Source: Paracoccaceae bacterium
Lineage (GTDB): Bacteria > Pseudomonadota > Alphaproteobacteria > Rhodobacterales > Rhodobacteraceae
DNA length: 62,688 nucleotides
Direction: 5' to 3'
Assembly: GCA_006844665.1 (NCBI GenBank)
Contig: SPJP01000021.1
Span: 1-62,688, forward strand
The notes beneath the pieces are model-generated. The model was not told the DNA's origin, searched no databases, and saw only the letters and a program-made list of their open reading frames with translations. Positions 1-62,688 of this stretch are shown here, one piece after another (within the stretch, counting starts at the first letter, position 1; each line of letters opens with the position of its first letter). The translations under genes and the position numbers were made by a program.

Positions 1-111
1 ATTCTGGTCGGCCTCGGCGCAGGGCCCTTGTTCGACATTGCTGAACGCGCCGCAGTCACTTTGCTTGATCCATCCGTCTATGTCGCCACTGTGCTAGGGG
101 GCCAACCATGA
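1..111 (+). CDS. mrpD: Mrp/Pha Na+(K+)/H+ antiporter subunit D, C-terminal fragment (gene starts before the window)
   Basis: Frame 1 reads ILVGLGAGPLFDIAERAAVTLLDPSVYVATVLGGQP*, a typical MrpD C-terminus; its TGA overlaps the mrpE ATG (ATGA). Confidence 0.7.
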   Translation: MLVGLGAGPLFDIAERAAVTLLDPSVYVATVLGGQP

Positions 112-446
112 GACTTGTTCACCGTATTTGGGCGTCATGTTCCTTGTTCGTATATTTCATGTACGAGCTTATCGTTTCTTCAATCAGAGTGGCCTGGGAT
201 GTTTTGACCCCGACCAGCTACGCCCGCCCGGGGTTTATCAGCGTGCCGATGGCTGCCAAATCCGACGCCGAGCTGATGCTGACTGCCAATCTGGTCTCGC
301 TGACACCGGGGACGTTGTCGGTCGATTTTAATGAAAGCAACAGCCACCTGTTGGTCCATGCGATGTTTGGCGCGGCAGACCCAGAAGGCGAAGTACGCGC
401 CCTGAAACAAGGGATCGAACGCCGTGTTCTGAAGGCGACAAGATGA
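108..446 (+). CDS. mrpE: Na+/H+ antiporter subunit E
   Basis: ANLVSLTPGTLSVD and LLVHAM are MnhE motifs; operon position fits. Confidence 0.9.
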   Translation: MRLVHRIWASCSLFVYFMYELIVSSIRVAWDVLTPTSYARPGFISVPMAAKSDAELMLTANLVSLTPGTLSVDFNESNSHLLVHAMFGAADPEGEVRALKQGIERRVLKATR

Positions 447-811
447 TGGATAGCAGCATGGTTGATCAAATCGGTCAGATCTTACTAGCCACCCGTCAAG
501 ACGGCGTCCTGGGCGTGGCGGTTTTGTTTGCGTTTGTTTGCGTCACGATCTCTTTGGTTTTGGCCACAGTGCGTTTGCTGCGCGGGCCGACCTTGCCCGA
601 CAGGGTGGTTGCGCTGGATCTGATCTCGGTCCAGTTGGTGGCACTGCTGACGTTGTTCGCGCTGTCCAGTCAGGTGGCCACCTACATGGATGCCGCCTTG
701 GTTCTAGCCTTGGTTGCGTTTTTGGGCACCGTGGCACTGGCCCGTTTCACGTTGCGGTCTGGTCGCGACTATTCCCGCCCGGATGCACAGGAACAAAAGG
801 AATCGTTATGA
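443..811 (+). CDS. mrpF: Na+/H+ antiporter subunit F
   Basis: RLLRGPTLPDRVVALD motif, three TM helices, overlapping start/stop. Confidence 0.9.
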   Translation: MMDSSMVDQIGQILLATRQDGVLGVAVLFAFVCVTISLVLATVRLLRGPTLPDRVVALDLISVQLVALLTLFALSSQVATYMDAALVLALVAFLGTVALARFTLRSGRDYSRPDAQEQKESL

Positions 812-1170
812 TTTGGTATGATTGGATTGCGGCGGCCTTTTTGGTCGGCGGCGGGTTTTTCACCTTGATCGCAGGGATCGGCATTTTGCGTATGCAAGAC
901 GTATACCTACGAATGCACGCATCCACCAAAGCGGGGACTTTAGGAGTTGGCATGATCTGCGCCGCCGTCGCGATCGAAATGGGCGGCCAAACAGCGGTCG
1001 AGGCTGTGGCCGTCATGATGTTTCTGCTGTTCACTGCTCCCATCGGCGCGCATTTAATCGCGCGCGCGGCCTGGCGGTCCAAAGTACCGCTCTGGACAGA
1101 TGCCGGCAAAGACCAGGTTTTGGCAGAGTTTGCGCCAAGTGATGAAGACAAAGGCAAAACGGGTCTGTAG
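808..1170 (+). CDS. mrpG: Na+/H+ antiporter subunit G
   Basis: DVYLRMHASTKAGTLG and TAPIGAHLIARAA motifs; start moved to ATG 808, which overlaps the mrpF stop. Confidence 0.9.
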   Translation: MIWYDWIAAAFLVGGGFFTLIAGIGILRMQDVYLRMHASTKAGTLGVGMICAAVAIEMGGQTAVEAVAVMMFLLFTAPIGAHLIARAAWRSKVPLWTDAGKDQVLAEFAPSDEDKGKTGL

Positions 1171-1237
1171 CCGCTCAATGCGGCAATAATGACTGTCCGC
1201 TCTTTTCCTTGGTCGGTTGCATTGCTAGCGTCGGGCT

Positions 1238-1831
1238 ATGTTTGAACTCGACCATCTGGCGATCTCCGCCACCGAATTAGAGGCGGGCGCGTCCTGGCTG
1301 TCTGAAAAGCTGGGCGTGCCTTTGCAAGCGGGCGGCCAGCACGGCGCCATGGGCACTCATAACCAATTGCTGGCCCTTGGCGATCTGTACCTAGAGGTTA
1401 TCGCAATTGACCCAAATGCTCCAAGCCCGGCCTATCCGCGTTGGTTTGATCTGGACCATTTCCAAGGTGGGCCACGGCTGACCAACTGGATTGTACGGTG
1501 CCCGGATATGGAACAGGGGCTGGCGGGAATGCCCGAAGGCACCGGCACGCCGATGTCGTTGGAACGCGGGGATCTGCGCTGGCAGATGGCGGTTCCGGAA
1601 GCAGGGATTCTGCCCCTAGATGGGGTCGGCCCGGCCTTGATCACATGGCAGGGCGACGCACACCCAGCGCCCCGGCTGACGGACCAAGCGACAAGGTTAA
1701 AGCAACTATATGTCTCGCACCCTGATATTGGCCAATTGCCGGGTTTGGACGACCAGAGGGTCGTTTACGAAACGGGGCCCGCAGGGCTTCGCGCCGTATT
1801 CGACACCCCAAAGGGCGAGGTCACGATATGA
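1238..1831 (+). CDS. VOC/glyoxalase-like family protein
   Basis: LDHLAI, GGQHGAMGTHN and YLEVIAIDP motifs of the Glyoxalase_3-like family. Confidence 0.85.
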   Translation: MFELDHLAISATELEAGASWLSEKLGVPLQAGGQHGAMGTHNQLLALGDLYLEVIAIDPNAPSPAYPRWFDLDHFQGGPRLTNWIVRCPDMEQGLAGMPEGTGTPMSLERGDLRWQMAVPEAGILPLDGVGPALITWQGDAHPAPRLTDQATRLKQLYVSHPDIGQLPGLDDQRVVYETGPAGLRAVFDTPKGEVTI

Positions 1832-2313
1832 TACGCAAAGCCCGTCCAGACGATGCGGCGGCCATTGCTGCCCTGCTGGAACCCGTGGTGCTGGACACTA
1901 CGATAACGTTTCTGTCGACCCCGAAAACGCCCGCCGACATCCAGGCTGAAATGGCCTCGAAAGAAGCGGCAGGCCACGCAATGTTCGTGGCCGAAGACAA
2001 TGGCGCGGTGCTGGGCATGGTGGGTTACGGCCAGTTTCGGGGCGGCAACGGTTATGCCCATGCCTATGAACACACCATCGTTCTGGCACCCGAAGCGCGG
2101 GGCAAGGGCCTTGGGTCAACATTGATGCAGACCGTGGAAGATCACGCGCGGTCCAGCGGGGGGCACACGCTTTGGGCTGGGCTCAGCGGTGAAAACCTAA
2201 GGGCCAAAGCTTTCCACGCGCGGCTTGGGTTTGAAACAATGGCTGTCTTGCCCGAGGTCGGCCGCAAATTTGATCGCTGGTTGGATCTGGTTTTGATGCG
2301 CAAACTGTTGTGA
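1828..2313 (+). CDS. GNAT N-acetyltransferase (phosphinothricin/methionine sulfoximine acetyltransferase-like)
   Basis: ARGKGLG acetyl-CoA motif and C-terminal EVGRKFDRWLDL. Confidence 0.85.
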   Translation: MIRKARPDDAAAIAALLEPVVLDTTITFLSTPKTPADIQAEMASKEAAGHAMFVAEDNGAVLGMVGYGQFRGGNGYAHAYEHTIVLAPEARGKGLGSTLMQTVEDHARSSGGHTLWAGLSGENLRAKAFHARLGFETMAVLPEVGRKFDRWLDLVLMRKLL

Positions 2314-2343
2314 CTGACCGCGTGCTCTGCTTAACCTAAGCCC

Positions 2344-3033
2344 ATGTCTATTTGGTCCCGCATTGCAGACGCGCTGGCTGCTCTTACAGCAGGCGAAAGC
2401 CTATCGAACGTGTTCGAGCAATTGCGCACGCCTCCGGAACGCACGGTTGCCTTTACCATCGCGGTGATTGCACTTGGCGCAAAGATGGCCAAGGCTGACG
2501 GTATCGTCACCCGGGACGAAGTTATGGCCTTTCGCGAGGTGTTCACCATCCCGCCTTCGGCTGAAGCAGGCGCCGCAAAGGTGTTCAACATGGCCCGGAC
2601 GGACGTCACTGGATACGAAGAATACGCCGCAAGGATCGCCCGGATGTACTCGGGAACCCCGGATGCCAGCCCGCTGGTCGATCTAATGGAAGGCCTGTTC
2701 CACATTGCCGTGGCCGACGGTCAGTACCACCCGAACGAGGATGCATTTCTAACCGATGTGGGCCAGATTTTCGGTCTAACCGACCGCTGCTTTACCAGAC
2801 TTCGGGCGCAATACGTGCCAGATGCCGAAGCAGATCCTTATGATCTGTTGGGCGTTGAACCTGACATGTCGCTGAAAGAAATTCGCAGTGTGTGGCGTAG
2901 CCAAGTGCGCGACACCCATCCCGATGCCATGCTCGCCCGCGGCGTTCCGGAGGAGGCCGTGAAAATCGCCGAACGCAAGCTGATCGCGATCAATCGCGCC
3001 TGGGAAACCATCCAAGCGCAAAAGGCGGCCTGA
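2344..3033 (+). CDS. djlA: DjlA-type co-chaperone (TerB + DnaJ domains)
   Basis: AKMAKADG TerB motif; C-terminal J domain with HPD. Confidence 0.85.
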   Translation: MSIWSRIADALAALTAGESLSNVFEQLRTPPERTVAFTIAVIALGAKMAKADGIVTRDEVMAFREVFTIPPSAEAGAAKVFNMARTDVTGYEEYAARIARMYSGTPDASPLVDLMEGLFHIAVADGQYHPNEDAFLTDVGQIFGLTDRCFTRLRAQYVPDAEADPYDLLGVEPDMSLKEIRSVWRSQVRDTHPDAMLARGVPEEAVKIAERKLIAINRAWETIQAQKAA

Positions 3034-3037
3034 TCCC

Positions 3038-4048
3038 GTGCGGCTGGCCACCTATAATGTGGAATGGTTCAGCTCTCTGTTCGACGATGATGACAATTTG
3101 CTGGATGATGACGGCTGGTCCGGCAGACGCGATGTGACCCGCGCTCAGCAATTGGCTGCATTGGGCCATGTGTTCGGGCGCTTGGATGCGGACGCCGTTA
3201 TGGTGATCGAGGCCCCGGACCAAGGGCGGCACAGATCCACCGTTAAGGCGCTGCAGGGCTTTTCTGAAAAGTTCGGTCTGCGGGCGCGATCTGCAATGAT
3301 CGGGTTTTCCAACGACACTCAGCAAGAAATCGCGCTGCTGTATGATCCGGACAGCATCACGCCCCGCCATGATCCTCGTCAAAGCGAGGATGCGCCTTAT
3401 TTCGACCAGGTCCTTGGGCTGGACGTGGATGTTGATGCCAACTTGGACCCGATCCGGTTTTCCAAACCTCCGCTAGAGCTGTCGGTAGAAACCGCCAGCG
3501 GCTTTGCCTTTCGAATGATCGGGGTCCATGCCAAATCCAAGGCCCCCCATGGCGCGCGCACTGACGCCGAGGCGACCCGGATTTCCATTCAGAACCGGCG
3601 CAAGCAGTTGGCCCAATGCATCTGGCTAAGGCGCCGTGTCTTGACCCATTTGAACGATGGCGACCCGCTGGTCGTGCTGGGGGATTTCAACGATGGCCCG
3701 GGTATCGATGAATACGAAGAATTATTCGGCCATTCCGGCGTGGAAATCGTCTTGGGCACCGATTTCAAGGCCGAAACCCAGCTTTTTGATCCCCATGTCG
3801 CCATGGCCCTGCAGCGCCGCCTGGGCGCGCAGCCGACAACAGCGCGGTTCTTTAACTGGCATACTAAACGGTATCTGTCAGCGCTGCTGGACTATATCAT
3901 GGTGTCGCCGGACATAGCGGCCATGAAGCCAAGCTGGTCGATCTGGCATCCGTTCGACGATCCGGCATGTTGGCGGGACGAAGACTTGCGCCACGCGCTT
4001 TTGACGGCCTCGGACCATTTTCCGGTGACGATGGATCTGGACGTGTAG
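3038..4048 (+). CDS. Endonuclease/exonuclease/phosphatase family protein
   Basis: ATYNVE, HAKSK, GDFND, LDYI and SDHFPV motifs; GTG start. Confidence 0.9.
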   Translation: MRLATYNVEWFSSLFDDDDNLLDDDGWSGRRDVTRAQQLAALGHVFGRLDADAVMVIEAPDQGRHRSTVKALQGFSEKFGLRARSAMIGFSNDTQQEIALLYDPDSITPRHDPRQSEDAPYFDQVLGLDVDVDANLDPIRFSKPPLELSVETASGFAFRMIGVHAKSKAPHGARTDAEATRISIQNRRKQLAQCIWLRRRVLTHLNDGDPLVVLGDFNDGPGIDEYEELFGHSGVEIVLGTDFKAETQLFDPHVAMALQRRLGAQPTTARFFNWHTKRYLSALLDYIMVSPDIAAMKPSWSIWHPFDDPACWRDEDLRHALLTASDHFPVTMDLDV

Positions 4049-4050
4049 GA

Positions 4051-5595
4051 CTAGCCGCGCTGCTTTTTGACGGCTGTTTGCGCATCCAAAGCTTTGGCCA
4101 AAGACATAAACCGCGCCTCGGCGACCTCGCCGAACAGATCTTGATTGTCGGGCGTCAGACGCAGCTCTAGTAATTTCTTCTTCGGGAAATGTGCCAAATT
4201 TCCCACTTGGGACGGTTTCATCGCCGCGAACATGGCCCCAAAGCGCAAGGCTTTGCCCAAGACCTCAGCATCTTGCGCCATCTGGGGCGAGATCATGTCG
4301 AACAAGGGTTCAAATCGGCTGCCTTCCCGGCTGTTTTTGTACCGGTGCAGAAGGGCCATACCCAGAAAAATACGTTCACTATGGGCCAATCCGCCTAAAT
4401 TGGCTTGGGTCGCGATGTCAAACACAACCTCGGACCGGTAATCTGGGTGGGCCCGCCAGCTGACGTCGTGCAACAGGCAAGCGGCCTTTACCAGACGCAG
4501 CCGGGGATATTTCGCGGATTTGTAAAGTGGGCGCAGAAATTCAAACAATGTCCGCCCAAACCCGGGCATACGCGCGCTGCGTTGTTCTGCAAAACGGCAA
4601 GCTTCAATCAACGGGTCCCGGCCACGTAGGTCTACGGGCATCTGTTCATACAGCAAACCTTCGCGAATTCCGTAACTTGAAATTGCGATATCTGTGGGTT
4701 TGAAGGTGGCCAGTAGGGGGCGCAGGACCTCCATCGCTTTGGGAACAAGTGAAATCCGAGCGTTGGAAATGCCTGTTTGCGCGCGCAAATCTTCCAGATC
4801 GTTTTCCTCGATCCAGTTCATGGTTTTGCGCACTTGTGAGCTGCTCATTTGGTATTCATGCAAAACGGTCAGTTGGTAACCCCGGCGCAGCATGTCTAGC
4901 CGGGCAAAGGCCCGCCAGGATCCCCCGACCAGATACAAACGCTTGCCGTGTACCGGGACAATTTCGGCCAGCGAAGCTATTTCCTTTTTGATGTGCTTGC
5001 GCAGCCCTTTGCGGCCTCCGCGTACATCGGCCAGCTTTAGCGGCCCCAGGGCCGAGGTCGCGCGGCGACCAATGTCCCCACCGGAAATTTCGGCGATCTC
5101 CATTGAAGAGCCGCCAATATCACACATCAATCCCTCGGCACCGGGCCAGCCCAGCAAAACACCTTGCCCAGACAAGCGAGCTTCTTCTTCGCCATTGATG
5201 ACGTTCAGGGTCAGACCGGTTTCGGCCAAAATCTCGGCCGCAAATTCCGGACCGTCGGTTGCTTCGCGCATGGCGGCTGTGGCCACCGCAACCAATGGGG
5301 ACACTTCCATCGCTTCGGCCAGTTTTACAAAGCGGATGAGTGCGGATTTGGCACGCACTCGGCCTTCTGGGTTCAGGATGCCACTGCTGGATAATCCTGC
5401 CCCAAGGCCACACATAACTTTTTCGTTGTAGAAATAGGCGGGCGACCGCGCAGCGCCGTCAAAAACCACCATCCGGACAGAGTTCGATCCGACGTCGATG
5501 ACACCCACACGCGACAGGTTTCGTGCCGCAGCGTCGGTAAACAAAGGGGAATCAAAAGGTCCCCAGTTCTGTTCTGGGGCAGGGGTGTTGACCAA
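4051..5595 (-). CDS. ppx: Exopolyphosphatase Ppx/GppA (long form, with HD domain)
   Basis: IDVGSNS, DIGGSS, GIREG and LLHD motifs; directly downstream of ppk; TTG start. Confidence 0.92.
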   Translation of the reverse strand: MVNTPAPEQNWGPFDSPLFTDAAARNLSRVGVIDVGSNSVRMVVFDGAARSPAYFYNEKVMCGLGAGLSSSGILNPEGRVRAKSALIRFVKLAEAMEVSPLVAVATAAMREATDGPEFAAEILAETGLTLNVINGEEEARLSGQGVLLGWPGAEGLMCDIGGSSMEIAEISGGDIGRRATSALGPLKLADVRGGRKGLRKHIKKEIASLAEIVPVHGKRLYLVGGSWRAFARLDMLRRGYQLTVLHEYQMSSSQVRKTMNWIEENDLEDLRAQTGISNARISLVPKAMEVLRPLLATFKPTDIAISSYGIREGLLYEQMPVDLRGRDPLIEACRFAEQRSARMPGFGRTLFEFLRPLYKSAKYPRLRLVKAACLLHDVSWRAHPDYRSEVVFDIATQANLGGLAHSERIFLGMALLHRYKNSREGSRFEPLFDMISPQMAQDAEVLGKALRFGAMFAAMKPSQVGNLAHFPKKKLLELRLTPDNQDLFGEVAEARFMSLAKALDAQTAVKKQRG

Positions 5596-5747
5596 GCCTG
5601 AGTTCCTCCGACATCTTGCTACGGCAGACCCCAGCCTAGCGGGTTCTGTGCCCCTCGTCGAACCAAATTCAATGGTTTTATGTCGCGGAGCTAAACCACC
5701 CCAACCCGGGGCGATTTAGCTCTTTCACAGACTTAGTTTAGTTGGCC

Positions 5748-7925
5748 TCAGTCGTCTTTCGAATGCGCCAGTCGCGGTACATCCGCAGCCCCTGCAGTGC
5801 CGCGTCCTGAAAGCGATGGGTTTTCCATAAAGAACTTGTGGCAGTTGAATAGATGGTCGTCTGGCCCACCTTTGGGTCGCATGGCTTCGCCGTCTGGGCC
5901 AAGAATCCAGCTTTGCGCTTCATCCGCCAGATTTGCCGCCATGACCTGGCCGACAATCTGGGCTTTGACGGTCGCGTTGCTGATTTCCACCAGGGTTTCC
6001 ACACGGCGGTTCAGGTTGCGGCCCATCCAATCGGCCGAGGAAATAAACACGCGTGCTTTCTTGGACGGCAGACCATGGCCGTTGCCAAAGCAAACGATGC
6101 GCGAATGTTCCAAGAACCGGCCAACCACGGATTTGACACGGATGTTTTCAGACAAGCCCTTGATGCCCGGGCGCACCCCGCAGATGCCGCGCACGATCAG
6201 GTTGATGCGCACCCCTTTGGACGAGGCATCATACAGGGCGTCGACCACATCGGGTTCCATGATGGAATTCATCTTGCACCAGATCTCGGCCGGGCGTCCG
6301 CGTTCTGCAAAATCGGCCTCTCGCCGGATCATGTCGATCAGGTTGTCTTTCATGCTAAGCGGCGAGATCGACAGGTTTTCCATCTCGGACGGCTGCGCAT
6401 ATCCGCCGACATAGTTAAAGATTTTGGTGGCATCGCGGCCCAGGGCAGCGTTGCAGCTGAAATGGCTTAGGTCGGTGTAAATCCGGGCCGTAATCGGATG
6501 ATAGTTGCCGGTGCCATAATGGGTATAGGTCACCAGTTTATTGCCTTCGCGGCGCACGACGATGCTGATCTTTGCGTGGGTTTTATAGTTTAGAAATCCG
6601 TAAACCACATGGGCGCCGGCCCGTTCCAGCCTGCGAGATTGGCGGATATTTGCGGCCTCGTCAAAACGGGCTTTTAGTTCAATAAGCGCTGTGACGGATT
6701 TGCCTTCTTCGGCGGCTTCGCACAGGGCGGCAACGATGGGACTGTCCCGAGAGGTTCGGTAAAGCGTTTGCTTGATTGCCACGACATTCGGGTCACGGGC
6801 GGCCTGTTGCAGGAACCGAACCACCATATCGAAGGTTTCGTACGGGTGATGCAGCAGCATGTCTTTTTGCTGAATCGCCGCGAACATATCGCCGTCATGG
6901 TCCTGCACGCGCTCAGGAACACGCGGGTTGAACTTGGGCCACAGCAGATCAGGTCGATCGTCGATCACCAGCTCTTTCAGGTCGGCCACGCCCAGGATGC
7001 CGCGCACCTCGATAACCTCGGCAGGGTCGACATGCAGCTCTTCGGTGATCACGTCGCGCAGGGCGTCGGGCGCGTTGGCAGATACCTGCAGACGTACCAC
7101 TTGCCCCCGGCGACGACGTTTTAGGGCCACCTCGAATTCACGCACCAGATCTTCGGCTTCGTCTTCAAGTTCCAGATCGCTGTCGCGCAGCAAACGGAAC
7201 GAACAATGCCCCTTCAGCACATGCCCCGGAAACAGCTGAGGCGTGAATTCCAACAGCAGTTCTTCCAAGGGTAGGAATCGGGCTTTGCCGCGTTTGTCTG
7301 GCAAGCGAATGAAGCGGTCGATCTGGCTGGGGATTGGCAGCAAGGCGCGCAAAGGGCGTTCATCTGTTTTACGCTCTAACGCCAATGCCAAGGAAAACCC
7401 AGTGTTCGGGATAAACGGGAACGGGTGGGCAGGGTCGATGGCCAGAGGCGACAAAACCGGGAAGACGTTGCTCATGTAAAAGTCGTTCAAGACTTCCATA
7501 TCTGACTTGGTCAGCTTCGAGCGGGTTAGCAGGATTATGTCTGCTTTTTCCATCTCGCGCTTTAGGGTCAGCCAAACTGTCTGCTGCTTGGCCATCAGTT
7601 TGCGCGCGTCGGTATTTATCAGAACCAGCTGTTCGGAAGGCGTTAACCCATCATAGGCCGGGGCGTTATTGCCCTTGCGCTCAAGCTCTCGTAATCCCGC
7701 GACCCTGACCGAGTAAAATTCGTCCAAGTTCGTTGCACTGATCGACAAAAACCGCAGGCGTTCTAACAAAGGCACCTTGGGGTTTTCAGCCTCGTCCAGA
7801 ACGCGCCAGTTGAAGCCAAGCCAACTAAGTTCACGGTTAAAAAACCGCTTTGGGCTGTCGCGGGTGATGTCGGGGCGCTCTACCGGTGTCGGAAAAGGTT
7901 CGTGCAGGAAATCAGCTTGAGTCAT
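5748..7925 (-). CDS. ppk1: Polyphosphate kinase 1
   Basis: FNRELSWL, ELKARFDE, KTHAK and GRFLEHSR motifs. Confidence 0.97.
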   Translation of the reverse strand: MTQADFLHEPFPTPVERPDITRDSPKRFFNRELSWLGFNWRVLDEAENPKVPLLERLRFLSISATNLDEFYSVRVAGLRELERKGNNAPAYDGLTPSEQLVLINTDARKLMAKQQTVWLTLKREMEKADIILLTRSKLTKSDMEVLNDFYMSNVFPVLSPLAIDPAHPFPFIPNTGFSLALALERKTDERPLRALLPIPSQIDRFIRLPDKRGKARFLPLEELLLEFTPQLFPGHVLKGHCSFRLLRDSDLELEDEAEDLVREFEVALKRRRRGQVVRLQVSANAPDALRDVITEELHVDPAEVIEVRGILGVADLKELVIDDRPDLLWPKFNPRVPERVQDHDGDMFAAIQQKDMLLHHPYETFDMVVRFLQQAARDPNVVAIKQTLYRTSRDSPIVAALCEAAEEGKSVTALIELKARFDEAANIRQSRRLERAGAHVVYGFLNYKTHAKISIVVRREGNKLVTYTHYGTGNYHPITARIYTDLSHFSCNAALGRDATKIFNYVGGYAQPSEMENLSISPLSMKDNLIDMIRREADFAERGRPAEIWCKMNSIMEPDVVDALYDASSKGVRINLIVRGICGVRPGIKGLSENIRVKSVVGRFLEHSRIVCFGNGHGLPSKKARVFISSADWMGRNLNRRVETLVEISNATVKAQIVGQVMAANLADEAQSWILGPDGEAMRPKGGPDDHLFNCHKFFMENPSLSGRGTAGAADVPRLAHSKDD

Positions 7926-8030
7926 GAAATCAGTCTACCCCTGTGATATGACAGGAAAAAGACGCTATCGCCTAAAGCAGCAGATTAGTCGCCGTTTTTT
8001 GCTGATCGGGGCAGAATTTCGGCGGTTGGC

Positions 8031-8705
8031 CTATCCTAAAACCTCGACCGCAAGCTTTCTTCCAATCTTTCGGTTCCCTTCCAACGCGCGTTTGTCAATT
8101 TCTGCGACGACGCGGCCCGCTTCGACAAAGCTGCGTTCCATATGCAGGACCAGATATTCGATCATCTGAGCAGGCGGTACAATCTGGCGGTCTTGGAACA
8201 GTTTCACCAAAACATGGGTCAAAAGCGCGTCATCTGGCGGCGACAGGGCGGCCACGGTCGTCGCTTGCATGCGGCTGGCCAGATCAGGCAAGGTAAGTGC
8301 CCAGCGCGCGGGGGCATTTTCCCCTGTCATCAACAGAAAGCCTTGGCTGGATGCTGCCGCGTTGTGCAGATGAAACAGGGCTTCTTCCGCGTCTGTGTCT
8401 CCCGCAATCTTGGGCACATCTTCGACGACCAGGCAGCTGCCAGGCTGTTCGGGCAAAGGAAGATCTGTAATTTCAGTCGCGGGGATGATCTGGGCGCCAG
8501 AGAGTTCAGACCACACAGATGCCAAATGCGTCTTGCCTGATCCGGCAGGGCCGACCAGGGCCAGCTTGCCCTTGGGCCAGGTTTTCCACGCGTCAATCAT
8601 CGCCACGGCTTGGGCGTTGGACTCTGACACCGAAAACGTTTCGCGGCCCAAGGCCGTGCGCACTGGCAGGTCAAAGGCCATCTGTGTCGATTTTTCAGTC
8701 GTCAT
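8031..8705 (-). CDS. hdaA: DnaA regulatory inactivator HdaA
   Basis: N-terminal clamp-binding-like QMAFDL, Walker A GPAGSGKT and PDLASR; start moved to ATG 8705. Confidence 0.85.
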   Translation of the reverse strand: MTTEKSTQMAFDLPVRTALGRETFSVSESNAQAVAMIDAWKTWPKGKLALVGPAGSGKTHLASVWSELSGAQIIPATEITDLPLPEQPGSCLVVEDVPKIAGDTDAEEALFHLHNAAASSQGFLLMTGENAPARWALTLPDLASRMQATTVAALSPPDDALLTHVLVKLFQDRQIVPPAQMIEYLVLHMERSFVEAGRVVAEIDKRALEGNRKIGRKLAVEVLG

Positions 8706-8706
8706 T

Positions 8707-9783
8707 TTACAGGCCGTCCGTATCCCGCTTTTCCGCCAAACCGCGATAGAGCCGACCGTCGATATATTGGGCCACAGCGAAACGTGCGATAACGCCGAGC
8801 ATTGCGGCGACAGGAACGGCGACCAACATGCCGACAAAGCCGAACAAAGACCCGAAAGCCGACAAAGAGAATAGCAACCAAACGGGATGCAGCCCGACAG
8901 ATTTGCCGACGAGCTTTGGGGTCAGGTAGTTGCCCTCGATCATCTGACCGGCAATGAAAATGACAGCCACGGCGGCAATCATGTGGGGTTTGTCCCAGAA
9001 CTGGAACAAGGCCAGCCCGATCGACAAGCTGCCCCCCACTAAGGATCCAACATAAGGGATAAATGTCAAAAGCCCGGCAATCGCGCCAATGACCATACCG
9101 AACTGCAGGCCCACGATCATCAAGGCAATGGCATAGAACGCGCCCAAAATCAGACAAACGGTCAACTGACCCCGCACGAAAGAAGACAGCACCGCGTCGA
9201 CCTCACTGGCCAGTTTGCGAACGGTGGCTACATAGTCACGCGGCAGAATGGAATCTATCCGGGCCACCATGTTATCCCAGTCCAGCAACATGTAGATGGT
9301 GACCACGGGGACAACGACAATAAAAATCAGCGCGTTGATCACCGACACGGCCGAGGCCAAAACCTGATTGGCAACCAGATCCCCCTTCGACTGAATAAGT
9401 GCGCCCAGGCTGGCAAGCGACTGGCGCAGCGTGCTTTCGGGGTCGTTCAGGGATGGGAACCGCTCTGACAAAAACGCCTGAAGCTTTGAAAACAACTCGG
9501 GTGCGATATTCACCAAGGCAACCAGTTGTTCGATCATCAAAGGGATGATCAGCAACGCCATGATCACGAACACCCCGAACATCACAACGGAAATCACAGC
9601 GGTCGCCAGCGCGCGGCTAAAGCCCAGACTTTCTAGCCAATCTGCAAGCGGGTCCAGAAAGTAGGCGATTGCACCACCAACAATAAACGGCAGCATCACG
9701 CTGCCCAACAGCCAAAGCGTCAGGAAGAACGCGACCGCGGCAGCCCCCCAATACAGGGCTTGTAGTCGAACGGGTAGGGCCAT
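8707..9783 (-). CDS. AI-2E family transporter (PerM-like)
   Basis: Multi-TM protein with FVRGQ, FIPYVG and EGNYLTPKLVGKSVGLHPV; start moved to ATG 9783. Confidence 0.9.
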   Translation of the reverse strand: MALPVRLQALYWGAAAVAFFLTLWLLGSVMLPFIVGGAIAYFLDPLADWLESLGFSRALATAVISVVMFGVFVIMALLIIPLMIEQLVALVNIAPELFSKLQAFLSERFPSLNDPESTLRQSLASLGALIQSKGDLVANQVLASAVSVINALIFIVVVPVVTIYMLLDWDNMVARIDSILPRDYVATVRKLASEVDAVLSSFVRGQLTVCLILGAFYAIALMIVGLQFGMVIGAIAGLLTFIPYVGSLVGGSLSIGLALFQFWDKPHMIAAVAVIFIAGQMIEGNYLTPKLVGKSVGLHPVWLLFSLSAFGSLFGFVGMLVAVPVAAMLGVIARFAVAQYIDGRLYRGLAEKRDTDGL

Positions 9784-10008
9784 GGTCAAACTCTCCGGGC
9801 GTGTCGCGATTTGCAAAGCATTCCTTTGATGTGGCGTACCGTGCAAAGCGTGACAACCCACGCGGAATAAAATCACCGAAAAATGCCACGATATTTGACG
9901 TTTCACGCTTTGAACGGGCGAATATCCTGTGCAACACGACAGCCTGCGTTGCTCGCCCGACTTGTATGGCCTAGAAGCAGCCTAACAGATTTCCACGAAA
10001 GAGACCCC

Positions 10009-11346
10009 ATGCGCCTGTCCCGCTATTTCCTGCCTGTTTTAAAACAAAACCCTTCCGAGGCACAGATCGTAAGCCACCGCTTGATGCTGCGCGCCGGGAT
10101 GATCAAACAATCCAGCGCCGGGATCTACTCTTGGTTGCCGCTGGGCTTCAAAGTGCTGAAGAACATCGAAAACATTGTGCATGAAGAACAACAGCGCGCT
10201 GGCCATATTCCAATGCTGATGCCGACGATCCAGTCTGCAGATCTGTGGCGCGAAAGCGGTCGGTATGATGACTATGGCGAAGAGATGCTGCGCATCACTG
10301 ACCGCCACAAGCGCGATATGCTGTACGGCCCCACCAATGAAGAGCTGATCACAGATATCTTTCGGTCCCATGTTGGCAGCTACAAAGATCTGCCTTTGAC
10401 GCTGTATCACATTCAGTGGAAGTTCCGCGACGAAATCCGCCCTCGGTTCGGGGTAATGCGGGGCCGCGAGTTCTATATGAAAGACGGCTACAACTTTGAT
10501 CTAACCAAAGAAGACGCGCTTCACGCCTATAACCGCCACTTGGTCAGCTATCTGCGCAGCTACGAACGCATGGGGCTGCAAGCCATCCCGATGCGTGCGG
10601 ATGGTGGACCGATTGGCGGCGACTATACACATGAATTCCTGGTGCTGGCTGAAACCGGCGAATCCGAGGTTTTCTATGACAGCGCCGTCACTGATCTTAG
10701 CTTTGGCGACCGTGACATCGACTATGATGACCGCGACCAGTGCCAGGCGATCCTGGAAGAGTTCACGACCAAATACGCCCGCACGGACGAAACTCATGAC
10801 GAAGCTGTGTTCAATGACGTCCCTGAGGACCGCCGCCGGGTTGCCCGTGGGATCGAGGTTGGTCAGATCTTCTATTTTGGCACCAAATATTCCGAAGCCA
10901 TGAACGCCGTTGTCGATGACGGGCAGGGCGGCAAAGTGCCTGTGCATATGGGCAGCCACGGTATCGGCGTCAGCCGCCTGCTGGGCGCGATCATCGAAGC
11001 CAGCCATGACGACAAAGGCATCATTTGGCCCGAAGGTGTCACCCCGTTCCATTGCGGCATCGTGAACCTAAAGCAGGGCGATGCAGATACGGATGCGGCT
11101 TGTGAAACGCTCTACAGCGCGCTGACAAATGCGGGGCTAGAGCCCTTGTATGACGATCGCAACGAACGCGCCGGTGGCAAATTCGCGACGATGGACCTGA
11201 TCGGTCTGCCGTGGCGCATCACAGTTGGCCCGCGTGGTCTGAAAAACGGTGTCGTGGAACTGACCTCCCGCAAAACGGGCGAGAGCGTGGAGCTTTCCAC
11301 CGAAGACGCAGTCGCCCGCGTGGTCGAGGTTTACGCAAACCTGTAA
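10009..11346 (+). CDS. proS: Proline--tRNA ligase (short alphaproteobacterial type)
   Basis: [26 protein letters not shown] and GIEVGQIF motifs. Confidence 0.97.
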
Positions 11347-11364
11347 GTTTTGCTATCTAGCGGA

Positions 11365-11390
11365 TATGGGGCCGTGACCGCGGCCCCATA
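11365..11390 (+). terminator. Stem-loop after proS
   Basis: TATGGGGCCG-TGACCG-CGGCCCCATA, a 10-bp perfect stem; weak U-tract. Confidence 0.5.
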
Positions 11391-11406
11391 ATTCCGGAGC
11401 CTTGCA

Positions 11407-12036
11407 ATGACAAAGACCATCCTCGCCTTTGGTGACAGCCTGACATTCGGTGCGCGCGCCGATGGGCCGGAACGTCATGAAAAGACAAACAGGTGGCCCG
11501 TTGTTTTGCAAAAGACGCTTGGGGCAGATTACGATGTCATCGCCGAAGGGCTAAATGGCCGGACAACGGTTTTTAGTGACCCAAAGGCCGCCTATGCACG
11601 GGCCGCTTGCGATGTATTGCCGACGCTTTTGCATTCTCACCAACCGTTGGATTTGGTGGTGATCATGCTTGGCACCAATGACGTGATGGTCGCTGAAAAA
11701 TCCAGCCGGGCGGCCACGCACGGTATGGCCCGCTTGATCGAGACTATTCGCCATCACCCTTATTGGGGCGGCGCGAGCGTCCCGCGCATCCTAGTTGTGG
11801 CCCCTCCGGCATGTATTGCGGACGCGGCGGGCCAAAACACCGAACGCGACATGGTTGAAACGTCAAAGCTGGCTGCTGGTTACGCGGCTTTGGCGCAGGA
11901 TTACGGATGCTCGTTCTTCGACGCCGGTTCAGTCGCCAAAGCCGCCTTGCCGGACGGCGTACATCTGGATGCAATGGGAAGCCGTTCCATTGGCACCGCC
12001 CTAGCCCCGGTCGTCCAAGCTATAGTCGAGCGGTAA
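11407..12036 (+). CDS. SGNH/GDSL hydrolase (arylesterase-like)
   Basis: FGDSLT, EGLNGRT, LGTND and DGVH blocks. Confidence 0.92.
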   Translation: MTKTILAFGDSLTFGARADGPERHEKTNRWPVVLQKTLGADYDVIAEGLNGRTTVFSDPKAAYARAACDVLPTLLHSHQPLDLVVIMLGTNDVMVAEKSSRAATHGMARLIETIRHHPYWGGASVPRILVVAPPACIADAAGQNTERDMVETSKLAAGYAALAQDYGCSFFDAGSVAKAALPDGVHLDAMGSRSIGTALAPVVQAIVER

Positions 12037-12640
12037 AGATCTGAAAGGCGGCTGTTCCCAAGGCCACGGCGAATAAGGCCTCTAACCCTCGTCTTAGCTG
12101 CAAATATCCTTCGCGCATCTTCGGGTTCGAAAACAACACCGCGTAGCCCAGAAAGATCATAGCTGAAACAGCAGCGACAGACGCAATGACGGTCGTAAGT
12201 CCTAGGGCCGAGGTTCCAACCGGCACCCCTACCGAATACAAAGCCCCGAAAAACAAAATCGCTTTGGGATTGGTCAGATGCAGCGCCAAGCCCTTGCCAA
12301 ACGCACCTTTCGCTTGAACTGGCGCAAGTGGGGGCGCCTTCGCGCTGGGCGTCAGGGCAGAGCGCGCGGATTTCAGTGCCAACCACGCCAAATAGCCCGC
12401 GCCGATATAGCGGAACACCTCGAACACCCAGGCATTTGCGGCCATCAAAGCGCTTAGCCCCAAGGCGGCTGCAATCGACCACATCAGCGATCCGCACAGA
12501 ACGCCGCTGGCAAGGGTCAGCCCTGCGCGCCGTCCAGCTTGCATGGACATGGACGCAATCGTCAGGGTCGCAGGCCCGGGCGACGCCCCTGCGATAAAGG
12601 CAGCGATCAGGATCAGTTTTAGGGACATCAAATCTATCAT
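12020..12640 (-). CDS. LysE family translocator
   Basis: SPGPA, GAGYL and LTNPKA motifs; start is 12640 or 12628. Confidence 0.88.
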   Translation of the reverse strand: MIDLMSLKLILIAAFIAGASPGPATLTIASMSMQAGRRAGLTLASGVLCGSLMWSIAAALGLSALMAANAWVFEVFRYIGAGYLAWLALKSARSALTPSAKAPPLAPVQAKGAFGKGLALHLTNPKAILFFGALYSVGVPVGTSALGLTTVIASVAAVSAMIFLGYAVLFSNPKMREGYLQLRRGLEALFAVALGTAAFQIFTARL

Positions 12641-12779
12641 GATGCTCAAGCTAGGCTTGCTTCGTGGCAGGGTCCAGACCTTTCCTATCCCGCCAATGAC
12701 ATGCAGTTGACCCGTCCCTGTCTTGACCTTCGCGGCCCCAGACCGCAGGGTCCGCCCAAGCAGCCAGACCGGAGCCTTC

Positions 12780-14066
12780 ATGCCCAAATCCACCGCCCCT
12801 TTCGCGCCTTTTGAATGGATGATCGCCTGGCGCTATTTGCTCGCGCGCCGTGCCGAAGGCGGGGTCAGCGTCATGACGTGGATCAGCCTGATCGGCATCA
12901 CACTGGCGGTCTTTGCGCTAATAGCGACCCTGGCCGTGCGCTCGGGCTTTCGCCACGAATTTGTCGGCACCATTCTGGGGGCCAACGCCCATGTGACAGT
13001 CTATACCTCATTGCGGGTCAATGATGCCGGGCAGACCTCTCGCGTGATCGAAGATTTCGACGCGCGCTCCGCTGATCTCGAAGGTTTGCCCTTTGTCACT
13101 CGCGCCGCGCCTTTGGTACGGGGCCAGGTTATGTCATCCCTGCGGTCGCGCAATGCAGGAGTCGAGGTTTACGGCATCCGCGCCGAAGATCTGCTGGCCT
13201 TGCCCAGCATCGCCGAACCCGAATCCCAGCTGGGAACCCTTGACCGGTTCGCAGATGGGATCTCGATCGGGTCGGGCGTGGCCCAGCAGCTGAATGCAAC
13301 CATCGGTGACAGGGTCAAGCTGATCTCACCCGACGGGGTGCGCACCGCATTTGGCACCAGCCCAAGGGTAAAAAGCTACGAGGTCGTGCATATATTCTCG
13401 GTCGGGCGCTATGATATCGACCGAACCCGCGTCTACATGCCGTTCACCGAAGCCCAAGCCTATTTCAACCGCACAGACGGCGCGGATGAGATCGAGGTGA
13501 TGGTCACAGACCCAGACAAAGTGGACGACTACGCGCTGGACGTAATGCGCGCGGCAGGCCAGGATTCCCTGATCTGGACATGGCGCGATGCATCTGGCGC
13601 TTTCCTACGGGCGCTGGATATCGAAGACAACGTGATGTTCATCATCTTGTCGATCCTTGTTCTGATTGCGGCCATGAACATCGTGTCCGGCCTTATCATG
13701 TTGGTCAAAAACAAGGGCCGCGATGTGGGAATCTTGCGCACGATTGGGCTGTCCGAAGGCTCTATCCTGCGGATCTTTTTCATCTGCGGAGCGTTCACCG
13801 GGATCATAGGCACTGTGATGGGCGTGATCGCAGGCTGTCTGTTCGCCATCTATATCGACCCGATTTTTTCGGCCGTGAACTGGATTGCAGGCGGCGGCGT
13901 CTGGGATCCGTCGATCCGCGGGATTTACGAGCTGCCAGCCCGGTTGGAACTGGGCGATGTTCTGTCGGCCGTGTTCCTGTCTTTGGGGCTTTCCTTTGTC
14001 GTCACAATCTTTCCGGCCCGCCGCGCGGCCCGGATGAACCCGGTAGAGGCCCTGCGTTATGAGTGA
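12780..14066 (+). CDS. lolC: Lipoprotein-releasing ABC transporter permease (LolC/E)
   Basis: [18 protein letters not shown] and [17 protein letters not shown]; GGAG SD before ATG 12780. Confidence 0.92.
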
Positions 14067-14727
14067 TTCTGTTCTGGAACTAAAAGGCCTGGAAAAATCC
14101 TATCGCGGCGGCGAAATCGCAGTTCTGCGCGGCGCTGATCTGGTTCTGCAAAAGGGCGAGGTTGCGGCCCTCGTCGCGCCTTCGGGCGCTGGGAAATCCA
14201 CCCTGCTGCACATGGCGGGGATGCTGGACACACCTGATGCAGGAACAGTCCGGTTGGGCGGGCGCGATATGGGCGGCTTAAGCGATAAAGCGCGAACCGA
14301 AGCGCGCCGCCGAGATGTAGGCTTTGTCTACCAGTTCCACCACTTGCTGCCGGAATTCACCGCAGCAGAAAACCTGATCTTGCCTCAACTGGCCAATGGA
14401 ACCAGCCGCCGCGCAGCCGAGGCCCGGGCGCAGCAATTGCTGGAAACCGTCGGCATTGGCCCCCGCGCGAACCACCGCCCAGCCGTCTTGTCGGGGGGCG
14501 AACAGCAACGCGTTGCTCTGTGCCGGGCCCTGGCCAACGCGCCGAAATTGCTGCTGGCGGACGAGCCGACGGGCAACCTTGATCCCGAAACCTCGGACAT
14601 CGTGTTTGACGCGCTGATGCAGCTGGTCCGTGAAACCGGCCTGTCGGCCCTGATCGCCACCCATAACCACGCGCTTGCCGACCGGATGGACCGTGTTCTG
14701 CATCTTGAAAACGGCGTTTTGGTGTAA
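14059..14727 (+). CDS. lolD: Lipoprotein-releasing ABC transporter ATP-binding protein
   Basis: [24 protein letters not shown] and DEPTGNLD. Confidence 0.92.
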
Positions 14728-14760
14728 CCCCAGCGCTGGCTGCAACAAAGGAAATCCCCA

Positions 14761-15738
14761 ATGGCAATGATCGACGTCACCGAAATCGAAGCCGTGTCCG
14801 CCAAAGCGCTGGAAGCCCATGGTGCCACCCCTTGGGTGGCGTCCGAGGTCGCAAAAGCCACCGCCCGGGCCGAACAGATCGGCAATGTGATCTGCGGGTT
14901 GTACTATCTGGAAAGCTACTGTTTGGCACTGAAATCCGGTCGGGTGTCGGGCATGGCCGATCCTGTGATCGCGCGGCCCAAACCGGGGGTCGTTCAAGTC
15001 GATGCCTGCGAAGGCTTCGCTCAACCAGCCTTTACCCGCGGGCTGGAAACAGCCCTCGCGGCAGCGGCCGACCAAGGCGTGGCCAGCTACGGCATTCGCA
15101 ACAGCCATACTTGCACCTCCTTGGGCTATTTCACCGAAACCCTGGCCAAGGCGGGCTATGTAGCGATTGGGTTCACCAGCGCGTCGCCTGTTGTGGCCCC
15201 ACCCGGCGGGGCAGGCCGTGTGATCGGCACCAACCCGATTGCGTTCTCGGTCCCCGACGGGGTCGGCGGGCTGGCAATGCATTTCGATGCGGCGACATCC
15301 AACGTGGCCCTTGGGGCGATCACCCGGGCCAAGGCCGCTGGCCTGCCGATCCCCGAAGGCTGGGCTGTCGACGCCAATGGCACGCCAACGACAGATGCCG
15401 AGGCCGCATTGGGCGGGGCGCTGACCTCGCTTGGTGGCGCAAAGGGCTTTGGGTTCGGTTTGATGGCCGAGGTCATGGCCGCCGGTCTAGCAGGCGGGGT
15501 GAATTCGCTGGACGTGGCGGGGCTGAAACTGCCGGATGGCCCGCCCCATGGGTTGGGGCAATATTACCTGATCATGGATCCTTGGGTCTCGGACGTGTTT
15601 GGCACGCGGGTGTCCCGTGTGGCCGATGCCGTGGTGGGCCAAGAAGGCTGCCGCATGCCAGGCACCGCGCGCGGGGCTGCTAAATCGGTCGAGGTTCCAG
15701 ATGCTGTCTGGGCCCAAGCGCTTGGGCTGGCTGGATAA
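14761..15738 (+). CDS. Ldh_2 family (malate/L-lactate/sulfolactate dehydrogenase-like) oxidoreductase
   Basis: IRNSH, GTNPIAF, FDAATS, IPEGWAVD and GGAKG motifs. Confidence 0.85.
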   Translation: MAMIDVTEIEAVSAKALEAHGATPWVASEVAKATARAEQIGNVICGLYYLESYCLALKSGRVSGMADPVIARPKPGVVQVDACEGFAQPAFTRGLETALAAAADQGVASYGIRNSHTCTSLGYFTETLAKAGYVAIGFTSASPVVAPPGGAGRVIGTNPIAFSVPDGVGGLAMHFDAATSNVALGAITRAKAAGLPIPEGWAVDANGTPTTDAEAALGGALTSLGGAKGFGFGLMAEVMAAGLAGGVNSLDVAGLKLPDGPPHGLGQYYLIMDPWVSDVFGTRVSRVADAVVGQEGCRMPGTARGAAKSVEVPDAVWAQALGLAG

Positions 15739-15744
15739 CAAGCC

Positions 15745-16149
15745 TTAAGGGCGCATTAGGGTGGCCGTCGCATGGGCCACCGGCTTGCCCGAGGGCTGTG
15801 CGACCAAGCTGCACCGCATGAACACCATGGATTTCCCGGCACGGATCGTTTCCGCCTGCGCTATTATGGTATCCCCCGTGGCGGGGCGCAGGAATTGCGT
15901 GTCTAGGGTTGCTGTGGCCAAGGGGACAAAAGCACCGATACTGCTGCATGCCCCGATCACCATGGCGGTGTCCGCCAAAGCGGCCAAGGTTTGCCCCGAT
16001 ACGATCCCGCCAACACGGGCGATATCCGGGGTAATCGGGATCGACAGATCGGCCCCTTCGCCGGACACCCCCGTCACCGTCGGACGCAGAGCCAAGACCC
16101 AAGGGGCAAAGTTTTCATCCAGAAACGCTTGTGCCTCGGCCGGGGTCAT
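15745..16149 (-). CDS. PaaI family thioesterase
   Basis: GIVSGQTLAALADTAM and TQFLRP hotdog-fold motifs. Confidence 0.85.
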   Translation of the reverse strand: MTPAEAQAFLDENFAPWVLALRPTVTGVSGEGADLSIPITPDIARVGGIVSGQTLAALADTAMVIGACSSIGAFVPLATATLDTQFLRPATGDTIIAQAETIRAGKSMVFMRCSLVAQPSGKPVAHATATLMRP

Positions 16150-18107
16150 CAGACGTCAAGCTCTTCGACAAAGCGGGCATTGGCTTGGATGTATTCGAAC
16201 CGCTTTTCGGGCTTCTTGCCCATCAGCCGTTCCACCAGATCACCGGTTTCGCCCGGCTCGTCTTCATCAATGCTGACCCTGATTAGCTTGCGAGTCAGCG
16301 GGTTCATTGTTGTGTCCTTCAGGTCTTTTGCGTCCATCTCGCCCAAGCCCTTAAACCGGCTGACGTCGATTTTACCCTTGCCGCCCAAGCCCTTGGCCAG
16401 CCATTCGTCGCGTTCCAACTCGTCCAGGCAATAGACGCGTTTGGCCCCTTGGGTCAGTCGGTACAACGGTGGGCAGGCCAAATACAGATGGCCTTGGTCG
16501 ATCATCGGGCGCATCTGGGTAAAGAAGAACGTCATCAACAGGGCGGCGATATGGGCCCCGTCCACATCCGCATCGGTCATGATGATGATCTTGTCGTAGC
16601 GCAGATCTTCGACGTTGAACCGGCTGCCCAGGCCAACACCCAGCGCCTGGGTCAGGTCACTGATTTCCTGGTTCGATCCCAGTTTCGAGGACGCAGCCCC
16701 CAAAACGTTCAGGATCTTACCGCGCAGCGGCAGCAACGCCTGTTTCTTACGGTCCCGCGCCATCTTGGCCGACCCGCCCGCGCTGTCGCCCTCCACGATG
16801 AACAGCTCTGTGCCCTCGCGGTTGGTGGCCGAACAATCGACCAGCTTGCCGGGCAGTCGCAGGCGCTTGGTGGCTGTCTTGCGCTGGGTTTCCTTTTCGG
16901 CCCGGCGGCGCAGGCGCTCTTCGGCCTTCAGGACCATATAGTCCAGAATGGCCCCGGCCGATTTGGTATCGGCGGCCAGCCAGTTGTCAAAATGGTCCCG
17001 CACAGCCCCTTCGACCATTCGGGCGGCCTCCGTCGTTGCCAACCGGTCCTTGGTTTGGCCGACAAATTCAGGCTCGCGGATAAAGCAGCTGACCAGTGCC
17101 GTCCCGCCCGAGGTCACGTCTTCGCGCGTGATCGTGGCCGCCTTCCGGTTGCCCACAAGTTCGCCATAAGCCTTTAGGGATTTCAGAACAGCGGCCCAAA
17201 AACCGCTTTCATGGGTACCGCCTTCGGGGGTCGGGATCGTGTTGCAATAGGACATGATCGACCCGTCCCGTGACGGGGTCCAGTTGATCGCCCATTCCAC
17301 GGATCCCGGCGCGTCGAATTTTTCTGAAAAGCTGACTTTGCCTGCGAAGGGAGCGTCGGAATAGGTGGCTGACCCTGCCAAGGTTTCCGACAAATAATCA
17401 GCCAAACCACCGGGAAAGTGGAACACAGCCTCGGTGGGGGTAGTGCCATCGTCGATCTCGGACTTCCACCGAATCTCGACCCCAGAAAAAAGGTAGGCCT
17501 TGGATCGCACCATCTTTAGCAGGCGCGCTGGTTTCAGGCTCAGGGGGCCAAAGATCTGGGCGTCCGGGTGGAACGTCACCGTCGTGCCACGCCGGTTTGG
17601 GGCTTGGCCGACGACTTCTAGTGGACCCTGGGGAAGGCCGCGGGAAAATTCTTGGGCGTACAGGGTGCGATTCCGGGCGACTTCGACCCGCAATACATCC
17701 GACAACGCGTTCACGACCGAAATCCCAACCCCGTGCAAACCGCCGGAGGTCTGGTACGCATCGCCTTCAAACTTGCCGCCTGCATGCAGGGTGCACAAGA
17801 TGACCTCTAGCGCGCTTTTGCCCGGAAACTTGGGGTGCGGATCGATTGGGATGCCTCGACCATTGTCGCGGATGGTGCAGGACCCGTTGGCTAGAATTTC
17901 AACCTCGATCCGCGTGGCATGCCCGGCCACCGCTTCGTCCATCGAGTTGTCCAGAACTTCGGCCACCAAATGGTGCAGCGCGCGCTCGTCCGTACCGCCG
18001 ATATACATACCCGGGCGTTTGCGGACGGGCTCAAGCCCTTCGAGCACTTCGATAGAAGAGGCGTCGTAGGTGTCAGGGGTGTCCCCGGACAAAAGATCGT
18101 CGGACAT
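16149..18107 (-). CDS. parE: DNA topoisomerase IV subunit B
   Basis: VRKRPGMYIG, GGLHGVG, EGDSAGG, PLRGKILN and TDADVDG; no GyrB insertion. Confidence 0.95.
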   Translation of the reverse strand: MSDDLLSGDTPDTYDASSIEVLEGLEPVRKRPGMYIGGTDERALHHLVAEVLDNSMDEAVAGHATRIEVEILANGSCTIRDNGRGIPIDPHPKFPGKSALEVILCTLHAGGKFEGDAYQTSGGLHGVGISVVNALSDVLRVEVARNRTLYAQEFSRGLPQGPLEVVGQAPNRRGTTVTFHPDAQIFGPLSLKPARLLKMVRSKAYLFSGVEIRWKSEIDDGTTPTEAVFHFPGGLADYLSETLAGSATYSDAPFAGKVSFSEKFDAPGSVEWAINWTPSRDGSIMSYCNTIPTPEGGTHESGFWAAVLKSLKAYGELVGNRKAATITREDVTSGGTALVSCFIREPEFVGQTKDRLATTEAARMVEGAVRDHFDNWLAADTKSAGAILDYMVLKAEERLRRRAEKETQRKTATKRLRLPGKLVDCSATNREGTELFIVEGDSAGGSAKMARDRKKQALLPLRGKILNVLGAASSKLGSNQEISDLTQALGVGLGSRFNVEDLRYDKIIIMTDADVDGAHIAALLMTFFFTQMRPMIDQGHLYLACPPLYRLTQGAKRVYCLDELERDEWLAKGLGGKGKIDVSRFKGLGEMDAKDLKDTTMNPLTRKLIRVSIDEDEPGETGDLVERLMGKKPEKRFEYIQANARFVEELDV

Positions 18108-18180
18108 GGCTGCTGCTCAGTTTGTTAGGTTTTGCGTATTAGAGCAGGAATGAACCGGGCCGGGAAGGGGGTGCGGGATG

Positions 18181-18368
18181 TTGTCCACAACCGATCCGGT
18201 GAACGCGCTACCTTGGGGGCAATGTGGCGGGGATTCGGGCAGGTCAAGTCTGTGAATTTGGTCACAGTTTTATCCCAATAGGCCAAGAAATGCCGATCAC
18301 ACGCCGAATCTATCCACAAGTTCTTGCGGTACCAAGACCCTATGGCTACCTCTACAGCATGTGGATAA
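18181..18368. promoter_or_regulatory. Cluster of DnaA boxes in the parE / DUF1007 divergent region
   Basis: TTGTCCACA (18181), CTATCCACA (18310) and a perfect TGTGGATAA (18360); weaker TGTGAATTT (18251). Confidence 0.55.
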
Positions 18369-19015
18369 GAAGCGTATGTGTAGCAAGTTTAGTGTGTGGG
18401 GCTTCGATTCAGCCCTTGAATGCCCATCCTCATATTTATGTCGATGCCGGTGTTCAGTTCATCTTTGATTCCTCTGGTGATCTGGCGGCCCTCCGGGTCA
18501 CTTGGATCTATGACGACCTGTACTCTTTACTGATCACCGAGGATTTTGGCCTTGATGCCGACTTGGACGGGATCTTGATGCCGGAAGAGCGGGAAAAGCT
18601 GTCTGGCTTTGACATGAACTGGGTTGAAGGCTTTGCAGGCGATACAGTGGGCTTTGGCCCGGAAGGCGAGCTTGGCCTGTCGCGCCCCGTGGAATGGAGC
18701 GCTGATCTAAGAGACGGGCGCATCGTGACCACCCATGTTCGGGCCTTGGATACACCGATTGACCCGACCACTGGCGAAGTGGTCTTGCGCCTGTTCGATC
18801 CCAGCTTTTACACAGCTTATTCTGCCAGTCTTACGCCCCAAATCCGCGGGCGCACAGATTGTTTGACCGAAGTTGTTAAACCCGATCTTGACGAGGCCTA
18901 TGCCTATCTGGACAATGCTCTTAATGCCCAACCTTTGGACAGCGATGCCGAGCTTGATTTCCCAGAAGTAGGCGAGGCTTTTGCCGAGGAAGTACACCTG
19001 AAATGCGGCGCCTGA
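18359..19015 (+). CDS. DUF1007 family periplasmic protein (ZevA-like, putative metal binding)
   Basis: Signal peptide ending AHPH; WIYDDLYS and FDPSFY motifs. Confidence 0.8.
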   Translation: MWIRSVCVASLVCGASIQPLNAHPHIYVDAGVQFIFDSSGDLAALRVTWIYDDLYSLLITEDFGLDADLDGILMPEEREKLSGFDMNWVEGFAGDTVGFGPEGELGLSRPVEWSADLRDGRIVTTHVRALDTPIDPTTGEVVLRLFDPSFYTAYSASLTPQIRGRTDCLTEVVKPDLDEAYAYLDNALNAQPLDSDAELDFPEVGEAFAEEVHLKCGA

Positions 19016-19890
19016 TTGGTGGATTGGTTCTAACAGCTTTAGCACTTTTGGCGCTGGCTTGGTGGTTTGGCGCGTTTCAAGCGTTGACCCATTGGGCGGC
19101 GGGTCAACAGCGACTTGCGCAGTCTGCACTTGCCCGCAGCTTGCGCGCTTTGCGTGTAGGCGAACCGGGTGCGATCATCGGGTTTGCAGCTGTTTGTTTT
19201 TCGTACGGATTTCTACACGCGATCGGGCCGGGACATGGCAAGCTGGCGGTCGGTGGTTACGGGCTGGCGCGCAAAGTCACTGCTTTGCGGCTAGGCGCCA
19301 TCGCTATTTCTGGTTCCCTTGTCCAAGCCTTAACGGCTATTCTGCTGGTCTATAGCGGCATCACCATTTTACAGATCAGCCGCACCCAGATCACCGATAT
19401 TGGCGAAGACTGGTTCGCGCCGGCCAGTGCGGCGGCCATCGTGGCGATTGGAGTTTGGTTGGTCATTCGCGGTGTAAACCGCATTCGCAAAATGACCACC
19501 CATAACATCGATGGCCATGGCCATTGCCACACCTGCGGCCACGCCCACGGGCCCGATCCCGAAGCCGTAGCCAACTCGGCGGGCTGGCGCGAAAGCCTGG
19601 CCCTGGTCATCGGCGTCGGCATTCGCCCCTGCACCGGCGCGTTGTTTGTCCTGATCTTGGGCTGGCGCATGGAAATTGAACAAGCCGCCATCATGGGTGC
19701 CATCGCAATGGCCATCGGGACCGCCTGCGTTACCCTGGTGATCGCTTTGGGTGCTGTGGGCCTGCGCAGCGGTGCTTTGGCCAGTCTTGGCGAAAGCGGG
19801 CGCGCCAACCGGATCGCTGCAATGGTCGAGGTTCTGGCCGGTTTGGTTGTTGTAGTGCTTGCCGTAGGGTTATTTATGCAAGCGGTCTGA
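19003..19890 (+). CDS. Nickel/cobalt transporter (RcnA/ZevB-like)
   Basis: YGFLHAIGPGHGK, a His/Cys loop HGHCHTCGHAH, and RPCTGA. Confidence 0.88.
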   Translation: MRRLIGGLVLTALALLALAWWFGAFQALTHWAAGQQRLAQSALARSLRALRVGEPGAIIGFAAVCFSYGFLHAIGPGHGKLAVGGYGLARKVTALRLGAIAISGSLVQALTAILLVYSGITILQISRTQITDIGEDWFAPASAAAIVAIGVWLVIRGVNRIRKMTTHNIDGHGHCHTCGHAHGPDPEAVANSAGWRESLALVIGVGIRPCTGALFVLILGWRMEIEQAAIMGAIAMAIGTACVTLVIALGAVGLRSGALASLGESGRANRIAAMVEVLAGLVVVVLAVGLFMQAV

Positions 19891-19932
19891 GTTCCCCTGG
19901 ACGCATTTCGCGACAAGCAGTAAGCGAGATCT

Positions 19933-21294
19933 ATGTCACAATCTTCTCAACCCTATGCGCGTCATGCCTATCAGGTTATGGCGCTTGGCCTGCCCCTTGT
20001 CGGCAGCCATTTGGCGCAGATCTCTATCCAGATAACCGACACGGTTATGTTGGGATGGTACAATGTCCATTCGCTTGCGGCTGCGGTTCTTGCAGGTTCG
20101 TTCTTCTTTACGCTGTTCGTGGTTGGCAGCGGATTTGCACATGCGGTCATGCCAATGGTTGCAAAAGCGGTCAGCGAAGGGGACCAGGTTCAGATCCGAC
20201 GCGTCACGCGCATGGGGTTGTGGCTGTCTATGTTGTTTGCGGGGCTGCTGATGCCTGCCATGTGGTGGTCCGCGCCGATCCTGCGTCTTCTGGGCCAAGA
20301 GCCCGAAATCTCGGCCCTTGCGCAAAGCTATCTGCGGATCTCGGGCTGGGCGATGGGACCTGCTTTGCTGATCATGGTTCTGAAATCCTATCTGGCCGCT
20401 CAAGACCGCGCCCAATTCGTGTTGTGGGTGACAGTGCTGGGGGCCGTCGGCAATGGGGTGGCCAATTGGGCGCTGATCTTTGGCAATCTGGGCTTTCCTG
20501 AACTGGGCGTTCAGGGGGCGGCGATTGCGTCTTTGTTCAACAACCTGCTGATGCTGGGGGGCCTGTGCCTATATGCGATTTTGGTTTTGCCAGAACAGAG
20601 CATATTTGTGCGGATTTGGCGGCCGGACTGGGAAGCTTTTCGCCGGGTTTTCTCGCTGGGTTGGCCAATCGGCATGACCCATTTTGCCGAAACGGGCTTG
20701 TTTTCAGCCAGTTCTGTGATGATGGGCTGGCTGGGCGTCTTGTCTTTGGCGGCCCATGGCATTGCCCTACAATTGGCCAGCATGACCTTCATGGTCCATA
20801 TCGGCTTAAGCCAAGCGGCCACCATCCGGGCCAGCAACGCTTTTGGTAAACGTGACGTGCCGGGATTGATCGCAGGTGGGCAAATCGCGACCATATTGTC
20901 CTTGGGCATGGTCTGCGTGACGGTGATCTTTTTCCTTGTGGTGCCAGAGTTTTTGATCGGCCTGTTTCTGGCCCCAGATGACCCCCATCGAACCCAGATT
21001 ATCGGGATCGGAATTGGTCTGTTGGCGATGGCCGCCCTGTTCCAACTGGCGGATGCATCCCAAGTGATGGTGCTGGGGCTGCTACGTGGGGTTCAGGATA
21101 CCAAAGTGCCCATGGTGCTGGCGGTGTTCAGCTATTGGGCTGTCGGCCTGCCTGCGGGATATCTGCTTGGCGTTACAATGGGCTGGGGCGGTGTCGGGAT
21201 TTGGGCTGGGTTGGTTGTCGGGCTTAGCTTTGCTGCTTTAACCATGATCTACCGCTTTTGGATCCAGCGCTTGTGGCAGGCCGAAATTACCTAG
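19933..21294 (+). CDS. MATE family efflux transporter (NorM-like)
   Basis: DTVMLG, PELGVQGAAIA and GLLRGVQDT motifs; about 12 TM segments. Confidence 0.92.
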   Translation: MSQSSQPYARHAYQVMALGLPLVGSHLAQISIQITDTVMLGWYNVHSLAAAVLAGSFFFTLFVVGSGFAHAVMPMVAKAVSEGDQVQIRRVTRMGLWLSMLFAGLLMPAMWWSAPILRLLGQEPEISALAQSYLRISGWAMGPALLIMVLKSYLAAQDRAQFVLWVTVLGAVGNGVANWALIFGNLGFPELGVQGAAIASLFNNLLMLGGLCLYAILVLPEQSIFVRIWRPDWEAFRRVFSLGWPIGMTHFAETGLFSASSVMMGWLGVLSLAAHGIALQLASMTFMVHIGLSQAATIRASNAFGKRDVPGLIAGGQIATILSLGMVCVTVIFFLVVPEFLIGLFLAPDDPHRTQIIGIGIGLLAMAALFQLADASQVMVLGLLRGVQDTKVPMVLAVFSYWAVGLPAGYLLGVTMGWGGVGIWAGLVVGLSFAALTMIYRFWIQRLWQAEIT

Positions 21295-21597
21295 GGTCAG
21301 GACCCATTAATCCTGCGCCGCTGGCGCAAAATCCTCTAAATCTCAGGGGTTTGATCTGCGCAGAGCAGTGTGGTTCACTTTTCAAGCGGATCGAGCCGCT
21401 GAGATGACGAGGATTTCGCGTCCTTACGGATCTGACGGATTTTCCGCCCGGCAGCGTCACAGAGCCTTGAAATAGAACCACTATTCCCGCGTCTCCGTTC
21501 CTTCCCTCTCATGCATCTTTGCGATGCATTGTCGGGCAACGGCCAGACAAAAAATCTGTCAAACCAGCAGGGCAGGATTAATGGGTCCTGACCCTAG
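21291..21597. mobile_element. MITE-like non-autonomous element (307 bp including the flanking CTAG at both ends)
   Basis: Terminal inverted repeats CTAGGGTCAGGACCCATTAATCCTGC (26 bp perfect, 32/34 extended); no transposase ORF; internal stems. Confidence 0.85.
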
Positions 21598-22772
21598 GCC
21601 GCTTGCCGGACCGCGGTTGCAAATTCCAGCAGCCGGCTGACTGCACGGACCAATTGATCATCGGGCAAGGTCATTGCCAGCCGGATATGGCCTGCGGCGG
21701 CCGTGCCAAAACTGTCAGCGGGCAGGGTGGCGACATGGGCTTCTTCCAGCAGTTTCAGGCAAAACTCGGTCGCGCTTAGCCCCGTGGGCCGGATGTCCAG
21801 CATCACATACATCGCACCGTCAGACGGGATCGAGGATATGAAGCTTTGCTGCGCCACAAGCCCGCGCACCAAATCCCGGCGGCGCCTGAACGGGGCTGCG
21901 ATCCGGGCCTCATACTCCGCCCCCAGTGACAATCCAAACAGCCCCGCATCCTGAATATAGCCGGGTACGCCATAAGTCGTATGGGTTGACAGATTGGCCG
22001 CCGCCGCAATCGCGTCTTTCGGCCCGATGATCCAACCCAACCGCGATCCGGTCATCGCGTGGCTTTTGGACAGGGACCCCACAACAAGGCTCCGCTCGGC
22101 CATCGCGGGCAGGGCGCGCGGGCTTAGATGGGATCCCGTCCAAACCTGGCTGTCATAAACCTCGTCCGATATTACCCACATATCATTGGCTTTGCAGACC
22201 TGAGCAATGCCGTCCAAGGTTTTACGGGTATAGACCGCGCCTGTCGGGTTGTTCGGGGTGTTGATCAGCAAGCTGACGGCACCGTCCGCTGCGGCATCGA
22301 TATCAGCGGCACCCGGCTGAAACCCGGTCTCGGGTCGGGCTTTCACGGCCACCTGCTGCGCCCCCGCAGCCCGGATTGTACCAGGGTAGGTCACATAATA
22401 AGGGTCTATAAACAAGGCCTTGTCGCCTGGATCACAGACCAGCATATGGGCCGCAAACAGCCCCGCTTGTCCGCCCGGCGTGATCAAGACATTCTCTGGC
22501 CCGGTTTCCACACCTGTCATCCGCTGGGTCCGTTCAGCCACCGCGCGGCGCAAAGGTTCGATCCCCGGTACGGCGGCGTAGCCTGTATGCCCACCCAAGG
22601 CCGCGCGATGCATTTCTTCCAAAATGACCGGATCGGTGCCGATGTCATGCTCGCCAATGGTCATGTTCAGCAGCTCGACCCCGTCGTCGATCATCTGCAT
22701 CGCTTTGTAATACACGCCCCAGCCGTCATCGCCCTTCGGCGTCAGGGTCTGCAATCGCTTGGAAATCTTCAT
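21594..22772 (-). CDS. PLP-dependent aminotransferase class I/II
   Basis: NTPNNPTG, SDEVY and SLSKSHAMTGSRLG; start moved to ATG 22772. Confidence 0.92.
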   Translation of the reverse strand: MKISKRLQTLTPKGDDGWGVYYKAMQMIDDGVELLNMTIGEHDIGTDPVILEEMHRAALGGHTGYAAVPGIEPLRRAVAERTQRMTGVETGPENVLITPGGQAGLFAAHMLVCDPGDKALFIDPYYVTYPGTIRAAGAQQVAVKARPETGFQPGAADIDAAADGAVSLLINTPNNPTGAVYTRKTLDGIAQVCKANDMWVISDEVYDSQVWTGSHLSPRALPAMAERSLVVGSLSKSHAMTGSRLGWIIGPKDAIAAAANLSTHTTYGVPGYIQDAGLFGLSLGAEYEARIAAPFRRRRDLVRGLVAQQSFISSIPSDGAMYVMLDIRPTGLSATEFCLKLLEEAHVATLPADSFGTAAAGHIRLAMTLPDDQLVRAVSRLLEFATAVRQAA

Positions 22773-22945
22773 CAAAGCCTCGTCACATTTTTGGCCACAG
22801 TGACGGCGCGCCACGCCCCAAGTCAAATGGCGATTGGTGATGCGTATCCAGCACGCTTCGTGATTAATCCCTCAGGTCCCAGAATTGCCCGCCTTCTAGT
22901 CGCGCAGGACTTGCTGTTTGGCCCAAGTTCCGGTAACTCGGCCCC

Positions 22946-22984
22946 ATGTCACTGATTTGTCCGACCTGCTGTATTATTCGCTAA
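22946..22984 (+). other. Possible leader peptide uORF MSLICPTCCIIR upstream of cysS-cimA
   Basis: 12 sense codons with 3 Cys and 3 Ile; TTGCTG-N17-TAACTC ends 6 nt before the ATG; a competing ORF exists in another frame. Confidence 0.35.
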
Positions 22985-23089
22985 ACCCGTCCTTTTTGGG
23001 CGTCTCGGTGGTCGTGATCGTCTTGCACATCTTCCAAGTGATCTATCTTAGCCGCCATGGACGCTTCGCGCTGACCTAAGGCTACTTTG

Positions 23090-24457
23090 ATGACCAAGAT
23101 CCAACTGCACAACACGCTGTCTCGCCAGAAACAACCGCTTACCCCGATGACCTCGGGTCAGGTTGGCATGTATCTGTGTGGCCCGACCGTTTATGACCGC
23201 GCCCATATCGGCAATGCGCGCCCGGTGATCGTGTTTGATGTGCTGTACCGGTTGCTGACCCATATCTACGGGGCAGATGCGGTGACTTACGTGCGAAATT
23301 TCACTGATGTAGATGACAAGATCAACGACCGCGCCGCCCAATCCGGCCGCTCGATCCGCGAAATTACCGATGAAACCATTGGCTGGTATCTGGACGATAT
23401 GGCAGCTGTCGGCACCTTGACCCCCAACCACATGCCCCGGGCAACGGAATACATCGACCAGATGATCACAATGATCGAAGGGCTGATCGCCTCTGGCCAC
23501 GCTTATGCCGCCGAAGGCCACGCGCTGTTTTCCGTCGACAGCTACGCCGATTATGGGCGTCTGTCTGGCCGCTCGGTTGACGATATGATCGCCGGCGCCC
23601 GGGTCGAGGTTGCCCCCTATAAGCGCAACCCGATGGATTTTGTGCTGTGGAAACCGTCGGATGTAGACACTCCGGGCTGGGATAGCCCCTGGGGTCTGGG
23701 CCGTCCAGGCTGGCATATCGAATGCTCGGCCATGGCCAAGGCGCTGCTGGGTGAAAGCTTTGATATCCATGGCGGTGGCAACGATCTGATGTTCCCCCAT
23801 CATGAAAACGAGATCGCCCAAAGCTGCTGCGCCCATCCAGATACCGAGTTCGCAAATATCTGGCTGCACAATGAAATGCTGCAGGTCGAGGGTAAGAAAA
23901 TGTCCAAATCCTTGGGCAATTTCTTCACCGTGCGCCAATTGCTAGACCAAGGCATCCCGGGCGAGGTGATCCGCTTTGTCTTCCTCAGTACTCATTATCG
24001 CAAACCGATGGACTGGACCGACGCCAAACGGGCCGAGGCCGAGGCAACATTGCGCAAATGGCGCGCCTTGACCAAGGATGTGGTTGCAGGGGCCGTCGAT
24101 GGGGCCGTGCTGGCCGCATTGGCCGACGATTTAAACACGCCGGGCGCATTGTCTGAACTACACCGCTTGGCCAAAGATCCCAGCCAAGCGGGTGATTTCT
24201 TGGCCTCGGCCCAAATGCTGGGGCTTCTGACCGATGAATTGGCAGGCTGGGACAGCAGCGATCTGGATCTTGGCCCATACGCAGACGCTTTGGCGGACCT
24301 GCGCGCCAAAGCTATGGAGACCAAAGACTTTTCTGGCGTGGATAAGATGAAAACAGCCCTAACAGACGCCGGGCTAGAGGTCCGGATGAGCAAAGCAGGG
24401 GTCGAGCTGGTCCCAGGTGCGGGCTTTGATGCGGCCAAATTGGATGGATTGCTATGA
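23090..24457 (+). CDS. cysS: Cysteine--tRNA ligase
   Basis: CGPTVY, HIGN, GWHIECS and KMSKS. Confidence 0.97.
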
Positions 24458-26073
24458 CCGAGCGCCTTTACCTTTACGACACGACCTTGCGCGACGGGCA
24501 GCAGACCCAGGGCGTTCAGTTTTCCCTAGACGAAAAACAACAAATCTCGCGGGTTCTGGATCAGTTGGGCATCGACTATATCGAGGGCGGCTGGCCCGGC
24601 GCGAACCCCACCGACAGCGATTTCTTCGACAGCAAACCGCAGTTTCAAACCGCACAATTCGCCGCCTTTGGGATGACCAAACGCGCCGGAATGAGCGCTG
24701 AAAATGACGATGTTCTGGCCGCCGTTTTAAACGCAAATACCCCGGCCGTGTGTCTTGTGGGCAAGACCCATGACTTCCATGTGAAAACTGCACTTGGCAT
24801 CACAAATTCGGAAAACATTGAAAACATTTCGAAATCCGTCAAACACCTTGTACAAAATTCGCGCGAGGCGCTGTTTGACGCAGAACACTTCTTCGACGGA
24901 TACAAATCTGATCCAGTCTTCGCGCTGTCTTGCCTGCACGCTGCACTAGACGCAGATGTGCGGTGGGTTGTTCTGTGCGACACCAATGGCGGTACGCTTC
25001 CGGCAGAAGTCGGCCGCATCACCGCCGAAGTAATCGCAGAAGGTATTCCCGGCGACAAACTGGGCATCCACACCCATGATGACACTGGAAATGCGGTGGC
25101 CTGCACCTTGGCAGCCGTGGACGCAGGTGCGCGCCAAATCCAAGGCACATTGAACGGCTTGGGCGAACGCTGCGGCAACGCGAACCTGACGACGCTGATC
25201 CCAACTTTGCTGCTGAAAGAGCCCTATCGCAGCGCCTATGATATCGGCGTCTCGCTGGAACAGCTCAGGCAATTGCCCCAGGCGTCCCTGACCCTGGACA
25301 ACATTCTAAACCGGGTGCCGCAAAAAGCCTCGCCCTATGTCGGCGCCAGCGCCTTTGCCCATAAGGCCGGTCTGCACGCCAGCGCAATCCTGAAGGACCC
25401 GACCACCTACGAACATGTCGACCCGGCTTTGGTCGGCAACAGCCGCGTGATCCCGATGTCCAACCAGGCCGGCCAATCCAACCTGCGCCGCCGTCTGGCC
25501 GAGGCTGGTCTGGACGTCTCTAAAGGCGACCCACGCTTGGGCGAGCTGCTGGACAAGGTCAAACAGCGCGAAGATCAGGGTTATTCTTTCGACAGCGCTC
25601 AGGCCAGCTTTGAACTGCTGGCCCGCGAAACCCTGGGCCAATTGCCCAGCCTTTTCGAAATCAAGCGCTACCGGGTGACGGTCGAGCGGCGCAAGAACAA
25701 ATACAATCAGATGGTGTCCCTCTCTGAAGCCGTCGTGGTGGTGAAAATTGGGTCGGAAAAGACCCTGTCGGTCAGCGAAAGCATGGACGAAACCGGCGGC
25801 GATCGCGGCCCGGTGAACGCGCTGTCCAAAGCCTTGGTCAAAGATCTGGGCCCCTACACCAAATATCTGGAAGACATGAAGCTGGCCGATTTCAAGGTGC
25901 GCATCACCAATGGCGGGACCGAGGCCGTGACCCGGGTGCTGATCGACAGCGTCGACGGGCAGGGGCGGCGTTGGTCCACCGTGGGCGTCAGCCCCAACAT
26001 CGTCGACGCCAGTTTCGAGGCACTCGTCGATGCGATCCGCTGGAAATTGGTTCGCGATATGGCGGAAAATTAA
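24454..26073 (+). CDS. cimA: Citramalate synthase
   Basis: [25 protein letters not shown] and GERCGNA; cysS-cimA synteny. Confidence 0.9.
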
Positions 26074-26076
26074 GAT

Positions 26077-27033
26077 ATGTTAACAAAAATCGCGACCTCG
26101 GCTGCAATCTCGGTCATCGCCATTTTGGCCGTCGCTGGCATCCTGGTCGCCACCGATCAGCCAAGGCCGCTTGCAGTCGCCGCAGGTCTCGATTTTGGGG
26201 ATCGCGTGGGGCAGGCGGAAGACGGACCTTTGACCATAGTCGCGGGCCAGAATGTTCGGTTCTATGACGGGCCACAAGACGCGCCCTTGGTGGTTCTGGT
26301 CCATGGATCAGGGTGGTACGGGCAGCAGTTCCACCAACTGGCCACCCGGCTTGCTGCAACGGGAAAGGCGCGGGTCCTTGTGCCCGATCTGCGCGGCCAC
26401 GGCACCCTTGCGGACCCCCGCGGCGATGTCAACTATATCGGCCAGTTAGAAGACGATCTAGCCGCCCTGATCCAGGCGAAGTCAGGTGGTCAACCTGTTG
26501 TTATGGTTGGTCATTCATCCGGCGGTGGCCTGATCGTGCGCATGGCTGGTGGCCTGCATAATCAGGCGCTAAGCGGCGTCGTTTTGCTTGCCCGATATCT
26601 GGGATACAACGCCCCATCGGCGCTTCCTGGATCAGGGCATTGGGCCAAGGTTCAAACCCGACGCATCATTGGTCTTTCTATCCTGAACGCGTTTCGGATC
26701 ACGGCCCTGAATCACCTGACAGTGATCCAGTTCCGCTTCGGTGATCTGGCGTCCCCTTCCGCCACCCGCGCCTATTCCTACCGGCTCAACACCAGCTATG
26801 CGCCGCGTCGAAACTGGGCCGATGACATTTCCAAATTGCCCAGCTGGACTCTGGTTGCAGGCACCCAGGACGAGGCGATGAATGTCGACGGATATGCCCC
26901 GGCGATGGCCAATGCGACCGCTCCGGGCCAGATCATCTCAGTTCCAGGCGTTAACCATCTTGATATCGTAGATCATGCGCAAAGCTTCGACGCGATCCTT
27001 GCAAAACTCGACGAAGTGGCCCCCAGAGCATGA
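26077..27033 (+). CDS. Alpha/beta hydrolase with N-terminal anchor
   Basis: VHGSG, PDLRGHG and a GHSSGG nucleophile elbow. Confidence 0.85.
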   Translation: MLTKIATSAAISVIAILAVAGILVATDQPRPLAVAAGLDFGDRVGQAEDGPLTIVAGQNVRFYDGPQDAPLVVLVHGSGWYGQQFHQLATRLAATGKARVLVPDLRGHGTLADPRGDVNYIGQLEDDLAALIQAKSGGQPVVMVGHSSGGGLIVRMAGGLHNQALSGVVLLARYLGYNAPSALPGSGHWAKVQTRRIIGLSILNAFRITALNHLTVIQFRFGDLASPSATRAYSYRLNTSYAPRRNWADDISKLPSWTLVAGTQDEAMNVDGYAPAMANATAPGQIISVPGVNHLDIVDHAQSFDAILAKLDEVAPRA

Positions 27034-27809
27034 GCAATCCGGCCATCCAAGCCTGCGCCGACTTGGTCCAACGCGGCGACCCCGACAGGTTCCGCGCCAC
27101 AATGATGGCCCCAGTCGCGGCCCGGGAAATCCTTTTTCCGCTCTATGCTTTCAACCTGGAAGTCGCCCGCGCCGCCTGGGTAACCTCGGAACCCATGATC
27201 GCCGAAATGCGCCTGCAATTCTGGCGTGACGTGATCGAGGATGCAGGCAAAGGCAAAGCACCCCGAGCGCACGAAGTTGCCGCACCTTTTGCCGCCCTCA
27301 TACAGTCAAAATCCTTGCCAGTAGATGCCTTGGACGCAAGCGTCGCCGCGCGCCGCTGGGATATCTACAATGACCCGTTCGAGGACGAAGCCGCCTTTGA
27401 AGCCTATCTGAACGACACCGGCGCAACCTTGATATGGGCCTGTGCACTGGCTTTGGGCGCCGGGTCGCAACATGAACCCGCCATCCGCGCGTTTGGCCGG
27501 GCATCCGCTTTGGCCGCCCTTTTTCTAGCGGTGCCAGAGCTGACGTCGCGCAGCCGAATTCCTTTGGTGGATGGGCGCCCTGACAATGTCCGCGCCCTGG
27601 CGCAATCGGGGTTGAACGGGATCAAACTGGCGCAAAAAGCGAAGCTGCCGAAACAATTAAACCCCGCGCTTTGGGCCGGATGGCGGGCCAAAGCTTTGTT
27701 AACGCGAGCGGTGCAAAACCCCTATCATGTTAATGAAGGCACCTTGCCAGAAAGCGGTTTCTCTCGCGACTTTGGCTTGTTCCAAAGGGTTTGGTTAAAC
27801 CGGTTCTAG
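27030..27809 (+). CDS. Squalene/phytoene synthase family protein (NDUFAF6-like)
   Basis: DPDRF, LYAFNLEVAR and MRLQFWRD motifs. Confidence 0.85.
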   Translation: MSNPAIQACADLVQRGDPDRFRATMMAPVAAREILFPLYAFNLEVARAAWVTSEPMIAEMRLQFWRDVIEDAGKGKAPRAHEVAAPFAALIQSKSLPVDALDASVAARRWDIYNDPFEDEAAFEAYLNDTGATLIWACALALGAGSQHEPAIRAFGRASALAALFLAVPELTSRSRIPLVDGRPDNVRALAQSGLNGIKLAQKAKLPKQLNPALWAGWRAKALLTRAVQNPYHVNEGTLPESGFSRDFGLFQRVWLNRF

Positions 27810-29032
27810 GCCGTTTTCCCCGACCGCATTGTCAGCCAGATCAACGCCCCGCCGGCTAGGGTCAAGAACGGCACCATTGCGATGTTCACGGCCGACCAGC
27901 CCTGAACAGGGTCGCCCCCGGTGCAATTCATCAATCCACCTGAAGCAAGCGACGCTATCGTCACGCAGCCAAACACAATCGCATCATTCATGCCCTGAAC
28001 CCGGCCTTGCTCTTCCGGTTTATGGGCGCCGGCCAGCATTGCTGTGGCACCGATAAAGCCAAAGTTCCAACCAAAGCCCAGCAAGATCAAAGCCACGAAA
28101 AAGTTCCCTAGATCAACGCCTTGCAATGCGACCAGGCCAGCGGCCCCCAGTAGGGCAAGGCCAATGGCAACGACTTTTTCGACGCCAATCCGTGCGATTA
28201 CATGGCCGGTGATGAACGACGGCGCAAACATCGCCAAAACGTGGCCCGTGACCACATCAGCAGCATCCCCTTTGGTGAACCCGCAGCCCACGACCGCCAA
28301 AGGGGTCGAGGTCATCACCAGGTTCATCAACGCATAGGATACCATGGAACAGATGATCGCGACACTGATCCGCGGATCAGACAACAGCTCCAACCGGCTG
28401 CGCCCAGTGGGGGCATCTTCGGCCGCGGGCTTTGGTTTTGGAATGTCGATAAAGATTAACAGAAGAGCCCCTAATAGGTTAATGCAAATGACCGTTAGGT
28501 AGCTGCCCAAAAACGTCACCACCATCGCGTCCGAGGTCAGTTTCACCAATTGCGGGCCCAGCACGGCGGACACCAATCCCCCTGCCATGACATAGGAAAT
28601 CGCCTTAGGCCGGAACGCGGGCGAGGCCGTGTCGGCGGCCGCAAACCGGTAGAAGCCCTGGGCGCTCATATAGATCCCAGTCAGGAACGATCCGGCCAGA
28701 AAAATCGGGAAGGACGATAACATTAGTCCGATCGCCCCAACCGCAGCCCCCGCAGCCCCGCCGAACGATCCGACTAGAAAGCCCGCGCGCCGGCCATAGT
28801 TCTGCATGAAACTGGACAAGGGCGTCGCCGTTAACATCGATCCCAAAACGATCATCGAAATCGGAAGGGTCGCCAAGCAGATGTTCGACGCCAAGGATTG
28901 TCCCGCAAGCCCGGCAATGATGAACAGCATCGGCATTTGCGCGCCCATGAAGGCCTGCACAATCACAAGGACAAAAACGTTGCGGCGTGCGCGCTGATCG
29001 GGGTCTATCGGGGACGTGGTCTGTAAAGTCAT
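27806..29032 (-). CDS. MFS transporter
   Basis: GRRAGF, YRFAAAD and HVLAMFAPS motifs; about 12 TM segments. Confidence 0.88.
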   Translation of the reverse strand: MTLQTTSPIDPDQRARRNVFVLVIVQAFMGAQMPMLFIIAGLAGQSLASNICLATLPISMIVLGSMLTATPLSSFMQNYGRRAGFLVGSFGGAAGAAVGAIGLMLSSFPIFLAGSFLTGIYMSAQGFYRFAAADTASPAFRPKAISYVMAGGLVSAVLGPQLVKLTSDAMVVTFLGSYLTVICINLLGALLLIFIDIPKPKPAAEDAPTGRSRLELLSDPRISVAIICSMVSYALMNLVMTSTPLAVVGCGFTKGDAADVVTGHVLAMFAPSFITGHVIARIGVEKVVAIGLALLGAAGLVALQGVDLGNFFVALILLGFGWNFGFIGATAMLAGAHKPEEQGRVQGMNDAIVFGCVTIASLASGGLMNCTGGDPVQGWSAVNIAMVPFLTLAGGALIWLTMRSGKTA

Positions 29033-29110
29033 AAAACCGCTCTACGCCCAACTTGGTCAAAAAGGAATACGCTCTTTTGGCTTTTTGTCCGATCCACTAG
29101 GGTGCCGCCC

Positions 29111-29740
29111 ATGGACGAACGGATCATCACCTCTGACGTTTGCGTGGCCGAAGGCGCGTCATTCTTGGCCAAGGCCGAGCCACGCTTTGCCTATGCGCTG
29201 GACCAAACCGGCCCTCTGCCGCTTCGTTTGAAATCCGACGGGTTCGAAACCCTGTTTTCCGCCATTGTCAGCCAGCAGGTCAGCGTCGCCTCGGCCAACG
29301 CGATCTGGGCGCGTGTGGAACAGGCGGGCCTGACGGTGCCAGACAGAATCAAGCAGGCCAGCGACGAAGATCTGCGTGCCTGTGGGCTGTCGCGCCCCAA
29401 GGTCAGGTACGCCCGTGCTTTGGCCGAAGCCCAGATTGATTTTGACGAACTCCGCATGAGGACGTCAGCACAAGTTATTGAAACACTTGTGAAAGTGTCC
29501 GGAATTGGGCGCTGGACCGCCGAAATTTACGCCATGTTCAGCTTGGGGCGCGCCGATGTGTTCGCGCCCAATGATCTGGCCCTGCAGGAAGCTGCCAAAA
29601 ATTTGTTCGATTTGCCCGCACGGCCAACAGAAAAAGAACTTCGTTTAATGTCAGAGGCTTGGGCTCCATGGCGCAGTGTTGCGGCGCGGCTTTTGTTCTC
29701 TTACTACCGCATACTCAAATCAAAAGAAGGCATCAGATGA
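29111..29740 (+). CDS. DNA-3-methyladenine glycosylase II (AlkA family)
   Basis: IVSQQVS, HhH motif SGIGRWTA, and W.PWRS. Confidence 0.9.
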   Translation: MDERIITSDVCVAEGASFLAKAEPRFAYALDQTGPLPLRLKSDGFETLFSAIVSQQVSVASANAIWARVEQAGLTVPDRIKQASDEDLRACGLSRPKVRYARALAEAQIDFDELRMRTSAQVIETLVKVSGIGRWTAEIYAMFSLGRADVFAPNDLALQEAAKNLFDLPARPTEKELRLMSEAWAPWRSVAARLLFSYYRILKSKEGIR

Positions 29741-30435
29741 CACGGATATTGGACAGTGACCGCCGGGGCCCGGCCTTGGGAAGCGCGAAACGCCTTGTGG
29801 TGTTGTTGCATGGCTACGGGGCCGATGGGCGCGATCTGTTGGGCTTGGCCGATCCCTTGGCACCACACTTGCCCGACACCGCTTTCGTCGCGCCCAATGC
29901 GCCTGAACATTGCGTCGGAAACCCAATGGGGTTTCAGTGGTTTCCGATACCCTGGATCGACGGCTCGACCGAAGAAGAAGCCGAAGCAGGCCTGCTGCGC
30001 GCGGCCGATGATCTGAACGCCTACCTGGATGCCGTGATGCAGGAAGAGGGCGTAACCCCTTCTGAAACAGTGCTTTTAGGCTTTTCCCAAGGCACGATGA
30101 TCAGCCTGCATGTCGCCCCGCGCCGGGATGTTCCCATGGCCGGCGTGGTCGGATTTTCCGGCCGGTTGCTGCGCCCGGATCTGATCGAGGACGAGGCGAA
30201 GGTAAAGCCCGAGATCATGTTGATCCATGGGGATGCCGATGATGTTGTCCCCGTCGCCTCACTGCCCGAGGCCGCAAATGCTCTTAGCGAAGCCGGGTTT
30301 TCCGTTTACGCCCATGTGTCCAAGGGCACAGCCCATGGCATTGCGAATGACGGACTGGGTGTAGCACTGGCCTTTATGCGCAACCGGTTCGGGCTGGATG
30401 GGGACAGCCAAGATCACGAGAACCAAGACGATTAA
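29737..30435 (+). CDS. Phospholipase/carboxylesterase family alpha/beta hydrolase
   Basis: LLHGYG, GFSQG and HGDADDVV; ATGA overlap with the glycosylase stop. Confidence 0.9.
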   Translation: MTRILDSDRRGPALGSAKRLVVLLHGYGADGRDLLGLADPLAPHLPDTAFVAPNAPEHCVGNPMGFQWFPIPWIDGSTEEEAEAGLLRAADDLNAYLDAVMQEEGVTPSETVLLGFSQGTMISLHVAPRRDVPMAGVVGFSGRLLRPDLIEDEAKVKPEIMLIHGDADDVVPVASLPEAANALSEAGFSVYAHVSKGTAHGIANDGLGVALAFMRNRFGLDGDSQDHENQDD

Positions 30436-30479
30436 CCTGTCACAGCTGTGTCGCACAGTGCTGCTAATTGTTTGAGCAG

Positions 30480-30526
30480 CCCCATCACCTAGGGGCTTGT
30501 CAGATGGCTAACGCCATATATAGTTC
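30480..30526 (+). promoter_or_regulatory. Tandem NrdR-box-like sites upstream of the HNH gene
   Basis: ACGCCATATATAGTTC (30511) and a degenerate CCCCATCACCTAGGGG 31 bp upstream. Confidence 0.4.
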
Positions 30527-30599
30527 AAACAGACCCCAGCACTGTGCGTTTTGCTGATCCGGCCCCGCGCGCTTTGCCTAAGGCGAGGACGATGCAGAA

Positions 30600-31184
30600 A
30601 TGGACGGCGATTTTAGAACTCAATTTGTACGAGACCCAGCAGGGCTAAAGCAGCACCCAGCGTTGGTTTTAAACGCAGATTACCGGCCATTGTCTTACTA
30701 CCCTTTGTCCCTGTGGACCTGGCAAGAAGCCATCAAAGCCGCCCTGACGGATCGGGTCACAATTCTGGCAGAATACAACACCACAGTTCGCAGTCAATCG
30801 CTTGAAATTCCAATACCTTCCGTTGTTGTCTTAAGAGATTACGTGAACCCTGTGCGCCGGGTGGCGTTTACCCGTTTTAACCTGTTTTTACGCGACGAGT
30901 TCATGTGCCAATATTGCGGTGCGAAGGGCGATCTAACCTTTGATCACGTGATCCCTCGGGCGCGCGGCGGGCTGACCAGTTGGGAAAACGTGGTTGCGGC
31001 TTGTTCGCCGTGCAACCTGAAAAAGGGGTCCAAGTCGATGCGGCAAGCTGGTATGAACCTACGCAAACCACCTTGCCAACCTGCCGCCGAGGCGTTGCGC
31101 GACACAGGACGGAAATTCCCGCCCAACCATCTGCACGACAGCTGGTTGGATTTTCTATATTGGGACGCCGAGCTGGAAGCCTAG
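30600..31184 (+). CDS. HNH endonuclease
   Basis: LVLNADY, CQYCG, DHVIP and CSPCN. Confidence 0.92.
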   Translation: MDGDFRTQFVRDPAGLKQHPALVLNADYRPLSYYPLSLWTWQEAIKAALTDRVTILAEYNTTVRSQSLEIPIPSVVVLRDYVNPVRRVAFTRFNLFLRDEFMCQYCGAKGDLTFDHVIPRARGGLTSWENVVAACSPCNLKKGSKSMRQAGMNLRKPPCQPAAEALRDTGRKFPPNHLHDSWLDFLYWDAELEA

Positions 31185-31223
31185 CTCTGGACTCTGTCAC
31201 GTCGCGGCGTTACATCGACTGCA

Positions 31224-31235
31224 GTTAGCGCTAAC
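31224..31235. promoter_or_regulatory. LacI-family operator-like palindrome before zwf
   Basis: Perfect 12-bp palindrome GTTAGCGCTAAC with a central CG, 17 nt before the zwf ATG. Confidence 0.65.
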
Positions 31236-31252
31236 ACTGTGAAGGACTGCCA

Positions 31253-32707
31253 ATGGTTACCCGCGTTATTCCCGTAGATCCGTTTGATCTGGTCATTTTT
31301 GGCGGCACTGGGGATCTGGCTAAGCGTAAAATTTTGCCAGGGCTTTACCGCCGTTACCTGTCAGGCCAGATGCCTGTAGAAGCCCAAATCATCGGCGCAG
31401 CACGCGGTGAATTGGATGATGAAGGGTTCCGGGCTCTGGTCACAGAATCGATCGAAACTTTCGTTGCCAAAAGCGAGCAGGATCCAGAGGCGATCAAATC
31501 CTTTGTCGAGCATTGTTCCTACATAAAAGTCGACGCGAAGGGCACGGGTGGCTGGAAAGAACTGGCCTCCAAAGTTCGCCAGAACGTCGTTCAGGCCTAT
31601 TACTTCTCGGTCGCACCTTCGTTGTTCGGGGATCTTGCCAAGGGCTTGCAGGCCAATGGCATGGCCGGGGATAACGCGCGCATTGTTGTGGAAAAACCAT
31701 TCGGCCGAGATCTCGCCACCGCGAAAGAGCTGAACAGCGTGCTGGTCGACGTGTTCGACGAACACCAAATCTACCGGATCGACCATTATCTGGGCAAAGA
31801 AACCGTTCAAAACCTGATGGCTGTCCGGTTTGGCAACGTATTGTTCGAACCTTTGTGGAACTCTCAATATGTGGACCACATTCAGGTCACCGTTGCCGAA
31901 ACCGTGGGCGTCGGGGGCCGTGGCAGCTATTATGACAAATCCGGTGCGATGCGCGATATGGTGCAGAATCATCTGATGCAGCTGTTGTGCCTAATCGCGA
32001 TGGAGCCCCCCAGCAAGTTTGATCCCGATGCTGTGAGGGACGAAAAGCTCAAAGTTATCCGTGCGTTGGACCCGGTGGCCGCTGATGATATCGTGCGCGG
32101 TCAATACCGTTCGGACGGCGACCAGCCAAGCTATCTCGAAGAAGTCGACGACCCTCAAAGTAAAACCGAAAGCTTCTTGGCGTTGAAAATCGGCGTGTCG
32201 AACTGGCGCTGGAACGGCACCCCGTTCTACTTGCGCACTGGCAAGAAAATGAGCGCCCGGATGTCTGAAATCGTGGTGGTCTTCAAGGACCCGCCCCATT
32301 CGATTTTTGGGGAAGAGGCGGGATCAACCCACAACGTCCTGACCATTCGCCTACAACCGGACGAAGGCATGAACCTAAGCGTGACCATCAAAGAACCCGG
32401 CCCGGGCGGTATGCGTTTGATCGAGGTGCCTTTGGACATGAGCTTTGCGGAGGCTCTTGGAACTGACGCCTCTGACATGCCCGACGCCTATGAGCGCCTG
32501 ATCATGGATGTTATTCGCGGCAACCAAACCCTGTTCATGCGCGGGGACGAAGTCGAGGCCGCATGGATGTGGACAGACCCGATCATTAACGGCTGGGACC
32601 GTCGTGGCGACAAGCCTTCACCGTATAAACAGAACAGCTCCGGCCCCGAAGAATCCTTGATGTTGCTGCATCGGGACGGCCGCCGTTGGAGGGATATCGA
32701 CACATGA
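31253..32707 (+). CDS. zwf: Glucose-6-phosphate 1-dehydrogenase
   Basis: GGTGDLA, EKPFG and RIDHYLGKE. Confidence 0.97.
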   Translation: MVTRVIPVDPFDLVIFGGTGDLAKRKILPGLYRRYLSGQMPVEAQIIGAARGELDDEGFRALVTESIETFVAKSEQDPEAIKSFVEHCSYIKVDAKGTGGWKELASKVRQNVVQAYYFSVAPSLFGDLAKGLQANGMAGDNARIVVEKPFGRDLATAKELNSVLVDVFDEHQIYRIDHYLGKETVQNLMAVRFGNVLFEPLWNSQYVDHIQVTVAETVGVGGRGSYYDKSGAMRDMVQNHLMQLLCLIAMEPPSKFDPDAVRDEKLKVIRALDPVAADDIVRGQYRSDGDQPSYLEEVDDPQSKTESFLALKIGVSNWRWNGTPFYLRTGKKMSARMSEIVVVFKDPPHSIFGEEAGSTHNVLTIRLQPDEGMNLSVTIKEPGPGGMRLIEVPLDMSFAEALGTDASDMPDAYERLIMDVIRGNQTLFMRGDEVEAAWMWTDPIINGWDRRGDKPSPYKQNSSGPEESLMLLHRDGRRWRDIDT

Positions 32708-33378
32708 ACCGGATCAATTACCCAGACCGCGAAATGCTGATGATGGCCGTAGCAAATGCGATCACCGGTGACTTGCGTCAGGCTTTGTCCATGTTTGACC
32801 GCGCCAGCCTGTCAATTCCCGGCGGCACAACTCCGGGCCCGGTATTTGACATTCTGTCCAGCGTCGATTTGGATTGGGACAGGGTTGATGTGGTGTTGAA
32901 TGATGAACGCTGGGTCCCCGAAAGCTCGCCCAGATCCAACATGGCATTGGTGCGTGAACGGTTGATTCAGGGGCAGGCGGCCAAGGCAAATCTGATACCA
33001 CTCTATGCGGATTTTGAGACGCCCGAAGAAGGATTGCCCAGCCTAATCAATGATGTAGAGAACGCTCTGCCAATCAATGTTCTGTTGTTGGGAATGGGCG
33101 CTGATATGCACACAGCCTCGCTTTTCCCAGGTGCGGATCAGTTGGAGCTGGCTTTGTCTGACAAAGCCCCGGCATTGTTGGCCATGCGCGCACCCGGCGC
33201 AGCCGAACCCCGTATCACCCTAAGCGCGCCTGTTTTGAAAGGGGCGGACGCCGTCCACATTTTGGTTGCAGGGGCTGAAAAAGATGAGGCTTTGGCTCTG
33301 GCTGAACGGACCGCCAGTGCATTTGATGCGCCGATCAAGACGGTTCTTGATTTGGCAACCATCCATTGGGCCCCCTAG
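32704..33378 (+). CDS. pgl: 6-phosphogluconolactonase
   Basis: GGTTP, DERWV and GMGADMHTASLFP; ATGA overlap with zwf. Confidence 0.95.
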   Translation: MNRINYPDREMLMMAVANAITGDLRQALSMFDRASLSIPGGTTPGPVFDILSSVDLDWDRVDVVLNDERWVPESSPRSNMALVRERLIQGQAAKANLIPLYADFETPEEGLPSLINDVENALPINVLLLGMGADMHTASLFPGADQLELALSDKAPALLAMRAPGAAEPRITLSAPVLKGADAVHILVAGAEKDEALALAERTASAFDAPIKTVLDLATIHWAP

Positions 33379-33381
33379 AGA

Positions 33382-34995
33382 GTGAAAAAGATGGATTTCA
33401 ACTGGACTGATCTGAAAGCGCATAAAGAACGCATTTCAACGACTTCAATTAAAACACTTTTGTCGAATCCCGAACGAGCTGTAGATTTTTCGGCCCGAAG
33501 CGGTGACATGCTGTTCGACTATTCGAAAACCAGCATCGACGAAAAGGCCCGCAACGCCTTGCTCGATCTTGCCCAAGCGGCTCAGGTCGAATCCCGCCGC
33601 GACGCAATGTTTACCGGCGAGCCCATCAACCTGACCGAAGGCCGCGCTGTTTTGCACACTGCTCTGCGGGCCCAATCCGGCCCAATTTTTGTCGACGGTC
33701 AAGATGTTCTGCCAGAAGTTCAGGCAACACGCGCCCAAATGGCTAAATTTGCTGAAACGGTCCGCAATGGAACGTTCCAAGGCCAAGGCGGCAAGATTAC
33801 CGACGTGGTCAATATCGGGATCGGCGGCTCTGACTTAGGCCCGGCCATGGCTTGCATCGCCTTGTCCCCATATGCTGACGGTCCACGCACACATTTTGTG
33901 TCGAACGTCGATGGGGCCCAGATCGCCGACACGCTAAAGGGCCTGGATCCGACCACGACACTCGTGATTGTCGCGTCGAAAACCTTTACGACGATCGAGA
34001 CGATGACCAATGCCGAAACGGCGCGCGTTTGGATGGCTGATCAAGTGGAAACCCCAGGAAATCAAATGGTTGCCCTGTCCACTGCCGGTGACAAAGCCGC
34101 CGCGATGGGCATTTCGGCAGACCGCGTGTTCGGATTTGAAGACTGGGTTGGCGGGCGCTATTCCGTCTGGGGACCAATCGGCCTAAGCCTGATGCTCGCC
34201 ATCGGCCCGGACGAGTTCGATGCCTTCCTGCAAGGCGCCGCAGCAATGGATGATCATTTCCGAACTGCACCATTGGGTGAAAACTTGCCCGTACTTTTGG
34301 CTTTGGTGGGGATCTGGAATCACCAAATATGTGGCCACGCGACCCGAGCAGTTTTGCCCTATGATCAAAGACTTGGCCGATTGCCGGCCTATCTGCAGCA
34401 GTTGGAAATGGAAAGCAACGGCAAGTTCGTTCGCGTCGGCGGCGAAGCGGTGCGCGACACAGTAGGGCCCATCGTCTGGGGCGAACCCGGAACAAACGGG
34501 CAGCACGCCTTTTACCAACTTATTCACCAAGGAAAACAAGTGGTTCCTTGCGAATTTTTGGTCGCGGCAAAGGCCCATGAAGACGCGTTATCCCATCATC
34601 ACCATCTACTTTTGGCCAATTGTCTGGCCCAATCGGAAGCTTTGGTTCTGGGTCGAAGCTTTGACGAAGCAATGGCGCTGATGGCTGCGAAAGGGTTAAC
34701 CGGGGACGAACAAATCCGCCAAGCACGGCACCGAGTGTTCCAGGGCAACCGACCTTCAACCACAATAATCTACCCGAAACTAACCCCATTCGTTCTGGGC
34801 CAAATCATTGCGCTTTATGAACACCGCGTGTTCGTCGAAGGTGTTGTCATGGACATCAACTCTTTCGACCAATGGGGCGTGGAATTGGGCAAAGAGCTGG
34901 CTGTTGCATTGCAGCCTTTGGTCAAAGGCGGGGACGCCAGCGGCAAGGATTGTTCGACCCAAATGCTGCTGAACTACATCAAGGAAAACGGTTAA
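33382..34995 (+). CDS. pgi: Glucose-6-phosphate isomerase
   Basis: [30 protein letters not shown] and DQWGVELGK; start is GTG 33382 or ATG 33391. Confidence 0.97.
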
Positions 34996-35462
34996 GCCTT
35001 TGCTGCACCGTCTATTTCGCGAAACTTGGACAGGAGGTCACTGGGCAACACACGCTTGGTGACTCCGTCATTTTCCAACGTCACCATAACGCTGGACCCT
35101 GTTGCTTTGACGCCTTCGGAAAAGCACACATATTCCATAGTAAAGCTGGTGCGCCGAAAGGCGACGGTGCGGGTTGCGATGATGTAGGGCGCATTCAGCA
35201 GCAAGGGCGATAGGTAGTCGATGGCTTGCTGGCGGACTACAGTTTGGGGGTCAGCCGCCTCATCGTTTTTCAATCCCCATGCGCGAAAATAGCGAACGCG
35301 AGCGGTTTCGAACCACCCCACATACGCGACATTATTAACGTGGTTCAGCGCGTCAATTTCGGAAAAGCGCACGATATCTGTGTATCCAAAGGCCCATCGA
35401 CCGGGCACACCGGCTTGGGCAATCTGATCCGGGGTTAACGGTGTCAGAAACGGCACATTCAT
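34992..35462 (-). CDS. Acyl-CoA thioesterase (4HBT family)
   Basis: [14 protein letters not shown]...FETAR motif; start moved to ATG 35462 so the gene does not overlap the tRNA. Confidence 0.88.
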
Positions 35463-35480
35463 GGCGACCTCGGGAATTGG

Positions 35481-35555
35481 TGGAGCGGGCGATCGGGATC
35501 GAACCGACGACATTCAGCTTGGGAAGCTGACGTTCTACCACTGAACTACGCCCGC
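35481..35555 (-). tRNA. tRNA-Gly(CCC)
   Basis: Reverse complement folds into a cloverleaf: GCGGGCG acceptor stem, TCAGC-TTCCCAA-GCTGA anticodon arm, GGTTCGATCC T-arm, U73 and encoded CCA. Confidence 0.97.
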
Positions 35556-35673
35556 GCTCTTACCGTTCGATAGCCTGCGCACCGCAAAGGGTCAATCCCT
35601 GCTTTTTGTAGGGCGGCTTTGCCTTGCACCCCCGACCATCCACGCTAAGCTGGCCGCAACAAAGGAGCTTTCC

Positions 35674-36552
35674 ATGGCAAAACTAGCGTTTCTCGGTCTC
35701 GGCGTGATGGGGTTTCCCATGGCCGGGCATCTCGTCAAAGCAGGGCACGAGGTCACAGTTTACAACCGGACCGAGGCTAAAGCGAAGGCCTGGGTCGAGA
35801 CCCATGGTGGACAGCATGCGACCACCCCGAAACTGGCCGCCGAGGGTGCTGATTTTGTCATGATTTGCGTTGGCAATGACGATGACCTGCGCTCTGTCGT
35901 CTTGGGTGAAACGGGGGCATTGGCGGGGCTTTCCAGTGGTGCGGTGATTGTGGACCACACCACAGCAAGCGCCGATGTCGCCCGGGAACTGTCTGAAATT
36001 GCGTCTAAAAACGGAATTGGCTTTGTAGATGCGCCGGTATCCGGTGGCCAAGCCGGGGCCGAAAATGGGCAATTGGCTGTGATGTGTGGCGGGTCGCAAA
36101 ACGACTTTGACCAGGCCGAACCAATCATCGCAGCCTATGCCAAAGCGACCGAGCGTTTTGGCGATGTTGGCGCAGGTCAATTGACCAAAATGGTGAACCA
36201 GATCTGCATTGCCGGTCTTGTTCAAGCCATTTCCGAAGGGCTTCATTTCGCCCAAAAAGCGGGCCTCGATGCAAAGGCAGTTGCGCAATTGGTATCCCAA
36301 GGGGCCGGTGGGTCATGGCAATTGACCAATCGAGCCGACACGATGGTAGACGAGAAGTTCGACTACGGATTTGCGGTCGATTGGATGCGAAAAGACCTCG
36401 GTATAGCTTTGGATCAAGCCAAAGACATGCACGTTTCTTTGCCCGTTACGGCCATGGTCGACCAATTCTACGGCGATGTCCAAGCCATGGGCGGCCAGAG
36501 ATGGGACACATCCAGCTTGATCCAACGTTTGCGGAGGTTGCAAGGCGTATGA
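35674..36552 (+). CDS. NAD(P)-dependent beta-hydroxyacid dehydrogenase (3-hydroxyisobutyrate dehydrogenase / tartronate semialdehyde reductase family)
   Basis: FLGLGVMG, DAPVSGG, KMVNQ and F...WMRKDL. Confidence 0.9.
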   Translation: MAKLAFLGLGVMGFPMAGHLVKAGHEVTVYNRTEAKAKAWVETHGGQHATTPKLAAEGADFVMICVGNDDDLRSVVLGETGALAGLSSGAVIVDHTTASADVARELSEIASKNGIGFVDAPVSGGQAGAENGQLAVMCGGSQNDFDQAEPIIAAYAKATERFGDVGAGQLTKMVNQICIAGLVQAISEGLHFAQKAGLDAKAVAQLVSQGAGGSWQLTNRADTMVDEKFDYGFAVDWMRKDLGIALDQAKDMHVSLPVTAMVDQFYGDVQAMGGQRWDTSSLIQRLRRLQGV

Positions 36553-37799
36553 GTGTCAATCCTGACCAATTTCTCCGCTCTCTGTTTGACGCTGCCGTTG
36601 CGGCTGCCGATCCTGGGCTAAGCATACCTTCAGTTTTGCCCGAACGCCCTGCAGGCCGCGTCCTTGTGGTCGGCGGCGGTAAAGCATCTGCCCGAATGGC
36701 CCAAGCGGTCGAGTCTTGTTGGGGCCCGTGCGAAGGCTTGGTCATCGTGCCCCATGGGTCTGTTTTGCCGACGCAAGGCATTGAAATTGTTGAAGGGGCT
36801 CATCCTGTCCCTGATGCCGCGGGCAGTGCGGCTGCTTCGCGAATGTTGGACATGGTATCTAACGTTCAAGAAGGCGATCTTGTGCTGTGCCTGATCTCGG
36901 GCGGTGGATCATCGTTGATGGCAGCCCCCGGCGCTGGCCTAAGTTTGGCCGATAAACAAGCCGTGAACGCAGCATTGTTGGCCTCGGGCGCTCCGATATC
37001 GGACATGAATGTTGTGCGAAAGCATCTGTCGTCCATCAAAGGAGGCAGGCTGGCGGCGGCGGCTTATCCGGCCAAAGTCATAACCTTGACGATTTCGGAC
37101 GTTCCCGGTGATGACATGTCTATTATTGCGTCTGGCCCCACTGTGCCTGATCCAAGCTCTGCCAAAGATGCGCGGGATATTATTGAACGGTATCAGCTGG
37201 ATCTTCCGAAAGCTGTACAGGACTTCATAATTTCAGAAGCAGCTGAAACCCCAGATCCTGGCCACCCTGTTTTCACGGATGCCCAATCCTTCATGGTGGC
37301 GGCTCCACAAGCGTCGCTTCTGGCGGCTGCGAAGGTTGCCAAAGATCACGGGATCACCCCCATCCTGCTGGGCGACGCACTGGAAGGGGAAGCGGCCGAG
37401 CTTGGCAAAGCCATGGCGGGGATCGCGGCTAGCTGTCTGCGCCATGGTCACCCGGTTAAAGGGCCGGCTGTCCTGATTTCAGGGGGCGAGACCACAGTGA
37501 CCGTGCGCGACAAAGCTGGGGCCGGGGGGCGCAACACGGAATTCCTATTGTCCTTTGCCCTGAATGCACCGGAAGGTATCAGTGCTATTGCTTGCGATAC
37601 CGACGGTATCGACGGCAAATCCGATGCGGCAGGTGGGATTTGGACGCCTGATATTGCTAAGGCTGCGGCGGCGCTCGACGGCAAAGCCTTTTTGGCTGGC
37701 CATGACAGCTACAACTTTTTCGGGCCAGCGGGCGGGCTTGTGATTACCGGTCCGACCCACACCAATGTGAACGATTTTCGCGCGGTCTTTATCCCTTAG
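36549..37799 (+). CDS. Glycerate kinase type 2 (MOFRL/TtuD family)
   Basis: GGGKA, LISGGGS, SDVPGD, GGETTV, GGRNTE and TNVND; ATGA overlap. Confidence 0.9.
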   Translation: MSVNPDQFLRSLFDAAVAAADPGLSIPSVLPERPAGRVLVVGGGKASARMAQAVESCWGPCEGLVIVPHGSVLPTQGIEIVEGAHPVPDAAGSAAASRMLDMVSNVQEGDLVLCLISGGGSSLMAAPGAGLSLADKQAVNAALLASGAPISDMNVVRKHLSSIKGGRLAAAAYPAKVITLTISDVPGDDMSIIASGPTVPDPSSAKDARDIIERYQLDLPKAVQDFIISEAAETPDPGHPVFTDAQSFMVAAPQASLLAAAKVAKDHGITPILLGDALEGEAAELGKAMAGIAASCLRHGHPVKGPAVLISGGETTVTVRDKAGAGGRNTEFLLSFALNAPEGISAIACDTDGIDGKSDAAGGIWTPDIAKAAAALDGKAFLAGHDSYNFFGPAGGLVITGPTHTNVNDFRAVFIP

Positions 37800-37862
37800 A
37801 CCGCGCGCCAACTTGTCGAATCGGGCATATTTTTGATCAATTGTGCATATCGAAAATTGTCT

Positions 37863-39902
37863 CTAACCCCGGCGACGCCTGCGTCCACCGCCTTCGCGGT
37901 TTGCATTTTGGTTGAAACTCACCACAGGCAGATCGACGATTTTGGCCAGCTCGGGGAACGGATCGGTTGCGTGGGGCACAGCATTTGCCGCTACAAAATG
38001 TTCTTGGAACTTCGGCTCGATCGCGGTTTCCACCTTGTGAATTTCGTGGACAACGTCCTCGATCCGGCGGCGGGCGGCGACATTGCACAAGGCGATCCGC
38101 GCACCGGTTCCAGCCGCATTCCCGGCCGAGGTGACTTTGTCCAGCGGCACATCAGGGATCATGCCAAGCACCATCGCGTGCTTGGGCGAGATATGGGCCC
38201 CAAACGCCCCGGCCAGGGTCACACGGTCCACTTTGTCGACGCCCATTTCGTCCATCAACAACCGCGCTCCCGCGTAAAGTGCTGATTTCGCAAGCTGAAT
38301 TGCCCTTATGTCGCCCTGGGTGACGGTGATCAATGGCCCGTCCACATCGCGGCCATCGTGCAGTACATAAGCATGGGTACGCCCTTCGGCGATGCACAAA
38401 GCTGTCCCCGTTTGCTCGGCCGAACCGATCAGGCCTGACGGATCCATCAACCCAGCCATGCGCATTTCCGCCACCGCTTCGATGATGCCGGACCCGCAAA
38501 TGCCGGTGATGCCGCCTTGGCCCACGGCCTCGGTAAATCCGTCCTCGTCGGACCAAAGCTCGGTCCCGATGACGCGAAAACGGGGGGTTTTGGTGACGGG
38601 ATCAATCTCGACCCGTTCGATCGCACCGGGGGCCGCCCTTTGTCCCGAACTGATCTGCGCCCCTTCAAATGCGGGGCCGGTAGGGCTGGAGCAGGCGAGG
38701 GTTTTTTCGGTGTTGCCCAGCAGAATTTCCGCGTTGGTTCCAACATCAACAACCAGAACCAAGTCTTTGGAAAGGTTTGGTTCTTCGCTTAATGCGACGG
38801 CTGCCGCATCTGCCCCTACATGGCCGGCGATACATGGCAGGATATAGACCTGTGCCGCCTTGTTCAGCGCGTCCAGATCCAGATCACGCGCGTCCAGCTC
38901 CATATGGCTAGAGGTCCCAAGTGCGAAGGGGGCTTGGCCCAATTCCACCGGATCGATGCCCAAAAGCAGATGGTGCATGACCGGGTTGCAGACGAAAACC
39001 GCCTCCATCACTGCGTCGGCTTCGATCCCTGCCTCGGACGCGACCTCGACCGTTAGGGCGTTGATCGCGTCGCGTACCGCTTTGGTCATTTCCACATCGC
39101 CGCCTGGGTTCATCATCACATAAGACACGCGGCTCATTAGGTCTTCGCCAAAGCGGATTTGCGGGTTCATCACCCCGGCCGAGGTCAGCACATCCCCAGT
39201 GCGCAAGTCACATAAATGCGCCGCAATAGTTGTTGATCCCAGGTCCACCGCCAACCCGTAGATCGAGCCTTCATAGTAGCCAGGCCAAAGCTTCAACAGC
39301 CTTGCCGGGCCGCCAACGCGCCCTTGATGCACGGCGACGGTTACGGACCATTTCTCTTTGCGTAGAATGGGTTGCAGGGTGGTCAGGACGCGCAGATCGC
39401 AGGTCAAAGGCGGCAACCCAAAGCCGTCGGTTAAGGCCAGAGACAACCGTTCCAGGTCGCCCGAAGGTTCATGCATATCGGGTTCTTGAACCTCGACATA
39501 GTAAAGCTTTGTGGCCGGATCCATGGTGATTTCGCGGATCGAGGCCGCCTTGCGAACCACCTGCTTGTGCACCTGGCTTTCGGGCGGCACGTCCACCACG
39601 ATATCGCCCTGAACCGTGGCCTGGCAGCCCAAACGCCGCCCGTCAATCAGGCCGCGTTTGGATTTGTAGCGTTCTTCGACCGCGTTCCATTCGGAAAGCG
39701 CCTCGGGCTGGGACACGACCCCATGCTTTGGAAAATCGCCATAGGCCGGGGCGATCTGGCACTTGGAACAGATGCCGCGCCCGCCGCAGACCGAGTCCAG
39801 ATCGACCCCAAGTTGGCGCGCCGCCGTCAGGATAGGAGTGCCAACTGGGAAGGTCCCGCGCTTGCCGGACGGGGTAAAGATCACAAGGGGATCGGTGCTC
39901 AT
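37863..39902 (-). CDS. ASKHA-domain reductive activator of corrinoid proteins (RACo/RamA-like) with N-terminal 2Fe-2S ferredoxin domain
   Basis: CGGRGICSKC...RLGCQ, DLGSTT, DVGTNAE, GPAFEG, GICGSG and AGAFG. Confidence 0.92.
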   Translation of the reverse strand: MSTDPLVIFTPSGKRGTFPVGTPILTAARQLGVDLDSVCGGRGICSKCQIAPAYGDFPKHGVVSQPEALSEWNAVEERYKSKRGLIDGRRLGCQATVQGDIVVDVPPESQVHKQVVRKAASIREITMDPATKLYYVEVQEPDMHEPSGDLERLSLALTDGFGLPPLTCDLRVLTTLQPILRKEKWSVTVAVHQGRVGGPARLLKLWPGYYEGSIYGLAVDLGSTTIAAHLCDLRTGDVLTSAGVMNPQIRFGEDLMSRVSYVMMNPGGDVEMTKAVRDAINALTVEVASEAGIEADAVMEAVFVCNPVMHHLLLGIDPVELGQAPFALGTSSHMELDARDLDLDALNKAAQVYILPCIAGHVGADAAAVALSEEPNLSKDLVLVVDVGTNAEILLGNTEKTLACSSPTGPAFEGAQISSGQRAAPGAIERVEIDPVTKTPRFRVIGTELWSDEDGFTEAVGQGGITGICGSGIIEAVAEMRMAGLMDPSGLIGSAEQTGTALCIAEGRTHAYVLHDGRDVDGPLITVTQGDIRAIQLAKSALYAGARLLMDEMGVDKVDRVTLAGAFGAHISPKHAMVLGMIPDVPLDKVTSAGNAAGTGARIALCNVAARRRIEDVVHEIHKVETAIEPKFQEHFVAANAVPHATDPFPELAKIVDLPVVSFNQNANREGGGRRRRRG

Positions 39903-39941
39903 GTCAGCCTCTAAGACTATAAAAACGTTGGAAAAACAGGG

Positions 39942-40574
39942 CTACCCCTGCATGATATTGATGCCAAAGATCCACACAGCCAGCGGAATGGGGCTGACGG
40001 CCAGAGCCAGGGTTAGAATGGTCGCGCGGGGTGAAAACAGCCGCGTTAACCCTGCCACGATCATGATGCCGCCGCCGCCGCCAATCAGGGATGAACCGGG
40101 CAGATTTATCAATCCGGCCAGCAAAAAATAGCGGTACTTGATCGAAATCGGGCCCATCCATTGCGGAAGTCGAGCTTGTAAAAGCGCCAGACGCTCGGCC
40201 TGGGGAAGGGGCGTAATCTGCTCGATCATGCGGCCTAGCCGGACCAATCGCAGGTCGATGGCCAGGGATTGAAGAACTCGATATGGGGTCAGCCGCCCGA
40301 TGAAATAGGCAAGTAGCAGCCCCAGCACTGTGGCGATATAGATCGGTAAAACCAATTCCGGGCCGCGCAACATCATCAGGCTGACAGCGATTTCGATGCC
40401 TGGGACGAAGGGAATGGAAATCAGAACCGCGTAAACTGCCAACAGCGCCAGCAGAAAGCCGATTTGAGCCCATGGGCGTGAACCGTCTGCGGGCTTTAGC
40501 ACATAAATAGACCAGTCGAGCGCTTGGTAGATCATCCACACAACGACGCCAATCACCAACAGTCGCACGGCCAT
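39942..40574 (-). CDS. Hypothetical membrane protein (DedA/TVP38-like)
   Basis: ISIPFVPG and NLPG..GGGGG motifs, several TM helices; start uncertain. Confidence 0.65.
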   Translation of the reverse strand: MAVRLLVIGVVVWMIYQALDWSIYVLKPADGSRPWAQIGFLLALLAVYAVLISIPFVPGIEIAVSLMMLRGPELVLPIYIATVLGLLLAYFIGRLTPYRVLQSLAIDLRLVRLGRMIEQITPLPQAERLALLQARLPQWMGPISIKYRYFLLAGLINLPGSSLIGGGGGIMIVAGLTRLFSPRATILTLALAVSPIPLAVWIFGINIMQG

Positions 40575-40780
40575 CCGTGCAATTGACGTGGGCCAGTTTG
40601 GCGGCTGGGACGTTGGTGGTGGCGTTGTGATCTGGTCGCTCCGATTGATGTGCTTGCTTCAAAAGACAGTGGCAGCAAACCGGCAGCGTCGCTAGGCGCG
40701 ATTGGGCCAAATTTGCGTGTCTGTGCAAAAAGTGATGGGTCAGCGGCCGGTTTTGAACAATCCGAAAGCAATTCAATGCG

Positions 40781-40813
40781 CCAAAGGGCACCCCGTTGTG
40801 GGGCGCCCTTTGG
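40781..40813 (-). terminator. Stem-loop after the methyltransferase gene
   Basis: CCAAAGGGCACCCC-GTTGT-GGGGCGCCCTTTGG. Confidence 0.6.
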
Positions 40814-40881
40814 ACGTTTTGCCGAATGGCTAGAATGCTTTGGTCACTCATCAAGCGGATCAAAAGCCTTTATTTGTTGGA

Positions 40882-41949
40882 CTAGCGACGGCGGCGACGG
40901 CCCCCGGCACGACCACCTTGGGCGGCGGCATCTGGGTCTTTGTTAAACTCGATCCAAGCGGCACCGGACGGATCACGATCACACAGGAAGTTGGCGGCGC
41001 GGATGGCTTCCATTTCCTTGCCGGGGCGGGGTTTGGTCGACCCCATACCCATCAATTTGACAAAGGTTTCATCATCCAACCCTTCGGGGATCACGATACC
41101 GGCGGCTTCAAGCAGCGCGCGGCGTTCGGCGATTTTCTTGGGCCCGGTGGGCAGCGCAACTGGGTTCATAATGGCCGAGGTCATGCCCGCCTGCATCGCC
41201 ATTGGCAGGAATGCGTTGTTGATGCCGTGGCGGTTTGGCAGACCAAAGCTGATATTGGATGCGCCACATGTCGTGTTCACGCCCAGCTCCTCGCGCAGGC
41301 GGCGGACAAGAGTAAAGACCTGCAAGCCAGCGGTGCCCATCGCGCCCACAGGCATCACCAGCGGGTCGACCACGATGTCATGGGCCGGGATGCCGAAATC
41401 TGCTGCCCGCTCGACGATCTTTTTGGCCACGGCAAAGCGGACCTCGGGGTCCTCGGAAATGCCAGTATCATCGTTGGAAATCGCCACAACAGGGACGTTG
41501 TATTTTTTGACCAGAGGCAGAACCTGTTCCAGGCGTTCTTCTTCGCCGGTGACCGAGTTCAGCAGCGGGCGGCCTTCGGCGGCGGCAAGGCCGTTTTCCA
41601 ACGCACCGGGAACCGAGCTGTCGATGCACAAGGGCACGTCTGTGACCGCCTGAACCCGTTCGATCAGTTCCTTCATCAAGGTCGGTTCGACAAAGTTGTT
41701 GTCCGCATATCGGGGGTCTTCGGCCATTTTGTTGGAAAACACGGCGCCCGAGTTGATGTCCAGAACGTTGGCCCCGGCCATCACCTGGGCCGCAGCATCA
41801 GCTTCAACCCGGCTGAAATCGCCGCGCTCTAGTTCTTCATTCAGGATCTTGCGGCCAGTTGGGTTGATCCGCTCACCGATGACGCAAAACGGCTCGTCAA
41901 AGCCGATCACAACGGTTTTTGTTTTTGATTCCAGGATCGTACGGGTCAT
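40882..41949 (-). CDS. Methyltetrahydrofolate:corrinoid methyltransferase (stand-alone pterin-binding module of split MetH)
   Basis: IGERINPTG, LDIN, IDSS, NSVTGE, DPLV and GASNISFGLP. Confidence 0.92.
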   Translation of the reverse strand: MTRTILESKTKTVVIGFDEPFCVIGERINPTGRKILNEELERGDFSRVEADAAAQVMAGANVLDINSGAVFSNKMAEDPRYADNNFVEPTLMKELIERVQAVTDVPLCIDSSVPGALENGLAAAEGRPLLNSVTGEEERLEQVLPLVKKYNVPVVAISNDDTGISEDPEVRFAVAKKIVERAADFGIPAHDIVVDPLVMPVGAMGTAGLQVFTLVRRLREELGVNTTCGASNISFGLPNRHGINNAFLPMAMQAGMTSAIMNPVALPTGPKKIAERRALLEAAGIVIPEGLDDETFVKLMGMGSTKPRPGKEMEAIRAANFLCDRDPSGAAWIEFNKDPDAAAQGGRAGGRRRRR

Positions 41950-42614
41950 TCTGTTGTCTCTCTGTCAAAGCGGCGCAGGGTTTCTGCCAGCAAGGGGTCG
42001 TTGAAATCTTGTATGGTTATGTCAGCGCCAGCGGCGCGCAGGGCGTCGTCCGATAGGGATGACCGGATCCCGACCGTATAAGCGCCAGAGCTGGCGGCCG
42101 CCCGAACGCCGGAAGGGCTGTCTTCAAACGCGATAGAGACTTCAGGCCCAACGCCCAAAGCATCCATTGCCGTCAGGTAGGGTTCGGGATCGGGTTTGCC
42201 CTTGGCGCATTCCTCGCCGATCACGATGGTCGAAAATTTATCGCGATGGCCCACGGCATCCAACATGCATTCGGCGTTCAGGCGCATGGCGTTTGTGACC
42301 ACTGCCATCGGCCAGCCTTGATCCTGGGCGCGCTGGATCAACCCATCGATGCCGGGCATGGATGGAAAGGGCTTGGGCAATCGGCGGCGAAACTCGGCCT
42401 CTTTGGCGGCGGAAAGCCCCTTAGGATCGGGCTCTTCCGGCATCATTTCGGCAAAGAAATCCTCGTTCAAGCGCCCATGAACATGGGTCATGTAGTAGTC
42501 TTCAGTGATCTCGATCCCGCGCGGGCGCATCATATCCTGGAACACGGCCATGTGAATGGCATCCGTGTTCAGCATTGTGCCGTCCAGATCAAATAGCAAA
42601 GCCGGTTTTTTCAT
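41946..42614 (-). CDS. HAD family phosphatase
   Basis: FDLDGT, VTNA, KPDPEPY and FEDS. Confidence 0.9.
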   Translation of the reverse strand: MKKPALLFDLDGTMLNTDAIHMAVFQDMMRPRGIEITEDYYMTHVHGRLNEDFFAEMMPEEPDPKGLSAAKEAEFRRRLPKPFPSMPGIDGLIQRAQDQGWPMAVVTNAMRLNAECMLDAVGHRDKFSTIVIGEECAKGKPDPEPYLTAMDALGVGPEVSIAFEDSPSGVRAAASSGAYTVGIRSSLSDDALRAAGADITIQDFNDPLLAETLRRFDRETTE

Positions 42615-42619
42615 TTATG

Positions 42620-43549
42620 TCAGGTACCGTTTGCAGGGACAGCCGACGCGCCGCCATTGTTGGAAACCCATGTCGCGTTGGTTTTGATCCCGCCCAGAGG
42701 GAAGAAATGTACCGACTGAATGCCAAAATCAGGGTTGGCGGATTTATGGGCGGCCAGCTTTTGCACGATTTCGGTCGGCTCGAACGGAAGAACCAACTTG
42801 GTGACGTCCTTGGCGCGCTTTTGCAGCACCCGCAAAGACGGACCGACACCGCAGGCAATCGCGAATTTGATCATGGTCTGCAGCTTGGCGGGGCCTGCGA
42901 TGCCGATATGGACGGGCAGGGCGATGCCTTCGGCGGTCAGACGGTCGACCCATTCGATCACGGGTTCGGCCTCAAAACAGAACTGGGTCGCCAGGGCCAT
43001 TTTCGCATCGGTGCGTTCGGAAAACGCCTGTTTCCAGCGCAGGGCTTCCATCACCATAGCGTCGCCGCCATTTGGGTCGATGTCTTTGTTGCCTTCGGGG
43101 TGACCGGCCACGTGCAGACGTTTGAAACCCGCTTTGTCAAACAGCCCGGTTTCCATCAACTGCATAGAGCTGTGGAAATCGCCCTGCGGTTTGTCCACGC
43201 CACCTGCCAGCAACAGCGCCTGTTCGACATTCGCTTCGCCCTGATAGCGCGCGATCCAGTCTTCCAATGTGGCTGCATCTGCAATGATACGCGCCGGGAA
43301 GTGCGGCATGACGTTAAAGCCATCTGCCGACAGACGCTTGGCCGTGTTGACCATGTCCTCGATAGGGGTGCCGTCGATATGGGCGATATAAACCCGGGTG
43401 CCTTCGGGCAGGATGTCGGAGAAGTTTTCAACCTTCTGGGCCGTGCGTGGCATGACCTCGATCGAGAAATCTTTCAAAAACGCTTCCATTTCGGCCGAAG
43501 GGGCGTCGGAGCTGGCGGGCGCTTGTTTCATGAACTGCAGAATGGACAT
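42620..43549 (-). CDS. Methylenetetrahydrofolate reductase (MetF-like)
   Basis: FSIEV, PHFPAR, VAGHPEG, ATQFCF and HFFPLGG; start moved to ATG 43549. Confidence 0.85.
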   Translation of the reverse strand: MSILQFMKQAPASSDAPSAEMEAFLKDFSIEVMPRTAQKVENFSDILPEGTRVYIAHIDGTPIEDMVNTAKRLSADGFNVMPHFPARIIADAATLEDWIARYQGEANVEQALLLAGGVDKPQGDFHSSMQLMETGLFDKAGFKRLHVAGHPEGNKDIDPNGGDAMVMEALRWKQAFSERTDAKMALATQFCFEAEPVIEWVDRLTAEGIALPVHIGIAGPAKLQTMIKFAIACGVGPSLRVLQKRAKDVTKLVLPFEPTEIVQKLAAHKSANPDFGIQSVHFFPLGGIKTNATWVSNNGGASAVPANGT

Positions 43550-43595
43550 CAGGAAATCCCTTACTTGTATGGGCCGGACACGGGGTTTGTGCACG

Positions 43596-43892
43596 TTAGG
43601 CCCAGCCGTCTTTCGCGATCAGAGCCTTGATCTTTTCCTGATCATACTCTGCCTCGATCTGCGTGACGGTGTCATTCGCGACCTGTTCGGCATCGCCTTC
43701 GACAACGAAAGGCGCCGCTTTACGCCATTCCGCCAGATAGGCGTCAGTTTCAGCCGCACCGGTTTTCATCGCGGCCCGGTCAATTGCTTGTTCGAACCGT
43801 TCGGAAAGAATCCGTTTTGTACCGCGTCGGCCTTTGCCTACAATGACTTGCGCTGGGATATCGCGCCAATACACGATCGTGACGTCTGGCAT
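43596..43892 (-). CDS. 'Virulence factor' family small protein
   Basis: IVYWRDIPAQV, RFEQAIDRAAM and YLAEW; first gene of the corrinoid/folate C1 cluster. Confidence 0.85.
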   Translation of the reverse strand: MPDVTIVYWRDIPAQVIVGKGRRGTKRILSERFEQAIDRAAMKTGAAETDAYLAEWRKAAPFVVEGDAEQVANDTVTQIEAEYDQEKIKALIAKDGWA

Positions 43893-44155
43893 GGGGGTGC
43901 TCCTGAAAACTTTAGGTCTTTTCACCTGAAATCGCTGGCGTGTTTGCGTTTGTTTTCGACATTGCGGACCCGATCCGCGACGTTTTCGATGCACCAAGGG
44001 ATATTGGCACAGACGCGCCATGGCCAGACGGAAGCGCGGCGATATTCTTCATGATCATTATGAAGGACAGGCTGCGACAGTTTCGCCCAGTTCTTCTTGC
44101 ACCTTTGTCGTTTGACGCGTAGCGTTGGGGCAACACATGCATTGGAAGCTCAGCC

Positions 44156-45295
44156 ATGGCGCGAAATCGTCACCCATCGGCCGGGCGTCACCTGAAACCG
44201 GTCTCGTCCGTGCCCATTGCCGGCCCACATACGAACGCTGAAAAGCGGCCAGATCCGGCTGACCTGTATGCTGCGCTGGATCTAGGGACAAACTCCTGCC
44301 GGATGCTGATCGCCCAGCCCAAGGGCAGCCAGTTTCATGTGGTCGACAGCTTTTCCAAATCGGTGCAACTGGGCCACGGGTTAGAAGCCACAGGCAGACT
44401 TAGCCGTGAAAGCATGGCCCGCACGGTGGGCGCGTTAAAGATCTGTCAGCGAAAACTGGGCCGCCATCAGGTTCAGCACATGCGCCTTGTCGCGACCGAG
44501 GCGTGCCGCCGCGCCGTGAACGCGCCCGAATTCATCCGTCTGGTGCAGCGCGAAACCGGTCTGGAGCTGGAAATCATCAAGACCGAGGAAGAAGCCCGCC
44601 TGGCCGTGGTCAGCTGCGCGCCTTTGGTGTCGATGAAAACCGAACAATTGCTGGTGGTTGATATCGGCGGCGGTTCGACCGAGCTTGTCTGGATCGACCT
44701 AAGCCGCGTGCCCCGCATAGACCGTCCCCGTGCCATCATGCGCCTGCATTCGGGGTTCGAGGCTGGACTAAGCGATCTGCCCGCTGCCAAAGTGGTGGAC
44801 TGGATCTCGGTCCCGTTGGGGGTTGCGACGTTGAAAGATCAGTTCGACGATGTGCAAGACGACCCGGCTCGTTTTGCTTTGATGAGCTGGTTTTTTGAGG
44901 AAAACCTGGCCGAGTTCAGCCCTTATAACGAGCCCGATCAGGTCCGCGAAGGGTTTCAGATCATCGGCACCAGTGGCACGGTCACAACATTGGCGGCCAG
45001 CCACTTGGGGCTGAAGCGCTATGATCGGAACAAAGTCGACGGTTTGCGCATGACCTCGGACCAGATCGACAAGGTGATCCAGTCTTATCTGGCGCTTGGC
45101 CCCAATGGGCGGCGCAATGATCCCCGGATCGGCAGGGACCGCCACGCGCTGATCATGTCGGGCGCGGCCATTCTACAAGCTTTGCTGCGGGTTTGGCCCA
45201 CTGACCGGCTGAGTGTGGCGGATCGCGGTTTACGCGAAGGTCTGCTATACGCGCAGATGAGCGCGGACGGTGTGCTGGAAGACGGCCCTTATTAG
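44156..45295 (+). CDS. Ppx/GppA phosphatase family protein (short form)
   Basis: LDLGTNS, ATEACR, DIGGGSTE and GLREG; directly upstream of rlmE. Confidence 0.9.
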   Translation: MARNRHPSAGRHLKPVSSVPIAGPHTNAEKRPDPADLYAALDLGTNSCRMLIAQPKGSQFHVVDSFSKSVQLGHGLEATGRLSRESMARTVGALKICQRKLGRHQVQHMRLVATEACRRAVNAPEFIRLVQRETGLELEIIKTEEEARLAVVSCAPLVSMKTEQLLVVDIGGGSTELVWIDLSRVPRIDRPRAIMRLHSGFEAGLSDLPAAKVVDWISVPLGVATLKDQFDDVQDDPARFALMSWFFEENLAEFSPYNEPDQVREGFQIIGTSGTVTTLAASHLGLKRYDRNKVDGLRMTSDQIDKVIQSYLALGPNGRRNDPRIGRDRHALIMSGAAILQALLRVWPTDRLSVADRGLREGLLYAQMSADGVLEDGPY

Positions 45296-45384
45296 ACGCA
45301 ATTGGCAGGATCTGACGTACACACGGGGTTGCGCCCGGGGTGATTTGGGTATTTCTGCCGCAAAGAACATTTAAGGCGGTAATC

Positions 45385-46107
45385 ATGGCCAAAAAGCCAG
45401 GAAGTGGAAATAGCGGACGCGGGTTGCGCGATTTGCGGGTGCGGGTAAAGACGGCACGCGGGCGCAAGCTCAGCTCGACCCTGTGGTTGGACCGGCAGTT
45501 GAACGATCCCTATGTCCAGAAAGCCCAGAAAGAAGGGTACCGCGGCCGCGCGGCTTATAAGATTTTGGAACTGGATGACAAGTACCGCTTTTTGGTGCCT
45601 GGCGCGCGGATCGTGGATCTTGGCGCTGCCCCCGGTGGATGGTGTCAGGTTGCTGTGCGCAGGGCCAACGCCCTAGGCGAACGCAAGGGCAAGGCCGTGG
45701 GCACGATCCTGGGCATCGACATCCAGCAAATGGAACCGATCCCAGGCTGTGATTTGCATGTTTTGGATTTCATGGAAGACGGCGCGGATGACAAGGTCAA
45801 AGCCTGGCTGGGTGGCAATGCTGACGTGGTCATGAGCGACATGGCGGCTTCCAGCTCGGGTCACAAACAGACTGACCACTTGCGCATCATTGCTTTATGC
45901 GAGGCTGCGGCTTCATTGGCCTTTGATGTGTTGGACGAAGGCGGCACATTTGTCGCAAAGGTTTTGGCTGGCGGGGCCGAAGGCCAGTTGCAGGCTGAGC
46001 TGAAAAAGCGCTTTACCAAGGTCATCAATGTCAAACCGCCGGCCAGCCGGTCCGACAGTTCTGAAAAATTCGTCGTCGCGACAGGATTTAAAGGGCGCAG
46101 CAGCTAA
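45385..46107 (+). CDS. rlmE: 23S rRNA Um2552 2'-O-methyltransferase
   Basis: [21 protein letters not shown] and KPPASR...SE. Confidence 0.95.
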
Positions 46108-46226
46108 AATTGGTTAATTTTCGCTCTGTATACTCTGGCGTTCTTGGTTTTTGGATATAACATACATAAGCCCACCGGCTATATTTTTAAGGTATTTCCC
46201 TGTCCTTCATTTGAGGTTCTGTTGAT

Positions 46227-46667
46227 ATGAGGCTGACCACGCGCACACAGCTTGCTATGCGAACATTAATGTTTTGCGCCTTGAACCCAGATCGCATCAT
46301 CCCAACGTCCGAAGTTGCTGAAAAATGCAAAGCGTCCGGCAATCATTTGGGCCAAGTTGTGAATCTGCTAGGTCGCAACAACTTGCTGGATACCCAGCGA
46401 GGCCGGGGCGGAGGTGTCCGCCTTAGCAAATCCGCCGAAGATATCTCTATCGGACAGGTCATGCGGGCGTTGGAAGAAACCTCTAGCTTTGCGGAATGCT
46501 TTAAATCCGACGGCGGGCAGTGCCCCTTGTCGCCCCATTGCCGCCTGCGCGGTAAACTGTCCAGCGCGATCGAGGCGTTCTATGCCTCTCTCGACAATGT
46601 GTCATTGGCCGAATTGACGGTCGGAAATTCGGGGATGTCCGGTCTGTTCGGCGTGGAACCTGTCTAG
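46227..46667 (+). CDS. Rrf2 family transcriptional regulator (NsrR-like, three Cys)
   Basis: MRLT, RGRGGG and ECF....QCPL...C Fe-S ligand pattern. Confidence 0.88.
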   Translation: MRLTTRTQLAMRTLMFCALNPDRIIPTSEVAEKCKASGNHLGQVVNLLGRNNLLDTQRGRGGGVRLSKSAEDISIGQVMRALEETSSFAECFKSDGGQCPLSPHCRLRGKLSSAIEAFYASLDNVSLAELTVGNSGMSGLFGVEPV

Positions 46668-46676
46668 CCTGCTGCC

Positions 46677-46694
46677 CTAGGGTCAGGACCCTAG
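46677..46694. repeat. Collapsed copy/footprint of the MITE ends
   Basis: CTAGGGTCAGGACCCTAG; the first 15 nt equal the left end of the 21291 element and the last 8 nt equal its right end. Confidence 0.7.
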
Positions 46695-46842
46695 GAACCC
46701 TTAAAAGTTTCGCCAAAATCGATATAAATATACGTTTACGACGCTTGTTTTATTACTTCCGAGCGCGTTCCTATACCAAAGAGAGCGCGTATCGGTTGGC
46801 TCGTTAACCTAAACCATTGGTTAACATCCGAGAGCCAATCAA

Positions 46843-48261
46843 ATGCAAGTTCGCCACGAACGCCCCATGTCCGATCTGTCTTTTGACGTTCGCGCGCCTT
46901 TAACATTAGAGGTCGTGGGCGGCGAAAAGATTGTGATCGAGGCTTGGTCGCTGACGGGCTTCACCTATCCGGGTATTTCCGAAATTGTGCCCAGCAATGG
47001 ATTGCTGTCGATCCCGTTCCAAGGTGTCGATGTCCGCTTTAAGGTCGAGCTGGAGCCGGGCGATGGCCCGCGCGAGGTCAAGTTCAAAGGTCTGGGCGGG
47101 CGCCAGCGCGAAACCTTGGCCGTATTCTACCGTTCGATCCTGTCAGGCAAGATGGTGTCCAGCGAAGATGTAATCACCAGCTTGGACACGCCGGTTGATC
47201 TTGTCCCGATGGGAGAGACCGAACAAGAGGTCGCCATTGCCACCGAAGGCCACGGCCCTCGGTCTTTCAAAATCCTTTGGAACGCTATGTTCTATGCGAT
47301 GCTGTCGCTGGTGGTGTTTGGGCTGCTTGGGTCCAGCATCTATGATCGGTTAAGCGGCATTCGTCTGCAAAACGGTCGGGTTGCGGCCCCATTGGTGGAA
47401 CTGCGCGTGTCCGAGGCCTCTTATGTGGATCAGATCCATGTGGCCATTGGTGACCGGGTGCGCGTGGGTCAGGTGCTGGTGTCATTGAATAATCCGGAAC
47501 GCGACGGGGCCTTGGACGGTGTGCGTGGGGATATTCGTCTTGCCGAACAGCGACTGACAGATGCGGAAACTAGGTTGCAGCAGATGATTGCGCGCAGGCT
47601 CGCCCAGCGCGACGTGCTTGTTCAAGCCGTGACCCGAGCCCAGAACGCCCTGACGGTCCGTGACTTTATCGGCGGCTACCGGCAACAGGCCTATTTGGCG
47701 GCTTTGGCCGCCTTGCGGAGTTTCGATACGATGTCGCTGGAATTTGAGGAGCTAGAGGCCCAGCTGCGCGAATTGGTCCAAGAACGCACCAATGCAGTGC
47801 GCCAGTTGAAACGGGATCTTTCCAATGCCAAAGACGCCTATGATGCCTTAAACGTCATCAGCCCGGTCGATGGGATGGTGCGCGAATTGCCCGTTGTCAA
47901 AGATCTGTACATCGCTCGGGGCGTCTTGGCGGCCGTGGTCGAGGAAAATCGCCCAAGGCAAGCCTTAGGTTGGGTCAACGAGCGGGCCTCGCAAAGTTTG
48001 CATGTGGGGCAGGCGGCCCGACTGCGGGTGTCCAGCGCCACGGGCAGCAAAACAATGAATGCGGTGGTATCAGACATAACCGCAGGGGTCGATCCGGCGC
48101 GGCCCGGCGAATTTGGCGTCATCGTTACCTTAGACACCAATCAAAAGGATCTAACAAAGAATCGTGCAGCCCTGCGTCCGGATGCGCCTGTGGAAATTCA
48201 AGCGGACCGCGGTTGGTTCCTGACGCCATTTGTCTTGGCATTCCGGTCTTGGTGGTCCTGA
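46843..48261 (+). CDS. Alg44-like co-polymerase (PilZ-like N-terminus, TM helix, HlyD/MFP domain)
   Basis: N-terminal VRHE and WSLTG, one TM helix, lipoyl-like VAIGDRVRVGQVL and ISPVDG halves, coiled coil; adjacent to an alg8-like gene. Confidence 0.75.
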   Translation: MQVRHERPMSDLSFDVRAPLTLEVVGGEKIVIEAWSLTGFTYPGISEIVPSNGLLSIPFQGVDVRFKVELEPGDGPREVKFKGLGGRQRETLAVFYRSILSGKMVSSEDVITSLDTPVDLVPMGETEQEVAIATEGHGPRSFKILWNAMFYAMLSLVVFGLLGSSIYDRLSGIRLQNGRVAAPLVELRVSEASYVDQIHVAIGDRVRVGQVLVSLNNPERDGALDGVRGDIRLAEQRLTDAETRLQQMIARRLAQRDVLVQAVTRAQNALTVRDFIGGYRQQAYLAALAALRSFDTMSLEFEELEAQLRELVQERTNAVRQLKRDLSNAKDAYDALNVISPVDGMVRELPVVKDLYIARGVLAAVVEENRPRQALGWVNERASQSLHVGQAARLRVSSATGSKTMNAVVSDITAGVDPARPGEFGVIVTLDTNQKDLTKNRAALRPDAPVEIQADRGWFLTPFVLAFRSWWS

Positions 48262-48262
48262 A

Positions 48263-49852
48263 ATGTCGGCCCCTGAATCTGAATACGCGTTCGACAAAGA
48301 CCTGACCGTGCGCCTGCGCGAAGCCGCGCGGCCCGGGGGCAAAGGCTTGGCGAAATGGTCGGTCCCTCAGTTGATCCTGCTGGGGGTCATGATGACGGGC
48401 CTGTTGTGGCTGCTAAGTTTTACCCCGAACCGGTTCCTAAACCCCGACGTCATGCATGTAACGATAACTCTGGGTGCTTTGGGGATCTGGCGCTTTGGCT
48501 GGTGGTTCAATCATGCGGTGCGCGCGGAATGCTATTCGCGCTTTAAATGGCCCGGGATGCGGGCGCGGGCGTCAAAGCTTTGGGCCGAGGGTTGGCGGCC
48601 CCGGCGTCTGCACATCCAGATGACCACCTATTATGAGGAACCCGCAATCACCAAACGGGTGATCGGATCGCTGCTAAGCCAGATCCGGCGCGAGGGCATT
48701 CCAACCACGCTCTATATTGGGACGGGGTCCAGCTATGATGAGATGATTATTCGGTCCTTCATTGAAACCTACGCGCAGGATATCCCAGATGAGCTGGCCG
48801 AACTGGTGTTTATTCGGCAAAACCAGCCGGGTAAGCGGATGGCCATTGGCCTGATCCTACGCGCGATCAACCGCAATGGCGTGCATCCTGACGATCTGGT
48901 GATCTTTATGGATGGCGACGCGCTGTACGGGTTCGACGTGATGGAAAAAACCCTGAGCATGTTCGGGGCTGATCCGGAATTGCAGGCCCTGACCACCAAT
49001 GAAGAGGTGATCTGCTACGGCCCGAAATGGATCGCGAACTGGCTGGATATGCGCTTTGCCCAGCGCCGTTTGGCGATGCAAAGCCACGCGATGTCTGACA
49101 AAGTGTTGACCCTTACAGGCCGGATGTCGGTGTTTCGCGCCCAACATATGCTGTCGGAAAAATTTATCCGCACGATAGAAGCCGATCATCTGGATCATTG
49201 GCTGTGGGGAAGGTTCCGGTTTCTGTCGGGGGACGACAAATCCACCTGGTACCATATGCTGACCCGCGATGCGAAAATGACCTATGTGCCTGACGCCACG
49301 GTTTATACGATCGAGGTGATCAAGGAAAACGGGTTGGACCGGATGGTCCAGAACTTTCGCCGCTGGTCGGGAAATATGTTGCGCAACGGATCCCGCGCCA
49401 TTGCCCTTGGTCCGAAAAAGGTCAAGCCGTTCATCTGGTGGTGTATTGTCGATCAACGCATTGCCATGTGGACGATGATGGTCAGCCCCGTGATGGCGGT
49501 TCTGGCTTCGATGGTGGAACCCACCTATATCTGGTCCTGCTTGATCTGGATCGTGTTTTCGCGGGTGGTTCTGTGCCTGTTTCTGTTTCGCTACAGCCGC
49601 GTAATCGACCTAAGCTGGCCGTTCATTTTGTACCTGAACCAGGTGATCAACGCGTCGGTAAAGATTTACATGATCTTTCATCTGTCCAAACAGAAATGGT
49701 CCAATCGCGGCAATCAATCAGCGGGCAATGGCGAAGGCTGGCAGGCCCGGATGCAAAATTCAGTCGCCAAAATTCAACTGGTTACCGCCGCCGTTGGCTT
49801 TGTTCTGGGAATCGCACTCTATGTCGGGTTGCTAGAGCTGCCACGTTTTTAA
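48263..49852 (+). CDS. alg8: Alg8-like processive GT2 glycosyltransferase (mannuronan synthase-like)
   Basis: LGIWRF, GKR, DGD, ALTTNE, VLTLTGRMSVFRA, FLSGDDKSTW, YVPDA and RRWSGNMLRN, all recalled Alg8 motifs. Confidence 0.8.
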   Translation: MSAPESEYAFDKDLTVRLREAARPGGKGLAKWSVPQLILLGVMMTGLLWLLSFTPNRFLNPDVMHVTITLGALGIWRFGWWFNHAVRAECYSRFKWPGMRARASKLWAEGWRPRRLHIQMTTYYEEPAITKRVIGSLLSQIRREGIPTTLYIGTGSSYDEMIIRSFIETYAQDIPDELAELVFIRQNQPGKRMAIGLILRAINRNGVHPDDLVIFMDGDALYGFDVMEKTLSMFGADPELQALTTNEEVICYGPKWIANWLDMRFAQRRLAMQSHAMSDKVLTLTGRMSVFRAQHMLSEKFIRTIEADHLDHWLWGRFRFLSGDDKSTWYHMLTRDAKMTYVPDATVYTIEVIKENGLDRMVQNFRRWSGNMLRNGSRAIALGPKKVKPFIWWCIVDQRIAMWTMMVSPVMAVLASMVEPTYIWSCLIWIVFSRVVLCLFLFRYSRVIDLSWPFILYLNQVINASVKIYMIFHLSKQKWSNRGNQSAGNGEGWQARMQNSVAKIQLVTAAVGFVLGIALYVGLLELPRF

Positions 49853-50080
49853 ATCCCAATGGCGTTGCCTTAAAATTTCCTAAAACTTTTCTGATTCAGG
49901 ACCGCTTTCGGGCCCGGATTTGCCGTGGATCATTGGTCTAGAGGGCGAGAAAGGATTGGGGTCTATGCCGACGTATAGATCGAACATCCTATCGCTCTGC
50001 TGCCTATACTTACTCTGAAAACATAAACCAAAACAATAGCTTACAAAGGGTTAACGCATTTTTTAGTTGGGAAAAAGCTT

Positions 50081-51481
50081 ATGTTTGACTATGTAAATAC
50101 TGTCGAGACACTGAATGATCTGGCCACGTTCAAGCTGATTGAGGCCAAGGCAAATATTAGTGTCGTGGGCCTGGGATATGTCGGTGCTGTGTCTACAGCC
50201 TGCTTGTCCTCTTTGGGTCATAAAGTTATCGGCGTTGATGTAGACGCCGTCAAAATTCAAGCGGTGGGCGCAGGCCAATCCCCCATCCATGAAAAAGACC
50301 TGGGCACGCTTTTGTCCGAAGGGGTCCAGGCCGGATTGATCACAACAACTGACAATTTGGTGCAAGCAGTACGCGACACAGACGTTACATTTGTATCCGT
50401 GGGCACGCCAACGGCAGAGGGTGGCGGCTGCGACTACCGTTATATCGAAGCCGCCGCTCGCGCGATGGGTACGGGGCTTGCGGGAAAAACAGATTACCAT
50501 ACATTCGTCATGCGATGTTCGATCCCCCCAGGCACCACCAAACAGGTTCTGATCCCGATCCTGGAACATATTTCCGGCAAGCGTCTGGGCGAAGATTTTG
50601 GCGTTTGTTTCAACCCTGAATTTCTGCGCGAAGGGGTCGCGATCGAGGACTTCCACGCGCCGTCCAAAACGGTGATCGGGGCCACGGATATGCGGTCTGC
50701 CAATGTCTTGGCGCGCATTTATGAGCCCGTCGATGCAGACCCAATCATCACCAGCATCGAGACCGCTGAAATGGTGAAATATGTCGACAATGTCTGGCAT
50801 GCCACAAAGGTGACCTTCGCCAACGAGGTCGGCCGTTTGTGCAAGCCACTTGGCGTGGACAGCCATGATGTGATGGACATTTTCGTCCAAGACACAAAGC
50901 TGAACCTTAGCCCCTACTACCTAAAGCCCGGCTTTGCCTTTGGCGGATCTTGCCTGCCGAAAGAGGTCCGCGCGGTTGCCCATATCGCCACAACTATGGG
51001 CGAAGACCTGCCTTTGATCTCTTCACTGACGACCTCGAACCAGACCCATATCGAACGGGCCCTGCAGATGGTGCAGGAAACCGGCGCGAAAACAGTTGGT
51101 ATCCTGGGGCTGGCGTTTAAACCCGGTACAGACGACCTGCGCGAAAGCCCGATCCTAGAGGTCATCGCCGCCCTTCATGCAGAAGGCGTCACTGTCAAAA
51201 TCCACGATCCGGCGATCACCAGCCAAACCGATATTTTAGGCCAGATGGGCTATGTGCGCCACGGCGCGCCCGGTCTGCAGGAACTGGCCTTGGATCTGGC
51301 AGACATGATGTTTGACAGCCTCGATGTCCTCGCAGACAGCGTCGACGCCTTGGTCGTGACCCAGAAAACCGAAGCATACCAGCAGGTTGCCCTGAATTCA
51401 GGCGACACGCCAGTGATTGATCTGGTGCGTTTGTTCCCCGAAATTCCGACCATCGCCACCTATAACGGCATCGGTTGGTAG
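50081..51481 (+). CDS. algD: GDP-mannose 6-dehydrogenase
   Basis: GLGYVGAV, FNPEFLRE, AEMVKY.DNVWHA.KVTFANE and KLNLSPYYLKPGFAFGGSCLPK (AlgD-type rather than Ugd-type). Confidence 0.85.
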   Translation: MFDYVNTVETLNDLATFKLIEAKANISVVGLGYVGAVSTACLSSLGHKVIGVDVDAVKIQAVGAGQSPIHEKDLGTLLSEGVQAGLITTTDNLVQAVRDTDVTFVSVGTPTAEGGGCDYRYIEAAARAMGTGLAGKTDYHTFVMRCSIPPGTTKQVLIPILEHISGKRLGEDFGVCFNPEFLREGVAIEDFHAPSKTVIGATDMRSANVLARIYEPVDADPIITSIETAEMVKYVDNVWHATKVTFANEVGRLCKPLGVDSHDVMDIFVQDTKLNLSPYYLKPGFAFGGSCLPKEVRAVAHIATTMGEDLPLISSLTTSNQTHIERALQMVQETGAKTVGILGLAFKPGTDDLRESPILEVIAALHAEGVTVKIHDPAITSQTDILGQMGYVRHGAPGLQELALDLADMMFDSLDVLADSVDALVVTQKTEAYQQVALNSGDTPVIDLVRLFPEIPTIATYNGIGW

Positions 51482-51523
51482 CCCCACAGTTCCAACACGT
51501 ATCAGTAAGTTAAGGAGAACCCT

Positions 51524-54151
51524 ATGTCCCCGCTGCCCCCCCCGCTTCCAATCCTTGGAACCGTGACGTCCGAGACGTTGGACGGTACCATTTTAGGCGA
51601 TCTTTTGGTCGGATTGGATGGGAATGACACAATCAGCGGGGGCAAAGGCGACGACACCATTCACGGGGATTTCGTCGATCCGAACTTGCTGGAAGACGCC
51701 ACAGATGCGGTGACGTTTTCCCAATACGGGGACAGTGACGCATGGAGCGTGACCCAGCAGCCCGATGGCCACGCCAGCATGACCCAAACTGTGCAAACGG
51801 CCGCTGGCACCGACTACGCGATCAGCTTTGAGCTGGCTGCAAACTACAGCGCGGGCGCTGTTTCTGGCGCGGTAGAGGTTCTGTGGAACGGCGAGGTGAT
51901 CCACAGCTTTGACACTAATAGTGCCACGTTTTCGGCCCATGATGTGACGTTTGAAGGCACCGGCGGCCCGGGCGAACTGACTTTCCGATCTGTTGATCCA
52001 GCCCCCACCGATGGCCCGCAAATCCAAACCGATGGCCCGGTTTTCTGGTACGAAAAAACGATGGATCTGGGCGGCGAACAGGTCGCTGTTAAGGCCATCG
52101 CAGAAGGCCAAAGCCATATTTACCAAGTCTTGGACGGCACACTGCATCTGTTTGATCCTGAAACCGCGACCTACACAAAGGCCGGCAGCGACGGATCCGT
52201 TGGGGTCAACGCGATTGGCTTTAACGTCGAAGACGACATGCTGTACGGGATTGCAGTGTCGAACGGCGTGGATAGCCAGGGCAATACGGTTCAAAGCTCT
52301 GATTTGCTGATGTTTGACGCTGTTGGCGACAGCTATCTTGTTGGTTCCACCCCATATCGGTCCTGGACCGGGGATTTCGACGCGTCCGGCAATCTGTGGG
52401 TGTTCAACTCCTCCATGGATTGGATCAACATGATTGATGTGGGGCAGGTTGATGCCAATGGCGATGTGGCGACCCAAACCTTCAGGCTGCCCCGCGGTTT
52501 GGTGACCGATTCCGTCTGGGATGTCGCCTATGACGCTGAAACCCAAACCTTTATTGGGATGGTGAAGCCCAGCTCCGAAGGCCAGCCAAGCTCGTTGCTG
52601 ATCGTAGATGTATCCGGTGTGGCGGCGGGCGGGGAGCCTGTGTTTACCTCTGTCCCTGTGACCAACACTATGGTCGATGGCCAGATGCTGGATGGGGTGC
52701 CCTTTGTCACCTTTGGGGCAGCGATCCATGATGCCGATGGCAACCTATATGTGGGCGGCAATGGCGGCGACCACGATATGAACAACAGCACAGCCACCAC
52801 TGGCGGTATTTACCGCGTTGTGCGGGATTTGGACGAAGGCACCGCCTATCTGGAACTGGTGTCCGCAGCGCCCAAAGCGCGGTCCAATGACGGGGCCGCT
52901 GACCCGCGCGCCATGGATCCGTTCACGGAAGTGGATAAATACGCAAAAATCCTGATCCGTTCGCCCGAGCTGGTACCGGAACTGCCCGAAACGCCCGAAG
53001 AAGGGCCAGAGCCGGATACCGGATATGACGACACGATCCATGCGGGGGCCGGAAAAGACACTGTATACGGGGACTTAGGCCAAGACACAGTGATCGGGTC
53101 TTCTGCAGGCGACACGCTTTATGGCGAAGACGGCAATGACATGCTGTATGGTGGGGCTGGACCGGAATGGACGGATAATGGCCTGATCTCGGTCTATGAC
53201 GACGACGGCAACCGGTTCGATCAGTTCGGCAATCCACTGCCCGAGGATGACGATACCCTGTTCGGTGGCGAGGGCGACGACTTTCTGTCGGGCTCCGCCG
53301 GGCATGATGTGCTGGACGGCGGCACCGGTGCCGATACGCTGTCGGGCGGGTCCGGCGATGACACGCTTTATGGCGGGCAAGGGGACGATACCCTGTCTGG
53401 CGGAGGACAGGATGACAGCCTGTCTGGCGGCGATGGTGCTGATGATCTGCAAGGCGGGTCCGGCGACAACACGCTTTTGGGCGGGGCTGGCGATGACCAG
53501 ATGCGCTCTGGCGCGGGGACCGACTATCATGATGGCGGCGACGGCGATGACACGATCTATGCGGGGAACGGCAACGACACGTTGATCGGTGGCCAAGGTG
53601 CGGATTCTTTGCGTGGCGGGTCTGGCGACGACTTGCTGGATGGCGGCACGGAAAACGACACGCTGGACGGTGGGTCAGGCAATGACACGTTGCTTGGCGG
53701 CAAGGGCAATGATCGTCTAAAGGCCGGGTCCGGCAATGACGAGCTGATCGGCGGGGATGGCAAAGACTATCTGGCCGCGTGGAAAGGCGATGACGTGCTG
53801 GATGGTGGCGCGGGAAATGACCGGTTGTACCTGGGCGCCGGGACCGATGTGGCAACTGGTGGCACAGGCAGCGATTATTTTATATTTCGTAACGACGATT
53901 TGGATGGAAACACTGATCTGATCACCGATTTCCGTTTTGATGGAGCAGAGAGAGACCGCCTGGATCTGCGTTCGCTTGACATACTGGCGGGCGACGTCAC
54001 GGCCGAGGTTTGGTTCGCCCAGTCAGTTCAGCAAAATGGCGATTTTAGTGTAACTGTGGATCTGGGGGGCAGCACGGTTTCGCTGCAAGACAGCTTCGGG
54101 GCGGAGGACGATTTCCTGCAACAGGTCCAAGACGGCATCATGTTTGCCTAA
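51524..54151 (+). CDS. Secreted RTX Ca2+-binding protein with a putative carbohydrate-binding jelly-roll and a beta-propeller-like region
   Basis: Many GGxGxDxL nonapeptides, very acidic, no Sec signal, AGGAG SD. Confidence 0.85.
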   Translation: MSPLPPPLPILGTVTSETLDGTILGDLLVGLDGNDTISGGKGDDTIHGDFVDPNLLEDATDAVTFSQYGDSDAWSVTQQPDGHASMTQTVQTAAGTDYAISFELAANYSAGAVSGAVEVLWNGEVIHSFDTNSATFSAHDVTFEGTGGPGELTFRSVDPAPTDGPQIQTDGPVFWYEKTMDLGGEQVAVKAIAEGQSHIYQVLDGTLHLFDPETATYTKAGSDGSVGVNAIGFNVEDDMLYGIAVSNGVDSQGNTVQSSDLLMFDAVGDSYLVGSTPYRSWTGDFDASGNLWVFNSSMDWINMIDVGQVDANGDVATQTFRLPRGLVTDSVWDVAYDAETQTFIGMVKPSSEGQPSSLLIVDVSGVAAGGEPVFTSVPVTNTMVDGQMLDGVPFVTFGAAIHDADGNLYVGGNGGDHDMNNSTATTGGIYRVVRDLDEGTAYLELVSAAPKARSNDGAADPRAMDPFTEVDKYAKILIRSPELVPELPETPEEGPEPDTGYDDTIHAGAGKDTVYGDLGQDTVIGSSAGDTLYGEDGNDMLYGGAGPEWTDNGLISVYDDDGNRFDQFGNPLPEDDDTLFGGEGDDFLSGSAGHDVLDGGTGADTLSGGSGDDTLYGGQGDDTLSGGGQDDSLSGGDGADDLQGGSGDNTLLGGAGDDQMRSGAGTDYHDGGDGDDTIYAGNGNDTLIGGQGADSLRGGSGDDLLDGGTENDTLDGGSGNDTLLGGKGNDRLKAGSGNDELIGGDGKDYLAAWKGDDVLDGGAGNDRLYLGAGTDVATGGTGSDYFIFRNDDLDGNTDLITDFRFDGAERDRLDLRSLDILAGDVTAEVWFAQSVQQNGDFSVTVDLGGSTVSLQDSFGAEDDFLQQVQDGIMFA
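53020..53880 (+). repeat. Tandem 27-bp coding repeats (RTX nonapeptides)
   Basis: Degenerate GGCGGN..GGCGA(C/T)GAC units encoding GGxGxDxLx; boundaries approximate. Confidence 0.85.
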
Positions 54152-54205
54152 GCGAAATGCGGGGCCGTCAGGCCACGTTTTAACGGGTGGGACTGCTTCC
54201 AACCC

Positions 54206-54817
54206 TCAGAAAAGGTTCGCCTCTTTCGCCATCATCGCCGCTTGGGTCCGGTTCTTGGCATCGAGTTTTCGACACAAAGTCTTCACGTGCAATTTGATCG
54301 TAACTTCTTGCAAGTTTAACACGCGCGCGATTTCCTTGTTGGATTGGCCTTTGCATAGTCCTTGCAAGACCTGGAGCTCTCGGGCGCTAAGGGCTTTGGC
54401 AAGTGGGTTGGTCGAGGCCGCTTCTTCTTCCCGCATGACCGAAATTGGCATGTAGGTTTCGCCAGAGGCCATGAACCGGATTGCGTTGACTAAGGATTGC
54501 GCGCCTTGGGTCTTGGGTAAAAAGCCGATCGCGCCTTCGTTTATTGCCTCTTGCGCCACTCCGCGGGGGGCGGACCCGGACAAGATCGCAACGGTTTTTG
54601 CGCCATTGGCCTGGGTTGCTTTGCGCAATCCATCCAGACCGTTCATCCCGGGCATGTTGTAATCCAAAAGCACGATATCGAAAGGAGCTTTCGCAATATG
54701 TTCTAACGCTTCGGGCAAGCTACTGGCGGTTTCAGCCACGATATCGGCGTCTTTGCCAAGAAACATCGCGATCGTTTCGCGTACAAGATCGTGGTCATCT
54801 GCAATTAAAACACGCAT
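54206..54817 (-). CDS. NarL/FixJ (LuxR-HTH) response regulator
   Basis: IADDH, LLDYNMPG, and LSARE...GQSNKEIA...TIKLHV. Confidence 0.93.
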   Translation of the reverse strand: MRVLIADDHDLVRETIAMFLGKDADIVAETASSLPEALEHIAKAPFDIVLLDYNMPGMNGLDGLRKATQANGAKTVAILSGSAPRGVAQEAINEGAIGFLPKTQGAQSLVNAIRFMASGETYMPISVMREEEAASTNPLAKALSARELQVLQGLCKGQSNKEIARVLNLQEVTIKLHVKTLCRKLDAKNRTQAAMMAKEANLF

Positions 54818-54911
54818 TGCTTACTCCGCTACGTTGCTGGGACGGATTCTCAGCTTACAAGGTTCACTTCAGTTGTTTTTGCTAAATTCCGCTTAACAAT
54901 GACGACCGAAA

Positions 54912-54937
54912 GAGCGTTTGGCTATACGAAAGGATAG
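54912..54937. promoter_or_regulatory. Shared motif GAGCG-N5-CTATAC-N4-GGATAG (related copies at 46761 and 49963)
   Basis: 16/21 identity with 46761-46781; the CTAT-N8-ATAG palindrome also occurs at 49963-49978. Confidence 0.55.
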
Positions 54938-55019
54938 TTAGGCTACCCGCTTGCCTTCGTGACCAATGCCTGTGGCCTGTGCGAGTAGTCGGTAACTTAT
55001 ATAAAAAGGTGCCGATAAG

Positions 55020-55520
55020 ATGTCTGTTTTAAAGTTCTCTACTGCTCTCTTAGTCGCCTTCGCGCTGCCTGCCATGGCGTTGGACACAGCCCCTACTGAT
55101 ACCATTGTCTTGACCGTTTCAGGCAAAATTTCAGAACATAATCAAAATGATACAGCCGTTTTTGACATCGAGATGTTGTCAAAATTGCCAGTGACAGAGT
55201 TCACGACATCCACCGTCTGGACAGAAGGCGAAGTGAATTTCACTGGTGTGTCCTTGGACGTGTTGCTTGAACAGATCGGTGGCACTGGCACGACGATGTT
55301 TGCAACCGCAATAAATGACTACGCTGTCGAGATTCCCGTATCAGATGCGCAGGTCGGGGGGCCAATCGTTGCGTATTTGATGGATGGCCAGCCGATGTCT
55401 GTGCGTGACAAGGGCCCGCTTTGGATCGTGTACCCCTACGATTCCAATGCCGATTTTCAGTCTGAAATCATCTACTCGCGCAGTATTTGGCAACTCGACC
55501 GAATTGAATTTGCCAACTAG
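55020..55520 (+). CDS. Periplasmic SUOX-fold protein lacking the Moco Cys (PruR-like putative pterin-binding protein)
   Basis: Sec signal (AMA|), T.T.WT, F.GV.L, AINDY, RDKGPLWIVYP and SIWQL..I; no Cys in the protein. Confidence 0.75.
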   Translation: MSVLKFSTALLVAFALPAMALDTAPTDTIVLTVSGKISEHNQNDTAVFDIEMLSKLPVTEFTTSTVWTEGEVNFTGVSLDVLLEQIGGTGTTMFATAINDYAVEIPVSDAQVGGPIVAYLMDGQPMSVRDKGPLWIVYPYDSNADFQSEIIYSRSIWQLDRIEFAN

Positions 55521-55637
55521 GATAGCTGTTCCAGACAGGCGCAAAAGGGGAAGGCGATCCGTATCTTTTCTGTTTTTCAGGTAAACCCGTGGCTGCGCTT
55601 TGGCGCGGCCATTGGATTTTTTATCCTTCTGCTTGGG

Positions 55638-58085
55638 GTGATTTATGCGTTGTTGGTCCCTGTGGCCAATAAGATTGAAGAATTCGCAACGGCGGATTCT
55701 GACAATGTTCAGTGGACATTGGCCCAGGTAGAGGTCGAATATTTTCGACTCGAACGCACTCTGACCTTGGATGACGATGTGACCGAACCCGATGTCGCTA
55801 CAATTCGGCGGCGATTTGATGTTTATTACAGCCGCATCCAGACCCTGAAAAACAGCAGTCTTTTTGCCCCGGTACGCCAGCAAGACAGGTTTCAAACAGC
55901 GCTTGCCTCGGTCTCGGGCTTTCTGGATGCCTCGGTTCCGATCATAGACAGTGACGACGCCAGTTTGATCGCGCAGCGCGTCACCTTAAAGGATGCTTTG
56001 CGCGCGACCCGGCCTGATGTTCGGGCTTTGTCACTAGAAGGCATCAAAGGCTTTGCCATCGCGTCCGATCAGCGGCGCAGTGGCGTATCCCGTACCTTGC
56101 GTCTGATGGCTGGAATTGCCTTTGGCTTGATACTTGTCCTAGCCTTGGCTGCCCTTGTTTTGCTGCGCTTGTACCAAGACGGCCAGGCCCAAGCGCGGTC
56201 CTATGCGCTAACCTCATCCCGTTTGCATTCCATTGTGTCGACCTCTTTGGCGGCCATTTTGGTGATCGACAAAAAGGGCCGCATCCTGGATTTCAACGGT
56301 GCCGCTGAACAAGTGTTTGGCTACACACGAGACGAAGCTATGGGTGCGTTCATGGCTGATTTGATTGTCCCTGACCATTTTCACGCCGCCCACAGTGCCG
56401 GGATGCACCGCTACCTGACCACCGGCGAAAAGAAGGTGATAGGCAAAGGCCGGGTGGAGTTGGAAGCAAAGCACAAATCCGGCCGTGTCTTCCCGGTTGA
56501 GCTGTCGATATCGACGGCCCAAAGCGAAGAGGGCGAGATTTTCGTATCCTTCCTGCAGGATATCTCGGCCCGCGTTCAGGGCGAAAAAGACCTGCGTGAC
56601 GCCCGTGACAAAGCCCTGGCAGGCGAAAAAGCCAAGGCCGAGCTGCTGGCCGTGATGAGCCACGAGATGCGCACGCCGCTCAATGGTATGATGGGGACGT
56701 TAGAGCTGATCGAGGAAACAGACCTGTCCGAAGAACAGCATAAATACCTGCAAAATATGAATATTTCCGGGCAGCTGTTGCTGCACCATGTCAATGATGT
56801 CCTGGATATCGCGCGATTGGATTCAGGAAAACTGTCCCTTGTTGAAACAACATTCGAACTAGGAACCCTGTTACAGGAGCTTGCCGACAGTCAGAACCGT
56901 GCGGCTCAAGCCAACGGAAACACGCTAACTGCGCAGCTAATGGGCGATGCGGATTGCTATGTTCTAAGCGATCCGATGCGCCTGCGTCAGATTTTGCTGA
57001 ACTTGATCGGCAACGCGATCAAGTTCACTCACGACGGCGCGATCACGGTCGAGGCCGAAGTGCTTCCTGACAAACAGATCGAACTGCGGGTCGCCGACAC
57101 CGGGACCGGCATAAGTGAAGAAGACGCCGCACGAGTATTCGAGGACTTTGTTACTTTGGATGCCTCTTACGGTCGCCAAACCGGGGGAACGGGTCTTGGG
57201 TTGGGCATCACCAAGCGGGTCGTGGATGCGCTGAACGGCCAGATCGGGGTCGAAAGCGCCGCTGACGAGGGCAGCCTGTTCTGGGTCCGTTTGCCACTGA
57301 AGCAGGTAACAATGTCTGATCCCTCTGTACTTCGGGAACATGGCCCGGATCGGCGGCAAGCCAAGGCGCTGTCGGTCCTGGTGATCGAAGACAACGCAAT
57401 TAATCGGCAAGTTGTGCGTCAAATGCTGAGTTCCATGGGCCATACGGTGACCGAGGCAGAAGATGGCCAAAGCGGCGTGGCGGCGGCCGAAGCCCGTGCC
57501 TATGATCTGATCTTGATGGATATCAGCATGCCCAATATGGACGGGATCGAGGCCACACGCCATATCCGCGCCGGGCAGGGGCCCAATGTCACAACGCAGA
57601 TCATCGCCCTGACGGCCAACGCACTGCCCGAGGACGTCGACCGTTTTAAGCTGATAGGCATGGACGATGTGATCATCAAACCAATCAGCCGTTCTACTTT
57701 ACGGGCGGTAATCGACCGGCCTGAGGATCCCGAACAGCCAATTTCGGATGCCCCCCAAGCCTTTGATCCCGAAGTGTTTCAAGAACTGCTGGACATGCTG
57801 GGCCCGGAACAAACAGCCGTGATTTATCAAGATGTGTTGACCCAAGTCGGTGATGCTATCGAAGCAATGGATGCGGCCAATGGCGCTGCCTCGGCCAATC
57901 TGGCAGACCTCGTTCACAAAACCTCAGGCGCTGTGGCCCTTGTTGGTGGGACATCGTTACATGGGAAACTAAAGGCAGTGGAAATCGCCTTTAGAGCAGG
58001 CAAAGACCAACCCAACGGGGCCCGAGAGATTGCGGAGGGAAAGGCCGAGCTGGAAGCTACTTTGGGACAGTTGGTGCCGAGTTAG
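55638..58085 (+). CDS. Hybrid sensor histidine kinase (periplasmic sensor, PAS, HisKA, HATPase, REC, Hpt); true start probably upstream
   Basis: [39 protein letters not shown], and a C-terminal VHKTSG Hpt-like motif. Confidence 0.92.
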
Positions 58086-58200
58086 GCCAGCTTGCGGGAA
58101 TTCCGAGAGCAATTAAATAAGTCCCTTATTCCGGTGCGGAACGGCCGTCAGCAGGGATTTGGGCGTTTTTCTTACCTGGCTCCGCAATGCACTACGTGTG

Positions 58201-58926
58201 TCACCACGCAGTGGCTCCTCCATCAATTCGGTAGTCTGATCCCGTGATAAACCCACTTTCGTCCGAGCCCAGAAAAATCGCGAGGTAGCCGATATCTTCG
58301 GTTTGGCCAAGCCGGTCGATCATCAGTTTGGATTTTACAGAAGCCATCATTTCGGGGTTATTAAGGTGCTGTTCGGTTTCCTCGGTCACTGTGAACCCAG
58401 GCGCGATGGTGTTCGCGCGAATGCCGTGGGGGCCACCTTCCATCGCAAGCTGGCGGGTCATGGACAGCACGGCGCCTTTTCCAGCTGTATGGGCAATAGC
58501 TGGAAGGCCATCGAGCGCGACATGGGCGTTGGCGGAAGAGAAGTTAATGATAGAGCCGCCTTCGGCTTTCAACAGGGGCCACATTGCACGGGTCACGAGG
58601 AAAACGCTGTCGAGCTCCGCTGCCAGTGTTTTGCGCCAGTCTGCGAAGGGTAGCTCGTCTACCCAGCCAAAAACGACAACTGCGGCGGCGTTGACGAGGA
58701 TATGCAAAGGGCCCATCTTTGCCGCTTTGGATGCAAGTTTGGCAACATCAGCCTCACTCGTCAGGTCCGCCGCGAAGGTATCGCAGCCCTTCAGGCTCGC
58801 CAAGGCGTCAGGGTTTATATCCACCGCCAAGACCTGCGCGCCTTGCCCTGACATCATCAGGGCAATCTTGCGGCCTATTCCTCGTCCGGCCCCGGTGACG
58901 ACAGCTGTTTTGCCTTTTAGACGCAT
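58201..58926 (-). CDS. SDR family oxidoreductase
   Basis: TGAGRGIG, LVNAA, ANTIAPG and ITG..Y.IDGG. Confidence 0.9.
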   Translation of the reverse strand: MRLKGKTAVVTGAGRGIGRKIALMMSGQGAQVLAVDINPDALASLKGCDTFAADLTSEADVAKLASKAAKMGPLHILVNAAAVVVFGWVDELPFADWRKTLAAELDSVFLVTRAMWPLLKAEGGSIINFSSANAHVALDGLPAIAHTAGKGAVLSMTRQLAMEGGPHGIRANTIAPGFTVTEETEQHLNNPEMMASVKSKLMIDRLGQTEDIGYLAIFLGSDESGFITGSDYRIDGGATAW

Positions 58927-58943
58927 GTGATCTGCTCCCTAAT

Positions 58944-58965
58944 ATTGATTGGTCGTATAATCAAT
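58944..58965. promoter_or_regulatory. Inverted repeat (operator-like) upstream of the SDR gene
   Basis: ATTGATT-N8-AATCAAT. Confidence 0.4.
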
Positions 58966-59158
58966 TAACGGAAGAAGGACAACGGTTCACAGTTAAAAAA
59001 GACCCTTCTGACTCTCCGGCTTTATAACGCCTGATGCAAAGGGGCCGATGACCTGGCAAAGCATAACACCCAGATTAGTTTTTGCATTGCTGCACACTGG
59101 CTTAGGTAAGGGGGCAATCGGCCATCTAACACATCGCGCCAATGGCCGATTAGGGTTC

Positions 59159-59536
59159 TTAGAACAGCCCTTGCGCAAGGATCATCAAAGCGCCTGCTGC
59201 CAAGACATAACCCGCATCCACCAAAGTTGCTTTGCCGGATTTCTGGCTAAACAGGTCCATTCCAGCAACAAATAGCGCGACTGCCACGATTGCGCCGATA
59301 GCTGTCATGATGGCTTGATCGGTTTCTGTGATCCCAACGACCAGCGCTAGGACAGCGGTTCCCAAAAACTGAACCACCATGGCCAAGACCGGCGGTTTTT
59401 CGGGGGCTTGAATGTTGTGGCTGCCCAACGCCCAAACCTTGCCGAACATAAGCGGGCTGAACCACACCATACCAAGGCCAAATGCAGCAATCGTTCCCGT
59501 GATGACGGCTGTCCAATTCATCAACTCAATATCCAT
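59159..59536 (-). CDS. DUF1761 family membrane protein
   Basis: NW.AV...AAF.LG..W.SP..FG..W and DAGY motifs. Confidence 0.8.
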   Translation of the reverse strand: MDIELMNWTAVITGTIAAFGLGMVWFSPLMFGKVWALGSHNIQAPEKPPVLAMVVQFLGTAVLALVVGITETDQAIMTAIGAIVAVALFVAGMDLFSQKSGKATLVDAGYVLAAGALMILAQGLF

Positions 59537-59547
59537 TTTAGCCTTCC

Positions 59548-59973
59548 TTATGCCGCAAGCGCTGTATCAAGCGTTTCAAGAATTGCGGTCCACCCGCCTT
59601 GGTGATTGTCACGGGTTTCCGCATCTACGAACCGCTCATGGGTCAGGGTTACATGTGTTCCGCCATCAACAGGCGCAAATGTCAAAGTCACGGTGCTGTC
59701 TCCGACCGAGAAGGGGCTTTCCCATGTGAAGACCAAGCGCTCATGGGGTTTGATTTCGCGGTACGTTCCTGCATGGGGCATCTCGTTGCCATTCGCGGAC
59801 ATCACTATTTCGAAACGGCCACCTTCTGCGGGGTCGCTTGACGCTTTGGGCACGCTCATACCCGCCGCTGGCATCATGAATTTGCGCAGCATCTCTGGAT
59901 CGAGCCAGGCATTAAAGACATCTGCCGGTGCGGCTTTTATCGTGCGTTCAACTGTCAAACTAAGATCAGTCAT
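59548..59973 (-). CDS. SRPBCC/AHSA1 domain protein
   Basis: VFNAWLDP, GTYREI.P..RLVFTW and H..GW..IL. Confidence 0.88.
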   Translation of the reverse strand: MTDLSLTVERTIKAAPADVFNAWLDPEMLRKFMMPAAGMSVPKASSDPAEGGRFEIVMSANGNEMPHAGTYREIKPHERLVFTWESPFSVGDSTVTLTFAPVDGGTHVTLTHERFVDAETRDNHQGGWTAILETLDTALAA

Positions 59974-60313
59974 CTGTGTCTTCTCCTTGTGTCATAAGGG
60001 TATCGAGCGAGTCCAATCTGAGATCCCAGATCGAGCGCAGTTCGGCGAACCACCTGTCAATTTCCGAAAGCGGGCCCATCTGAACTTCGATAAGATGTTC
60101 ACGCCATTCTGTACGCCGAACGACCAGCGCAGCTCGCTCCAAGACTTTGATATGTTTGGAAACCGAGTTCAGGCTCATCTCAAACTGACAATGGATATCG
60201 GTCACCCGCATTGGGCCGTTCTGTGCCAAAAGCGTCAGAATGGCCCGCCGCGTAGGATCGCTGGCAGCTTTAAGAAGCTCGTTTAGAGCGTCAGATTTAA
60301 TTCGTTCAACCAT
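59966..60313 (-). CDS. ArsR/SmtB family regulator
   Basis: DPTRRAIL and VSKHIKVLERA; start ATG 60313 preferred. Confidence 0.88.
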   Translation of the reverse strand: MVERIKSDALNELLKAASDPTRRAILTLLAQNGPMRVTDIHCQFEMSLNSVSKHIKVLERAALVVRRTEWREHLIEVQMGPLSEIDRWFAELRSIWDLRLDSLDTLMTQGEDTDD

Positions 60314-60322
60314 ATGGATGAA
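60305..60322. promoter_or_regulatory. Autoregulatory operator palindrome over the ArsR start codon
   Basis: TTCAACCAT-ATGGATGAA (8/9 inverted repeat); TTGACG -35 on the minus strand at 60348-60343. Confidence 0.65.
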
Positions 60323-60470
60323 TAACAAGAAGAACGACCAACCGTCAACGTTCCTGCGATGTATGGATCCGAAAGAGTTTGCGCTTCACACTTGGAGCCG
60401 GGCTACCAAGGGTATGCGCGGAACAGACATGTCCCGAGTTGAAGCCTGATTGGAAATTCGTAGACCCAAC

Positions 60471-60498
60471 GAAAAAGGGGACCCAAAGGCCCCCTTTC
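60471..60498 (-). terminator. Intrinsic terminator of the ABC operon
   Basis: AAAAAGGGG-loop-CCCCTTT, giving a U-tract on the minus strand just after the SBP stop. Confidence 0.65.
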
Positions 60499-60519
60499 GC
60501 TTTGCTATCTGGATGTGGC

Positions 60520-61464
60520 TTACTTTGTTGGTGCACCAGACCAGATATAGTCTGCTGTTTCCAACTCGCGGCTTACAAACCCGTATTTCACCAGGCCGGA
60601 CACCTGAGTAGCCCAGAGCTCTGTGTTGAATTCCGATTGCAGACCCGCGAGCGGGCGGTTCATCAGATATTCTGGTGGAAGCGGTGTGTTTTCCACATCG
60701 ATGCGCCGGACTTCATCTGGATTTGCGTTGGCCCATTCATGTGCCTGCTGCATCGCCTCAACAAATTTTGTCAGAACCTCTTCGTTTTCGGCAGCCCAAA
60801 TCTTGCTTGCTGCAAAGAACACGGCAGGGGTGTTCAAGATAACTTGCTCTGAATACTCAGAAAGCTCGCGCATGCCGCCTGCTTTGCCAAAGTCAAAGAA
60901 CAAGCCAATAGGAATGCCCGCATCAACCGCGCCAGACTCGATCGCTTGTGTCACGCCCGGGAAGGGCAGGTTCACCAGCTCGACGTCATCACGGGTCATG
61001 CCCGCGGCGGCGAGTGCTTCAAGTAGGTAGAGCCCTTGAGGGCTGGCGATGCCCGGCAGGCCGATTGTTTTGCCGCGAAGGTCGGTGACCGACTGAACGT
61101 CGCTATTTGCGTTCACCAGCAATCCGTGGCTGGCAATGACGCCGTCGTCTTGGCCATTCAGTATGGCGAACACAGGCGCGCCATTTGCAACAGCTGCAGT
61201 AAGGGGCACGCCGCCGGTCATCGCGATTTGGCTTTGGCCAGAGACAAGCTCTGCAATCGCAGCATCTGGGGATGTTCCGATGGCAAGCTCGACGGCGATG
61301 CCGCGCTCTTCGAAATAGCCTTGCTCTTGGGCGACGATCAGACCCTGAAATTGCCCCACTGGCGAGCGGTTGACACGCAGCGTCGTCACATCCTGGGCAA
61401 GCGCCGTGCCAGCCACTACAGTGGCAACGGCTGCAAGGCCGATTTTGAAAAATAGGTTGTTCAT
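60520..61464 (-). CDS. ABC transporter substrate-binding protein (SsuA/TauA/NMT1-like)
   Basis: Signal peptide; AQEQGYFEERGI, DLRGKTIG and GAVDA. Confidence 0.88.
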   Translation of the reverse strand: MNNLFFKIGLAAVATVVAGTALAQDVTTLRVNRSPVGQFQGLIVAQEQGYFEERGIAVELAIGTSPDAAIAELVSGQSQIAMTGGVPLTAAVANGAPVFAILNGQDDGVIASHGLLVNANSDVQSVTDLRGKTIGLPGIASPQGLYLLEALAAAGMTRDDVELVNLPFPGVTQAIESGAVDAGIPIGLFFDFGKAGGMRELSEYSEQVILNTPAVFFAASKIWAAENEEVLTKFVEAMQQAHEWANANPDEVRRIDVENTPLPPEYLMNRPLAGLQSEFNTELWATQVSGLVKYGFVSRELETADYIWSGAPTK

Positions 61465-61485
61465 TTTGTCCTCCCTAGGAACGGT

Positions 61486-62283
61486 TTATTGTCCCATGAT
61501 TTCACGCATCACTCGGTTGCGCGCCTTCATGAAATTCGGATCAGATTTGGTCGCAATTTGTTCGCGCTCTTTGCCAAGTGGCACATGTACAACGTCGACC
61601 ACGCTGGCCGGTTTGTTGTTCAAAACGACGACGCGGTCCGACATATAGACCGCCTCATCAATGTCGTGGGTTACAAGAATAACGCTGATGCCAAGACGGC
61701 GTTGCAGATCAATTACCAGATCTTCAAGCACCAGTTTCGTTTGCGCATCAAGCGAACCGAAAGGTTCATCCATCAAGAGAATATGCGCATCATAAGCCAA
61801 AGCACGGGCGATAGCGACGCGCTGTTGCATACCCCCTGACAGTTCCCACGGGTAACTGTCAGCGGCCTGTTCCAAACCCACATCTGCAAGGCATTTCCGA
61901 GCAGTTTCTTCACGATCTGCCTTTGGAACCCCTTTGCCTTCCAGCGGAAATGCAACGTTTTGGATGGTCGTCATCCAAGGAAACATCGAGCCGCGGTAGT
62001 CCTGAAAAACCAGGCCAATTTCTTCAACCGGGCCGGTGACCTTTTCGCTGCCGATTACGACCTCACCTGCCGTCAGATCTGTCAATCCAGAGAGACTGCG
62101 CAACAAAGTGGTCTTGCCGACACCAGAAGGGCCGACGATGGCGACGATTTCGCCAGGATCAACTGTCAGATCGATCCCATTCAAGACCTCGAACGCACCG
62201 TAGCTTTTGCTTAGATTGGTCACGCGCATTGGCGGTGCCGTGGCTTCAGTATTCACTGCAGACATATGTCTTTCATCTTTCAT
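61486..62283 (-). CDS. ABC transporter ATP-binding protein (NitT/TauT family)
   Basis: GPSGVGKT, LSGGMQQR, MDEPFGSLD and THDIDEA. Confidence 0.92.
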   Translation of the reverse strand: MKDERHMSAVNTEATAPPMRVTNLSKSYGAFEVLNGIDLTVDPGEIVAIVGPSGVGKTTLLRSLSGLTDLTAGEVVIGSEKVTGPVEEIGLVFQDYRGSMFPWMTTIQNVAFPLEGKGVPKADREETARKCLADVGLEQAADSYPWELSGGMQQRVAIARALAYDAHILLMDEPFGSLDAQTKLVLEDLVIDLQRRLGISVILVTHDIDEAVYMSDRVVVLNNKPASVVDVVHVPLGKEREQIATKSDPNFMKARNRVMREIMGQ

Positions 62284-62688
62284 TAGCTTGCGCCGTCGTC
62301 ATCGGTTTGGAAGTGCCATTTCAGCGCCCAGCGTTCGAACTTTAGGAATGCCGCGCTCAGCAGGTAACCAAGGAGGCCGGTCAAAAGGGTGCCCCCCCAA
62401 GCCTCTGCCATGGCGAAGCTTTCTTTCTTTTCGCGGATGTAAAAGCCCAGCCCTTTGCTGGCCCCGACGAATTCTGAAATGACCATCAGAACCAAGGACA
62501 CCGCTAAAGCGATCCGCACTCCGGCCATGATCTGCGGAAGGGCCGCCATGAACAGGATCTTACGGTTGCGCAGACCAAAGGGGATGCGAAAGGCGCGGGC
62601 GGTTTCCATCAATTGAGGGTTCATTCCGCGGACGCCATCGACTGTGTTAAGTAGGATTGGCCAAACGCAGGCAAAGGCGATGATGAAC
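62283..62688 (-). CDS. ABC transporter permease (NitT/TauT family), 5' end outside the window
   Basis: WPILLNTVDGVRG, AALPQIMAGVR and SEF.G...GLG; the frame is open to the window edge. Confidence 0.88.
   Translation of the reverse strand, partial: FIIAFACVWPILLNTVDGVRGMNPQLMETARAFRIPFGLRNRKILFMAALPQIMAGVRIALAVSLVLMVISEFVGASKGLGFYIREKKESFAMAEAWGGTLLTGLLGYLLSAAFLKFERWALKWHFQTDDDGAS

Follow-up and report, generated by a model that had tools for sequence, protein, structure and literature searches.

A NarL-type regulator and a shared promoter box as a probable link between a PruR-type sensor cassette and an alginate-type gene module in a Paracoccaceae bacterium

In this study, we have explored a locus of a Paracoccaceae bacterium (GenBank assembly GCA_006844665.1; genome of 2.9 Mb, assembly 83% complete) carried by a stretch of 62,688 nucleotides of contig SPJP01000021.1, hereafter called the window. 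Based on sequence comparisons, we infer that a PruR-type periplasmic protein, its neighbouring hybrid kinase and a NarL-type response regulator control, by transcription and through a shared DNA box, an alginate-type module composed of AlgD, Alg8-like, Alg44-like and RTX proteins (probability about 0.6). The first-pass annotation had proposed that a pterin input is routed through the kinase and regulator to the alg genes, and had presented the seven genes as one dedicated new system. The first proposal stands in part: the co-occurrence of the two halves, the box, a FixL-like PAS domain and the loss of a c-di-GMP motif all favour it, and its dedicated character does not hold. The second is not supported, since PruR and a kinase near a response regulator form the published PruR-DTB class (Greenwich et al., 2024, PMC11194511, and the review PMC13259868, both in excerpt).

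Results

Gene content of the locus

The seven open reading frames have the positions and orientations first annotated, and the identities given to AlgD, the Alg8-like and Alg44-like proteins and the Cys-free SUOX-fold protein are confirmed. The features are:

46770..46787, plus strand: predicted box upstream of the alg44-like gene, 13.4 bits
46808..46825, unstranded: second predicted box upstream of the alg44-like gene, 14.2 bits
46843-48261, plus strand: alg44-like gene, 472 aa
48263-49852, plus strand: alg8-like GT2 polymerase gene, 529 aa
49962..49979, unstranded: predicted box upstream of algD, 10.7 bits
50081-51481, plus strand: algD, GDP-mannose 6-dehydrogenase homologue, 466 aa
51524-54151, plus strand: RTX calcium-binding repeat protein gene, 875 aa
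54206-54817, minus strand: NarL/LuxR-type response regulator gene, 203 aa
54921..54938, unstranded: predicted box between the regulator gene and pruR, 19.8 bits
55020-55520, plus strand: PruR homologue, Cys-free SUOX-fold, 166 aa
55557-58085, plus strand: DTB-type hybrid kinase gene, predicted ATC start

Two flanking genes, for an Rrf2 protein and an SDR, were rejected as members of the locus: among 80 loci there was no Rrf2 neighbour and no conserved SDR neighbour. The flanking SDR is without the pteridine-reductase motif; an SDR of pteridine-reductase type (TGX3RXG and YX3K) is encoded on contig C273. Scans for Sigma-70 promoters and terminators gave results at chance level.

Conservation of the block and the sensor slot

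The fixed partner of the alg module is the regulator, not PruR. Among the 59 loci with at least 9 kb of downstream sequence, the order alg44-alg8-algD-regulator occurs in 53, the core alg44-alg8-algD-RTX-regulator in 51 and the RTX gene as such in 52. The co-occurrence of the two halves was recovered: 19 of 80 loci carry the full set of seven genes, and 14 of these show the divergent layout seen here; the genomes are relatives and hence not independent samples. The slot beside the regulator holds a PruR-DTB pair in 21 loci and a FIST protein with a kinase, matched by Pfam only, in 29, which speaks against a dedicated PruR-alg pairing; a globin gene adjoins the FIST sensor. On a regulator tree that is unrooted and contains three faulty rows (L212 is a FIST locus with alg genes, L219 is without pruR and L192 is the wrong ORF), the PruR and FIST labels require 8-9 changes. 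The sensor is a plug-in: in other relatives, a FIST protein and kinase would drive that regulator instead.

Across a family sample, PruR is present in 124 of 260 genomes and adjoins this alg module in only 5, and the trio of PruR, kinase and regulator is widespread with varied neighbours. Thirty alg-free pruR loci were examined: 12 stand among polysaccharide genes and 18 have no polysaccharide cluster nearby. The genome under study has one regulator of the subfamily and one PruR/DTB pair. At a distant locus (L160/L241), pruR and a kinase lie beside an alg cluster with an intact RxxxR, accompanied by neither a regulator of this subfamily nor a strong box.

The promoter box

The motif CTATAC-N4-GKATAG was derived solely from sequences preceding alg44 in other genomes, where it was found de novo at about -90 to -120 of alg44; 9 of 71 upstream regions, in which the Gibbs run showed no motif-like site, were excluded from the matrix. 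With this matrix, the sites at 54921 (the best of the genome), 46808, 46770 and 49962 are four of the top five of the window, and the motif first noticed in three promoter regions there is above chance: 3.6% of 2192 ordinary upstream regions of the same genome, and 5-8% of shuffles, score at least 10 bits. The alg44 and algD sites of the window are moderate (10.7-14.2 bits, values that also arise by chance in a genome, where 63 sites reach at least 12.4), and their weight comes from their conservation in relatives. Where the regulator is adjacent, whichever the sensor type, the box is found at alg44 in 54 of 55 loci and, at 10 bits or more, at algD in 53 of 55. Sites of at least 10 bits also lie upstream of pruR (47/51), FIST genes (15/15), manC (40/47), algF (18/22) and pmm (10/11), and this presence before alg and sensor genes alike supports the suggested promoter link between the two halves. 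At six regulator-less alg loci and the second alg copy of the genome under study (C153), scores were 0.3-7.6, a negative control that is not fully independent, as six of the nine regions excluded from the matrix are those loci. The box also precedes polysaccharide genes beside alg-free PruR-DTB cassettes, and the alg-free pruR loci lying among polysaccharide genes carry more boxes than the others (mean 3.25 vs 1.6). The regulator, whose recognition helix is nearly invariant in 17 aligned homologues, is predicted to bind CTATAC-N4-GKATAG before alg44, algD and pruR; the box could also belong to another factor travelling with these cassettes.

PruR homologue and hybrid kinase

The best four PDB matches of the PruR homologue are 7rkb, 7kos, 7kom and 7kp2 (E 4e-38 to 1e-24), all PruR structures (PMC11194511, in excerpt). 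The protein has a signal-peptide-like N-terminus and 0 Cys. W67, which stands in place of the Moco cysteine (the PW motif reading VW here), N99, Y101 and W157 are invariant in 55 homologues; the last three correspond to the pterin-contact residues N102, Y104 and W160 of A. tumefaciens PruR, as numbered in the same excerpt.

The kinase consists, in order, of a membrane helix, a periplasmic domain of DcpA type carrying WX7E, a second membrane helix, PAS, HisKA, HATPase and receiver domains and an Hpt-like tail; the Hpt motif occurs in 35 of 49 kinase homologues, and no Pfam Hpt match was obtained in this kinase. The PAS domain best matches the heme domains of FixL and DosP (E 2e-16), and its alignment to 1d06/1dp6 keeps the proximal His and distal Arg positions, the His being conserved in at least 90% of 12 aligned kinases. 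These are the heme-related residues of FixL; to that extent the PAS part of the heme/pterin-sensor proposal is supported. No ATG, GTG or TTG precedes the first membrane helix, where the only in-frame start of table 11 is the ATC at 55557, so that the kinase is unlikely to start at the GTG at 55638. In a related strain (run X1) the sequence around the ATC is unchanged, and of 9 kinase codons that differ, 7 are synonymous. The pruR and kinase genes share a frame with one stop between them; a fused PruR-kinase protein made by reading through this TAG was considered and dropped in view of the membrane topology.

Alg44-like protein and c-di-GMP

The Alg44-like protein comprises a PilZ-fold domain, one membrane helix and a membrane-fusion-protein domain with a long hairpin. 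BLAST against canonical Alg44 gave no match, a PDB sequence search with the N-terminus found nothing, and Pfam PilZ was not among the 25 families listed of 31 for 49 family members. In the full predicted model, the N-terminus can be laid over 4rt0, the PilZ domain of Alg44, with Z 10.7 and rmsd 2.7 across 95 residues; a single-sequence fold of the N-terminus (pLDDT 61) gave meaningless Foldseek matches and was replaced by the full model. The domain is without RxxxR and without the D of DxSxxG: Alg44 positions R17, R21, D/E44 and R95 are here D, D, A and P, the R95 column being less sure. Both arginines are kept in 0 of 64 Alg44-like proteins, and the R17 position is D/E in 56. In P. aeruginosa, R17 and R21 are required, their substitution abolishing alginate (PMC4436075, PMC8461298; both in part). 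The loss of the motif fits, and agrees with the first-pass proposal of, control by transcription. GGDEF proteins are retained (4 in this genome, 3-13 in five relatives), so that c-di-GMP could act via another site. The hairpin spans about 130 residues vs 42 in canonical Alg44, and the periplasmic part resembles the adaptors HlyD, EmrA and MacA.

Polymer synthesis, export and the RTX protein

AlgD has P. aeruginosa GDP-mannose dehydrogenase as its best PDB match (E 7e-114, full length; 384 bits vs 277 for the best UDP-glucose dehydrogenase) and matches canonical AlgD at 44%. The Alg8-like protein, 63-89% identical within its family, is 35% identical over 433 residues (E 6e-84) to Alg8 of a canonical 12-gene operon and keeps DGD, GDDKS, the equivalent of E322 and RW; a PDB sequence search with it returned 0 matches. 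The idea that loss of Alg8 H323 is paired with loss of RxxxR was rejected, as L160-L162 retain RxxxR with Val at that position, and the His is also missing from many other Alg8 proteins of alphaproteobacteria.

The module had been called minimal, a description that is in part owed to this particular locus. AlgA/ManC is linked to the cluster in 58 of 80 loci, AlgI in 22 and AlgX/J in 23 (the AlgI/J/F/X acetylation genes adjoin it in 22-23), and pmm also lies in the cluster of relatives. In the genome under study, AlgX/J/F-like genes are on C104 and C92, with AlgI not found there, and manC copies are on C70 and C265; none is between alg8 and algD, and other intact loci also miss manC from the cluster. 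Neither AlgK nor AlgE had a tblastn match in the 80 loci or this genome, nor had AlgG and AlgL with three queries each, a search that distant families may escape. For the AlgK/AlgE pair, PF13372 was found 0 times in this genome (83% complete) and in three of four near-complete relatives, lying elsewhere in G1042; for AlgG and AlgL, PF05426 was found 0 times in four of four roseobacter genomes. The locus has no ABC transporter, type I secretion gene pairs being on C266 and C226, and no known export route for the polymer was found.

The RTX protein, with a weak DUF642/choice-of-anchor-C-like domain and DUF6923, matches pore-forming toxins only over the nonapeptide repeats (211 bits vs a cut-off of 1000), and a PDB sequence search matched nothing to its core outside the repeats; it is likely a secreted adhesin or matrix protein. 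Its gene has its own box in only 2 of 56 cases and is likely co-transcribed with algD.

Discussion

In the mechanism that we propose, PruR would bind a pterin and signal via the neighbouring hybrid kinase, which may phosphorylate the adjacent NarL-type regulator by a His-Asp-His-Asp relay, presumably as its phosphodonor; heme in the PAS domain could add an input from oxygen or redox state. The polymer would be polymannuronate, in many relatives acetylated, made by a synthase that may no longer need c-di-GMP, and the long hairpin might reach a TolC-type channel. The RTX protein would leave the cell through a type I system whose genes lie elsewhere, and would bind the matrix. In a wider and more tentative reading, which we hold possible and somewhat doubtful, the regulator subfamily and its box would be the common output of PruR-DTB and FIST kinases, a plug-in switch for extracellular polysaccharide genes that in this branch has entirely taken over from c-di-GMP control, the alginate-type synthase exporting by its long adaptor hairpin and a TolC-type channel where other systems use AlgK/AlgE. 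On that wider reading, marine roseobacters would be an unrecognised source of alginate-like polymer.

The alternative that deserves most attention, rather unlikely in our estimation, is that the alg module is indeed under the regulator, while the kinase in practice reads oxygen, NO or redox state through its heme-type PAS, PruR being a redox proxy or the binder of another ligand and the pterin signal secondary. The likeness of the PAS to FixL/DosP with its conserved His, and the FIST and globin genes of the other sensor type, would fit this. We take NosP to be a FIST protein. NosP has been described as heme-responsive (PMC13259868, in excerpt), and Greenwich et al. leave room for the pterin standing in for a redox cue (PMC11194511, in excerpt). 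Against it, the pterin-contact residues and WX7E are all kept and a pteridine-reductase-type SDR is present; it differs from our preferred explanation in the input only. It is less probable still that some other polymer of uronic acids, or a short glycan of the cell surface, is made in place of alginate-type polymannuronate, or that the Alg44-like protein serves mainly for RTX export, as could be read from the modest Alg8 identity, the failure to find AlgK/E/G/L, the adaptor-like periplasmic part and the frequent RTX gene. AlgD is nevertheless clearly of the GDP-mannose dehydrogenase type, ManC/AlgA, Pmm and AlgF/I/J/X-like genes cluster alongside, the N-terminal domain matches Alg44 PilZ, and the type I pairs lie outside the locus.

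That the trio and the alg genes are unwired neighbours, with the regulator acting on its own cassette only while another factor governs the alg promoters, appears very improbable: the trio does occur with varied neighbours, the window's alg sites are moderate and gene order is shared by kin, but a change of sensor leaves the regulator next to the alg module, alg genes and sensor operons are preceded by one and the same box, and this box is absent from regulator-less alg loci. Decay of this copy, with the kinase start lost, manC gone and the degenerate PilZ marking a dead synthase, is scarcely credible. The missing standard start, the absence of manC between alg8 and algD and the P. aeruginosa substitutions would agree with it; however, all frames are intact, the related strain is unchanged at the ATC with mostly synonymous kinase changes, the PilZ change is common to a whole family whose Alg8 is well conserved, and manC is found on other contigs.

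The preferred reading, control of the alginate-type module by the PruR-kinase-regulator trio through the box, suggests that common marine bacteria produce a matrix resembling alginate that responds to pterin, oxygen or NO. The locus supplies a named regulator, a predicted site and target operons for kinases without a known target, and with these in culturable strains the question is directly testable. Shimia marina CECT 7688, Thalassovita mediterranea CECT 5383, Flavimaricola marinus CECT 8899 and Cognatiyoonia sediminum DSM 28715 are such strains, all non-pathogenic, and Shimia ponticola WX04 has the FIST type. An alginate-type synthase without the c-di-GMP switch and known export channel also bears on how Alg8/Alg44 are activated and how the polymer crosses the envelope.

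Comparison with known systems

The closest relative is the PruR-DTB class, in which, as here, pruR lies directly upstream of a kinase (DcpA-type WX7E, PAS, HisKA, HATPase, receiver) near a response regulator. More than 5,500 PruR-linked sensor pairs have been reported, of which about a quarter are kinases whose targets are not known (PMC11194511, in excerpt), and the Shimia and Thalassovita pairs are in Dataset S1 of that study. The excerpts of PMC11194511 and PMC13259868 give no target genes or binding site, "alginate" occurring 0 times in three supplementary files; the regulator subfamily, DNA box and polysaccharide operons proposed here as output are the difference. "Alginate" has 0 occurrences in PMC10984933 (Phaeobacter inhibens), and "ALG8" in PMC11092380 was rejected as a gene, being a strain name. 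Agrobacterium tumefaciens PruA-PruR-DcpA likewise sets a periplasmic protein that binds pterin upstream of a signalling protein in the membrane, with adhesive polysaccharide as the outcome; here a kinase and transcription factor would take the place of c-di-GMP turnover, and an alginate-type polymer that of UPP/cellulose.

With Pseudomonas and Azotobacter alginate synthesis, the locus shares the AlgD, Alg8 and Alg44 architecture and, in many relatives, AlgA/ManC, Pmm and AlgF/I/J/X-like genes. In contrast to those systems, alg44 precedes alg8, RxxxR is lost, the hairpin is lengthened, AlgK/E/G/L were not found, and the module is joined by an RTX protein and a dedicated two-component system. 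In environmental bacteria, atypical alginate operons without algKE have likewise lost outer-membrane export and modification genes; that source (bioRxiv 769745, in excerpt) names deep-sea bacteria and no regulator, and overlap with these loci may exist. The alternative sensor slot recalls NosP-NahK, a FIST protein with a hybrid kinase, by Pfam match only. FixL and DosP have a PAS of the same kind in sequence, and the position of the heme His is shared with them; here that PAS, with heme binding predicted, sits in a PruR-coupled hybrid kinase.

The seven-gene locus and its surroundings

Re-reading the window bore out the seven open reading frames of the first-pass annotation at the positions it gave them, and Pfam and NCBIfam assign them the following domains:

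alg44-like, 46843-48261: HlyD-type domains
alg8-like, 48263-49852: GT2
algD: nucleotide-sugar dehydrogenase
RTX gene: RTX repeats and DUF6923
regulator: receiver and LuxR-type helix-turn-helix
pruR, 55020-55520: Oxidored_molyb
hybrid kinase: PAS-HisKA-HATPase-receiver

The nearest named Alg8 relatives of the host genome (assembly of 2.95 Mb, 83% complete) are roseobacter-group records. The stretch 9883-45295 consists of ordinary chromosomal genes (17 proteins scanned), including those for proline-tRNA ligase, lolCE, parE, citramalate synthase, a corrinoid reactivation protein, methyltetrahydrofolate methyltransferase and exopolyphosphatase. Directly upstream of alg44 lies an Rrf2-family regulator (46227-46667; RirA/NsrR-like, below cut-offs), a gene found beside the module in none of 80 relatives' loci, and between it and the alg44 promoter a short inverted repeat (46674-46696) was noted by eye; a similar stretch occurs upstream of alg44 in one relative's locus (L085).

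Two cassettes in varying combination

The proposal that the signalling and polymer halves belong together stood in part: all seven genes are present in 19 of the best 80 of 143 Alg8 loci from GTDB, 14 of them in the window's layout, but the block is one cassette combination among several. In the 59 loci with at least 9 kb downstream, alg44-alg8-algD are accompanied by the regulator in 53, and by the RTX gene too in 51. The sensor adjoining the regulator is a PruR-DTB pair (PruR and a kinase with a DcpA-type periplasmic domain) in 21 of the best 80 loci and FIST with a GAF/PAS hybrid kinase in 29, the latter at times with a globin gene; 6 loci have no sensor assignment and 24, many of them short, have no regulator in view. 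On a tree of 91 regulators, three rows of which are faulty (L212, FIST with alg genes; L219, no pruR; L192, wrong ORF), the two sensor types are interleaved, with 9 and 8 changes, from which we infer that the regulator was retained through repeated exchanges of its sensor.

In a family sample of 260 genomes, PruR is found in 124 among the matches listed (12 weak matches fall outside this count), a close regulator in 106 and this Alg8 type in 19, and PruR lies within ~12 kb of this Alg8 type in 5, with the layouts verified on the loci. Because sensors swap and 5 of 260 genomes make this pairing, the seven-gene block is one combination of two mobile cassettes.

A predicted regulator box

A Gibbs search, run without a seed on 71 regions upstream of alg44, returned CTATAC-N4-G(G/T)ATAG, which in most cases lies 90-120 bases ahead of the start. 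The matrix, built from 62 Gibbs sites to which the host genome contributes none, confirms the DNA motif that the window's promoters had been said to share, with predicted sites at 46770, 46808, 49962 and 54921, the alg sites being only moderate in score; the site at 54921, between regulator and pruR, is the best of the genome. Of the 55 loci with the regulator adjacent, 54 have the box before alg44 and 53 before algD, whichever the sensor type, with the caution that related loci are not independent samples and that for alg44 the matrix in part mirrors homology. Boxes of at least 10 bits also lie upstream of pruR (47/51 loci; 27/28 among those without alg genes), FIST (15/15), manC (40/47), algF (18/22), pmm (10/11) and globin (2/7); the background rate is 5-8% in shuffles and 3.6% of 2192 ordinary upstream regions. 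The RTX gene has no box of its own (2 of 56 upstream regions reach 9 bits), and the recognition helix of the regulator is almost invariant.

The box is absent from six loci of regulator-less layout and from a second copy of the module in the host genome. Four further loci with no regulator in view carry it, and for one of these (L244) a wider fetch shows the regulator ~8 kb upstream. The second copy (contig C153:10968-17012; alg44-like 34%, alg8-like 63%, algD 70%, a different RTX protein) has a convergent layout without the regulator, shared by same-genus genomes (L169-L172). In another alphaproteobacterial family (G326; L160 and L241), pruR and a kinase stand beside an alg cluster whose Alg44 has RxxxR, with neither this regulator nor a strong box within ~34 kb.

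Thirty pruR loci without alg genes were selected by similarity and not randomly; 12 of them sit among other polysaccharide genes and hold twice as many boxes, 9 of the 12 in one Wzx/Wza/priming-transferase cluster. This uncharacterised cluster, with the regulator and the pruR-kinase pair inside it (L189, L191, L193, L196, L197, L199, L203, L205, L226), encodes a WecG-priming transferase fusion and has 2-5 boxes per locus. A globin-FIST-hybrid kinase-regulator operon with a box was also seen (L031, L033, L038, L040, L045, L046, L050, L079, L103, L212-L214), adjoining alg genes or, in L214, another polysaccharide cluster; it is possibly an NO- or heme-sensing form of the switch.

Sensor and kinase

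The small protein encoded by pruR matches solved PruR structures, has no cysteine and keeps the four hallmark residues of PruR, invariant in 55 sequences. The hybrid kinase carries WX7E, its PAS domain has FixL and DosP as nearest matches and retains their His and Arg positions, and its Hpt-like tail motif is found in 35 of 49 homologues. Ahead of the kinase's first membrane helix, ATC is the sole start in frame; because a related strain (run X1) shows no difference around this codon and 7 of 9 changed kinase codons are synonymous, the kinase gene looks live. In 55518-55559, pruR and the kinase share one frame with one TAG between them, and a purine-rich stretch precedes the apparent ATC start. 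Elsewhere in the genome (C273), one SDR with the pteridine-reductase motifs TGX3RXG and YX3K is a candidate PruA/FolM.

Polymer synthesis and export

The nearest match of AlgD, over its full length, is the GDP-mannose dehydrogenase of P. aeruginosa. The GT2 is 35% identical to Alg8 of two canonical 12-gene reference operons (L156 and L157; AlgE, AlgG, AlgL and PilZ verified by Pfam) with catalytic motifs retained, and JGI labels its close relatives 'glycosyltransferase Alg8'. Gene content supports an alginate-type product, since ManC/AlgA, Pmm and AlgF/I/J/X-like genes are part of the cluster in many relatives. In the host genome, AlgJ/F-like and AlgX-like genes sit at contig ends (C92 and C104), with a 12.5-bit predicted box at C92:2106; algI was not found and perhaps falls in the gap.

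BLAST gives no match between the Alg44-like protein and canonical Alg44. In its AlphaFold model (pLDDT 88), residues 9-103 match the Alg44 PilZ structure 4rt0 (Z 10.7, rmsd 2.7) and the remainder matches EmrA/MacA-type adaptors. In alignment to canonical Alg44, 56 of 64 relatives have Asp or Glu in the R17 column, R21 is retained in 7, D44 in 6, and R17 and R21 together in none; the available text of two P. aeruginosa studies (PMC8461298, PMC4436075) describes these residues as ones on which c-di-GMP binding and alginate synthesis depend. RxxxR is retained in loci of more distant Alphaproteobacteria (L160-L162, Alg8 ~55% identical), so its loss is particular to the roseobacter branch of the window, in whose genomes GGDEF proteins are still encoded. 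With anchors placed by eye, the two lipoyl halves lie 105-137 residues apart across 49 family members, versus 42 in three canonical proteins. AlgK, AlgE, AlgG and AlgL gave no tblastn match in the 80 loci or the host genome; the AlgE family is absent from this 83% complete genome and from three of four near-complete relatives, and the alginate lyase family from all four genomes examined. Outside the locus, the host genome has three genes of TolC type and two gene pairs for type I secretion.

A model and its relation to known systems

We propose that PruR would bind reduced pterin and contact the periplasmic domain of the kinase, which would relay phosphate to the regulator, perhaps tuned by heme and oxygen. 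The regulator would then act at pruR (feedback), alg44-alg8 and algD-RTX. AlgD would supply GDP-mannuronate for polymerisation by Alg8 and a c-di-GMP-blind Alg44, the long hairpin of the Alg44-like protein may guide the polymer to a TolC-type pore, and the likely role of the RTX protein is to bind calcium and matrix.

Searches of mainly open full texts turned up neither a study of this module in roseobacters nor one of the targets of PruR-DTB kinases; the text and three supplementary files of PMC11194511 and the review PMC13259868, as far as accessible, give no such targets. Atypical alginate operons without algKE (bioRxiv 769745) and alginate modules in marine genomes (PMC11799575) are described in the available text of these reports, and loci of the window's type may be among those in their supplements and figures. 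Judged by its sequence, the window's pruR and kinase pair belongs to the PruR-DTB systems that Greenwich et al. 2024 (PMC11194511) described, reporting response regulators near such pairs.
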